Assembly: GCA_951406725.2 (NCBI GenBank)
Contig: OX597838.1
Coordinates: 20,150,001-20,214,000, forward strand
Origin: Octopus vulgaris
Taxonomy: Eukaryota
Length of the DNA: 64,000 nt
Direction: 5' to 3'
Shown here: one piece after another, positions 1 through 64,000 of the stretch
How the letters are laid out: the number at the start of each line of letters is the position of its first letter
Position numbering within the stretch: position 1 is the stretch's first letter
Notes under the pieces: model-generated
The model's database searches: none
What the model was told of the DNA's origin: nothing
Seen by the model: only the letters and a program-made list of their open reading frames with translations
Made by a program: the position numbers and the translations under genes

Positions 1-486
1 CTACACGATTTCGATTAGGTCCATTATTAGTGTTAGTAATTAAAGCATTATTATTTCTATTACTATAAAAAATATCTAATTTAAATTAGATATTTTTTGT
101 AGTAATAGAAATAATAATACTTATTAACACTATTCTATCATTTCCCTTTGCCAAACTGTTAAGTTTCACAATTTTGTAAATAATAATAATGGTATTTTTT
201 ATAAGCTTAAAGCAATCACTCTGCAAATGGCTATATATATATTTATATATACATACACACAAACTTGAGGAATGACCACTAAAGTGGACACCTAATATGC
301 ATACAGAAAAGACATATATATATATGATGATGATGATATATATATATATATATAAAAATAATATATATTGATGTGTCACTGTTTGTCCCCCCACCACCAC
401 TTGACAACCAGTGTTGGTGCGTTTATGTTCTTGTAACTTAGCAGTTTGGCAAAAGAGACTGATAGAATAAGTACCAGATAAAAGAT

Positions 487-815
487 ATATATATATATAT
501 ATATTACCCATGCCAGTGGCATGTAAAAAGCACCATCAGAACGTGGCTGATGCCAGCGCCACCTGACTGGCATCCGTGTCGGTGACATGTAAAAAGCACC
601 AACTGATCGTGGCTGTTTGGCAGCCTCTTCTGGCCCCTGTGCCAGTGACACGTAAAAAGCACCCACTACACTCACGGAGTGGTTGGTGTTAGGAAGGGTA
701 TCCAGCTGTAGAAACACTGCCAGATCAGACTGGAGTCTCCTGGCTTCCCAGACCCTGGTCGAACCATCTAACCCATGCTAGCATGGAAAACGGACGTTAA
801 ACAATGATGATGATA
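487..815 (+). mobile_element. RTE-tail non-autonomous repeat with (GAT)n tail
   Basis: Recurrent motif gtggttggYgttaggaagggcatccagctgtagaaac...aacccatgctagcatggaaaacggacgttaaac-(gat)n. More than 10 other copies occur in the window. Boundaries approximate. Confidence 0.75.
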
Positions 816-1647
816 TATAGTATACATATCTACAATTATAATTTTAAATAATGCATTTACTATGGACTTTTTTTGAGAAAAATGTGACGTGTGGTATGCC
901 ACCAATTTTTATCTGTGTATCAAATTTGATATAATTGTAATTTATCCACACTGGAAGATATTTGTTGAAATTTTCATTTAAAAATACCCGTTTTTCTGAA
1001 GGTTATGAGGAAACAAATCTGACCTGTGTGAGTTTTCTGAATCTCCTGACCCGGAAATTTTTGTCACCACAAATTCATATAAAATCAGAATCTAGACTAT
1101 TTGAAACATATTTGTAGAAAATTTCATTAAAAAATGTCCATTTTTCTGGAAGTTATGAGGAAACAAAATCAGTGGGGCATGCAGTTGTGAGACTAAGATC
1201 CCTTTCGACTGAGTGGGGCAAAGGTAGAGAGGGAGGTGGCTCTATGCTAGGATATCAGGAGTTCAGGTATGAAAGAAAGGGCCAGAACAGAACAGGTTTC
1301 TTGCTGTAGAGGAGCTACGTGGCTACTCATATAGAAGAGTAGCTGGGAGCAACTGAGGTCGAGGTGGAAAGAGATAAAAACAGTGTTGGTGGAAGTCAGT
1401 GGGGACCCTCAAGGTACAGGGGTCAGAAGAACAGGGTATGTAACTGGATAGAAGTTGGAGAGTGAAGAGTAGTTAGAGCTAGGGAATAGTTGAGGGGTTA
1501 AATATAATGAATGAGAAGCAAAGCTTGTGGGATGGTTGATGATAAATATACATTGGAGGCAAGATAAGAGTACTGGTGACTGTTGAGATTGGGTAGCATA
1601 TAAATATTGTATATGCAATATATTATAAATATGTTATACATGTAATA

Positions 1648-1854
1648 TAGTAATCCCGTGCCATGTCGCGGTTCACCTATCGTTGTTTATTATTTAAGCT
1701 AACATCGATTTCTGCGTGCTGTTGTTTTGCATTTATGATAAAATAAATATATACAAATTATAAAAAGAATTTTAAAATATATACAGTACAGTACTGTTTC
1801 TACTTCGTGAGGTGGTTTTGGAACATAACATCTGTGATAGTCAAGGGATTACTG
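1648..1854. mobile_element. Tc1/mariner (Tigger-like) MITE remnant
   Basis: Termini (t)agtaatccc ... gggattactg, flanked by TA on both sides. Confidence 0.55.
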
Positions 1855-1863
1855 TATATATTT

Positions 1864-1911
<48 letters not shown>

Positions 1912-4246
1912 CACACACATTCACTTGCTAGGAGTTACTTGTTCCGAGAATCTGAGTGAAACTATTTAGAATAATTTTCACAATATCATGTTTGTATGTG
2001 TTTATTAAAAGAGACATATGTATGTATTTATATATACATACATATATATATATATATTAATTTCTACATTTTCCTATCTTTGCTGATGTTATTTTATTAG
2101 TTTGAATCTATGTATCTCTCTCTCTTTCTCTCATGGACTACATACACAGACAGGGTAGCCCAATACAATTCCATACAAACATATTAAATGATGGTTTGAA
2201 TTCTGAGCCATATACACACTCCTGCACAAGATAATTATTACAAGATATTACAATTGTTTCAAGTTGACAACTTTTACGAAGTGCATTGTGTGAACTATGG
2301 TTGTAGATCTATGTTTTGTGATCATTAGTAAAAAGAAACCTACTGGAAGACCATATGCATTGTGTGCGTGTGTATCTTTTAGACTTTCTGTGACTCTAAA
2401 AATACTGGAATATTTAGTTACAGCCTTTGATGTTTTAATTTCAAAGCTTTACCTTTCACCCTCCCTGTTGACACAAAGTACAGGTCAAGTGCTGAGACCA
2501 ATAAGGCATTCTACTGCCTTGATTCCTTTTGATACCAGCCTGTTTGAAATCATCTTTGATTCCATGATACAAACTTTTGTTTTAAAATTATCTAAATTAA
2601 AATCTTGTATTGAAATTCCTTGTTAATTTATGTTCTAAATACCAAAGTTATAATGGCTTGTTATTTTATTAAATTCTTCATTATTTTCAAAATCAATTGA
2701 AACAGAGTCGGTGCTTTTCAACAGAAATATTGTGACAAAGGGATTTAAAGAAAAATAATGTACTAGATACATAGTCTGAATAAGATGGGTTGATCACAGC
2801 AGGAATGCTTTTGATCATAGGTGTATACTGTTTGAGCTGACCTTGGACTAACCAGATCAGCACAAATGTTTTATAAAGTGGTTGTACTCTTGGTGAAGGC
2901 ATCTCTATCAGAAGTTTTTGGTACATGAGATGTTTAAGCAACCCATCTGTAAAAATTGTCTTCTTGAACTGCCCTATGAACCCAGGTGTTCTAGCCATGT
3001 CTGACTATCCCTTAGTTTTGTGATATCCAGAACTGCATTGTCCAATGTCGTTTGATGTAATTTAGTCCCAGGTTTTCCCTGACTGTACAGACCTCTTATC
3101 AAAGGTGTTCTTGTTATCACTCCACATCTTGTTTTTAAGATTTGTGATTTAAAAAACTGATTTGAGGAAGTTTTGTCTTCCCACTACCTTTAGCAGGTTG
3201 TGTAGGCATGTAGGAATGGATAGCTGCTCCCTTGTTTTTTTCGATAGCTTATTAATGTGACAGAAAATTCAGTAACATAGCCATATCAGTGAACTAAAAA
3301 CAATTACTGTTGTATATCAAGCATAATAGACTTTCACATCATGTCAACATACATAAATAATGAATGAATTAGAGCTGTGGAGATACTAAAGTTGTTATTT
3401 ATGTCAGTGCTACTTAAACAGATTCATGATCAAAGGTGTTTCAACCGTTTCAATCTTTTTCTATTCTAGACATTGTATAATGTATATTAAACTACATTAT
3501 CCAGTGTCTTTTTATTTATCACATTTTAAGACGGCAGTTGTGATGTTCAAGAGAGATTCGGTTCCCCTGTTTCTTGTATATTGAATCATTGCGGCCTTCT
3601 ATCTAGTTATGTATTTGAGTATACACATGCATGCATGTCTCCTGCATTATAAAAACATTGCTTTCCTAAAATCTTAAAACTTATTTTTCATGGAAATCAG
3701 TGCTATGGTGAAATTTCAGGAAAACTTGAGGGATGCATGTAAATATAGTGGATACACACATATTTTATCAGTGTCCTTTTTTAAAAAAAAAAAAGATTGA
3801 AGGGGTTTTATTTAAATAAGATTTGGCTGCTACTTCTAATAGTTTGAGTGACCAGGTAGTAGAAGTTCCCTTGTTTAAAGGATAAGCAACTTTAAAAAAC
3901 TTTCGTTGCCTTCAACATTTTAGTATTTGACCTCTGTCTCAAGGTACCCATGTTACTATCGTCACACCACAAAATTGTTCTATTTAGATGTTTACAATAT
4001 TTAATTGGAGCTCATTCCTTCCGTAGCTACTTTATTAGTAACTTAATATCCATTTCCCTTTGCTAATGACACTTCTCTAATTTTTTTCTTGCTGTAACCC
4101 ATTTACAAAACTGTGTCTGATATTTTTTTTTCTCAAGGTTTGATTTTCCATTTTTTTTCTTTCCATTCTAAAATTCAAAATTACCATATTTGTTATATTA
4201 ATATTTTACAGACATCTATGTTGTTGCTTATCTTTGAGTACTTACA

Positions 4247-4480
4247 TGCTGGTGGCACGTTAAAAGCACCATTCAAGTGTGGTTGATGCCAGTACCACCT
4301 GACTAGCCCTTGTGCCGGTGGCATGTAAAAACCATCCACTACACTCTGGATTGGTTGGCGTTAGGAAGGGCATCCAGCTGTAAAAACCTTGCCAGATCAG
4401 ATTGGAACCTGGTACAGCCTTCTGGCTTGCCAGTCCTCAGTCAAACTGTTCAACCCATGCCAGCAATGGTGATGATGATA
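4247..4480 (+). mobile_element. RTE-tail repeat copy
   Basis: Same family as 487-815. Confidence 0.7.
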
Positions 4481-5143
4481 CACAATCACAGAATAATGCT
4501 TATTCTGAACAAATGTTTAGAAAAAACCTTTGAAATGCTTAATTTAATATGGGATCTACTTTCAAGATGTAGAAGATCTGGAAAAGGGACAATTTTGTTT
4601 TTTATATTTATAATTGAATAAGATCTGAATTGTAAGAAAGTTTACATTTGAAATTGTTTTTATATTTTTATTATAAGTTGCTGGCTTTGTTCAGTTTTGT
4701 TGTTCATACTGTCTCTTCCTGGTCTAGTCACACTGGTTAGCCATATGTAGGACATCCAGTTGTGAAAATATACAATAAAATCTATTACGCATTGTTAATA
4801 ATGCAAAATATTGCCTTGCCTTCTACATTAAGAGGATTGCTGTGGCAGGTGTAGGGTCAGTACAAGTATCGTTGTCCTCTCTTGACAACCATCAAACAAT
4901 TCCACCATCATTTTTTTTTTCTTTAGCTTTATTACATATATTTAATAATGTAGTAGCAGGAGATGCATTAAAATATCAGCTGGTTAGATGAACAATAGTC
5001 ATTTGACCTGCTAGAAATAGCTTTGAAATCAAAGTGGAAGAAGAAGTCCTGCTTGATCAGGGTTGAACTGCAGCCAAATAGTTTCAGATGATGAACTAAG
5101 AAGGGAGCCTGTACTTGTCTAGACTCTGCTAGAACCCCTTAAA

Positions 5144-5775
5144 TCAGTAGTTCTCAACAACCATTTTTTGCCTGTGAACCCCTTTGATTCCTTTTTTACT
5201 CAGGTGGGCCCTCATAACCATTCTTTATTTAAAAAAGTCTTTCTCTTTTTATAATTATTAGCAGTATCGCCCGGCGTTGCTCAGGTTTGTTTCGACCCTT
5301 TAGAATTGGAATTTTTGAAAAGTAAAAAGTTTGCATTATGTAGCTTGTTATTCTCTTTAAGTGAACATTTTTCTGGTTGAAATACACCGAAAAATGGCGA
5401 CATGGCAGTAAAAAAATCGTAAAAAATAGGGATTTTCATAGAAAAAAAAGTACCTTTTTGATGTAAATAATTTTTGGTCTTAACATGGTCCGATTTGAAT
5501 TTTGTCTTCTACAGAATGAAGAGCAAGCCTTCTATCATGCTCTCAATTTTGGTCAGCTTGCGCCACAGGGTCTCGAAGGAGATAGTGTTAGTTGAAGGCT
5601 ACCAAACCTGCCATACACAGACAACTACAGCTTTATATATATAGAGAGATTATTAGGAATTGTTAAAATAATTTATGTATTATAGAAATATATATAAATT
5701 TATTGCACATAAACTTTAACCACAAAACCTTTTATGAACCCCCAAGGGTCATATGAACCCTGGTTGAGAACTATT
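5144..5775. mobile_element. hAT-like MITE interrupted by a Helitron
   Basis: Termini cagtagttctcaac ... gttgagaactattg. A related uninterrupted copy lies in the opposite orientation at ~35636-35864. Confidence 0.65.
5258..5649 (-). mobile_element. Non-autonomous Helitron
   Basis: On the minus strand it begins TCTCTCTATATATATATAAAG and ends in a CCTGAGCAACGCCGGG hairpin plus ...GCTAA (CTRR). It sits between A and T with no TSD. Confidence 0.65.
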
Positions 5776-6345
5776 GCCTTAAATTGTCCTATTGTTTTGA
5801 AAGGATTTGAAAAGACTGGAAAATCATGACTGGAATACCATTGATTAAAGATTATTTGCTCACTCTACAGGTTTCAATGGAGTTATAGTCTTTTTTTTTT
5901 ATTAAATGTTTCCCAAGCTGATCTTTTTATTTGTTACAAGTAACCTACTGAAATCTTATGTAAAAGTGCATAGACTTTTTTTTATGCATCTCTGATAAAT
6001 TGTTGGAGTTATTTTAACATCCAATCAGTTTTATTTCAAGTCCTAAATATTTATTTAAATACTTATAAACTGTAATTTGCAAGTGTTAAAATTATAGTGC
6101 ATGCATATTATCCTTAACACTTGCTTCTGCTAGCTAACCTCCTTATCTTGTATAGTCTTATATACACTCCTTTCTTCTCATGGGTGTAGTTAACTAAATT
6201 ATTCAACAAAGCAGCTTTACTCTTACTTAAGCACTGAATTAAGTTGAATCTTTGACTTTTTTCTGTGTATATCAGAAATATCTATTGTAAATTTAATGCT
6301 GAAAGCAGTTTTTTTTTTATACCAATCTATCTTTTGTTGAAGAAT

Positions 6346-6585
6346 ATCATCATCATCATTGTTTAACACCTGCTTTCCATGCTAGCATGGATTGGACGGT
6401 TCGACTGGGTCTGGGAAGCCAGGAGGCTGCACCAGGCCCAGTCTGATCTGGTAGTGTTTCTACAGCTGGATGCCCTTCCTAACGCCAACCACTCCGTGAG
6501 TGTAGTGGGTGCTTTTTACGTGCCACCGGCGCAGGTGCCAGGCGAGGCTGGCAACGGCCACGATTGGTTGGTGCTTTAACGTGCC
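6346..6585 (-). mobile_element. RTE-tail repeat copy
   Basis: (cat)n followed by the reverse complement of the 487-815 family. Confidence 0.75.
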
Positions 6586-7434
6586 CTGTTGCAATTGTGA
6601 AGTTTATTGAGGAAATGTGACTTGCAGAAAATACCAATTCAAATTTTTGGTTGATGTTTAACATTATTACTGGAATAACTATGAAATTTTGCAGTGAAAG
6701 GGTTAGATATAATTACCGACCTTGGTAACTTGTTAAATTCATATTTACTGAGTTAAGATTTGAACTTGGTTGGGTAGAATTTCATTTATTTATTTTTACT
6801 TATGTTGACTTAGAATTTTAAATTTAAACTTTTGCTCCAATATTTCATATTCTTTCTACTACTGGTGCCATGTAAAAAGTACCCAGTACACTCTGTGGAG
6901 TGGTTGGTGTTAAGAAAGGCATCCAGCTAAAGAAACTAGGCCACTTGTCAGTCTGTCCAGCCAATGCCAACATGAAAAACGGACATTAAATATTGATAAT
7001 GATTTGTTGTTTGATTGGGGCTATGTTGGGAAACTGTCTTCAGTGGAGTTAGTCCAATGCATCAATCTCACTACTTTGGTACTTGCTTTTTTAATCTTGT
7101 AAGGAACAAAAGGCAACCTTTGGTATAAAGGACAGAACTAAATACTGTTAAGATATTTTCATTTGACTTATATATGCATCCATTGATGGGTAGACAATTT
7201 CCATTTGCAACATTTCACTTGAGAGTCTATGAATGACCTGAGGCTATGGAAAACACTTGCCCAAACTAGTGAATACTGGGACTGAATTGAGATCCAAGTA
7301 GTGAAATAGGTTTTTAGCTACAAGACCATATATACTGTATGAGAATAGTTGCTTCTTGTTACCATTTTAAGATTCTGTTTCTGGGGGATCCAGACTATAT
7401 GAACCAAAAGAAAATATCTATCAATAATTTAAAG

Positions 7435-7717
7435 CAGTGGTTCCCAAACTTTCTCGGGCTCCACCCACTTGACATTCCTAGTGCCCTCACCCAAACTAAC
7501 CATCACAATCATAGACTTCTTTCTGAAGCAAATTCGAAGCAACTGCCTTTCACAAATAAAAATTAACCTAATGAATTGCCACTCCATTATTGCCCCACTT
7601 TTTACATGAATCACTAACCTATTATTGCCCTACTTTTCTACAACACTCCTTGGAACTTTCCACCACCACCCCTCTGGGGGAAGGAAGAGGCAATTTTGCT
7701 CACTTTGGGAACCACTG
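7435..7717. mobile_element. hAT (Charlie/MER5-type) MITE
   Basis: 14-bp TIR CAGTGGTTCCCAAA / TTTGGGAACCACTG. 8-bp TSD atttaaag/atttacag (7/8). A partial second copy lies at ~8836-9047. Confidence 0.8.
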
Positions 7718-7964
7718 ATTTACAGTATTGGCAGGGCTCTTATTTGTCAAATACTTACAAGTCAAATCTACTGGCTGTTATCATTCTGACAGCATTTATG
7801 ATATTTGATCATTAGTACTAGATAATTACATTTTGAAGTGTCTGAAGTATATACACTCCCCTGCAATGCTATTGATATTCCATCTAATACTGAATGAGCT
7901 TTTAATGAGACTTTTCATCTAGCAGGGGTCTTGTTTGAGGTGACTTGATGTTTTTTTTTTTTAT

Positions 7965-8555
7965 ACCACTGTGATAAGAAGCTTGCTTCCCAACCACATG
8001 GGTTTAGGTTCAGCCCTACTGTATGGCACCTTGAGCAAGTATCTTCTACTATAGCTCCCCACCAAGGCTTTGTGAGTGTATTTGATAGATGGAAACCAAA
8101 AGAAGCCTGTCGTATATACAGGGTTGGCCTAAAGTCACCCAACAGTAAATCAAAATTCAAGGTGTGGCTGTGTGGTAAGATGCTTACTTCACAATCACAT
8201 TGGTTCTGGGTTCAGTCCCATTGCATGGCACCCTGGATAAGTGTCTTCTACTATAGCCTTGGGCTGACCAAAACCTTGTGAGTGGATGGTGGATGGAAAC
8301 TGGAAGAAGCCCATCATATATACCTATGTATATATCAGTGTGTGTGTTTCTGTGCTCCTATTTGTCTCCCACCACTACTAGGCAATTGGTGTTGGTGTAT
8401 TTACGTCCCTGTGACATAGCAGTTAAGCAAAAGAGACCTATAGAATAAGTACTAGGCTTAAAAAAAAAATGTCTAGTGGTCGATTTGTTCAATAAAACAC
8501 TTCAAGGCTGTGCCCTAGCATGGCCAGAGTCAAAATGCCTGAAACAAGTAAAAGC
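7965..8555 (+). mobile_element. tRNA-derived SINE family A (truncated copy plus full copy) around a Tc1 TIR fragment
   Basis: gtggctgtgtggtaag...ggttcagtccca...gggcaagtgtcttctactatagc body. The fragment at 8119-8158 matches the TIR of the MITE at 37509. Confidence 0.7.
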
Positions 8556-9083
8556 TTAAAGATAATGAAGAAAGGATAGGAGATGTTAGCAAAGTTTGTG
8601 TTTGGACAAGTTTTGGAAAAGCTCATCTACATGGTATATATATATATACATACATTGCTGTTCGGAAAAAGTCCTGAGAGTGGGAATGGAAATAGAAATT
8701 GCCAGAATGAATGCATACAGTTCTTGAGAACAAAGCAAGCTTTGCACTGTTTCAGCAGCAAAACCTCTCAATATTTGTTCAATCACTAGAATCTGTTCAG
8801 ACGAACACATGCATTACAGGGAGAGAGCAAAAATGCCACCCCACCCCAACTAACCATCACAAATATAGACTTCTTTCTGAAGCAAATTCAAAGCAACTGT
8901 ATTTCATAAATAAAACATAACCTTATGAACGCATCATTTTGTTGTTTTTACATAAATCGCTATCCTATTATCGCCCCACTTCAACACCTCCTTGGAATTT
9001 TCCACCGACCCCCAAGGGGGCAATACTGCCCACTTTGGGAACCACTGGTTTAAAACAATGTGAATAAATAAGCATTACTTTAA

Positions 9084-9302
9084 CCCTTTAGTATTTAAAC
9101 CGGCCATATCTGGCCAAAATAGCTAATCTGTTTTATGTTCAAACTGACCAGATCCAGGCCCTCACACCTACCCTACAATGTTATTCTACATGAAGTAATT
9201 GCACCATCAAGATCTTGAAGATATGAGACAATGCATGATTAATTCAAATCAATGTGAATCAATAAGCGTTATGTTTGATAGAATAATCTGAACACTAAAG
9301 GG
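9084..9302. mobile_element. piggyBac-type MITE
   Basis: TTAA|CCCTTTAGT ... ACTAAAGGG|TTAA. Decayed relatives lie at ~20342-20520, ~31715-31875 and ~59836-59975. Confidence 0.8.
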
Positions 9303-9872
9303 TTAAACAGAGTAATCAGAATGCTACAGGGCTATAGTGTGCTGTGCATAAAAAAAGGTTGGGGAAATCTGTGGTGGAGCTGGTTGCTTCAAAGTACAAC
9401 AAAGACCTCTGCCAAATCTTCAGAATTTTTGAAACTTGTGCCAACTTTACTTCTATTTCTATTTTGGATTTGCACTGTTAAGTCTGTTAGGATCCTTATT
9501 CACCTTTAACAAGACGTTGCTTAGTTCTGGGTTAGCAATGATTGAGTAGATTGCATGGTCAATCAGAAACATAGCTGTGACTATCACAGACATTTGTATG
9601 TAATGTGAGAGTTGAGGGAAAATGGGTTGCTGTTTCTACCAGTCTGAGCTATTTGTGTACAATCTCCCCATTTGCTGTGACGATAGACTCTCCTTCCCAT
9701 CTTTGCTTGGCAAGTAGTCTTCCCTCCCCCACTTGGGCGGTTGGGTTCTTCCCTTTCTGGTTCAATCTGTGTTTCTCCCCTTGGGTATAATACATTTAGT
9801 TTGCTGAATACTAAACGTGCTTTTGTTTTTAGGTCTTGTAATGTTTTCTTATCTTTTTGGGTTTTGCTGTAG

Positions 9873-10007
9873 ATTGGAATGCTGAGAGGCGGAAACAGAA
9901 GAAACGTAGTCGTTGGGGTAATGAAGAAACAGATAAAACCATCATTCCTGGAATGCCAACTGTTATTCCTGCTAACCTTTCTGGTGATCAGGAGAAACAA
10001 TATTTAG
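9873..10007 (+). CDS. SF1: SF1 exon: U2AF-ligand motif ([44 protein letters not shown])
   Basis: Acceptor tgctgtag at 9872, donor G|gtaggt at 10008, phase 1/1. Confidence 0.95.
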   Translation: MGMLRGGNRRNVVVGVMKKQIKPSFLECQLLFLLTFLVIRRNNI

Positions 10008-10130
10008 GTAGGTTTGCTTGGAAAAACTTTTTGAACTTTGGTAGAAAACAGTAATAAGGAAAATCCAGATTGTGTGTTTGTATATAAGTGTAGATGTATG
10101 CATTTGGGCATGTGTTGATGTATTTATATT

Positions 10131-10192
<62 letters not shown>

Positions 10193-11276
10193 CACACACA
10201 TACATGGCTGTGTGTATGGGCATATATATGTATATATAAACATTTGCATGTGTATGTATGAGCATCTGTTTGTGTGTAATTGTGTGTGTGTGTATATATA
10301 TATATGTATGTATGTATGCACATACACATATACACAAATGTCTAATATACTTTTATAAATGTGTATATAATGCATATATATGAGGGTACATAAATACATG
10401 TTAGTGAGTGTGTATAATAAAGATTTATGCAAGTGTATATATTGTGTATTCAAACGTGAGTAAAATATAGATTTATGTGTGTATATATGTATGCAATAAT
10501 TCTCATACATAAATTTCTTTATATTTAATGGAGCTATATTTTTTAGTTAGTTGGAATAAATATTGAGGTACTGGTAAGTTTGTCTGTCATATGGTGTTGT
10601 AGTTGCTTCCCTTTCAGAGTCTTGTAAGTATATATATATATATATATGTGTGTGTAAATATATATATGTATGTATATATATATGTGTATATATATTTATA
10701 TATATATCTATATATATATATATATATATATGTGTATATATGTATATGTATGTATATACATGCACTGTACATTGTTATTTACAATTTCATTTCTAATGCT
10801 ACTATTTTGAATGGTGTATATTGTGTTAATTTATCCTTGCAAAAAGACAAAACAAAAATGGAGGGTTAAACCAAAATGCTGTTTTCAGATGTCTTTTTTT
10901 TATAATTATTATTATTATTATTATTATTATTTTCTTAAGTTAATAATTTATAAAATGTTTTTTAAATCGTTTTGTTTTTTAACAATCTAGCAATATTTTT
11001 AGTCCTGCTCAAATCGACTTTATTCAAGTTAATAATATTAAAACTTGTGTTAAAGACTATACGAATATAATTAATTTTCAGGTGATTTTCTTAACAGTAA
11101 ATTTTAAAATCAGATTTTTCAGCCTTATTCCTTAAGGTAAGATGTAATTGGTGTTGTTTGCAGAGGACTGAAGCTGTTTGCTAGGACTAGGTGATCAATA
11201 TAGCTTAAATTGTTATTCAGGCCAGTTTGAGGTCCAACCGAGGCTAGCTCTAGTTTTTCTTTTATTTAATATACAT

Positions 11277-11323
<47 letters not shown>

Positions 11324-14300
11324 GTTTGTTAGATTTTAGAAAAGTAAAATATTTAAAAATCTAAACACACATAGAATATCTGTAAACATTAAGATGCTTG
11401 ATTATGGTAAATAGTAATAAATGTGTAGAGGTAGGGCATTTTATGCAATTAACTTATTTATTTGCATCAACCACTCCTTGGTGAAGCTAGAATTCAAGCT
11501 ATTTTTTAAGTGTTTTGAAACCGTATTATTCATTATACATCTTTGATATAGTGTTTAAAGTAATGGATTTAGTAAACATTGAACATTTTAATTTTCATTC
11601 TAAACTTCAGGATGTGTATATAAAGTAAGCATTAAGAAGTCTTTTGCTGAGACCTAAACTAGTCTGATCAGTTTTTCAAATGGTCTTAGATCACAAGGGA
11701 GTTGAAAAATACTCAACAACCCAGTTGTTATTAGGGGTACGGTTTTTTGAAACTTTATGAAAGCTATTAAGAAAAGTAGATATAAACAGTGACAGATGTA
11801 CAAGTTTTGTCATAAGATATTTTCTTTCTGTAGCTTGATACAACTTCAAACTGCAGTTTTCAAAATTAAATACAAGAGCTGCTCACATACAATATGTTCT
11901 TTTTCGATTTCAGTTGGGGACTATGGTCAGTGTGGAGCATTTTCTTAAGGGTTTTAGTTGATTATATTCACCATCTTTCTATATTTTATCTAATTGTTAA
12001 GTTTGATCTATAACACATTAACCAGTTTTTAGTCACACACATCTATATACACATATATACGCCTCCACCCCGTATGGTGGGCTTCTACACAGTTTTTGTC
12101 TACCAAATTCCATTTTCCCAGTTTTGGTGAGTCAATCTACTCTAGAACTAATTTGTCCAAGATGCCATAAACTAGCTTCAAACTTAGGTTGTGAAGTGAA
12201 TGTCAAAGGATGTACAATGATTTGTGTGTGTGTGTGGAGGCGCATGGCCTAGTGGTTAAGGTGTTGTACTGATGATTGCAAGGTTTTGCTTTCAATTCCC
12301 AGACCGGTGCTGTGTTGTGTTTTTGAGCAAAACACTTCATTTCATGTTGCTCCAGTCCACTCAGATACAAATAGGCAATCCTACAACAGATTGTTGTTTT
12401 GAGAGGGAATGTTAACCTGCCCATTTAGCTAGCTGGGTAGCATCATTCGAAAGCTACAAGAATGCGAGGAAGTGGATTGTAACTTCCAATAGTTCTGGTC
12501 AATACAGGGATGTGCATTATATCTGAAACAAGAATCTTACAGAAACTTGTCAATGAGAAATAAAATGAAGTTGCTTGGTTTATACTTTAAAAAGCAATCC
12601 TTTTAGACTCCATTTATGTAGCTTTGGCTATTGTTAATTTTACAGGAAATTTATAGGCTTCATAAACTTAATGTTTGTTTTGATTGCCAGTTCCTGTCAA
12701 GCCGTTCAACCCATGCCAGCATGGAAAGCGGACGTTAAATGATGATGATGATTCCACTTTAGAAACCAAGCTCCTTTCAAACTGTCCAATAAATGACACC
12801 TTTGAAAGAGGATGTTGAGTGATGACCATAGAATGAATTAACGATGATGATGATTAAAACAGTCGAAGTAGTGTAAATAAGTATTATGAAGATACAATAG
12901 CTAATAATCTGGGAAATAAATCTAATTACTCTCAAACATTTAGGCATTTTATATGGTATCTTTATGAACTGTCTTGTATCTTTTACTTGTTTCAGTCATT
13001 AGACTATGGCCATGCTGGGGCACTGCCTTGAAGAATATTTAGTTGAATGAATTGGCCTCATTACTTATTTTCTTTTTTTATCCTGGTTCTTATTCTGTTG
13101 GTCTCTTTTGCTGAATTGCTAACTTACAGGGATGTAACCACACCGATAAATTATGAGGGAGGGAACAGACACACATACGTAATGGGCTTCTTTTAGTTTC
13201 CACCTACCAAATCCACTCGCAAGGCTTTGGTAGGCCCGAGGCTATAGTAAAAGACACTTAACCAAGGTGCCACACAGTAGGATTGAACCCAGAACCATGT
13301 GGTTGGGAAGCAAGCTTCATACCACACAGCCATGCCTGTGCCTATGAACTAATGAAAAGTTCTTCCAGAATCATGTAACGCAGGCCCAGTAAGTCCAGTA
13401 CTCACTCAGGTCATCATTTTCCAGTTTTGGTTATAATTACCAGTAGCTATTTATATTTTAGTTGATCACTTCCCTTCTAATTACGCATGCATTAATATAA
13501 TGATTAGTACAACTCTTATGAGCGTAGTGTCTGTCAACCCAGGAAGACATATCTCTGTTACCGTCTGTCTATATCCTGCTTACTAGATTTGTTTTTTTTC
13601 TTTAGTAGGCACTTTAGTAGCAAATAGGACAGGTTATCATGAATGGTACCAACCAGTTACTCTAACATTTCTCTGTTGCTACAAATAGTTACCTTTATCC
13701 TCTACAAATTTTTCCTCTTTCATTTCTGTCCCAGGTGAGATTTGTGTGTGTGTGTGATAATGTGGATGTTAAATGATGATGATGATATATGTGTATATGT
13801 CTTGATGTGTGTGTCTGTGTATATACACGTAAGTTAACAAACAGGAGATAGTGCTCAATAAACATAACAGTTTATTTATTTACACAAGGGTGATGATTCA
13901 CTGCAAATTATTGGGCAGATGCACCAAGTTAGAAACATAGAAAAGAAGCCAAGAAACCTCAATTTCAAACGCACACACACACACACACACACACTCATTT
14001 ATCTTCATTATTATTGTTCAAGAAAACAGTTGCTTCTTCAGCCATAACCATCATATGAAATAGGGATTCCTCCCATCTCCATTTGACTAGGTTATTTTAG
14101 GTCTAACTCCTTCAAGTCCTCCTCCACTAAGTAGACTCCCTTGCTCTAGAGTCCTATATGTTGTTGATACGGTTTATCTTTTTAGGGTGAAGGCGTATAG
14201 CTTAGTGGTTAGGGTATTTGGTTCATAGTTGTAAGATCATGAGTTCAGTTCCCAGCGACATGTTGTGTCTTTAAGCAAGACACTTTATTTCACATTGCTC

Positions 14301-17300
14301 TAGCCCACTCAACTGGCAAAAATGAGTAGTATCTGTATTTCAAAAAAGGCCATCCTTGCTGCACTCTGTGTCATGCTGAATCTCCCTCAGAACTACGTCA
14401 AGGGTCCATGTGTCTGTGGAGTGCTCAGCCACTTGCATGTTAATTTCACAAGCTTTCTATAGCCTTGGGCTTGACCATACCTTGTAAGTGAAAGTAATAG
14501 GAGGAAACTGAGCTGAAACCTGTCTTACATTGATAGCATTTGAAAAGACTCTTTGTTTCTGTCTCATAACTTAGTGGTTGTAGTGTGTACGTCTCCAAAA
14601 TAAGACCGCTCTTAATATATACTTGGGTCAGTTAGAAATCCTTTAAGATGCTCCACTGATGCTGCAGTGTAATGACTGAAACTAGTAAAGGACTGTATAG
14701 TTAATTGCATATGAAAACTAAGTTAAGATATTAATTGCAAAGTTCACCTTTTTTCTCAAGAAATTGGGAATTTTTTTTCTATGTATAAGTATTGTAGTGG
14801 TGTTGATTTATTGTTTGGTTGTTATGAATTTATCTAAATTTAAGATTATAGATTATCAATTAGTTCAACTGTAGTTGGAAGGGTTTTTATTTATTTATTT
14901 ATAAAGCCTCAAACTGGCCTCTATTGATGTTGTATCTCTTTAATTGATAATACTTGCTGCTATTATAACCACTTCATTCCAGTGCACCTGCAAATCGAGG
15001 AGATAAGTCGTAGACTGCGAACAGGAGACCTGGGCATCCCACCTAACCCTGAAGACAGGTTTGATAGCGACCTGCTGCTGCTATTGAGCAGTAGTAACCT
15101 TATCATTGTTTTAACTTCTTTTTCAACAGCCAGGCATGCAAAGAGTCAGTGCAAGAAATCTCTTTCTCGCTCTCTCTTTTTCTCTCAAATTAAAAGTTGG
15201 ATGCAACATTAAAGTTATATTTCCAAAAAAATGCACACATCTTCTGTAATGGTATCATTTCTTTTGATTTTTTTTGTGTTGATTTTTTTTTTAAACTTTA
15301 AATAAACAATCAGTATTCCTTTCTGTATTTAAAGACACACAAAAAAAGGGAGATTTACCTTTAAGTTCAATAAACCCCTCCCCAATGACATCCAACTTTT
15401 TCAGAATTCCAATAATACATTTATTCTATTTTGTTTAAATACTTGTTCATTTTTCAGCTGGTTGTAGTTGGTGTAAATCTTTGTTAAAGTCTAGCTGCTA
15501 GGGTATCTGTCTTAGAGATATCACCTGCTTTCTTTCTGGTACCATTTATTTGATCAGTTCACCCCTCCCCTTCTGTTCTTCCTTCTATGCCAATTATCAC
15601 TGCTACTAAATCTAGTCACTATTTGTCTTCAACTAATATCTTTTATATTATTTATTTTGAGAACAGACTTATTTGTCCTATTAATGTTAAACTCAAGAAT
15701 TTTAATACTTTTCATTATTCAGTGTTGTAAAAAAAATTACTGCTAAGATTTTATGCAACTCAGTTGATGGCTCTGGTTTTAGTCATTGCAAATCCTGCTC
15801 TTAGAAAAAGTCCTAAATCATAAACATCTGTGGTTCTATGTTAATTCTGCTGTTAACGTTACAGAAGGTTTACATTAGATTAATTTTGTTGTCTTGGATA
15901 GTTTGTGATGTAATTTTCTTTTACTTCTGACATTTTCTTTACTCTCAACATTTCTTTCTAAGTGTTCTCATAACTGCTTGCTTTGCTTTTTCTTTCAAGT
16001 TTTCTGATTTTATTAGTCTTTACTCTCTTACGGTGCCATTACATCGATCAGGTCTTATATAACAAAACAATTTCGTTATAAATGTTATTCCTTCAAGTGA
16101 TTTAATTAGATCTTTTTAGAGATTAACTTGTCCCTGCACTTCTGCGTCCTCCAGTCAGACAATAATGTTGATAATCCTTACAGTAGATACCCTCATCCTA
16201 TGTTCCATGGTATCCACAAGTGCCCCCTGAGACTAGAAAAATTATTACTTCTTTCTAATGTCATAGCTGCAGCTGGGCTATGGGGACAACCACAAAGTCC
16301 AATAACTTTTGACTGCTAGCTTTTTTCTCTTGTTTTATTCTGTCTTTGTCTAAGGTTTTCTGAGTCTTCAAAATGCTCTTAAAAACACAAGGAACTTATG
16401 GAATTCAAAGAGTGTTTCTGTGCATCCTCAGTTGTTTCTCCTGTATTATTGCACACCTGTTGCTCCAAGTGGTTTGATTTTGTATAGGTTTTGATAACCT
16501 GAATATTTGTAAGAATTTTAAATATTTGGAGCAGCTGGTGTTGTTGTTTCACCCCCCGCCACCCCAGGTCATCACTTATCTGCCAGATATAGAATCAAAG
16601 ATATTCCAACCTTGATCATCATGTCTTTCATTTAAACATTGCTCTGTCCCTCCCCATCCTCCTTTTTCTTTTTATTACAGTAGAGGGGTGATTTGAGGGA
16701 GATTTATTTGGCTGCTATTTCTAGCCATTTGAACAACCTCATGGAGGCTCTCCTGTTGTTAACATAGACGGATGCTATTCACAACACCACCGACTAGAAC
16801 TGGACCATTCCACTGTTCTTCGGGCAAGGTACTCAAAAGACAAGTATGATACTTTGTAATGCTTGCTGTACCATGCTCCTCTGAGTTGAACGTCAGTCTG
16901 TACTTCGGAAGAATATTTTCTTTTTAACGGATCGTAAAATTCCAAATTAGTTGACTACATAAACCCTAATTCTAGCAGGAATAACTAAGTCATCATTTAT
17001 GTAAAAACATTGATATAGAATTTATCCCTTTTCTCATTCAAGTCTTAATCATCTTTTTTCTTTTTTTAATCCGTGGAAATTCTTTTCAGCTGCACTTCAA
17101 GACTTAATAATTCGTATTTGTTTTTTTGTCATAATAAACAAAATTCTTTTTTTTCTAACTTATCTTGCACTGGCTCTTCAGCACCTTCAAAGTAATTCTT
17201 TAAAAAATTTTAATTATTATAATATATATATATCTTTAATTATAATATTAATTATTATTAATAATAATGTCATTATATGATCTTTTTTGCTTTTTTTGTC

Positions 17301-20300
17301 TGTTGGGGGTTATATTTTCTTTTTTCCATTCTTAAAACAAATGAAACAAAATTTTAAGAATAAGAACAATGAAAATTACTTCCCCTGGTCTTGCTTCTCA
17401 GAGTAATTTTTGTTATTTTGTTTTAGTTAAAAAAAAGATTTTTTTCTTCTTACATTACTATTTTAATCTGTTCAACCAAAATAGTTTAATTAATGTAATT
17501 GAAAAAAAAAACAAACCAAAAAAAAAAAACTAATACATTCTTAGTTTAATATACTGTAAAAGTAAAAATGCAATTTTGTTATTGTTCTTGACTTTTGTAG
17601 GTACATATATATATGTGTATATAGGTATATGTTTATATACATGTATATATATGTATGTATATATGTGTATATAAATGTGTGTATGTGTATCTATGTGTAT
17701 ATATGTATGTATATATTTGTATGTATATACATATAAATATGTTTGTGTGTATATATGATATATGCAAATATGGAAAAAGTTTGGTCTCTGACCACATGGT
17801 CTTAAGTTCAGTCCCACTGTGTGGTACCTTGGGCAAGTGTTTACTATAGCCCCAGGCCATCTAAAATCTTGAGTGGATTTGGTAGGTGGAAACTGGAAGA
17901 AGCCTGTCATATAAGTATGTATGTGTGCAAGCAGTGTTCTTCATTTCCAAACTTCCATGAAAACATGTCTGGTCATGGAGAAATATTGGCTTATTTGGAA
18001 AGAGGTGAGGGTTGACAACAGGAAGGGTCTCAGGCTGTAGAAAATCTGCCTCAACAAATTATGCCCGATCCATGCAAGCACGGAAAAAGTTAACATTAAA
18101 TGATGATGATGACATGTATGTAGTATGTATGTATATACATATATGTATGTATGTGTGTGTATATATGTATGTATGAATGTATATATATATGTGTGTGCGT
18201 ATGAATGTGTGTATCATCATTTTGTATGTGTGTGCATGTGTGTACGTATATCTCTATATGTATAAACTCTGTCCTAACCATTTATGCCATTTCTTTCTCA
18301 AATGCACCACCCCATTAAAATTATTTTTTTCCTGGTATTTTAAAAATAATCTAAAATTATTTATTAAATATTTTTTATACTCATTAAACATTTTCTTTAT
18401 ATTGTACATGAGAATATTAATTTTTAAAAATTATTATTTCAACCTTTTTTTTTTCATTAGCTTTTCAGATAAATGTTTAATATATATATTTATATATATG
18501 TATAAATATATATATATATTCGTGTGTATAATATAAGGCCAATGGATATGGTCAAGGTAGTAAGGTGTTTAACTAGATGCTTCACTGTATCTAGTTTGGT
18601 TTGTCATTGTTCTGCTTTCAAATAGTTTTTGGGTCAATTTCATATTTCTTCTTCCTTAAGGGCATCAATAATATACTGTGACAAATTTGACTCTACTACT
18701 ATTATAACCATACAAATATCATTATGTAATCTGATTAAAATGTATCCATGTAGCTTTGATAATGCTGATTTAGAAGGTTCCCTTCATATTCTGATTTTTA
18801 TTTCCTGCTTTTTGCAAACTTCTGATAGAAGTCAGCAATGCTATTGAACTTACATCTGAATATTTGAACCACAAATAGCTTTGAACATTTCTTTTACTCT
18901 GCTCTGCAAAGCAGCTGATGGTATCAAACTGTGTTGGTTTTGTGATTACAGTTGAGATAAGTGGTGTGTGATATGGTGCTGAAGGCTAGAGAAGAAAAAT
19001 ACCTCTGCAGTTATGATAATCCGTAGCTATTAAGTAATGTCCCAACAATATCCAGCTACTTTCTGATGACCTGACCTGGCTCTCTTGAAATGAGGGGTGT
19101 TCTAGAATAGCATTTCCTTGCATGCTTGTTGGTAAGAGTCAGTACTCCTGTATAATTTTAACAAGTTTGTATTCGACTGACCAAGCAGTATTTAGCGATG
19201 TGGCATATAGTTTGATCTAAGAGGAAAATTAGTATGAGTATAGATTAACCAGGCTCTGTTATCTAATGTGGGGTCTTTAAGTGAAAGCTTGATTGTCGTA
19301 TACTCTTTTAAGGAAGAATATAGTAGTGTCCCCCCCCCACTATAAAGATGAAACGATCAGGGATGTGGCACCACATGTTTACTTGGTAGACTGAAAGACA
19401 AAGAAATCTTTCTTTTTCAGTATCAGTAACTCTTCACCCTCATCATTGAAATAACTTGTCCTGCTACACTCTTTTAATCATATAGTCAGTACCAGTAACA
19501 TACAGTGATGAATTTGATCCTATAGCTATCTTGCAAATATCTTATGTGATCCACTTAAAATGCAGCTGTATAGTTTTATCAGTCTAATATTGGATTAGAC
19601 AGATCCCTTCAAGTTCTGTTTTTCATCTCCCATTTTCAATGAAGTGCTAATAACAGTGTCGAAAGATGATGAGCAAAAGTATTAGACTGTAAATTGTTCG
19701 AATTTAGATCATTGTTGCATTTAAAGGATAGTTAACTAATGAATAATTTTCGTGTCCATCTCAGATTTTTCATGTAAAAGCTTGTTTTCTCGGACCATCC
19801 CAAACTTGTTTAAGACAGCAGTTTTTATTCATATAGAGCATTCGACAGATCAGTAAAAGTGCATCTGTGGTAGTCATCTGTGCAGCATGTTCTCCAACAT
19901 GGTATATCCAAATATTTGATTTGTATTAAGTGATCACTCACCTTGGATGTTTCTCTATTAAATTAACTGTTGAATCTGATTAAGCTTGGATTTTGAGAGA
20001 CTTTTTTTTCCAAATCCACACAATGAGTTGCTAGGTACTATACACTTTATTTAATGCAGTATCAGTGAGTTGTCTGCCTAGCAGACTGTGGCCCACGAAA
20101 AAGATATAAATACGTAGAGCAATGAAACTTAGACATGTCTTAGTTTCCCTTTACGACTCCCTTTTATGTGTATTTGGTTTCTTTCATCAGTACAGACATT
20201 CAGCTTCTGATGTGGCAGATGCTTGTAATGTTACAATTTAGCCCCTTTTGTGACATCCACATTTATTTCGAGGCTCTTTGAAGCCCTTTATTATTCATAC

Positions 20301-20653
20301 AATAAAGTTGGCTGTACTACAGGTATAGCGTTGTGATTTAGCCCTTTGACATTTAAACTGGCCTTCTAACCAGCTAGATCTGACCTCTCACACCTATCCT
20401 ACAATGTCATTCTGGAAATAAGCAATCACATCATTGAAATCTCAAAGCTATAAAATAATCCATGATTAATTCAAATCAGTGGGAATAAATAACCATTACA
20501 ATTAACAGAGTAATCTATACAACTACATGGTTCTAGGTCTGACTCCACTGCAAGACACTTTAGGCAAGCATCTTATATTCATAGTTTGCATTGATCAAAG
20601 AGATGTAATTGGAAATTGGCAGACGGAAACACTGTGGAAGGCCGTTAGCTATG

Positions 20654-20702
<49 letters not shown>

Positions 20703-20903
20703 GTATGGCTGTGTGGTTAGGGAGCTTGCTTCCTAGCTATATGGTTTCGGGTTCAGTCCCACTGCGTGGCACTTTGGGTAGGTGTCTTTCACTATAGCCC
20801 CGAGCTGACCGGAGCTTTGTGATTGAATTCGGTAGGTGGAAGTTACTGCCGTGTGTGTATATGTGCGTGTAGGTGCTTGTGCCTCTCCGAAAGAGAGAGA
20901 GGG

Positions 20904-20943
<40 letters not shown>

Positions 20944-23900
20944 CTTTGTGTATTGGTATGGGGTGAACAATTATTTTACTAGATTTATGTCAAGGTCAAA
21001 TTGCTTTTTGTCCCTTACAAGAGAAATAGAATAAGTACCAGATTGAGAATTAGTTCATAATCAACTAAACCTTTGAATAGTGTCCCAGCATTGTGCCGGG
21101 AGTGAAATGACTGAAATTAGTAGATTTTTGTGTGAGTGAGTGAGTTCATGCTTGGTTCAATTATATACGAGGGGGTGCTGAAAATTCCTGCTTTTTAAGG
21201 ATATTGCAAAAGGCATGGTTTGTGGCCTAGCCTATAGAATTCTTTTACAGGGCTGAGAAAAACTGAAGGACTTACTGCAATAAGCGTGTGAATCTGAGAG
21301 GGAAATATATTGAATAAAATAATAAGCTGATCCTCCTGTATTTTCTTTTACCCAAAGCCCTGAGCTTTTCAGCACCCCTTTGTAGGTAAAATGTTGGTGT
21401 CCCAATCAATGCTGGCTAAGTGTTGTTGCTAATACATTTATTATACATTAGAGGTGGCGCATGGCTCAGTGGTTAGAGCGTCGAGCTTACGATCGTGAGG
21501 TTGTGAGCTCGAATCCCGGACCGGGCTGCGTGTTGTGTTCTCGAGCAAGGCACTTTATTTCACGTTGCTCCAGTTCACTCAGCTGTAGAAATGAGTTGCG
21601 ACGTCACTGGTGCCAAGCTGTATCGACCTTTGTCTTTCCCTTGGATAACACTGGTGGCGTGGAGAGGGGAGGCTGGTATGCATGGGCGACTGCTGGCCTT
21701 CCATAAACAACCTTGCCCGGACTTGTGTCTAGGAGAGTAACTTTCTAGGTGCAATCCCATGGTCATTCATGACCGAAGGGGGTCTTTACCCTTTTAGAGG
21801 TGTACTTGATCCTATTGTAATTCATGTGTTGCTCATTCAGCTGTGTCTAATGTATATTACCAAGTCAGTTCATTTCTAGGTCATGTACTGTTAGTGTTTT
21901 ACCAAATCGTATTTGCATATAAGATTTTTTGATTGCATGCAATTCTTTTCTGTTCAAATGTCTTCCTGTTATGAGTAAAGGAAAAGGAAGATATGTTCTT
22001 AGATTTGAAAGAAGCCTCTAGCTAGCCATGATTCTGTTCTTCAGTAAGTTTATTGACTAAGCAAAGAGCAGTATTATTATACTGTCTCTTTGCACTGTCT
22101 TTTTGGCTTCTATTCTTCAAGAGAGATTGGTGTATCATACTTTGCATTTGCCAGTTCTTGGGTCCTTATCTAACCATAATGCTTCAATCATGTGTGGTGA
22201 TTATGAAGGTCACAGTATTGAATAGGTTTGAATGCCAGGAAATATGTGGTTCTAATATTACTTCTCAGAGCCTCTATGTGAATGTTCAACCTGTTAGAAA
22301 TAGCAACCAAATCACTCAATTTATACCCCACCATTTTAGAAGAGGCTATGTTAATGTCATCCTGGGTTCCTTACACATAGGAAAGAGACAAGAGGTTCAC
22401 AACTGGAATGCTTTCGGTCATTAGTCTACTTAAAACCAGGTGGAATCTGGTGCTAAACAACATAACAATTACATAAAGCTATTTTAGTGAACTTTGACTT
22501 TATTTCCAGATATAAGGCTATTATGGTTTTCCTTAAACTCTGGTGGGTTTCAGTAAATGGTGATTGTGTATGAGTGCCTATTTATATGATGATAAAATTG
22601 CATAGACCTTCTGCTGGTTTAGCCACACTTGCTATGAAGTTCCTATAGTTATTTTCTGCATATCTCTGGGTCGTTTTCTATTTGTAAATTGTTTCTCCAT
22701 ACAAGCTCCATATCTCCCTTTGATATTGCAGTTATAGGTGTCATGTACAGAGCAAGTTATTGTGAGATGACATTTTGAAATAAAAAAAAAAAGAGAGAGA
22801 GATGGGGGAGAGACTGATTTGACTAGTTGGGACGTTCTTCTTGTGACCTATTTGTTGCTTGTAGTGAATTAACATGTGTTTGTGTATTTTCCTCACCATC
22901 TCTTGTGTGTGTATAGAATTGTTAGATTGATAAATAAAAAAAATAGGATTTAGAGATTATTGATTCAAAATAATGTATTGTTCAAAATATAAGGATTACT
23001 GTCTGTTTTAATGACTTGTGGCCATATGTAGTTTTTCTATGGGAATACAGATTTCCTTCGGTCATTTTCTGCCTGTGTAGAGTGCAAAGCCATCTGTTGT
23101 TTGCTTGCTTGTTTGATGTGAAACTTGTAGTTTCAGAACAATGGAACTTGAATAAAATATATGGGTATAAATGTGTGGAGTAGATTTTATTTATGCCTAT
23201 AAACATTCCTTTCTTTTTAAATAATGGGAAAAAGTCTTTATTTTTTAATACAAGTCTTTTGATACATATGTAAGCATAAATGTTTTCATGGGTGCGCCTT
23301 TAGTTTGATTAAACCATGAAGTTTGTGGTGAGTTTGTTAAAAGAACTGGTTTGTTAGTTTATGTAATCAAGATCTTGCTAGATGAAGGTTATTTAGAACA
23401 AATAAGATAGAAGTTTCTATTACAAAGTGTAAAGGTGTAATTTTTTGTATCAAGAATATCATAACAGAATGAAGATCCTAAACCATGGTACCATGTAAAA
23501 AGCATTAGTGTGGGTGCTGGTGCCATGTGAAAAGCACCCAGGACACTCTGTAAAGTGGCTGGCATTAGGACGGGCATCCAGCTATAGAAACCAAACCTAA
23601 ATGGACTGTGGAACCTGGTGCAGTCCCTGCATTGCCAGTTCCTGTCAAACAGTCCAACCCATGCCAGCATAGAAAATGGATGTTAAATGTTGATGGTTGA
23701 TAATAATCTGACACCTGTCCACTACATCAGCAGTTTTCGTCTCCATTTCTCACCCTTGTTGATTAAGCTTTTTTCCTCTCTTTTACTTGCTGACTTTTTA
23801 GTGTCTAATGTAGACATACAAATACATATGCACTTATATACACACCAACAGTTGAAATTTTAGATCCATAACGTAAATCTCAGTTAAGCATATTTTATTT

Positions 23901-26900
23901 TTTTTTTTTTCAGATGAAGTTAACATTCAAAATCTTGTGTCAAAATGTTATTAGCCCTTATAAAGCTTTATACTTAGAGGCAGCAAAGTGAGCAGACATC
24001 AAGTAACTGATGTGTTTAAGAAGTGCTATGTCAAAATAAGGTCTGCTATATAAAACTGAACAGTCTCTCAGACATCATGTTACATTGGATGTATTTTTAA
24101 AAACTACATTTGTAAATGATATATAGAAAATATGCTGTAAACTAATTTCTACTTTTGTGCTTGTCTAGATATACAGACGTGTGTGTCTTGATACATAAAG
24201 CAGTATCTGAATATTTTATGATAAAATATATTGTGCATATAGTCTGGTGGGTAGCAGAATCGGTTGAGTGTAGATGAAAATATGTCATTTGGTTACATTT
24301 TGAGTTCAATTATTACCTAAATCCATTGTTTTGCACCCTTCTCTGGATTCAATATGATTCACTAACCCATGGGAGGTGATTCCCTTGTATGGGCTGCAAT
24401 CCAATGACTGGAGTCTGTAAAAATGTATGTCTTTACATGGATATAAAATAATACAGTGTAATACAATTTTTGTCCATGGGTAGAAACTGTTATTTCCTAT
24501 TTGCTTACCCCTAGAAAGTATGAAAAATGGTTGATATTTCCTTCAAACTTTGCTCTTATTACATTTATTCAAACCCCAAAGAATACCTCTCAACACATGA
24601 CTATAATGATCCCCTCATCATCAAAGATGCACATATTGTTAGCCACTAAGGGACATGCTTAAGTGGTTAGGGTCAAGCAACTGACAAACAAATCTGTGGT
24701 ATTGAACAGAATATTTGCTATAACGATATTTCTGCTTCAGCAACTCTACACTGAATCTGTTTGAAATGTAATGGAAAATATATCAGTTTCAAATTATTGG
24801 TGTCCAGGTCAAAAAAGCAAAGTTTGAATGGAATAGTAGTGATTTCCTTTGATTTCCAGACAGAAACAAATCGGAAATAACACTTACTGACCAAAGACAA
24901 AAACGATAAAAATTAAAATTTTGTTGCATAGTGTTAACTGGTGATTTTTTTTCTCAAACACATTGTGTTTCACCAGATATTTTGTACACAATTAGTGAGG
25001 TTTATTTCATATTGTGTTGGGGGGAAAACAAGAAAATCCCTTAGGTTTCACTGTTATGTTTATTTAATTGACTTCTATTTTTGAACAAGTTTTGAATTCC
25101 TTTGGGGGTGAACTTCTAATATATTGACATGTTAGGAAAACAGGGTGGCAATGTAGACTCATATTACAGCAGTTTTCATGTAAGGCTAGACATTGTATAT
25201 TTAACTTGAAGGGTAAAAGTTACAGTCAGCAGCTATTTGAACTTTCTTGTGATTACATTTCTAAAGAGTAGACAGCTGCCTTTGTTGTCATCATCATCAT
25301 CGTCAGTCATTTAATGTTCACTTTTTTGAGCTTGCATGAGTTGGATGGAGTTTATCTGAGGCAGATTTTCTCTGGCTGGATGCCCTTCCTGATGCCAAGC
25401 AAAGTAATACTTCCCCCATTCTCGCAGAATATTGGAAATGAATGACGTTACTTGTTTGACAGGGACACGCATTTACAACTATCATATGATGTCAACACAC
25501 AAACACACACACACACACACACACTCTCTCTCTCTGTATACACACACATACAATGGGTTTCTCTCAAGTTTTCATCTATTAAATCCATTCACAAGGCTTT
25601 GTTCGGCCCAAGGCTACGATAGAAGACTCTCCCCCAGGTTGCCACGCAGTGGGACTGAATCCAGAACTATGTGATTGGGAAGCCATACACCTAGCCATAC
25701 CTGTGCCTCTGTGGTTCATTAACTTTCAATATAATAATTGGTTTAAACCAATTGGGGTATATATTGTTTTCATTGTTTTGCATCCACTTTTCCATGCTAG
25801 CATGAGTTGACTGAGATTTCTTTAGGCAGTGTATTCTTTAGTTGGACAACTTTCTTGATGCCAGTTTTTGTCTTCAAGTAACATGCTTTATTCCATTGTC
25901 CTTTGCTTATAGAACTGCTGAGACATGGGATTTAATGTTACTGCTACCTAAATAGTGTTAATGTGGAGATAGACAGGGCCCATATATATACAATGGGCTT
26001 TTGTATAGTTTCATCTACCAAATTTCACTCACAAAGATTTGGTCAGCCTAAGGCTATAGAAGGAAGAACTTGCCCAAGGCATCATGCATGGTTGTGCAAT
26101 AATATTTAGGTATATATGTCTTGTGTGTGTGTATAGTTATATGTATACACACACAGAGCATCCAGTGAGCCACAGAGCTGTGCCAAACTCCAGTGTTGGT
26201 TTTGGCACTGTTGCCCTTTCTAATACAAACCACTGTAAACGTGTATTGAGTGCTTTTTTTTCATGTCACTGGCACTAGTGAGGTCGCCTGGTAAGTTGCA
26301 AGGCAGAATATGAATGGAAAAAGAGGAAAAGCTTGATGGTGCTGGTGGGTATTATAGAGTGGGAGGTAGCTTTATGCTGGTGTCTTGCTATAGGAAAAGT
26401 ATGTGACTACACTATATTATGTAATGGTGGGTAGCAGTAGCCGGGGAGAAGATAAAGTTGGTAGTGACGGGATGCCAGAACAAGCTGTCAAAATACAAAA
26501 AGGTATAAGAGAGGATATGGACAGCGGATCAGGTGTGTGTGGAGGGCAGTTTCATAAGAGTGTGAGGGGAGATCTGGTGGGTAGAGTGGTGAGCAGTGTA
26601 AGAGTGCACCTGATCATAAATATCAGTATGGAGAGGGGGTAAGGTGAGAAAGATAACATTGGCTTAGGAAAGAGGGTAGATCAGAAGGTAGAGGGAGGAT
26701 GTGCAAGATGTAGGTGAGGGAGATGTCATGGTACATATGGATGTCTGGAGTGAGTAGGCAGATGTGACTAGCCATGGGAGAATGTTGGGGATGAAGGCAG
26801 ATAAGTGTGGTGTTAGGATGGAGTTTGGCAGAAGAGAAAGATATCTGAAGGCATAGGACATCGGTAAGAAGTGGGGGATGGAAAGTTATGGTGAGGGGGT

Positions 26901-29900
26901 GTAACTTGTAGTGCAAAGGATTGTGGGTAGCAATATGTGATTACAGCTTCTGAATAGTGCCATAGATAGAGGAGTGATGGAGGTTGGGTATTAGGGGAAT
27001 GCTTGACAGGACAGAATGGGTTACAAGCCTACACAGAATGCTTTTGGGACATCGTTTTTGCCCTTATAGTCAGGTCACAGGGAATTGACAATCATCTCAG
27101 TCCTTTGTCATCTCCTCTGTAAGACCCAACATCTTAAGATCTGCTTTCACTACCCCTTTCCATGTCTTCCTGTGCCTCTCTCTTTCACAGGTTCCATCCA
27201 CTTTGTGTTGGGCATTTTATTCAGCTGTCCTCATCCATATACTTTGTATGACAAAACCAGCTCAGTCTTCTCCTCTGTGCACCACATCTGCTCCCTCTTG
27301 TGTCTAATTTTTCTTTCAATACCTTAGTACATTATTGGACATGTCCACTAATATCTCACATCCAGCATTACATGCCAGCTTCATTTCTCTCTAGTCTTTA
27401 CATGCCCTCTTTACAGGGCCCATGTCTCACTACCATGTAACATTGCTGTTTACATATAAGCATCATACAGTCTACCTTTGACTCAAAGAGATAGTCCTTT
27501 TTGTTAACAACAGCACTAATTGCTCTCTGAAGTTTCTGCTGTCTATTTTTATTCTGGCAATTACACATGTAGAACATCCTCCTCTACTATTAATTAGGTA
27601 ATCTATCTATCTAGCTAATTGAAACTATCTACTCTATCTCTAGGGAGCCTCCAGGGCATTTGAAAAAAAATGTATTTCCCATGTGTCCTTAGAGTTTATT
27701 GCTTCAGCATATCTACATACAAACACTATTTTCTCCATTAATTTTCCTATACCTCTCCAACATACCGAGCAGGGCCATTTATCTGAGGGGAGTAGAATCC
27801 TTCTTTTCCTGCTTACTAGAACTTGGGTCTTTGTTAAGCTATTTTGAAAGCCCTTTGATTTCAGGTTTTGCTTTCACACCTGGAATTTTTTTCTGATTCT
27901 ACTTATAGATTCTGCTATAAGAATAAGATCATCAGCACGTAATAGTTCTGAAGGGCAGTCAGTCTTAAATTCCTCAGTTATAGCCTGGAAGACAATGGTG
28001 AATGGGAGGAGCCTGAGAACTGTGGCAAATTTTTGTGCTCTAAATTCATCACTGTACTCCTGGCTAACTTTCACTTTTCTGACAGTACCCCTGTACATGG
28101 CTTGTATGGCTTTCACAAGCCATTCATCTACCCTTAATTTTCTCAGAGATCACCAGATCACAAAGCAAGGGACTCTATTGAAGGCTTTCTCCAGATCAAC
28201 ACATGCTGAGTATAAAGGTTTATTCCAGCTACATATGTCTACAGCTGTGTCCCTAGAAAGATGGCATCAGTAGTGGATAGTATGATCACCTCTGAGGACA
28301 GGGAGGAAATCAGAAGTAGTAGTGTTGTTCTCCTCTGTAGTGCTGCCCCAATATATTTTATAATTATTACATAAATATAAAATATATACAATACACATAT
28401 GCATGTTATAATGCTTTGTGTGAATGTTGATATCCTATGGGTTCATTTGAGTAAAATGGTGATATATTTACATTTCTTATTATGACTTGTTATGTGCTTT
28501 TGGAGACCTGTGAAGAACAAAATCCTTTATTTGTAAAACAGGTAACATTGGCAACAGGAAGAGCTCCTGGCTATAAAATCCTACCTTAAATACATCTCTG
28601 TCTCACTCATGCTGGCATGGAGAAACCAACATGAAATAAATGGATGAATATATATATATTAGCTATGTTGTGTTCAAGGTTGCTACCCATCTTTATTTGA
28701 GCATGAATGTCTTGACAAGTTACTAAAAATCGGAGATCTGCACATATAGGAAAATGCCTTAATTTCCATTAAGTAGACATTTGATTCGTTAAAGTGTTAA
28801 ATATTATACATAGAAAAAAAATAGTTATATTGTTTTAATAGCAACAATTTAATTAAGAGAATTAACTTCTTTTATGTCTGTAATTATCACGTGCTATTTC
28901 AGTTAACAAGCAAAATTAGTTTGTCAAGTAAAGAACTATAGCATCACACATTGCCTGAATAGAACTAAAATTTCAGCCGGAACCTGTTTTTCCCATCAGC
29001 TGTTATAAAAATTTTAGTCATTTTCTGTGTAAACTAATAGTCCAAGGACGATTAATTTTATACAAATTATTTATAAAAATAAAGTTTTCCTACTTCATTT
29101 ATTTTTAATCTGTTAATAGGTATTGTTCAACTTATTTTCGTGCTGAAATTTAAAACCCATTTTTATGTAAAATAAACAAAACTGTTGGTTTTAAGATTAA
29201 ATTATGAAAGCATTATGTCGATGCCTTTAAAAAGGGACTTCAAATGATGGGAGTGGGTGTGTTCCAGTTTTGCTCAGTTTACAACTATGTTTCATTTAGC
29301 AGTGTAAATTCCTAAATTTGAGATTTTATAGCTGTTTATTTCCTAGCTGAAAGCTTAGTACCTATATCCCTTTTCAACTTTAAGTATTCCATTGTTGAAG
29401 TCAAGGCTAATTTTAACGGATATGATCTAAATAGTACTTGTGCTGCAATATGATACAGAATAAATCTTTCACATTCATTGAAGAAAAATAAATAAATTAA
29501 GCCCTCTGCTTTAACCCTTTTGTTACCATATTTCTTTCGAAACACACCGCCTTTGTTTCAATTCTTTCTGAAAATAAAAGAATTTAATACAATAACTTTC
29601 TTAATTTTAGATTATAAAATTTTGAAGGGAAGTTTTAACTTATATTTTACATCACTTTAAAGTGGAAATTTGTATCAGAGAACTATGGTGGTCTCTGGCA
29701 GTTTGGTGTCAAAAGGGTTGAGAGACTGTACCATGAAAACATATTTACTGATAACTTTAAACTTAACTTCTAATGACTAGGAAAAGCATTATTATTATTT
29801 TTTTAATTTTTCAGTCAGTTCACAGCTTACTGTTATAGGAACTTATAGGATATTTTTCCAGCTTAATACCTAAACTTCAGTTTTTTTACTATTTTGTATA

Positions 29901-32900
29901 TATAATCACCGAAGCAAGCATTTGTAATTAATAACTAATAATTTATTCTCAATTTACTATTGAATTAATAATGCCCACCTGGAAACTAATGATCCCTAGG
30001 ATTGTTTGTTACACAAATTTTACCACCAGTAATTTGTTTAAATCAAATTGTGTTGTTAAACAAATTTCATTCAAAATTTTGCAGAAAATGTTATAAATCG
30101 AATTATGTGTATTGTATTGGTGCTGTTAGTACATAATTTTACGTATGGTCCATTGTAAAACAAATGAAAATTTAAGGCAGGGACGTTATTTTTATAAACT
30201 CATTAATATGACGAGATCACATTAGCCATTTAACATTTGCAAAATTCAGAAATTCTCTAATGGAAATTCATAATGTTGGTTTATGTTTGAGTTGTAGGTA
30301 TTTTTTTGAATTTATACTTACGGTTGAAAGTGAAAATAGGGTAGCATAATTGATTTATGAACTTGTAACATCCCAATGAAAATTTTCCAAGTCAAAAACT
30401 CAGAGTAATAATGAATGATAGCCTGGATTAGTTTTCTCTCCTAAAATTCCTTACTACTTTAAAATGAATGTATACAAAGTACACATATATATAGGCGCAG
30501 GAGTGGCTCTGTGGTAAGTAGCTTGCTAACCAACCACATGGTTCCGGGTTCAGTCCCACTGCGTGGCATCTTGGGCAAGTGTCTTCTGCTATAGCCCCGG
30601 GCCGACCAATGCCTTGTGAGTGGATTTGGTAGACGGAAACTGAAAGAAGCCTGTCGTATATATGTATATATATATGTGTTTGTGTGTGTGCCTGTGTTTG
30701 TCTCCCTAGCATTGCTTGACAACCAATGCTGGTGTGTTTACGTCCCTATCACTTAGCGGTTCGGCAAAAAGAGACCGATAGAATAAGTACTGGGCTTACA
30801 AAGAATAAGTCCCGGGGTCGATTTGCTCGACTAAGGCGGTGCTCCAGCATGGCCGCAGTCAAATGACTGAAACAAGTAAAAAAAAAAAGAAACGAAAAAA
30901 GAGTAAAGTTAGTACAATTCTTGTGATGGTGTGTGTTTCATTGATGGCTAATTCAGTACTACCAAGCAGGTAGTTAATAAAAGTTACTTTACCAAAGTAC
31001 AGTATAAACTCCTGTTATTGTGTTTCTGTTAAATTTCACTTAGTTTCAATCAATTTTGAAAATATCGAATTCAAGTAATTTAGTTATTAAGTTGTTGTTT
31101 GGAACATAAAATAACGTGAGATTTTGATCGAAGGTTTCAGTTATGGTCACTTTAAACAAGATTTGTATCATAGACTCATGAGTGGTCTCAGGTGGGTTAG
31201 TATCAAAAGGGTTAATGCTACATTTGTATTAAATATTTTGTTTTCATTATTATGTTTCTTTTTAATCACTATTGAGATATATTGTTAAGCATTTAAAACT
31301 GAACTGATATCTTTCTTTTTTTTTTTGCATGTATTTGATTTATAAAACATTTAAAATTGTTTTTCATCTTCTCAGAAGTGTACATTCTATTACATATTGC
31401 CTTACGAATGAATCTGTTTACTAGTGTTGTGTTCTATATACTTTCATGTTCCTTTCATGGTCTCCATAAAAGTGTTAAATGCACAGATGATAGACAACGA
31501 GATGATTATTGGGCTAAGTTGTAACTGGAGCTAATTTAATAATTATGAATATTTTAAAAATATATGACCCACTGCAAACTAACAGTATGTAATGCTATCA
31601 CCAGGATTTGAATCTTGGTCTATAGAATACCAGTTCATATAGAAAAAAATATTTAACATATGACAAACATAAGCATAATCTTTTAGTATATATTATTATG
31701 TTGTCACATGTAATGCTTACTCACATTGTTTTGAATTAATCACACATTATCTTGGAGATTTAGATGTGATTGTTTATTTCTAGAATGACATTATAGGGTA
31801 GGTGTGAAAAGCTGGTTCTGGTCAGTTTGAACATAAAACTAATAGAATATTGCCATTTTAAATGCTAATAGGTTAAGCATGCTTGCTATAGAAATAAAAT
31901 CCATTGTCATCATAAATTTGTAATGTACTTGGGAGAACAGTATTTAGATAACAGTAGGATAGGTTCCCTCTGCTAGGCAATGAATCTTTCCTTGTTGGTT
32001 ATGATTGTTTTATCAGAAATGAGTTTGGTTCAAGTGATTAACCTCCTTTCGTGCCACAGACCGATTCAAAATGAAAAGTTATTAAGAACATTATTGCATG
32101 TGCAACATGTTGAGCCCAGCAAGGTATGATGCAATTAAGAACAAAACTTGGAAGTGCACCATGACCAGCAAGGTGAAGCAGCATATGGTAGTCTGGTCAA
32201 TACAGTGATTACTTGTGCAGCAGATGGAGTGATATCGATGACAAGTTGTCATTTATTAATGAATTCATCTGTTTCTTGAAAAACACATTCTACCTGATGT
32301 ATTTTATTGGTGCGTCTGGTCACTAAAAACTTATGTAGCAGCTGAAGCACTATTGTCAGAACAGTAAACAATAGAATCATGCTCATATGTTTCTTCAGCT
32401 CTGCACTTTGAATAAAGCTTTCAAAGATTTATTGCTTGCACTCAGAAATTAGTTGGCTGATAACACTTTTGATGCCAACCCAAAACTGCTCTTGGTTCTA
32501 TGATACAAACTTTCTGTTTTAAAGTAATCTGAACTTAAACTTGACTTTAAATTTCATGTTAAGTCCAGTTTCAAGCACCAGGTAAATAAGGGCAAAGTTA
32601 TTTTACTAAAATCTTCTTGATTTTAAAATTGAATTGAAACAAAGGCAGTGTATTTCAGCAGTAATATGGTATCAAAGGTGTTATAATAATGATAATAATG
32701 AAATTATTGTATACAGTGCTCAGGTGCACCACAACTTGTCAGAAAGTGCATATAAAGTACATGTAGTAATGTAAAAATGTCTGGAAAGCAAACAATGTAT
32801 GAGTCAGATACATGCCTGTGTGTGTATGGAGGGGAGAAAATCAGGTGTAGTGTTGGTGAATCTTAGGAAGCATGGAAGTTTTGAAGGATGCAGTGCTCCG

Positions 32901-35900
32901 ACAACTAACAACTGATGCCAGCAGTTTGTTCCATGCTTCAGCAACTCTCAGCGTGAAAAAATGTTTCCTGAAGTCATGGGAGCTGTGCTGTTTTCTGACT
33001 TTGTAAAGTGTTAGATAGAAACTACCTGAGATGTTTTTATTAAGTTCTTCCAAATTCTTTAAATTCTTTTCTCTATGATAAACTCAGAAATGTGATATAT
33101 TTATTTGGTTGGATGAAGTTATTTTGCAACTGCAAAGAAATAAAGGTAATACTTTTTCAAAATAAATTGGCTCTCTCCAGATTTTTTTGCCTTACCTTTT
33201 TGATACCAACCTACCTGAGACTACCCCTTTGATACCAGCTTCCTGTTTTAAAGTGATCTAAATTAAAACCTTCCTTCAAAATTTCATATCAATTTGTTTT
33301 AAACATAGTTCAATAATGAAATTATTATACTAAATTCTTCATTGTTTTTAAAATTCATCGAAATAAAAATAGTTTACTTCAACAGAAATATGGTAACGAA
33401 AGGGTTAAGTTAAAGTTATTCAAACTTATGATAGCCTACCATAGGCTCTTCTAGTTTCTGAATTTCTCTGAATTGCAGATGAGCCCAGTAGACAATGACC
33501 TTCAAATATATTGAAGGTGATGTCTGGCAGATTTCAGTCCCTTTAAATTACCAAACTGAGTAATTAATCCATTTTTAAGTATTAGAAATGAAACGGGAAT
33601 GGTGAAGGAAGAATTGATTTCTTTCATAATGATATTAGTTTGAAACCAAAGTTTAATTATACTCTTACAGTGATTTTTGGTTATAAAGACATTTTAAATC
33701 TCTACCCTGCATTCTGAATCATAAAGATGTATTTTATTTTCCCAACATCATATTTAGTAGAGCAAGGTTTCAATTCTGTTAAGACAGTATGGTGCATGTG
33801 TGTCCTTTTATTTATATATATATATATATAAAAATTTTTTAAAATCATTCACAGCTAGGCTTGTGCAAGTTGTTCCTAGTTTCTGATCCTGAGGTGCTTG
33901 GAGACTAGAAACAAGAAACTCTAAGAAAGACAGGCTCAACTTTGAATAAATTTTATTCCACTCTATCCAAACAGTATTGAGTACTTTTTTTGGGGGGGGG
34001 GGTTAATTGCAATTCATTCCCATGTGAACCCATAACCTCCTGTGTCCTTGTGTGTATAATCATGTTGATACCAACCAATTGCTCTATATATTGTCCCCTT
34101 GTTGACCAAATGAAATTTCATATCGTTCACGTTATGAGATATTGATCAGGATTTTAAGCTTTAATATGTACACTTTATTTATTAGCTACTAAAATAGTTA
34201 GTGCTGATAGGATGCACTAGATGTGAAAGATAATGCAGATTTTATGTTTGTTGTTTAGCTTCCAGTTAGCTTTGATCAAGTAAATCTATGATCAGATATA
34301 TTCCAGCTGTAATAATCCTGTTTTGTGAAGAATATAACTAAGACTATCTAAACCTATCATCTTGTGCAAGAAAGGTGGTGGTAATTTTTCAAATTCTCAT
34401 GTACAGAACACAAATATACAAAGATTTTCTGAAAATTTCCCAAAATAAAAAAAAGTTTTGAGTGGTTACATGGGGTGCCTAAAGCAGAATTCTAATAATT
34501 TTTTTGGCTGGTTGAGTGTCCAAATAGTGATCAATTATATTTAAATGTCTGAGGTTTGAACTCAAAACCAGTTATTCCTAAAACTTTATTTTGTTAAGGT
34601 TATTACTACAGATATTCTATAGAAATTATAGTCAGCACTGATTTTCGCTATGTTTCGTATCAAGATGGTGCACCTGAGCACTGTATACAATAATTTCATT
34701 GTTATTATTATATATAAGATGTCAGATGTAAACAATGAGCTTGAAGACAAAAACGGGTAATGAGTGTGTATGCCATATTTCGGAGGGTTTTGCCCCTTCC
34801 TCAGCACCCATCTAACCCATTCTTGCCGCCGAACACATTGGTTATATAGTCACCGCATACAGCAGTGTTAAGTTATTGGATATACCAATGTTATGAGATA
34901 TTGATAATGATTTTTAGCTTTACATATGTATACTTATTTATCGGTTGCTAAGTGATTAATTAGTGTTGATAGGATGCACTATGTGTGTACCTATGAATCA
35001 TTAAAATTCTTAAAACTGGCCCAAGTCTATATGTATGCGTGGTGGAAATGCATTGAGAAATATAATTTATCTAGGTTAGGTTAGTCTCTGGCGTCTTTCA
35101 TTCTATTATTCAGAGAAATAATTTTAAATATTGATATGGTTTATGTAGCACACTTATGTTATACGCACACACACACACACTTTCTACACCACTTACAGCT
35201 ATATACACAAACACACATTATGTATGTACATGGTGTGTAGGTATGTATATACCTGACAATGGCCAAGCAACTTTCTCTTGTGTTTATTGACCTAAATAAG
35301 TTCTTTTAACATACATCTGTGCTTTTCAATAGGAAAACAAACAGCTGTGAGTGAGAATTTGAGAATTAGCTGAGCTTTTATGAAGGAACTAAAAGTAGGA
35401 CAAGTATTGTTCTATACAAGGAGTTTTTGGTCTTCATGTATGCTAATTAATGGTTCATTTTCTGTCCCTTTAACATCATCCTTTGACTAGTCCCCTACCC
35501 CAAAATTTTAGCTCTTGTTCCTATAGTAAGAATTTTAGCTAATTCAGGAACTGTAGAATAAGGTATAGATTACAGTATCAGGCGAGGGAGTTACTTCTGC
35601 TGCTGACACAATAACTCTCTAAGAAGGTATAGAATAGGGGTTCTCTACCAGGGTCCATATAAAATTTTGTTGTTAAAATTTATCTGCTATAAATTGGTTA
35701 TATTTCCACAGTACATAAAATATTTAAACTTTTTTTTTTTAAGAAGTTGTTCTTAATAATACTTAATTGTAAAAGTGTAATAGGATTTTCTAAACATCGA
35801 GAGACTATGAGGGTCCTGTTGAGTAAAATAGGAATCAAGGGCACAACGTGGTTGAGAACCACTGATGTAGGATGGACTTCATTTGGAAAGGCATGAGTTG

Positions 35901-37468
35901 AGTACGGCCAGATTGGATGTGAAGTATGAGATAAAGGAGAGTTTTGGTTGAGAGTGAGCTCAATAAATGACTGGTCAGTATATAGTAGAGTATATAGAAA
36001 GGCGGCGAGCTGGCAGAAACGTTAGCACGCCGGGCGAAATGCTTAGTGGTATTTCGTCTGCGTTACGTTGTGAGTTCAAATTCTGCCAAGGTCGACTTTG
36101 CCTTTCATCCTTTTGGGGTCGATAAATTAAGTACCAGTTATGCACTGGGGTCAGTGTAATCGACTTAATACCTATGTCTGTCCTTGTTTGTCCGCTCTGT
36201 GTTTAGCCCCTTGTGGGTAATAAAGAAATAAGTATATAGTAGAGAGGGAAGGTGATTTCATTTGTCATATGGATCATGATGAAATGTTTAGAAATGAGAA
36301 TGGATGCGAGCCAAAGATGCTCTGGTATGTCTCAGGATGAGACAATCCACAGTTGAAGTGCTTGGTGACGACATAACTGTTTCAAAAACCTATTTTTTCA
36401 CAGTAAGAAAATGAGCATAAATTTAAGGATTTTATTTTAAATGTTACTTTAGTTAATATTTCTCTTGTTGTGACTGAACACTTTTATTTATTTATTTTTC
36501 CAAGGTTAATTTTGAGTTACGACTAATTTGTTTATAACAATGGTTTTGTTCATTAGTGGCGTTCTGAACCTAATTTCTTTTGTCTCCTTGTAGTTGAAAA
36601 ACAGCATTTTACTGTTTTCAGTGTTTATTAATTGCAGCTGTACCTGATTAAAACATTGCTCGTTGTAGCTTCTGAAAATATTTCAGTGCAGATAAAGCAA
36701 TGAATTAGCAAACAAAAATGTTATAAAGATATAAATATACAGTAAAAGCGTAATTTATAAGGACTGCTAAGTAGTATTGAATGTAGATGTGTACTTTATT
36801 TACAGAAAAACCCTGCAAAAAACAAAAATCTTAGAAACATAAAAGATATTATAACATCCAGTACTGCATTCTTTTGCTTTTTGGGTGTTGCCAAATATTT
36901 TCATTCTATTTCTGTATTTTTATTTTAGTAGCTGGATAGTACATAGTAGTGAGCTAACACAATGTTCAATATTTATGATGTTGAAATAATCATCATCATC
37001 ATCGTTTAACGTTCGCTTTCCATGCTAGCATATGTTGGACGATTTGACTGAGGACCGGCGAAGCAGATGGCTGCACCAGGCTCCAATCTGACCTGGCAGA
37101 GTTTCTACAGCTGGATGCCCTTCCTAACGCCAATCATTCCGAGAGTGTAGTGGGTGCTTTTACATGACACTGGCACGAGGGCCAGTCAGGTGGTACTGGC
37201 AACGGTCACACTCAAATGGTGCTTTTTATGTGCCACCTGCACAGGACCCAGTCCAGCGGCACTGGCAACGATCTTGTTCTAATGTTTTTTCACATGCCAC
37301 CGGCACAAGTGCCAGTAAGGCGACACTGGTGACAATCATGCTTGAATGATGGCATTTACATGCCACCGGCAATGAAGGCAGTCAACTGCTCTGGTAACGA
37401 TCACACTCGGGTGGTGCTCTTAGCGCTCTGAAGAAAATTGTAAGGTGATCACACATCATTTATATATA

Positions 37469-37511
<43 letters not shown>

Positions 37512-40500
37512 GGTTGGCCAGAAGTCACCTGACAGTAAATCAAAACCATTTAATTCCAAGATTTATTTATGTTTAACAACTGAATGAATTTGCTAAAAGC
37601 ATCTGAATATGAAACATCATGAAAATCATTCAAACTGAAGTCCTTCTTGAGTGACATGTTTTTCCATTTGATTGAATTCAGAATTACAGATAGTATTTAT
37701 GGAATTTTGATTTACCGTCAGGTGACTTTTGGCCAACACTGCGTGTGTGTGTGTGTGTAGAAACCTTGCCAGATCAGATTGGAACCTGGTACAGCCTTCT
37801 GGCTTGCCATTCCTCAGTCAAACTGTCCAACCCATGCTAGCATGGAAAGCAGATATTAAATGATGATGAAGAAGATGTGTGTGTGGGTGTCTGTAACTTA
37901 GTGGTTTGGTAAAAGATAATGATAAAATAAGTACCAGGCTTAAAAAGGAAATAGATATTGGGGCCAATTAGTTTGACTAAAATTCCTCAAGGCGGTGCCC
38001 CAGCATGGCCGCGGCCTGATGACTGAAACAAGTAAAAGATACATTTCCCAGTTTGAATTGTATGTCAATCCCTTCAGACAGTTCTGCTGTTCACAAATGT
38101 CCCCTTCCTTTTATGTCCTTAAAACATGGTTTACTTTCGTGAGAACCATATAGCTCTTGGTTGAGTGTCACTGTGCTAAACTATTATAATTAATTTAAAA
38201 GATTGCCATATATCCGGCTTGTTAAAAATGCTTATTACAACATAAACCATATGGAAATGACAGTTATAAAGATAATGTCATCATATGATTTGTTGTTATA
38301 TATATATATTTCCTCCTTCATTAAAATAAGATATTGTATTGCTGTTATTTTAATGCCAGAAGATAAAATTGCAGCAATTTTTGGCAGATAAAAAAATTCT
38401 TGGAATTATAAAGTAGAATTATCTCATGTATTACATTGTATAGACCTGTCTCTTAACAGTGCAGATTACTCCAGTGTAGATTCTAATCTACGTATATATG
38501 GTAACTGGGATTAAGCCAATATTTAGATGCTTAATATATCTAATTAGCTCATGATTGCTGCTTGGAAATGGTGATGTATAGTCACTGAAACTGAATATAG
38601 ACTCCACTCACTATGCATGTAGAGATTGCAATCAATTTGTTCTGTTAGAATTGCTTTTAATTTGCATTTAAAGTCAACTGTTGAGCTCTGTTGTATTAAA
38701 CATCTGTTTACTTCTTAAGAACTGTTTAAATTATCTTAGAAAAACATTCTTATGTGGTTTATGACAGCTGTTTCAGAGTAACAGACCCCTGGAGCAGCCT
38801 AAATAAACTGTTACATTCTATTATGGCATTGAGTACTTTTTTCCCCCCCCCCCCTATACAATAAAATGTATAAATGCATAAAGTCAGGTATGAAAGGTGA
38901 AGATATTTATTTTTCTATTTGACTTACATACATATAGTATTACATAACACTATACATATATCTAGGTATCTGAATGTAGGTTTGTGTATGTATTATATTT
39001 GCATGTGTATGTAAATATAAACATACATACATGTTTGGGGAGTGTGTATAAGTAATGACCTGTTTCATAACCTTTATTCATATATTAATTTCCGTATGTT
39101 TGCATCAATGTGTATATTGAGCATTATACAATATAATTGTATATTTACAAATTAATCCAAAGAAAGAATGCTGACTCCTCATATATATATAAAACGAAAT
39201 TTCCTAACAACTTTATGTACTTTTAAATGATTTTTATCTCCATTTTGAATCAAGATGATTATTTCTGACAGGTGGGGTTAATGATTAAATTTGGAAAAGT
39301 TCACCTACAATTCTAGATTAAAACAAAATCCAAAAACTAAAACAGCTAATGATTTGACACTGTGTTAAGTGTAGATCACATGAGAGAAAGGTTAATTAGA
39401 AATTTCCTTGATGATTGAAAACTAATTTTCTACAAGCTGCTGCTGTTTAGCCCTAGGTTAGTCTTGATTAAACAGACCTGTGATCAAGTATTCAAGCTGT
39501 GATCATTCAGTTTTTTTTTTCTTTCAAGTCAGTTTATCCAGAGCTACATTATTATCGTCTTCCCTTTTTTAAAAACAGTGGGGGAGATTTCACTGCTATT
39601 TCTAGCAGATTGAGGTTGGTATTTTTATCCTTAGGTCAACCCTGATCAAGCAGACCTATAATCAAGGACATTTCTGCTATAATCAATCTATTTTAATATG
39701 TACTATACAATTCTGTGTGTCTTTATTTAAGGTGTGGTAGGTGTGATTTAAGATAGGGTGATGTATTAAAGCAGTTGGTCTATGGCACCTGTGTCTGATA
39801 ATCCTGTAAATCCAATTCTATTACCTCCATGTTGCAAGTTTATAGTAATGAACTTGTATAATTCTGGCAAGTTGAGTGACAACATAAAGGACTCAAGCTG
39901 TGGTAGTTGCACTCGTGTACGTGATGTTACACCCCCGTGGTGCTTGAATATTGTTTGGGTTTAGTACAGTGGTTTGTTTGTTTTGTTGTCATCTCTCACC
40001 TTATACTGAAGTGGTATTAAGTGTATAAAAAAGCACAGTAGGTAGGATGCAGCTGTTGAATGAAAACAGGCACTGGCTGCATTGTGTGTTTATTGCAAAA
40101 AGCTGTTGTGCAGCTGCAATGTTGCTTCTGCATCTGTTATGGTGGGAGAGGAAAAAAAAAATGCAGAGACAAATATTGAAATTCTATGTTAACTCTATTG
40201 TAGAGAGTAAAAATTTAAAAACAGAAACATGCAAGATGGTAAAGCTAATGATGGCGTTCAACATTTTATGATTGATGAAGATATATTCTTGATAATTAGG
40301 TTGTGTGTGATTGTTGTGTAGTCCCACCCCACCATTCCTGACCGAACAGACCAAAACGCTTTCTGGCTATGGTCAGCTTGTCTCTTTATTTTCTCATTTA
40401 AAATGATGTATTACAGCAGTTGGTCTGTAGCACCTGTGTCTGATAATCATGTAAATCCAATTCTACCTCCACGTTGCAAGTTTGTAGTAATGAATTTGTA

Positions 40501-41041
40501 TAATTCTAATATACATCTGTTTTTAATTTTATCATTTACTTAAGACATAGATATTAGATTCAACTTTTTTAAGCTTTCTGTCTACAAATTTATAGACTTG
40601 GGAGGGCATTTATTTACTTAAAATTATTCTGCTATGGTGTTTGTTGTGGTTGGCGTTAGGAAGGGCATCCAGCTGTAGAAACATTGCCAGATAAAACTGG
40701 AGCCTGGTGCAGCCTTCTGGCTTCCCAGATCCCCGGTCGAACCGTCCAACCCATGCTAGCATGGAGAACGGACGTTAAACGATGATGATGATGATGAGAA
40801 CACATGTTATCTTAACTATGAAGTGAAATTGAAGGCATAATTTTTGTTCATTTATATAATATACTGTTAGGGTAAGATCAACAAAAAAGTACTCAATCCA
40901 GTGAGAGATAAATATCATTTAATGTACACAGTACAAGGATATGAGCTAATACTTTCTTGCTTGGAGACACAAGGCGTGTTATAAAAACCTGCCTATACCC
41001 ACATCTCCAAGCAAAAAACTATTAGTAGCTCATCTGGATGG

Positions 41042-41076
<35 letters not shown>

Positions 41077-44000
41077 CGTCCAACCCATGCCAGCATGAAA
41101 AACGGATGTTAAATGATGATTTTATATATATATATATATGGTAATTGTAGTACTAAAAAGTTTTGCAAATTGGATTTTCAACAGAATTTTAGTTTATATA
41201 AACAAAGGTGCACCATAAAGGGAAAATAGCATGAAATTTACCAAAAGTTTGAAGAAAATTACAAAATAAAATGAATTTGCAAATGTATCCATAAATAGCA
41301 CACACACAAAGAAAAATTAAAAGATTAATATAATGAAGCAGACTTTGTAACTACCCTACCGATTAAATTCAAATTTCAGCTAAATAAAATTTTTTGTAAA
41401 AATTGAAAACACAGTAAATTTTCAAATGAAATAATTTATAAAAGTAAAATCACACACACACACAATCATTTCTTTCATGGAAAATTGTAAAACATCTTCT
41501 CTGCTTAATGCAGTCTTAAAGAATGCATGTGGGGAAAGTTGTTTAATTTGATTGTCCACTTGGTGCTTTTCTTTACTGATGTTGGCATACTCCGCAGTCA
41601 CTTGCAACCATCAGCTCTTTTTATGTAGATCTGTTGGATTCAGAGAGATAATCCTTTAACAGGCTTTTGCCTTTCTTCTAAGTTGTTCTTATGAACAGCC
41701 CATCCTTAATTGCATTGCAAATAGTTGCATCCCCTGCGTCCCTGGCAATTTAGTGTACGAATTGCATAACGAGTTATTAATAACTTATCAAGTTGGTAGA
41801 CTTGATAAGAAGAAAAGGTAACAAGTATGGGGTGTGGGACTATCCCAAAGACAAATTTCCCAATATGCCATTACGAAATGTTGGATGATGTACATTTAGA
41901 TATAGATATGTAATTTTACAAGTGGTAACTGGTAGGTTGGTAATGAAAGACCATGGAAGTTTCCAGTGGTAGTGGCTGGGGAGGAAATAAAAAGGTTAAT
42001 GAATTGTCAAATTAATACAATTTCCAGCTTTTACTCCTGGTTACTTTTCTGCTGAGTGGTATATAATACCAAATTGGATTTCCATTATGGCTTTAAAACC
42101 ACACCATATTTTTCACTCTGTTGCATAATCAGTAATATAACTCTACACTTATACAATTGTTTTCACACTTGTAGCAAAGAGGTGCCTATTTTTTTCATTA
42201 TTATTATTATTAGTAGCAGTAGTAAACTTGTGAGAATTTTTTTAAAGACAATAATAATCATTCCTCTCAATTTTTTTTTTTTTTTAATTTGGGGGCATTT
42301 TTGCTGTTTTGATTACTATTTTTAATTGTTTGACATATTTTTGAAATAAATGTTCTGCTTAATGGTTATTATGATAATGCGTGTAATATATCTTTTAAAA
42401 ATATCCTGTATGGAATACTGCTTGATAATACTGGTATTATATATCGTAATCTATGATGATAAGCCAGATTTTACTTGGTGATAGAGCTGAGTGATAAAAT
42501 GCCTTATTTCTTGGGTGTCAACCACCTCCCTAATTTTTTCAATTTTAGTCTTATAGATCACATCTCAACTGATCGACCAACTAGCAGTGATATTTAATTC
42601 TGAATTGCTTGAAATAATGCAATTGCTTTTTATAGCCAAATGTTTCAATTCGCAGAATTGTCAGCATGCTACACAAACTGTTTAGCAGCATTTTGTCTTG
42701 TCTTTACGATCTGAGTTCAAAATCAGTCAAGGTCGACTTTTCAGGGTCGATAAAATAAGTACCAGTTGAAGCACCAACTATCCCTATCCACTGAAATTAC
42801 AGGCCTTATTACCTATAATAGAGAGAATTATTTACTTTATTTTGTATCACAACTGTCAAATAACCTGATAATACTTCCTGGTTGTCCCTTTCTTTTCTGT
42901 CTTTTGAATTTTCAGCCTTAGGATTACAGAAAATAACAGAAATTATAATTATGTATAATTATAGTCTCCCACACATACATTTATATACATACACATATAC
43001 TTGTGCAGTGTCTTTGTTGTGTGTATCGAGGTAACTAAGTGTATATATCAAGCAAATCTCAACACGATCTCAACTACATTGTGTTCCAATGAATGACTTT
43101 AAGCCATTATTGAGTTGAGCCCAGACTTGTGTGTGTGTATATGTGTATAGATGTATGTGTATGTGTGTGTATATATTATACACACACTCTCTCATGCACT
43201 TAAACTAATATTCACTCATACACCTACTCTTATATACACAAGATGACTGTTTTAGGTACATTGCATAATTGCTAACTGATAGGATTTAATCTATCTCTTT
43301 GTAGTTTGTTGTAAACTTTAGTTTGTTTCTTCTATAGTAGATTTATTTCATTTGATTTCATCTTGGAGGTCTTTTCTTTTAACTCTTCTGATGGTCTTTT
43401 TGTGGTGGTTTAGTCTGCATCATGGTTGGTTACTAGGTTCGATAGACGGTCTTTTTGCTCAGTAAGGTGACTTCATTGCATTGGAATATATATCAAAGAT
43501 TGGTTTTCGTTTGTAATTTACTTATTCTAGCAACTTGGACGGTTTTTTTTTTTTTTTTTTGAAGACACAGAAAGTCCAATTGATTTACAGTTATCTACTA
43601 CCCATATCAGGTTTAAATTCTGACTTGGCTGTCACCATCACTATCTGAAATAGTTGCTCTCTTGTCCATCCATACTTTATCATCACCATTCATAACTAGC
43701 TGTCACCACTACTCTCTCTCAAATGAATCACTGCTGTAGTCATCCATAGATTTCTGACACCATCACTGCATATAACTGTTATCTTAGTTTTCCAAATCTT
43801 GCTATCCCCTCCATCTCAAATAGTTGTCTTGCCATCCATACATTGCTTCTTTAATCATCCATATATTGCTGTCTTAACTATCCTTACATTGCTGTCACCA
43901 CCCTCTGAATTTCTGTCTTAGCCATCCACATATTGCTGTTTTAACCATCCATATATTGCTGTCACTACCATGTTAAATAGTTATTTAAGCTTTTTGTCTC

Positions 44001-47000
44001 ATATAGTTGCTTAGTCATCGATACACTGCCATTACAATAAGTTGGTGGTGATAATGTATGAGATATTGACCGTCAGCTTAAGGACAGTAAAGACAGCAAC
44101 TCTTTCCGATGGCTCTAATAGTAATGTATGGATGGCTAAGACGACAATATCATCTCAGATGGTGGGCTAGCAGTGTATGGATGACTAACTCAGCTTCGCA
44201 AATATTTGCATTAACCATCCATACAATGCTATCACTGTCTCAAATAGTTGCTGCCTTAATCATTCTTACTTTGTTCTCATCTTCTCACATAATTGCCGTG
44301 TTAGTCATCTGTACATTGACTGTCATCACCATCATAAATAGTTGCTGTCTTGGCTTATCATCTTTACTATCTCATTGTTCTTTTTAATCTTTACTGTCTC
44401 AACGTAGCCAGAGTGTCATTTTCTTGAGTTTGAGGATATTGAAAATATTTTAATTAAAGGAATTTAAATAGGTGTGGTAAATTATTATAATTACATTACC
44501 AGACATGATATTATCTTTTCTTTTTTTGGATAATTTAAATAAAAACTAAACAAATTGGCAATTAAAAAGGAAGTTACTTTTTTTTTTTTTATTTATTTAT
44601 GAAAATCCTTAAGTTGCGATATCAAGCTTTCTCCTAAAATATTTTTGTTTAATTAAAATCTCCGACTTATGATTGTTGACATTCTTGTAATCTAGCCATA
44701 TTCTTCTTGCAACCAGCATTTTTTCCCTTCTAAATTCGGTAATAAGTATTTTCCCCTGAAAGAATTTGCCTGGATTTTTTTTTTCTTAAATGAAACCTCT
44801 TGTTGTAGAGATTATGCGATATCTACACTAACTTAATCTTGTCCTTAATTTCCTTTCTTTTTAACATGCACCTTAACATATTAAATCTCTTAAACATAAG
44901 TTCACAGAAAGTCATTATAGCTTTAGGAAAAAAACCATTTCACAATTCTTTTGGCCAATATTTTTTTTCCTTCTTAATCTGCTTAAATTGCTTTTGTTGT
45001 TATTTTAAAAAAATTTTTGCTGTAGTGTAAATTTAACAGATTTATTAATTTATTATTACGAATCTCTCTAGATTTAATTCCCTTTTGTTAGCTTTTAACA
45101 CCCTTTAGTGCCTTGACACCTGTTTAGAGGTTTTTTTACCTTTTTGCCCTTCTTTGGACTCTGACCATGTCGCTGTGTTTGTGCTGATTCATCCCTTTTA
45201 TTCCACAGATCACCATCCCCTGAACCAATATATAATCATGAAGGGAAACGGTTAAACACCAGAGATTATCGTACCAGGAAAAAACTGGAAGAAGATCGTC
45301 ATCGGTTGATCCAACAGGCGTTTGAGTTGAATGCTGATTATAAACCCCCAGCAGATTACAAGTAATAATCTGTTTGTCTTACTACAACTAATTAATTTTC
45401 CCATCCTGTAAAATAATTGGTGCTAGGAAGGGCAACCAGCCATAAAAATCCCTGCTAAAATAGACGGAGCTCGGTGCAGTCCTCTGGCTTGCCAGCTCCT
45501 GCCAAGTTGTCTAACCTATGCCAGCATTGAAAATAGATGTTAAATGATGATGGTCTTCATCCTCATAATGATTTACAATGTATATTCTCTGCACCACTTA
45601 TTCTTAGCATTGTTTCCTTTCCAAAAGTTTTCAAAGAGTTGCAGGCATGACTGTGTGGTAAGAAGATTGCTTCCTGACCATAAGGTTCAGGTTTCAGTCC
45701 CAATATGTGGCACCTTGGGCAAGTGGTTTCTACTATAGCCCCGGTCTGACTGAAGCTTTTTGAGCGAATTTGGTAGATGGAAACTGGAAGAAACTTGTGT
45801 ATGTATGTATATATATATGTGTGTGTGTGTGGTTATATGACATTATGTAATAGTTGTAATTCATTTCCAACATTCTGTAAGAACATACCTAGCCATGGGA
45901 GAAATATTTCCTTGCTTGGAAACAGATGAGGGTTAGTGACAAGAAGGCCATCTGTCTCAGCATTTGACAGGTTCTTTATTTCACTGACCCTAGAAAAATG
46001 AAAAGCAAAACCATGTCCTTCCTCTCATACTATTGTTTAAAAGAAAAAAAACAACACAAAAAGCATTGAGCATAGGTGCAGGTATGGCTGTGTGGTAAAT
46101 ATGGAAGAAATAAATATAAAACAGTAATATTATATTATCTATGAAGTAATTAATGTGTTAAGACTCTTATCTCCTAATTTGTTCTCTTTCTCATCCAGGC
46201 CACCAATTGTCCGAGTCAGTGATAAAGTGATGATACCACAAGAATTACATCCTGATATCAATTTTGTTGGTTTGTTAATTGGACCTCGTGGAAACACTTT
46301 GAAAAATCTTGAAAAAGAGGTAATTTTGCTTTCTGAATGTCATGAATATGCTGCTTCTTGTCTACTAATACTGAAAAGTAACAATAAATAATGTAGTTTT
46401 ACAACTTTATAATATCAGAACTTTGCGAAATAAGATCAAATGACATGGTTTCATAAGAAAGTTTAATCTCTTTGCCACAATTTCTTAAAGAGTTGAATAG
46501 CTATTAGTATTAATTAAGAAATCTTCTCCTTCACATTTGTATAAGTATTTTACTCCATGCTCTATTCATTCCATGAATAACTCTATTTTGTAGACTGGTG
46601 CCAAAATTATTATCCGTGGCAAAGGTTCAGTGAAAGAAGGTAAAATTGGAAGGAAAGATGGCCAACCCTTACCTGGAGAGGATGAACCTCTGCATGCCTA
46701 TGTCACTGCACATAATCCAGAAAATGTTAAAAAGGCTGTTGAAAAGGTAAACTTTTTTCTTTTCTTTTTGCAAAGTTCTTTCTCTGTCTGATTGACACCT
46801 GTCCCTGTGTCTCTTTTTGCCTCTTACAGATCTTTGTCTTTTCTCACTTAGCCACCTCTACTCTGTTTCCACTCTGTCCCTTTGCATCCTCTGCTCCCTT
46901 GTCCCTTTGCATCCTCTGCTCTGTCTCCCCTCTTGTCTCTCAACAATTTTTGTCCCCTGCTCTTTTGTTTTCTCTTCATCAACTCGATTGTTGTTCTACT

Positions 47001-50000
47001 CAGTGTTGTAAGCCTGCTGAAGCAATATTAACTGTAGATTAACTCATCATCATCATTTAGCGTCCGCTTTCCATGCTAGCGTGGGTTGGACGGTTCAACT
47101 GGGGTCTGTGAAGCTGGAAGGCTTCATCAGGCCCAGTCAGATCTGGCAGTGTTTCTACGGCTGGATGCCCTTCCTAATGCCAACCACTCCGTGAGTGTAG
47201 TGGGTGCTTTTTACGTGCCACCCGCACAGGTGCCAGACAGAGCTGGCAAACGGCCACGAACAGATGGTGCTTTTACGTGTCACCGGCACGGGGGCCAGGC
47301 GAATCTACAAAGACCTTTCTCGTCAAGTATTTTTATTATTTTTATTTTTCCAATTTATTTTCAGATCAAAGAAATAATCCGCCAAGGAATTGAAGTCCCT
47401 GAAGGACAGAATGACTTGAGACGACAACAGCTTAGGGAACTTGCTCTCCTCAATGGCACACTCCGGGAGAATGATGGTCTTGCGTAAGTAAACATTTTAA
47501 ACTCTGAATTGGTTCAGGATTTTTATTAATTGTTTGGAAAGAAGTTTGTTTCCTCTCACCTTTCATTTTGAGATATTGATTTACCTTTTATTAAATTTCG
47601 TTTTTTATTCAGTAAATTGAAACAGCTGCAGCAGGCACAGACTATTATCACCAACACTATTATATGTTCAATATGTGCAGGTACAGGACATTTAGCTCAG
47701 GACTGCAAACAGAAGAGGTATTTTAGTTATTTTATTATTTTGTGTATGTATGTTATGTAATATATATATATATGTGTTATGTAATGTATGTATGCAATGC
47801 AATGTATGCGATGTGCGTGTGGTGTGTGTAATGTATGCAATGCTATGTATGTATGTAATGTAATGTATGCATGTAATGTAATGTATGCAATGCAATGTAT
47901 GTTATGTGTGTGTGGTGTGTGTAATATGTAATGTATGCAATGCAATGTATGTGATGTGTGTGTGTGTGTGTAATGTATGCAATGTAATGTAATGGATGTG
48001 ATTGTGTGTGTGCACGCGTAGTGTGAGATATGATGTCATTGATTTGTTACGACTTGTGTATTTCTTTGCTGATCTCTTCACATTACCGCTTCTCAACTCT
48101 GAAAACATACATACATACATTACACTCTACACACACACCCTCTTTGACACCCTTCCAGCAACTCCAGGTTTGGTGGAGTTCTCCAGCCCCATAAGACAAT
48201 TCACCTAGGAGGAACCCTCTCCAATGTAAAACCTACAACTTGCTAATCACCGTAGCTCTCTTAGGCCCCTAAGCCATTATAGTCAAACCCCATGTCTTAG
48301 TGAGATACAATTACACAGACCGATTCTCACTTGAAAACTATTAAGCGCAGCCAGGAAGAAAACCCTTGTGGTATCAAAGATCAGTTTATATAACCACTTG
48401 AGGGGTGGGTCACTTTCTCATGATCCTCGTACATAAAGAAACTGCCATCATATATTTGGAGAATATACAGGAAGCCAGTCACTATTTGTGTGGGCGATGT
48501 TAGCAGACAACGTTTTCTATGTTTAAGTTTGAAAGTTGTCATACAGCTATGGTACGACCACGCTTGGAATTCGCATCATCAGTTTGGAACCCCTATCTTG
48601 CTCAGAACATTGACCTCCTGGAATCTGTCCAGAGACGTGCAACCAAACGCATTCCCTCCATCAGACACCTACCATATTCTGAGCGCCTTGTTTCCCTGGG
48701 CATGGATTCACTGAAGCTCTGGCATCTGGCGACGGACTTGGTAAACACCCACAAAATTATCAACCACCTCACCAACAACACTGAACACCTTTTTGATCTC
48801 CATGTGTCCAACACACGTGGACATGCCTACAAAGTCAGAAAACAACACAGCTCCCATGACTTTCGGAAACATTTTTTCACGCTCAGAGTTGCTGAAGCAT
48901 GGAATAAACTGCCTGCGTCAGTTGTTGACTGCCATGACACTGCATCCTTTAAGGCCCTCATGCTTTCCGAAATCCGCCGAAGCTACACCTGATTATATAT
49001 ACACTTTAGATGAGTTGTAGTGCACCTGAGCACTGTACACAATTATTATTATATTATTGGTTTGTTGTTTTCTCTTTCAGACCTGGGGAACCAATCAGAA
49101 TCCAGCAGGGATCACAAGCAGACAGAGCTAAGATGGACAGTGAGGTAAATGTTTCCACTAATAACGACTGTTTCAACTACTTTTTTGTTATGGAGATGTG
49201 GTACTTGATTTCCATTGTAAATTTGATAGCAGCTGATTTAATTTTAAAGCAGTTTTTTTTCCATTTGTTTGTTTTACACTTGTTTTCCTGTTTGCATGGA
49301 TGAGACAAATATATTATCGCAGCATTGTTTTATGACTGGATGTCCTTCCTATCACTTAACTTTTACCTGTTTTCCTAGTAAGGGGAAATGACTCATGGTT
49401 ATTTCACACATCTCCCTAAAGTGTGAAGCTTGGGGAGAAATTGACCAGCAAAGTGACAGTTGTGGAGCACATGTGTAATCACACACACACACACATAGAG
49501 ACTTCTTGAAAACACTTACCCAAAGCACCATGCAGTGGGACTGAACCTGAAACTACTTGATTGGAAAATGAACTTCTTAACCACACAGCCATGCCGGCAC
49601 CAGTGCTTGTAGTATATTTCCACCCACATGTAATGTCCATAGTAAGACACCTGGGCTTGTCCCCCCCCCCATCAAGCTTCAGCCCCTCAACATCTAGCAG
49701 AGAACTATTGCTCCTCCTTTTCCTCTCAAATAGTATCTGCCCCCATTTAGTGAAGGAGGCTTTTTCCTCCTTCCTGTTTTTTGTGCTGTATTCTCACCAA
49801 TACCCTTTGTTGAAATCTTCACATGGGGTAAAAAAAAACATTTTAAAATTTTCATGTAGGGATATGATGTCACTGAACTGTTACGACTTGGGTATTTCAT
49901 TGCTGATCTCTCCAAATTACTGCTTCTCCACTCTGAAAACAATGGATGGGAGGCAATATATCTTCTTGTAGGGATAGGTGTTAGAGGATTTATTGGAACC

Positions 50001-53000
50001 AGGGCACACTTGATGCTCTGGAGTCTTGGACTAGCTGAGAAGGAAACAAAAGATTCTCCTCCTCCTAACATCCATTTCCCCTGCTGGCATGGGTTGTACT
50101 GTTTGATCAGAGCTAGCAAGCTGCACCAGGTTCCAGTCTGTTTTGGCTTGGTTTCCACAGCTGGATGTCTTTCCTAACACCAACTGCTTTACACAGTGTG
50201 CTGGGCTCTTTTTTATGTGGCACCGGCGTAGGTACTAATACATTTTGCTGTCACAGGTGCTTTTTACCTGACACTGGCATGGGTGCAAAGGGCTCTTGCA
50301 GGCCAATCCTCATCAGTAGGGGGAGCGGCATTAACACTTCTACTATGGAGGACAGGCTTTCCTGAGTACAGCAAGCCACCAGATATCTCAGTCCTTAAGG
50401 CAGCGAACTGGCAGAAATGTTAGCACGCCGGATGAAATGCTTCGCGGGATTTTGTCTGCCACTACGTTCTGAGTTCAAATTCCACCGAGGTCGACTTTGC
50501 CTTTCATCCTTTCGGGGTTGATTAAATAAGTACCAGTTACGCACTGGGGTCAATATAATCGACTTAATCCATTTGTCTGTCCTTGTTTGTCCCCTCTGCG
50601 TGTAGCCCCTTGTGGGCAGTAAAGAAATAAGATATCTCAATCCTTTGCCATTTCTTCTGTAAGGTTCAATGTCCTGAGATCATCTTTCAATACTTTGTTC
50701 CATGTCTTCTTGGGTCTTCCTCTTCCAAGAGTTCCATCCACTTTGAGTGATTGGCATGTCTTCACAGAGCTGTCGACATCCATCTGCGTCACATGACCAA
50801 AAGACATTGCCAGAAGATTGTTGGAAGCCACTGAAGCCATTACACCTGTCTCAAGAGAGAGGATGAGTGGTGCAGCAAAAACGAGCATTGAAGATGGTAG
50901 GGACATCCAGTCCAGAGTTGCAACATCGCATTCAACAAAGCTTGTGCTGTTGTATGGGAGTTTTATTATATCCTACATTAGTGGGTAGCCCCCACTAGGC
51001 AGCTGTGGTGTCACTAGTGGAAGGGATCAAAAACCTTCAGAGCTGCTTCCCTACCTGAGATAGTCACTCCTGCATTCGGAGGCAGAGTACAGCAGCACCC
51101 TTAACACACAGGTGTTTACCTTAAAATACTCCACTGCAGTTGAACTCACTTCATATTTGTTTGTGTGTGTGTGTGTGTGTGTTCAATTATTTTCTTTTTG
51201 AAACAACTAATGTCTACATATAATCCTTATTTCTAGTATATGTCACTGATGGCAGAACTTGGTGAAGGACCACCACCACCTCAGAAAACACCTCCACAAC
51301 AGTCAAACATTCAACAGGGCAATATTCAGACATTCAATCGACCACCTTTTCATTCACAACCACCTCCAAATCCAATGGTAAGTCATTATAACTCTTATGT
51401 ATAAAGTTACTGTAACTTCACTGCACACTGGTAATGTAATATCATTTCTTTTTATCAAGGCGGTGATCTGGCAGAAATGTTAGCACGCTGGGCGAAATGC
51501 TTAGCAATATTTCATCTGTCTTTATGTTCTGAGTTCAAATTCCCCTTGAGGTCGAATTTGCCATTCATCCTTTCAGGGTCAATAAATTAAATACCAGTTG
51601 TGTACTGGGGTTGATCTAATTGACTGGTCCCCCAAAATTTCGGGCCTTGTGCCTAGAGTAGAAGAGAATATCTTTTTTTTTTATCACTTGACTTTGAATA
51701 TTATTGAGTATATATTGGAAGATTATGTTGTATAGAATGCTACTAAATGTATGAAAATAGTTTGGATAGTCACCAGGATTGTTCCTGTGTGTGTCATATA
51801 TGTGCAATAGTATATATTTAAGATCTTTACCATATGTTTTCAAATTGGGTACTGGTGGTTGATATTTGAAAATGTTGAACAGACTAGTAGGTGGGCTGTT
51901 AATGTAATTGTACTGTGCACCAGTAGTTAATGCAACGTCTTTACATGGAAATGATATTTACCCTCATCATCATCGTTATTTAATGTCTGCTTTCCATGCT
52001 GGCATGGGTTGGACGGTTTGACTGAGGGCTGCACCAGGCTCCAATCTGATCTGATCTGACAAAGTTCCTAATGCCAACAACTCCAAGAGGGTAGTGGGTG
52101 CCTTTTGCGTGCCACAGTCAGGTGGCACTGGCATCATCCACGATTGAAAATATCAATTTGTCCAGATAGTGAGCATGTTGTGGTTCTTAAATGTCTCCTA
52201 ATGTGTTGATGGAAGTTCTCATTTTTTTTTTTACTCCTTTCAGGCTTTGAATCCTCCATGGCAAGCTACACCTCAACCTCATAAACCTCCTCACATGGTT
52301 ACATCATTCCAAAATCAGCCCCATGCAAATAATGCAGGCCCCCAGCCACAGGGTGTTCCCATACCTCCTAATCATACACAGAGCTCTCAGTATCCTCCTG
52401 GAGTGCCACCTCCGCCACCGCCTCCACCACCTCCACCCAGCTTGTTCTCGAACCCTCAACAGTTGCCACCCTGGCAGCAGGGCATACCCTCAGGACAGAA
52501 CCCACAGACTTCATCAAGTGGTGTTGGTAAGTTTTTTGGTCTTTTTTTTTAAAGATTTTCATTTCTTTTCTTGAGCAACTATGGTTATAGGCGCAGGAGT
52601 GGCTGTGTGGTAAGTAGCTTGTCTACCAACCACATGGTTCCGGGTTCAGTCCCACTGCGTGGCACCCTGGGCAAGTGTCTTCTACTATAGCCTCGGGCCG
52701 ACCAAAGCCTTGTGTGTGGATTTGGTAGACAGAAACTGAAAGAAGCCCGTCGTATATATGTATATATATATATATATATATGCGTGTGTGTGTTTGTGTG
52801 CCTGTGTTTGTCCCCTAGCATTGCTTGACAACCAATGCTGGTGTGTTTATGTCCCCGTTACTTAGCGGTTCGGCAAAAGAGACCGATAGAATAAGTACTG
52901 GGCTTACAAAAGAATAAGTCCCAGGGTCGAGTTGTCGATTAAAAGGCGGTGCTCTAGCATGGCCACAGTCAAATGACTGAAACAAGTAAAAGAATAAAAA

Positions 53001-56000
53001 AGAGAGTACTATCCTTCCTAAAAAATAAAAAAACAAAAACAGATAAACAGCTCTTGTTTCTCTCATTTGCTTGTCAAATGGGACACTTTTGGTAAGTAGA
53101 ACTAGGTGGTAAGTAGCTTGCTTACGAACCACATAGTTTCGGGTTCAGTTCCACTGTGTGGCACCGTGGGCAAGTGTCTTCTACTATAGCTTTGAGTGGA
53201 TGTGGTAGATGGAAACTGAAAGAAGCCCATCATATAGTTGTGTGTGTGTGTCTGTTTGTCCCCCCAACGTCGCTTGACAACCGATGCTGGTGTGTTTATG
53301 TCCCCGTAACTTATGGTTCGGCAAAAAAGACCAATAGAATAAGTACTAGGGTTACAAAGAATATCCTGGGGTCAATTTGTTCGACTAAAGGCAGTGCTCC
53401 AGCATGGTTCAGTCTCACAGTGATTTCTATTATAGCCTTGGAGCAACCAAAGCCTTGCGAGTGGATTTGGTAGATGGAAACTGAAAGAAATCCGAATACA
53501 TTTATACATATTAATGTGTGTGTGTCTTTGTGTCTGTGTTTGTCCCTCACCATCACTTGACAACCGGTGTTGGTGTGTTTATGTCCTTATAGTTTAGCAG
53601 TTCAGCAAATGAGACCAATAGAACAAGTACCAGGCTTGAAAAAAGAAGAAAAATTACTGGGTTGATCCATTCAACTAAAAAAAATTTTCAGGGCAGTGCT
53701 CCAGCATGGCCACAGTCTAATGACAGCAAAGGTAAAATAAGATAAGCTAGGCGCAGGCATGGCTATATATATATATATATATTTATTGGCTGTATAGTGA
53801 CAAGCTTGCTTCCCAACCACATGGTTCCAGGTTCAGTCTCATTGCAAGGCACCTTGGGCAAGTGTCTTCTACTATAGCCTCGGGCCAATCAAAGCCTTGT
53901 GAATGGATTTGGTAGATGGAAACTGAAAGAAGCCCATTATGTGTACATGTGTGTATCTGTTCCCACCACCGCTTGACAACCAGTGTTGGTGTGTTTATAT
54001 TCCCTTAAGTTAGCAGTTCAACAAAAGAATCCAATAGATCAACTAAGAATTCTTCGAGGTGATGCCCCAGCATGTCCACAGTCCAATGACTGAAATAAGT
54101 AAAAGATAAAAAATGATAAACGACACCAAAATTTTTGGTTTTTATTTGTTGATCTATCTATCTATCAGCTCAGTCGAAGTCGACTCTCGGTCACTCATTG
54201 GATCAGTGTCCTCCAGTCAGTTCTATCCTGGGCCGCTTCTTTCAGATTGGCTATGTCCATTCTGGTATCCCTCTTGATGGTGTCAAGCCAGCAGGTTCTT
54301 GGTTGGCCTTTTCCTCTCTTGCCAGCATATGCTGTTGCCACCCCCAGCACCACGGTGAGGAGAACGGTTGGGCTTTGGAGGGGGTTATTTGTTGAACAGG
54401 AAGGTTAAATTATGAAATTCTTCATTAGCAACAGATATCCTCGTTTCGTTTATACCCCAGTAGCCTTTTATAGGGGGTTGACCTCTGGGACATGTGAGGG
54501 AACATACGAACCAGTTATTTGTTACATTGCCACTCTCGGTGCTTCAGCACCTCTGTGAATCCCTGATGAAATGCTGTGCTGTTGCAAGTGATATTACATT
54601 TCATCTCGCTGTGTCTTTTGGCCTGATTGTTTTATGTATATTTTCAAGCAGGTGTGCCACCACCTCCGCCAGGTTTATTGACTGCTCCTCCACCACCACC
54701 ACCACCAAATAGCCAGTCCGCCGGTGTCATGCCCTGGATGGGTTCTCAAGGTAAGTTTGGAATACACAAGATTTTGAAGACCTTAAAGATATGCTTAAAC
54801 AGTAGCTCTGTGTATGTATACATGTGTGTATGGATATATAAGTTTGGCAATGCTAAATATTAATAACTGTTGCTTCTGCTAAATATTAATGTATATATGT
54901 ATATGTGGAGGTGCGTGGCTTAGTGGTTAGGGTGTCAGCATCATGATTGTAAGATTGTTGTTTCAATTCCTGGACCGGGCGATGTGTTGTGTTCTTGAGC
55001 AAAACACTTCATTTCACGTTACTCCAGTCCACTCAGCTGGCAAAAATGAGTAACGCTGCGATGGACTTGCGTCCTGTCCAGCTGGGGAACACATACGCCA
55101 TTGAAACTGGGGCCATGAGCCTGGCTAGGCTTTAAAAGGGCGCATTTATTTATTTTATATACGTATATAGGTATAGGCCTGGCTGTGTGATAAGAAGCTT
55201 GCTTTGCAACCACATGGTTCCGAGTTCAATCCCACTGTGTGGCACCTTGGGCAAGTGTCTTCTACTATAGGCTCAGGCCAACCAAAGCCTTGCATGGATT
55301 TGGTAGATGGAAACTGAGAGAAGCATGTATGTGTGTGTGGTATCACATTTAAAAAAAATTTATTTTGCAACAAATTCTGATATAATTTGAATCTTTACCA
55401 TCTGAAGTGTATTTGTTGGTATGCTGCAGCTAACTCCAGCCAGTTACTGCATATATTACTGGAAATCCATAGTAAACATTTTCAAAACATTATAACAGTA
55501 GATTGGCATGGCTGTGTAGTCGAGATATTTGCCTCCCAACCACTTGTTTTCCACTATAGCCCTAGGCCTATATGTGTGTGTTTAGAACTGCAGTCATTTG
55601 TATGAAAGTTATGGCAAGCAGTGTTGTCGATTCTCCTGTCAACAAATCATCTAGTCACTTTGTGCTTTGGAGCCATGTGGAATATAAGACCTTACCTGAA
55701 AAGCAGGTAAGGCATCTGAGTTAAAATCAGTTCATCAAATAACATCTGCCCAATCCATGGCAGTATAGTAATATGGGCATAAAATGATTGTCTATATAGA
55801 TATATATTTATAAATTTGCTGTTATGTGGCTGGTTATTTGTATAGTCCACCTCAATTACCTGCTATGATGTGTTGCGTTGAATGTAGTGTATATATATTT
55901 TTTGTTGTGATGTAGCATGTTAAATGTTATATAATCACCATCATTTAATGTCTATTTCTCATGCTGACATGGATGGATGGTCTGACAGGAACTGGCAAAC

Positions 56001-56833
56001 CAGAAGACTGCACCAGGCTTTACTGTCCATTTTGGCATGGTCTTTATGGCTGGATGACCTTCCTAATGCCAACCACTTTACAGAGTAGCCTGGGTGCTTT
56101 TTATACATATATATATATGGCTTAGTCACGTTAACAAAGGGATGTGGGTTCGAGTCCCATGCAGATAGGAAAACCCCCTTTATTTTTCTGTTGATGGCTA
56201 TTTTCCTTAGTTATTGCATGGTGATTGCTATAAGCTTTAGGATTATTTAAATACCATTATTATTTACAGGATTGTGAAACCCAGCAATGTATAAAGAAGC
56301 TATTTGCATAGCTCAGTGGTTAGAGCGTCGAGCCTATGATTGTGAGGTTATGAGTTTGAATCCCGGACCAGGCTGCGTGTTGTGTTTTTGAGCAAGGTAC
56401 TTTGCTCCAGTTCACTCAGCTGTAGAAATGAGTTGCGATGTCACAGGTGCCAAGTTGTATTGGCCTTTGCCTTTCCCTTGGATAACATTGGTGGCATGGG
56501 TGACTGCTAGTCTTCCATAAACAACCTTGCCCGACTTGTGCCTGGGAGCCTAACTTTCTTGGTGCAATCCCACAGTCACGACCGTTTCTACAGCTGGATG
56601 CCCTTCCTAATGCCAACCACTCCAAGAGTGTAATGGGTGCTTTTTACATGCCAGTTATGTGAGACTGGCATCGATCACAACTATGATTCTAACCCATGAC
56701 AGCATAGGAGATGGATGTCAAATGATGATGAAAATGTGTGTAGACACACACACACATACACACAAATATAGTTGCTGTGAAATAGTGTTGATTTATCTAC
56801 TTTGAGTATATATTTATCATGTAGCCTATAGTA

Positions 56834-56871
<38 letters not shown>

Positions 56872-57665
56872 ATGTGTGTGTGTGTGTGTAGCAATATATC
56901 CTATTGAGAACATAATATATTTTAGTGTATTTTTGTGGAGGCATGTGGCTTACTGGTTAGTGTTGGACTAATGATAGTAAGATTGTGGTTTCGATCCCTA
57001 GAACGGGCAATGTGTTGTGCTCTTGAGCAAAACACTTCAACTGTTGATAACAATCTAAGCTGGAGTTCCCACATAAACAGCAAGGTTGACTTGGCCTGCC
57101 AGATGTGCTCCTGGATTCTGAGAACTTTCCGGTTTAGACATGTCTACACCATCGTCCCTCTCTACTCTACTATTGCCCAACCCCACCTTGAAAACTGTTG
57201 TAGAATACTCAGCTGTAGAAATGAGTTTAACCTAGAGAGGCTTTCTCACCTAAGATATGCTGTATAACTGCAATGACCCCCAAGGGGTTAAGGGGCTTGT
57301 CATTAGTGTATTTCATTTTGTGGGAATTGTTGCTATTACTGCTTTTTTTGTGTCTGTATATTATAATTTTTCTTCGTAATAATTCACTAATATTTCTGTC
57401 TACAGGTGGATTACCCCAACAATTATCTCCGTCTGGACCTCCTTGGCAGAATGCAGCCGTTCCTCCACCACCTCCATCAAATGTGCCTCCATGGCAACAA
57501 GGACCCATGCATTCGATCGGCACTTCGGTTGCTCCACCACCACCTCCACCAGGAAGCCAGCACGGTTACGGTGGAATCCCTCCGCCCCCGCCTCCTGGAG
57601 GATATGACATGAATCCTGGAATGAATCCACTGCTTGTTGCCCCTCCACCACCACCACCCAGCTAG
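9873..57665 (+). CDS. SF1: Splicing factor 1 (branch-point binding protein), 5'-partial, 12 coding exons, ~568 aa in window
   Basis: join(9873..10007,14983..15058,45209..45361,46199..46319,46594..46746,47365..47483,47613..47717,49081..49144,51237..51377,52244..52526,54652..54750,57406..57665). All junctions are GT-AG and phase-compatible. The translation matches SF1 hallmarks ([67 protein letters not shown]2CX4HX4C). Confidence 0.97.
10126..10760. repeat. (TA)n/(TG)n/(TATG)n microsatellite field
   Basis: Long TA runs at ~10142-10186 and ~10628-10760. These produce the spurious Y/I/H-rich ORFs. Confidence 0.9.
12975..13342 (-). mobile_element. SINE family A copy
   Basis: Reverse complement of the 30494 element. 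Confidence 0.75.
14983..15058 (+). CDS. SF1: SF1 76-nt exon ([26 protein letters not shown])
   Basis: Acceptor ttcattccag, weak donor AG|gtttga, phase 1/2. Confidence 0.95.
18600..20330 (-). pseudogene. Heavily decayed LINE reverse-transcriptase remnant (tentative)
   Basis: The minus strand near 20000-20020 reads VDLEKK (cf. RT motif VDLEKAFD). Many stops and frameshifts; boundaries uncertain. Confidence 0.3.
21168..21382. mobile_element. mariner-type MITE
   Basis: TA|cgagggggtgctgaaaa ... ttttcagcacccctttg|TA. Confidence 0.75.
21456..21793 (+). mobile_element. tRNA-derived SINE family C, full length
   Basis: A box tggctcagtggttaga, B-box-like gctcgaatccc, TSD TTAGAGGT on both sides. Relatives lie at ~12238, 14192, 54908, 56305, 56938, 60660-60860(-) and 62338(-). 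Confidence 0.85.
27040..28210 (-). pseudogene. RTE-clade LINE reverse-transcriptase fragment
   Basis: Minus-strand peptides [36 protein letters not shown] and [14 protein letters not shown] (YADD region). Stops and frameshifts are present. Confidence 0.85.
29515..29717. mobile_element. piggyBac-type MITE, second family
   Basis: TTAA|CCCTTTTGTTACC ... GGTGTCAAAAGGG|TTGA. Relatives lie at ~2524-2742, ~31020-31211, ~32465-32680, ~33195-33404 and 61894-62114. Confidence 0.7.
30494..30890 (+). mobile_element. tRNA-derived SINE family A, full length
   Basis: ggcgcaggagtggctctgtggtaag head, internal (TA)/(TG) microsatellite, ending gactgaaacaagtaaaaaa. Near-identical to 52590-53005. Confidence 0.9.
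32685..33006 (-). mobile_element. CR1-clade LINE 3' end
   Basis: Encodes [28 protein letters not shown], shared with 48519-48992, followed by 3'UTR gtgcacctgagcactgtata and an (att)n tail. Confidence 0.85.
34755..34818 (-). ncRNA. Type I minimal hammerhead ribozyme (Penelope-like element remnant), possibly inactive
   Basis: Minus strand: GATGGGTG-CTGAGGA-AGGGGCAAAACCCTCC-GAAA-TATGGCATA-CA-CACTCATT. It has the CUGANGA and GAAA core, stem II, a palindromic stem III and an 8-bp stem I. Confidence 0.65.
35636..35864. mobile_element. hAT-like MITE
   Basis: taggggttctctacca ... tggttgagaaccactg. The interior matches the reverse complement of the host element at 5144-5775. Confidence 0.65.
36001..36231 (+). 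mobile_element. SINE family B
   Basis: ggcggcgagctggcagaaacgttagc...gagttcaaattc...gtcgactttgcctttcatcctttYggggtcgataaattaagtaccag. Other copies lie at 50397 and 51459, and a decayed one at ~42650. Confidence 0.85.
36990..37430 (-). mobile_element. RTE-tail repeat with internal degenerate tandem units
   Basis: (cat)n followed by the family consensus, then repeated gtgcttttYacRtgccaccggcac units. Confidence 0.75.
37509..37741. mobile_element. Tc1-type MITE
   Basis: ~37-bp TIR cagggttggccagaagtcacctgacagtaaatcaaaa / ttttgatttaccgtcaggtgacttttggccaacactg, inside a TA/TG microsatellite. Confidence 0.85.
40645..40797 (+). mobile_element. RTE-tail repeat, well-preserved 5'-truncated copy
   Basis: Family consensus with a clean (gat)n tail. 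Confidence 0.8.
43625..44400. repeat. Degenerate 23-bp minisatellite with an internal inverted block
   Basis: Unit ttaaccatccatatattgctgtc (43851-43873, 43874-43896, 43918-43940, 43941-43963). Segment ~44040-44190 is in reverse orientation. Confidence 0.75.
45209..45361 (+). CDS. SF1: SF1 exon ([51 protein letters not shown])
   Basis: Acceptor ttttattccacag, donor AA|gtaata, 153 nt, phase 2/2. Not in the ORF track. Confidence 0.96.
46199..46319 (+). CDS. SF1: SF1 exon, KH domain part 1 (GPRG loop)
   Basis: [40 protein letters not shown]; tcatccag / GAG|gtaatt. Confidence 0.97.
46594..46746 (+). CDS. SF1: SF1 exon, KH domain part 2
   Basis: [51 protein letters not shown]; ttttgtag / AAG|gtaaac. 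Confidence 0.97.
47045..47300 (-). mobile_element. RTE-tail repeat copy
   Basis: Closely similar to 6346-6585. It explains the N-terminal part of ORF 47086..47487. Confidence 0.8.
47365..47483 (+). CDS. SF1: SF1 exon, QUA2 region
   Basis: [40 protein letters not shown]; ttttcag / GC|gtaagt. Confidence 0.97.
47613..47717 (+). CDS. SF1: SF1 exon, CCHC zinc knuckle
   Basis: [35 protein letters not shown]; ttattcag / AG|gtattt. Confidence 0.95.
47741..48012. repeat. Compound (ATGTA/ATGCA/TG)n microsatellite
   Basis: Repeated gtaatgtatgcaatgcaatgtatg blocks separated by (tg)n. Confidence 0.85.
48027..48107 (+). ncRNA. Candidate intronic box C/D snoRNA, copy 1
   Basis: Box C-like ATGATGT 48030-36, internal CTGA 48069-72, box D CTGA 48099-102 (73 nt from C to D). 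72/81 identical and ungapped against copy 2. TTGTTACGACTT is antisense to SSU rRNA. Confidence 0.55.
48540..49058 (+). mobile_element. CR1-clade LINE 3' end (RT C-terminal region, 3'UTR and (att)n tail)
   Basis: Open frame [16 protein letters not shown]...[13 protein letters not shown]...YSERL...RGHAYK...[17 protein letters not shown], typical of the CR1/L2 ORF2 end. Confidence 0.92.
49081..49144 (+). CDS. SF1: SF1 exon ([21 protein letters not shown])
   Basis: tctctttcag / GAG|gtaaat. Resembles human RPGDPQSAQDKARMDKE. Confidence 0.94.
49861..49941 (+). ncRNA. Candidate intronic box C/D snoRNA, copy 2
   Basis: ATGATGT 49864-70, CTGA 49903-06, CTGA 49933-36, TGTTACGACTT 49879-89. Box-adjacent GGTATTTCATTG and CTTCTCCACT are complementary to recalled conserved 28S sequences. 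Confidence 0.6.
50068..50805 (-). mobile_element. RTE LINE 3' end joined to the RTE-tail repeat, interrupted by a SINE
   Basis: [42 protein letters not shown] is an RTE ORF C-terminus. It links the (GAT)n repeat family to an RTE partner LINE. Confidence 0.8.
50397..50629 (+). mobile_element. SINE family B with TSD
   Basis: 16-bp TSD agatatctcagtcctt (50381-96) / agatatctcaatcctt (50630-45). Confidence 0.9.
51237..51377 (+). CDS. SF1: SF1 exon ([17 protein letters not shown]...PPPNPM)
   Basis: atttctag / ATG|gtaagt. Conserved [10 protein letters not shown] motif, upstream aactaat branch motif. Confidence 0.95.
52244..52526 (+). CDS. SF1: SF1 exon, proline-rich region
   Basis: ctttcag / G|gtaagt. 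ALNPPWQ...[11 protein letters not shown]...LPPWQQ. Confidence 0.92.
52590..54115 (+). mobile_element. Head-to-tail cluster of four SINE family A copies
   Basis: Copies start at ~52590, ~53106, ~53425 and ~53750, all in the same orientation. Confidence 0.85.
54150..54328 (-). mobile_element. BovB-like RTE LINE 3' end
   Basis: Minus strand [52 protein letters not shown], followed by a (GATA)n tail. Confidence 0.8.
54652..54750 (+). CDS. SF1: SF1 exon ([33 protein letters not shown]), alternative start 54649
   Basis: Tandem acceptor aag|cag|, donor G|gtaagt, phase 1/1. Confidence 0.88.
57406..57665 (+). CDS. SF1: SF1 terminal coding exon ending ...[11 protein letters not shown]
   Basis: Branch motif tcactaat 57384-91, acceptor tctacag, TAG 57663-65. 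Confidence 0.93.
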
Positions 57666-59740
57666 ACCATTCCACCCATCTGAGTTAGCAGTGGCACCAT
57701 CTTGTACATACAGAACTGAAGCCATCTCAGGGAGAAGGCTGCTTTTTTTTTTTTTTCTCTCATGGTTAACACTCAGAACTTTCCTTCTGTTCTTGCTGCG
57801 TGTGCGCACACACTTAGAGACACACACACACTTGTCTACCCCTCCCCATCCTTCCAGCCTGCTGTAACTCACACCCCCTTCTTCTCTACCTTTGCTCTTT
57901 GGTATCAGTTCTTCTCTGCCAGATACGTCCACAAACCTGACAATTTTCTATGCAGTGTGTCTTTGCATATGCTGCATTAAAACCATTATATATATATTTT
58001 TTTCATGTTTTACAGGAAAAAAAAATTTACTTCCACATTTGTAAAACAATCCATTTGAACCCCAAACATGCAGACCAGCCAAAAGAAGAAAAAAAAATCT
58101 CTCTGCCACACCCCTATTTTATTTTCTTTCATTCTTATCTCTTTCCTTTATTTTACTCACGCACAGATTTAAAAAAAAAAATCTTCCATTATAGAAATCC
58201 TTCTGCTTTCTCTGCACCTTTCCCAGCCGGGGCTGATGAATTAGTTTATTAGAAATGTGACAAACTGTTTTAGTTTGCCTAAAATTTACACTAAAGATGA
58301 AGAAATTTGTAAACGAAAAAAAAGTCTTTTGGGTTAACTTCAATTTTATTTTTTATATAAGATTGAAAACAGATTTAAGTCTCCATGTAAAGTGTGAATG
58401 AAAAACATACATGCATGTAAAATATATGAGAGAAAAAAAATAATGTTCCAAAATATTTGTGATTTGAATTAGATTTAGAAAGTCTTTGTTGCAACATCAG
58501 TGGAAGACATTTTTGTTGTCTAACATCTCAGAAGTCAGCTTTATATATTATATAAATATCTTTTTGTACAATTAGCATTTTTTTTTCTTTTTCACTTTGT
58601 TGTCGAAAGTAATTTATCTTTGCAAAAGTAAACTCTTTCTTTGTTGCTTAGCTGATGCATAAAAGTTCTTTACAAAAATAAATAAACCCTTAAAAACTTC
58701 AATACTAGACTAGGAAGGAAAGCATAACAAATGGAAAGGGATTTTTAATAGAATTGGTGGTGGTATTGTGGTGAAACCTTTATTTAATCTTAAATTGTGT
58801 GCTACGGAGAAGAAGGTCCTTACATAATGATTTAACTGGCTAAAACAGTTATTAAAAAAAGGAAAAGGACGCGACAACATACATAGTCTTAGTTGATTGT
58901 CCTGTGACTTTAGGAAGATTATTTTGGTGTTGTTGTTATTGGTGCAACAGTAGGAGCTATGGTGATTTGCTTGTGAAACACATAGATATCTGTTGTAAGG
59001 CACTGGAACAAGATTACTGCACCCACAACCAGCAAGAACCAATATTTGTCAGGTGCCTGTAATAAGAGAAGGAACAGTCATTTTCCACTAATGTTTGTGT
59101 GTGTGTGCGTGCGTGTGTGGATATTATAATTAAAAATACGAAGGTGGAAGTGGGTTGTATTATATTTAATTTGTTGCAATGGGGAAAAAAAAAAATTTTT
59201 TTTTCTAAACTTCATTTTTTTTTTTTTAATTACATTTGTTTCAATTTTTTTTTTCCTCCCTCTCCACAAGATTTTTTATAATTCACAAAAATTACAAACT
59301 TGTTGATTATATATATATATATACATTCATACAAAGAACTGTCAGGAAAAGGTGATGAAGTACTACAGTAAATTGAAACATTCTATTAAAAGAGTATCAA
59401 CGAAATTGGCAGAGCTCCTCAAGGACCCTGCTATCTTCTTTCATTTTATATTCTCTTTGCAAAAAACAGAAAAGGAACAAAAAAAAAAAGGAAAAAAATT
59501 TATTTCAGAAATACTCAAAAAAATGTCGGATATTTACCAAGTCTCCACTTCTGTACCACCAAGCCTGCATTGAAGGTTTAAAAAAATTTTTTTCAATTAA
59601 TGACTTGTAAAAAGAAAATTGATAATTACAGTGAACATTTTTAGATCAACATCTAACAAATTGTTATTTAGGATTTTCTTTTCAATATTGTTATAAACTT
59701 TTAAGATCAAAATAAATTGGGAAAAGTCTCTTCTTCTTAT
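57666..59740 (+). other. Probable SF1 3'UTR with candidate poly(A) signals
   Basis: About 2.1 kb free of recognisable TEs and rich in A/U homopolymers. AATAAA at 58677-82, 58681-86 and 59711-16. Confidence 0.6.
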
Positions 59741-60897
59741 TTATTTTTGCAAATGACTTAAGTTTCCATAAATGATTTTTCAGATGTGTTCAAGGACTTC
59801 TTTCATTAAAATGCCAATTAACATTTACTTGTTCACCCTTTTAGCATTCAGATTACTCTGTCAAATGTAATGCATATTTATTCGGTATTTTGAATTAATC
59901 ATGCAATGTTGTAATTGTCTATTTTGAGAAGGACATAGTAACATAGGTGTGAGAAGCCAGATATGGCCAGTTTAATGAAACTAGTCTAAATTTACGGTTA
60001 TTTTAGAATTTAATTGAAACTCATAAGGGGTGTATTTTGGTTAGAAACATAGCCAAACTACTACGTTATGGGGATGTAGACAGACCACTAACAGACCATC
60101 TCAGAATAAATACGGTAACAAAAGGGTTAAATAATAAACTGCGATATGGCGAGGGATGACTCATTTCTCTTTGTAAAATAGTAGAGTATGAAGGCTGGAA
60201 CTTACCACAGCACATGCCACCAGGCTGCTCACTGAAAGAAAATAAAAACAAAGAAAACTGAATGTATGTGTTTGGTGGTGACTCGGTTAAATATAGCACA
60301 GGTATACTCTTTTTTTTTTTACTTGTTTCAGTCATTTGAATAAGTACTGGGCTTACAAAGAATAAGTTCCGGGGTCGAGTTGCTCGATTAAAGGCGGTGC
60401 TCCAGCATGGCTGCAGTCAAATGACTGAAACAAATAAAAGAGTAAGTAACATAGACCCAAGACAGAAAAGATGCCATGGTTTGCGGGAGTCTGGATGGGA
60501 CTGGTCCTTGATCAACCGATGGTGGTGTGTTTACGTCCCCGTAGCATAGCGGTTCGGCAAAAGAGACCAATAGAGTAAGTCCTGGGGTCAATTTGCTTGA
60601 CTAAAGGCGGTGCTCCAGCATGGCCACAGTCAAATGACTGAAACAAGTAAAAGATTCATAGGGTTGTTTTTCCAGGTTTCAGTGCTGTATGTATATATAT
60701 ATTCCTCACCTGGATAGGATGCCAATCCCTCACCGGGTTACTGCTGAGTAGACTGGAGCATCATGAAATGAAGTGTTTTGCTCAAGAACACATGTCGCCA
60801 GGTCCAGGAATTGAAACCACAATCTTACAATCAGGAGTCCAACACCTTAATCACTAATCGATGCACTTCTATGTAATGAATTATGAAGTATTAGATA

Positions 60898-61441
60898 CCG
60901 TAAATCCTTGAGTATAATCTGCATTTTTTTTCCCAAAATTTAAAGGTCAAAATCCTTAGTGCGTACTATATACGAGGTTAAAATTGAAAAATATTTTCTA
61001 AGCAATGTCCGAGTCTCTATTTGCTGTCCAGCAATGTTTATTCAGATGCATTTTGTGATGTCAGGCACAAAAATATCTTAAGCTAAGCCTAAAAGCAATG
61101 AAGTCATAAAAGAATCATCCATAACTTGCAGTAAGCAACATTTATTAAACGTTATTACTGTTATTTCTTTATTTTCTGCAAACAAAATGCACAAAAAAGC
61201 TACACGTTTGCATTATGTTATATATACAAGAATAATTAATTCTTTTATGTATATATACAATAATAATAAAGGACATTACCGTATACATTTTTACAAACCA
61301 AGGACGTTGTATAGACCTCCTTGACTCAAGTTAGAGAAGGGGTGCGTATTATACACAAGGTTTAGGTTTTTCAGAGGTACAGCCCCCTAAAAATCCCCTG
61401 CGTATTATACTCAAGGGTGGACTATACTCAGAGATTTACTG
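60898..61441. mobile_element. Tc1/mariner (pogo-like) MITE
   Basis: TA|ccgtaaatccttgagtataatc ... gactatactcagagatttactg|TA. Confidence 0.75.
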
Positions 61442-61893
61442 TATATAAAAAGGCATGATGGTCTTTGTTAAATGCTTTTGGAGATAAGATCTACTGAATA
61501 GGGTTAGTTTAGGACTAACTACTATACTTACTAACTAAATTGCAGGCAAGAAGATAGTCCGGAGATGAGTTTTCTCTGACATGACCTTGGACCAAACATA
61601 TAAGGAATGATATCTGTAATAAAACAAAAATACAATGAAAAGAGGGTGATACAGAAGGCCAGAGCAACAATGGCTAAACTGAATGAAGGAGAGGGGGGAA
61701 AAAGTTGGAATGGTCATGACTGGAATAACTTTGATCGTAGGACTTGCAGGATAAAGTTTGAGGGCAACAACAAGGATAGGAAAGAAGATTCATAATCCAG
61801 ACTAGGTTTGAGGAAGTTGAGCAGGCAGAGTTTAAGCATATGGGATCTGTATGTGAGATAACTTAGAAATGGATGGAGACACAGATGGATTAA

Positions 61894-62114
61894 CCCTTTT
61901 GTTACTGTGTTTATTTTGAGATACTCTCTGTTTATCTCAATTATTTTGGATGTAACAAAGAATTTAGTAAAATAACGTAGTTATCATTAAGCTAGTATTA
62001 GGAACATAATTTGTGACTAAGGTTTGGTGGAAGATTTTAATTCAGAACTTATGAAAACAAGACATTTGTACTACAGAGCCAGAGCTGGTTTCAGTCGGGT
62101 TGGTAACAAAAGGG
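61894..62114. mobile_element. piggyBac-type MITE, second family
   Basis: TTAA|CCCTTTTGTTAC ... GTAACAAAAGGG|CTAA. Confidence 0.8.
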
Positions 62115-62337
62115 CTAAACAATGAGGGGAAAAGATGGTATATTGTTAATTGGGAGGAGTTGAGGTGGAAGAGACGGAGGAAACAAGGCATCTTTGAGCC
62201 TGTGGTTGTAGCATGGTAGGGAGAAAGTTTACATTGATCATCTTGATGGTATGGCAGTTGGTTTCATTTTCATGTTTATTCACATGCAGTTCATGCCTCT
62301 ATCATGTATGCAAACCCCGTTTTCAACCAATGAGAGT

Positions 62338-62685
62338 AATCGAGACCCCTTTTGCTCAAGACACTGACCATGGGATTGCACCTACAAAGTTACCCACCGA
62401 GGCACAAGTCCGGGCAAAGTTGTTTATGGAAGACCAGCAGTTGCCCACCATGAATACCGGCCTCCCTTCTCCATGCCACCAGTGTTATCCAAGGGAAAGG
62501 CAAAGGGGCCGATACAGCTTGGCACCTGTGACGTCGCAACTCATTTCTGCAGCTGAGTGAACTGGAGCAATGTGAAATAAAGTGTCTTGCTCAAGAACAC
62601 AGCATGCAGCCCGGTCCAGGAATCGAACTCACAACCTCATGATTGTAAACTCAATGCTCTAACCACTGAGCCATGTGCCTTCACT
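62338..62685 (-). mobile_element. SINE family C with TSD
   Basis: 12-bp TSD accaatgagagt at 62326-37 and 62686-97. Confidence 0.88.
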
Positions 62686-63134
62686 ACCAATGAGAGTGTA
62701 CACGATAATTCTAGAAAATTCTTCTAGTAATGGCTTTATAAAAAACTGAATTTGGCGCGTTAAGAGAGACTTTGACTTACCTTGCCGCAGTCATACCACT
62801 CTGCCCTCAAGCTGTTCTTACAGCTTCATACTCAAACCAGTGCAATACCGCCTAATAGTTACCTTCACAGCTATAAACCAACTTGGAGATGAAGAAGAAT
62901 CAATGCCATATGTTTTTGCAGCAATGTGCCAACCAGTTAAATCATTAAGTTTTTAACTCCTGTAAATTATGTTGATCAGCATATGTAATTTATATTCACC
63001 GTATCAACCAGACTATCAGGTGTTGCTATACACCACTGAATGCCATATGGTTCTTCACATTGTTGTAGCTTTCAAATGAAGCTACCCTACTGGCTAGGAA
63101 TGCTGATCAACATATCCCCTGAACAGAATGTCTG

Positions 63135-64000
63135 TCTGATGGTCTCAGTGCTAGAGATGACAAAGATTTATCTCCCTGCGATCGGTATAAACAAGAGTTC
63201 ATTTTTGCACCAAAAGCCAATATGGGAATTTCTCTCATGGTACCTACCACAGTATAGTTTGTTCTAACAGAACATCCAGCTTTAAGATGGGGATAAATAT
63301 TATCTCTCAGTATTAGTACTACCTCTGTCGCTAATATATATATTTTTAATCAGCTCACTGGCTAATTATGACACCAGCACCTGCCCTGGCACTGTTATTC
63401 TATATATCACTGTGCCTCTAGCAGTCAAGTGTCCATCATTGATGAGACAACGGAAGACTGAAATCACGTGATCTGGTGTTTTCAGTGCTGGAGGTGGCCA
63501 GGGATTTATCTCCCCACTAGTGATATAAACAAGTCCATTTTTGCACCAAAAGCCAATATGAGAGATTCTCTCTTGGAATCTAAAACAGTATAATTTGTTC
63601 TAACAGAACATCTGTGTTTAAGTGGAGATAAACATTACCTCTTCATATTAATACTTCCTCTGTCGCTGATAAAAATTTTTTAACAAGCTTACTGGCTAAT
63701 CATGACATCAGCACTTGTTCTGGCAATGTTATCTTATATCCATCGCTAGCTGGGAAATGAATCACTGCTATCTCTAGTGGCCGAGTGTCCATCATTGATA
63801 AGACCAAGGAAGGTTGAAATCATGTGATCTGGTGATCTCAGTGCTGGAGGTGGCAGAGATTTATCTCTTCACTAGTGATATAAACAAGTCCATTTTTGCA
63901 CCAAAAGCCAATATGAGAGTTTCTCTCGTGGTATCTACCGCAGTATAGTTTGTTCTAATAGAACATCCACTTTCAAGTGGGAGTAAATATTACCTCTTGG
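63135..64000. repeat. Tandem array, unit ~338-356 bp, at least 2.5 copies, runs off the window
   Basis: Anchor tataaacaag...catttttgcaccaaaagccaatatg recurs at ~63186, ~63524 and ~63880. Confidence 0.9.

Follow-up and report, generated by a model that had tools for sequence, protein, structure and literature searches.

In the window, i.e., the whole stretch of 64,000 nt that was analyzed, two short sequences carrying box C/D-like motifs lie in neighboring introns of the same gene, and both contain a stretch complementary to 18S rRNA. This raises the question of what kind of RNA they may encode, where they come from and which rRNA positions they might address. The first-pass annotation had taken them for an atypical, intron-encoded SNORD13-like acetylation guide or an 18S 3′-end chaperone. 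The reading we favor, tentatively and with less than even confidence, is that of an intronic snoRNA derived from SNORD13 that would have turned into a predicted 2′-O-methylation guide.

Two copies in the introns of SF1

The two copies and the SF1 exons next to them are located as follows:

48027..48107, + strand: copy 1 of the unit with box C/D-like motifs; SF1 host intron 47718-49080
49861..49941, + strand: copy 2 of the unit with box C/D-like motifs; SF1 host intron 49145-51236
47613..47717, + strand: SF1 exon with the zinc knuckle (contig of a presumed-RNA run; Pfam)
49081..49144, + strand: SF1 exon separating both host introns (contig of a presumed-RNA run)

Pairwise alignment of both copies yielded 72 identical positions out of 81 without any gap (blastn within the window, E 6e-26). 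Outside the copies, identity drops to 0-5/10 per block, i.e., the flanks are unrelated, and the shared stretch spans from 3 nt 5′ of box C to 5 nt 3′ of the last CUGA. Both copies are in sense orientation to SF1 and reside in consecutive introns, one in each, which confirms how the arrangement had been described before. The same holds for the assignment of the host gene to SF1/BBP, since its KH exon matches SF1 from the PDB (E 1e-21) and the Pfam families KH-I_KHDC4-BBP and zf-CCHC match its exons. Intron 47718-49080 is spliced GT..AG in a contig from a sequencing run presumed to be RNA, and the same contig runs on from 49144 into the exon at 51237. The intron that follows the second KH exon of SF1 opens with a long pyrimidine-rich tract (window 46750-46980).

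Copy 1 is located 974 nt and copy 2 1296 nt from the respective 3′ splice site; intronic guides usually sit nearer to it than that. Judged from contig depth, repeats occupy much of the gap between the copies and the 3′ splice sites. High-copy repeat fragments with very high contig depth are found in both host introns (48541-49052, 48138-48289 and 49480-49600). Additionally, copy 1 (window 47960-48140) is flanked by opposed microsatellite-like tracts, TG-rich on the 5′ and CA-rich on the 3′ side, for which an external duplex of -22 to -27 kcal/mol is predicted; copy 2 can form only a weak one.

Since contigs of the DNA run X2 span each copy with 0-1 differing letters, an assembly error seems an unlikely source of the duplication, provided that this run is independent of the assembly. 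A tight pattern of 25-32 nt across the antisense element and the middle box had two matches in the 2.8-Gb genome, namely these two copies, and its reversed control had none. The many genomic copies that mark a dispersed repeat or transposon fragment are thus not seen, which agrees with the earlier view that the unit is not a dispersed TE-like repeat. A sequence-only model of copies 1 and 2 found no third copy in the window (next match 9.3 bits). A DNA similarity search gave a single genomic place and missed even copy 1, and is therefore to be regarded as insensitive. A pattern scan of metagenomes yielded 120 loci, none of them like the unit beyond the pattern itself (best E 0.039); after dereplication, 84 metagenome loci served as real control sequences. 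DNA runs under four organism labels were either too similar or too thinly covered for an estimate of divergence, with tables swamped by repeats.

In each copy, 6-8 nt separate AUGAUGU from the antisense element; a bulge of 3 nt comes next, then 9 nt that pair, one further base and the middle CUGA, and after another 26 nt a second CUGA with 5 nt behind it:

48030..48036, + strand: box C-like AUGAUGU of copy 1; aligns with the SNORD13 inner stem strand, not with the SNORD13 box C
49864..49870, + strand: box C-like AUGAUGU of copy 2
48069..48072, + strand: middle CUGA of copy 1; probably the former SNORD13 box D and at present either D′ or the true terminal D
49903..49906, + strand: middle CUGA of copy 2
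48099..48102, + strand: 3′ CUGA (box D) of copy 1; homology stops 5 nt further
49933..49936, + strand: 3′ CUGA (box D) of copy 2
48025..48076, + strand: short form of copy 1; box C and middle CUGA in kink-turn register, 4 bp closing (48025-28 with 48073-76)
49858..49911, + strand: short form of copy 2; 5 bp closing (49858-62 with 49907-11, one G.U)

The box C-like ATGATGT and box D CTGA that had been named as the bounds of both copies are indeed present. In both copies the C/D consensus is matched at 6/7 positions for box C (RUGAUGA; position 7 deviates) and at 4/4 for box D, and although the middle CUGA fits a D′ box, no C′ box is recognizable after it; the two caveats attached to the first description, a box C ending in U and no clear C′, were therefore justified. 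UUGCUGA was considered as C′ and rejected, as it leaves no GA-bearing D′. In the kink-turn register no stem closing box C with the last CUGA was found in either copy, whereas the bases before box C of copy 2 pair over 5 bp plus 2 with those after the middle CUGA. In terms of folding stability neither copy beats shuffled sequences. SnoBIRD takes 5 nt past box D as the typical end of a snoRNA. The stem closes on the middle CUGA, yet the shared sequence reaches the fifth nt beyond the last CUGA, so that the RNA may be a short form of about 55 nt or an 81-nt form.

One explanation does without a snoRNA and assumes an intronic regulatory element of the SF1 pre-mRNA, i.e., a branch-point decoy for autoregulation. 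The host gene encodes the branch-point binding protein and both copies contain CUGAU, which is yUnAy-like; however, such motifs number 8 and 21 in the two introns, and the box-delimited ends, the rRNA pairings and the similarity to SNORD13 would be left unexplained, so that we regard a decoy as very improbable.

The antisense element and its relation to SNORD13

The sequence TGTTACGACTT occurs twice in the window, once per copy, and the inner antisense element of SNORD13 to 18S GUCGUAAC is present in both:

48043..48055, + strand: antisense element of copy 1; 13 bp (one G.U) with 18S 2598-2610; the site is that of the SNORD13 inner element
49879..49889, + strand: antisense element of copy 2; 11 bp with 18S 2598-2608

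Counted from the adenosine pair of helix 45, 18S 2598-2608/2610 is equivalent to human 1824-1834/36. The animal's own rRNA served as reference (18S L012 and 28S L014; the target stretches are unchanged in L013 and L015), and the previously proposed complementarity of both copies to the universal SSU stretch near helix 45 holds against it. The 18S gene (L012, L013) is about 2640 nt long and thus much longer than the Rfam model with its 1831 positions. The perfect 11-mer shared by the copies is reached by 173/20000 column shuffles, and 76 of 2063 real 62-mers from the window reach at least 11 perfect rRNA pairs on their own; statistical support for the shared match is hence modest, not overwhelming. 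With 13 nt between its end and the middle CUGA, the element is too far away to be a box+5 guide itself.

A second element, TGATCTCTYC, had been proposed to pair with the 18S end. Its pairing at 9/10 positions was reproduced, its significance was not, because 444 of 5000 column shuffles equal it. Its letters are those of the middle CUGA and of the strand pairing to the bases that precede box C. The notion of two SNORD13-type elements in swapped order was therefore abandoned, the second one being at chance level and overlapping a CUGA box.

Searches of the window against Rfam at curated cut-offs gave no match. The lowest E-value match of the region, at E 0.066, was U13 (RF01210), so that the suggested check with this model returned a sub-cut-off match on copy 1 (22.6 bits against a cut-off of 46) and none on copy 2. 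Two further candidates were discarded, both below the Rfam cut-off: the alignment with SNORD2 skips 14 model positions, and the reported target of TtnuCD21 is U6. Searching the genome with the U13 model at E ≤10 gave 14 loci, of which four had E <0.01. Two of these loci are full length with the 5′ element, namely L002 (C14:38697440-38697545; 49.9 bits against the cut-off of 46) and L004 (C14:38720190-38720281; 45.1 bits, just below it). They are about 23 kb apart on opposite strands and 88% alike, L004 being a diverged paralogue. L003 (C29:3004831-3004928) has no 5′ element and ends at box D, where a short A-rich run follows, and L005 (C29:3604453-3604538) is without the 3′ part and continues into a microsatellite. 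By eye, L002 is identical to the Octopus sinensis SNORD13 in the supplement of PMC9226516.

The question whether a canonical U13 exists elsewhere is thus answered by L002 and L004 on another contig, and because a canonical SNORD13 with 5′ element exists there, the unit in the SF1 introns is not this animal's SNORD13, nor is it needed as its acetylation guide. A 5′ antisense element upstream of box C was not found, the candidates forming weak, broken duplexes (-8.5 and -5.3 kcal/mol for copies 1 and 2, as opposed to -16.8 for L002). According to folds and alignments, the strands of the SNORD13 inner stems II and III are either missing or serve as box C. Of the initial proposal of a SNORD13-like acetylation guide, the link to SNORD13 therefore stands, given the likely descent and the similarity of the flanks, whereas the two-element guide does not.

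The explanation closest to this proposal would be a miniature, single-element SNORD13 paralogue that aids NAT10 at the helix-45 cytidine, or an 18S 3′-end chaperone. It would be consistent with the likely SNORD13 descent, with the use of the same 18S site and with the closed kink-turn register of the short form, and fly SNORD13 directs acetylation with one element. Against it stand the weak substitutes for the 5′ element, the chance level of the second element, the presence of canonical genes and the missing inner stems (in human SNORD13, changes of stem III abolished expression or rescue); moreover, the conserved 31 nt at the 3′ end would be left unexplained. Therefore, we consider such a paralogue or chaperone rather improbable.

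Evidence for descent comes from the sequence around the element. With the element and CUGA excluded, the 25 nt upstream plus the 18 nt after the middle CUGA were aligned with L002, and none of 5000 shuffles with box C fixed and none of the 84 controls reached either copy; here and below, flank and segment lengths were chosen after the match was seen. For the upstream 25 nt of copy 1 only 1, 2 and 5 of 5000 box-C-fixed shuffles were as good against L002, L003 and L004, respectively; for copy 2, it was 71, 30 and 279. For the 18 nt after the middle CUGA, copy 2 against the 3′ flank of L002 was equaled by 3-5/3000 shuffles and beat all 3000 window segments, and copy 1 was equaled by 65-71/3000 shuffles. 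L004 shows this post-box similarity weakly and L003, which stops at box D, not at all. The stretch concerned in copy 2 is:

49907..49919, + strand: stretch resembling the 3′ flank of L002 (alignment)

Copy 1 aligns with L004 without gaps at 23/33 identical positions, with transitions making up 8 of the 10 mismatches. Upstream of the element it matches L004 at 11/21 nt, while the 11-12 nt element is intact, an intactness to be read in light of the fact that this element was the basis for picking the unit. No similarity to SNORD13 was found by alignment in the stretch between the element and the middle CUGA. A profile built from the genome's own three SNORD13 copies had four matches in the window, none of them at copy 1 or 2, and a SNORD13-type pattern search of the genome returned three SNORD13 loci and copy 1, with the reversed control also giving three matches. 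As the sequence to either side of the element is similar to SNORD13 of the same genome, the copies probably descend from the 3′ half of that gene; as the profile search was negative, this common descent is to be called likely rather than certain. If substitutions or a 6-nt deletion turned the inner stem strand of SNORD13 into the box C-like motif, as the alignments suggest, this would explain the U at its last position.

The unit might also be a dead SNORD13 fragment, 5′-truncated, decayed and locally duplicated, with new boxes and guides that arose by chance. Truncated SNORD13 copies do occur in this genome (L003 and L005), the mismatches to SNORD13 are mainly transitions and each copy is mismatched in one predicted guide. 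Nevertheless, homology stops sharply at box-typical distances with unrelated flanks beyond, the element on which the unit was picked is intact next to an upstream stretch that in copy 1 differs much from L004, and there are two box-adjacent rRNA matches at a chance level of about 0.1-1%. A dead fragment thus appears unlikely.

Predicted guides next to the CUGA boxes

The first-pass annotation had overlooked candidate guides directly before both CUGA boxes, and these point to methylation:

48059..48067, + strand: predicted 18S guide of copy 1; 9 pairs (6 Watson-Crick, 3 G.U) with 18S 2588-2596; box+5 C (48064) opposite G2591
49893..49901, + strand: predicted 18S guide of copy 2; mismatch at box-4 (49899)
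49923..49932, + strand: predicted box D guide of copy 2; 10/10 Watson-Crick with 28S 1969-1978; D+5 target G1973
48089..48098, + strand: predicted box D guide of copy 1; mismatch at D-4 (48095)

The 9-nt guide to 18S (box-2 to box-10) pairs one base away from the site of the antisense element, and among 7523 rRNA positions no other register reaches the observed summed score. Using a scoring that was chosen after the match was seen, 225 of 50000 shuffles reach the score of copy 1, 279 that of copy 2 and 44 both. The whole duplex from box C to CUGA is not more stable than that of shuffles (50/84 and 21/84 reach it). The predicted target G2591 is equivalent to human 1817, seven bases from the decoding adenosines. 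A pattern for a canonical guide to G2591 elsewhere in the genome gave three matches compared to four for its control.

For the guide before the last CUGA, the perfect 10 bp of copy 2 with 28S are equaled by 179/20000 shuffles, and no other box C...CUGA candidate in the 64-kb window has at least 10 perfect box-adjacent pairs. At least 10 pairs directly before D or D′ are thus present in copy 2 on 28S and absent in copy 1, and the 18S guide has nine pairs including G.U in copy 1 and one mismatch in copy 2. We take human ~2430 to be the equivalent of 28S G1973. For the stretch around this position, Table S4 of PMC11014333, in the part covering six model species, holds no confident site. No box-adjacent match scoring at least 7.5 was found on U2 and U6. 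A match of the D guide to the 3′ end of 5.8S was set aside for its mismatch at D-4 in both copies.

Among the nine differences between the copies, four are unpaired, three weaken the 18S pairing of copy 2, one breaks the 28S pairing of copy 1 and one changes C-G to U.G. The better 18S pairing is found in copy 1 and the intact 28S guide in copy 2, which hints at a split of duties, with numbers too small to test.

Regarding the predicted 18S mark, Table S4 of PMC11014333 lists, in the part consulted, no ribose methylation at the equivalent of 1817 for fly, human, yeast, Xenopus, Arabidopsis and Dictyostelium. Position 2151 of Leishmania 18S is listed as methylated. Leishmania A2158 and m62A2184 correspond to human 1824 and 1850; because of this offset of 334, Leishmania 2151 corresponds to human 1817, provided that there is no indel in those 7 nt. 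On the record found, a methyl mark at the predicted 18S G is thus limited to trypanosomatids. The Leishmania guide for 2151 has a C at D-5, the same register as the C at box+5 in the copies, and in the trypanosomatid guides for both SSU 2151 and SSU 2140 UACGAC is located shortly after box C (both from PMC13487219). In the four trypanosomatid versions listed, this UACGAC could pair with the 18S GUCGUA stretch that the antisense element of the copies also addresses.

Since the trypanosomatid guides carry UACGAC as well, such an element can arise without SNORD13 ancestry, and the copies may be seen as ordinary, unrelated C/D methylation guides, with the likeness to SNORD13 due to convergence on the same 18S site plus chance. 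That no Rfam family matches at its cut-off and that the profile of the genome's own SNORD13 missed both copies would fit. It is the similarity to the L002 flank on both sides of the element, beyond the needs of rRNA pairing, that speaks against an unrelated guide and lets us deem it improbable.

The favored reading and known systems

For the favored reading of a SNORD13-derived methylation guide, the following course may be envisaged. Box C and the 5′ element of a SNORD13 copy would have disappeared, a strand of an internal stem would have become the new box C-like motif, the old box D would have persisted as the middle CUGA and the 3′ flank would have acquired a second CUGA, before the finished unit was copied into the neighboring SF1 intron. 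After splicing, the RNA would be trimmed from the SF1 intron and bound by C/D proteins, to act as a guide for fibrillarin. By way of extra base-pairing, the inherited antisense element would then dock the RNA on helix 44 of 18S, at its 3′ strand. G2591 would come to lie at box+5 through the 9 nt that precede the middle CUGA, and 28S G1973 would be addressed by the guide in front of the last CUGA. Extra pairing beside short guides is reported to lift methylation in yeast up to five-fold (van Nues 2011, PMC3116282). What is observed comprises the duplicated unit with its boxes, the pairings as worked out on paper and a canonical SNORD13 at another locus; ancestry, expression, RNA ends and modification of the unit we infer. 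That the complete sequence of events applies, i.e., a new snoRNA born in SF1 introns from the back half of SNORD13, switched to the methylation of a helix-44 G and with copies that split 18S and 28S targets, seems rather unlikely.

If true, this would be a traceable change of chemistry of a guide RNA, from acetylation to methylation, by reuse of SNORD13 parts, and would predict an animal rRNA mark beside the decoding site that is absent in six model species. The reading yields two single-nucleotide predictions, 18S G2591 and 28S G1973. Should the RNA be dead or an ordinary guide, what is left is routine annotation, either of a mollusc snoRNA not listed so far or of a SNORD13 fragment. A published report of SF1 as snoRNA host in molluscs or of a SNORD13-derived methylation guide was not found in a search outside which most subscription papers lie, which is weak evidence of novelty; the name SF1 does not occur in the three texts that were screened for it.

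Besides the papers cited above and below, the literature consulted includes PMC9670809, PMC5464676, PMC12309372, PMC7668251, PMC3273799 and PMC5693986. Drosophila snoRNA:CD42 (Me18S-G1952; Table S6 of PMC11014333) is a C/D RNA of about 70 nt that is listed as expressed and was once predicted to act on the same 18S stretch. It differs as an orphan with an unconfirmed predicted site and Uhg5 as host, and the likeness is one of description only. The C/D guides with extra base-pairing likewise combine a short guide with a second complementary stretch beside the target and include intronic duplication (van Nues 2011, PMC3116282), whereas in the SF1 introns the extra element is longer and stronger than the guide and there is no recognizable C′.

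The trypanosomatid RNAs LM20Cs1C3/TB8Cs1C1 (SSU Gm2151 plus an LSU site; PMC13487219) address the equivalent of the G that is the predicted 18S target of the unit, in the same box+5 register, and share with the unit the double 18S/28S guide and UACGAC shortly after box C. In contrast to the G.U-rich 9-mer at the middle box found here, their SSU guide forms a long Watson-Crick duplex at box D, and they have a clear C′ and another LSU target; the likeness concerns features and not sequence homology.

The closest system is SNORD13/U13 (RF01210, clan CL00081), including yeast snR45 and fly Or-CD1; the copies share its inner antisense element against the 18S stretch that precedes helix 45. As in SNORD13, a CUGA follows the element, after 13-15 nt in the copies and 19-21 nt in SNORD13, and the flanks of the copies resemble the genome's own SNORD13. 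Unlike SNORD13, the copies are without the 5′ element, the original box C and the inner stems, span 43 nt instead of ~85 from box C to the middle CUGA, add a 3′ segment with a second CUGA and do not reach the cut-off of 46 bits (22.6 for copy 1). By its defining features the unit is therefore not a member of the SNORD13 family, but likely a descendant of it.
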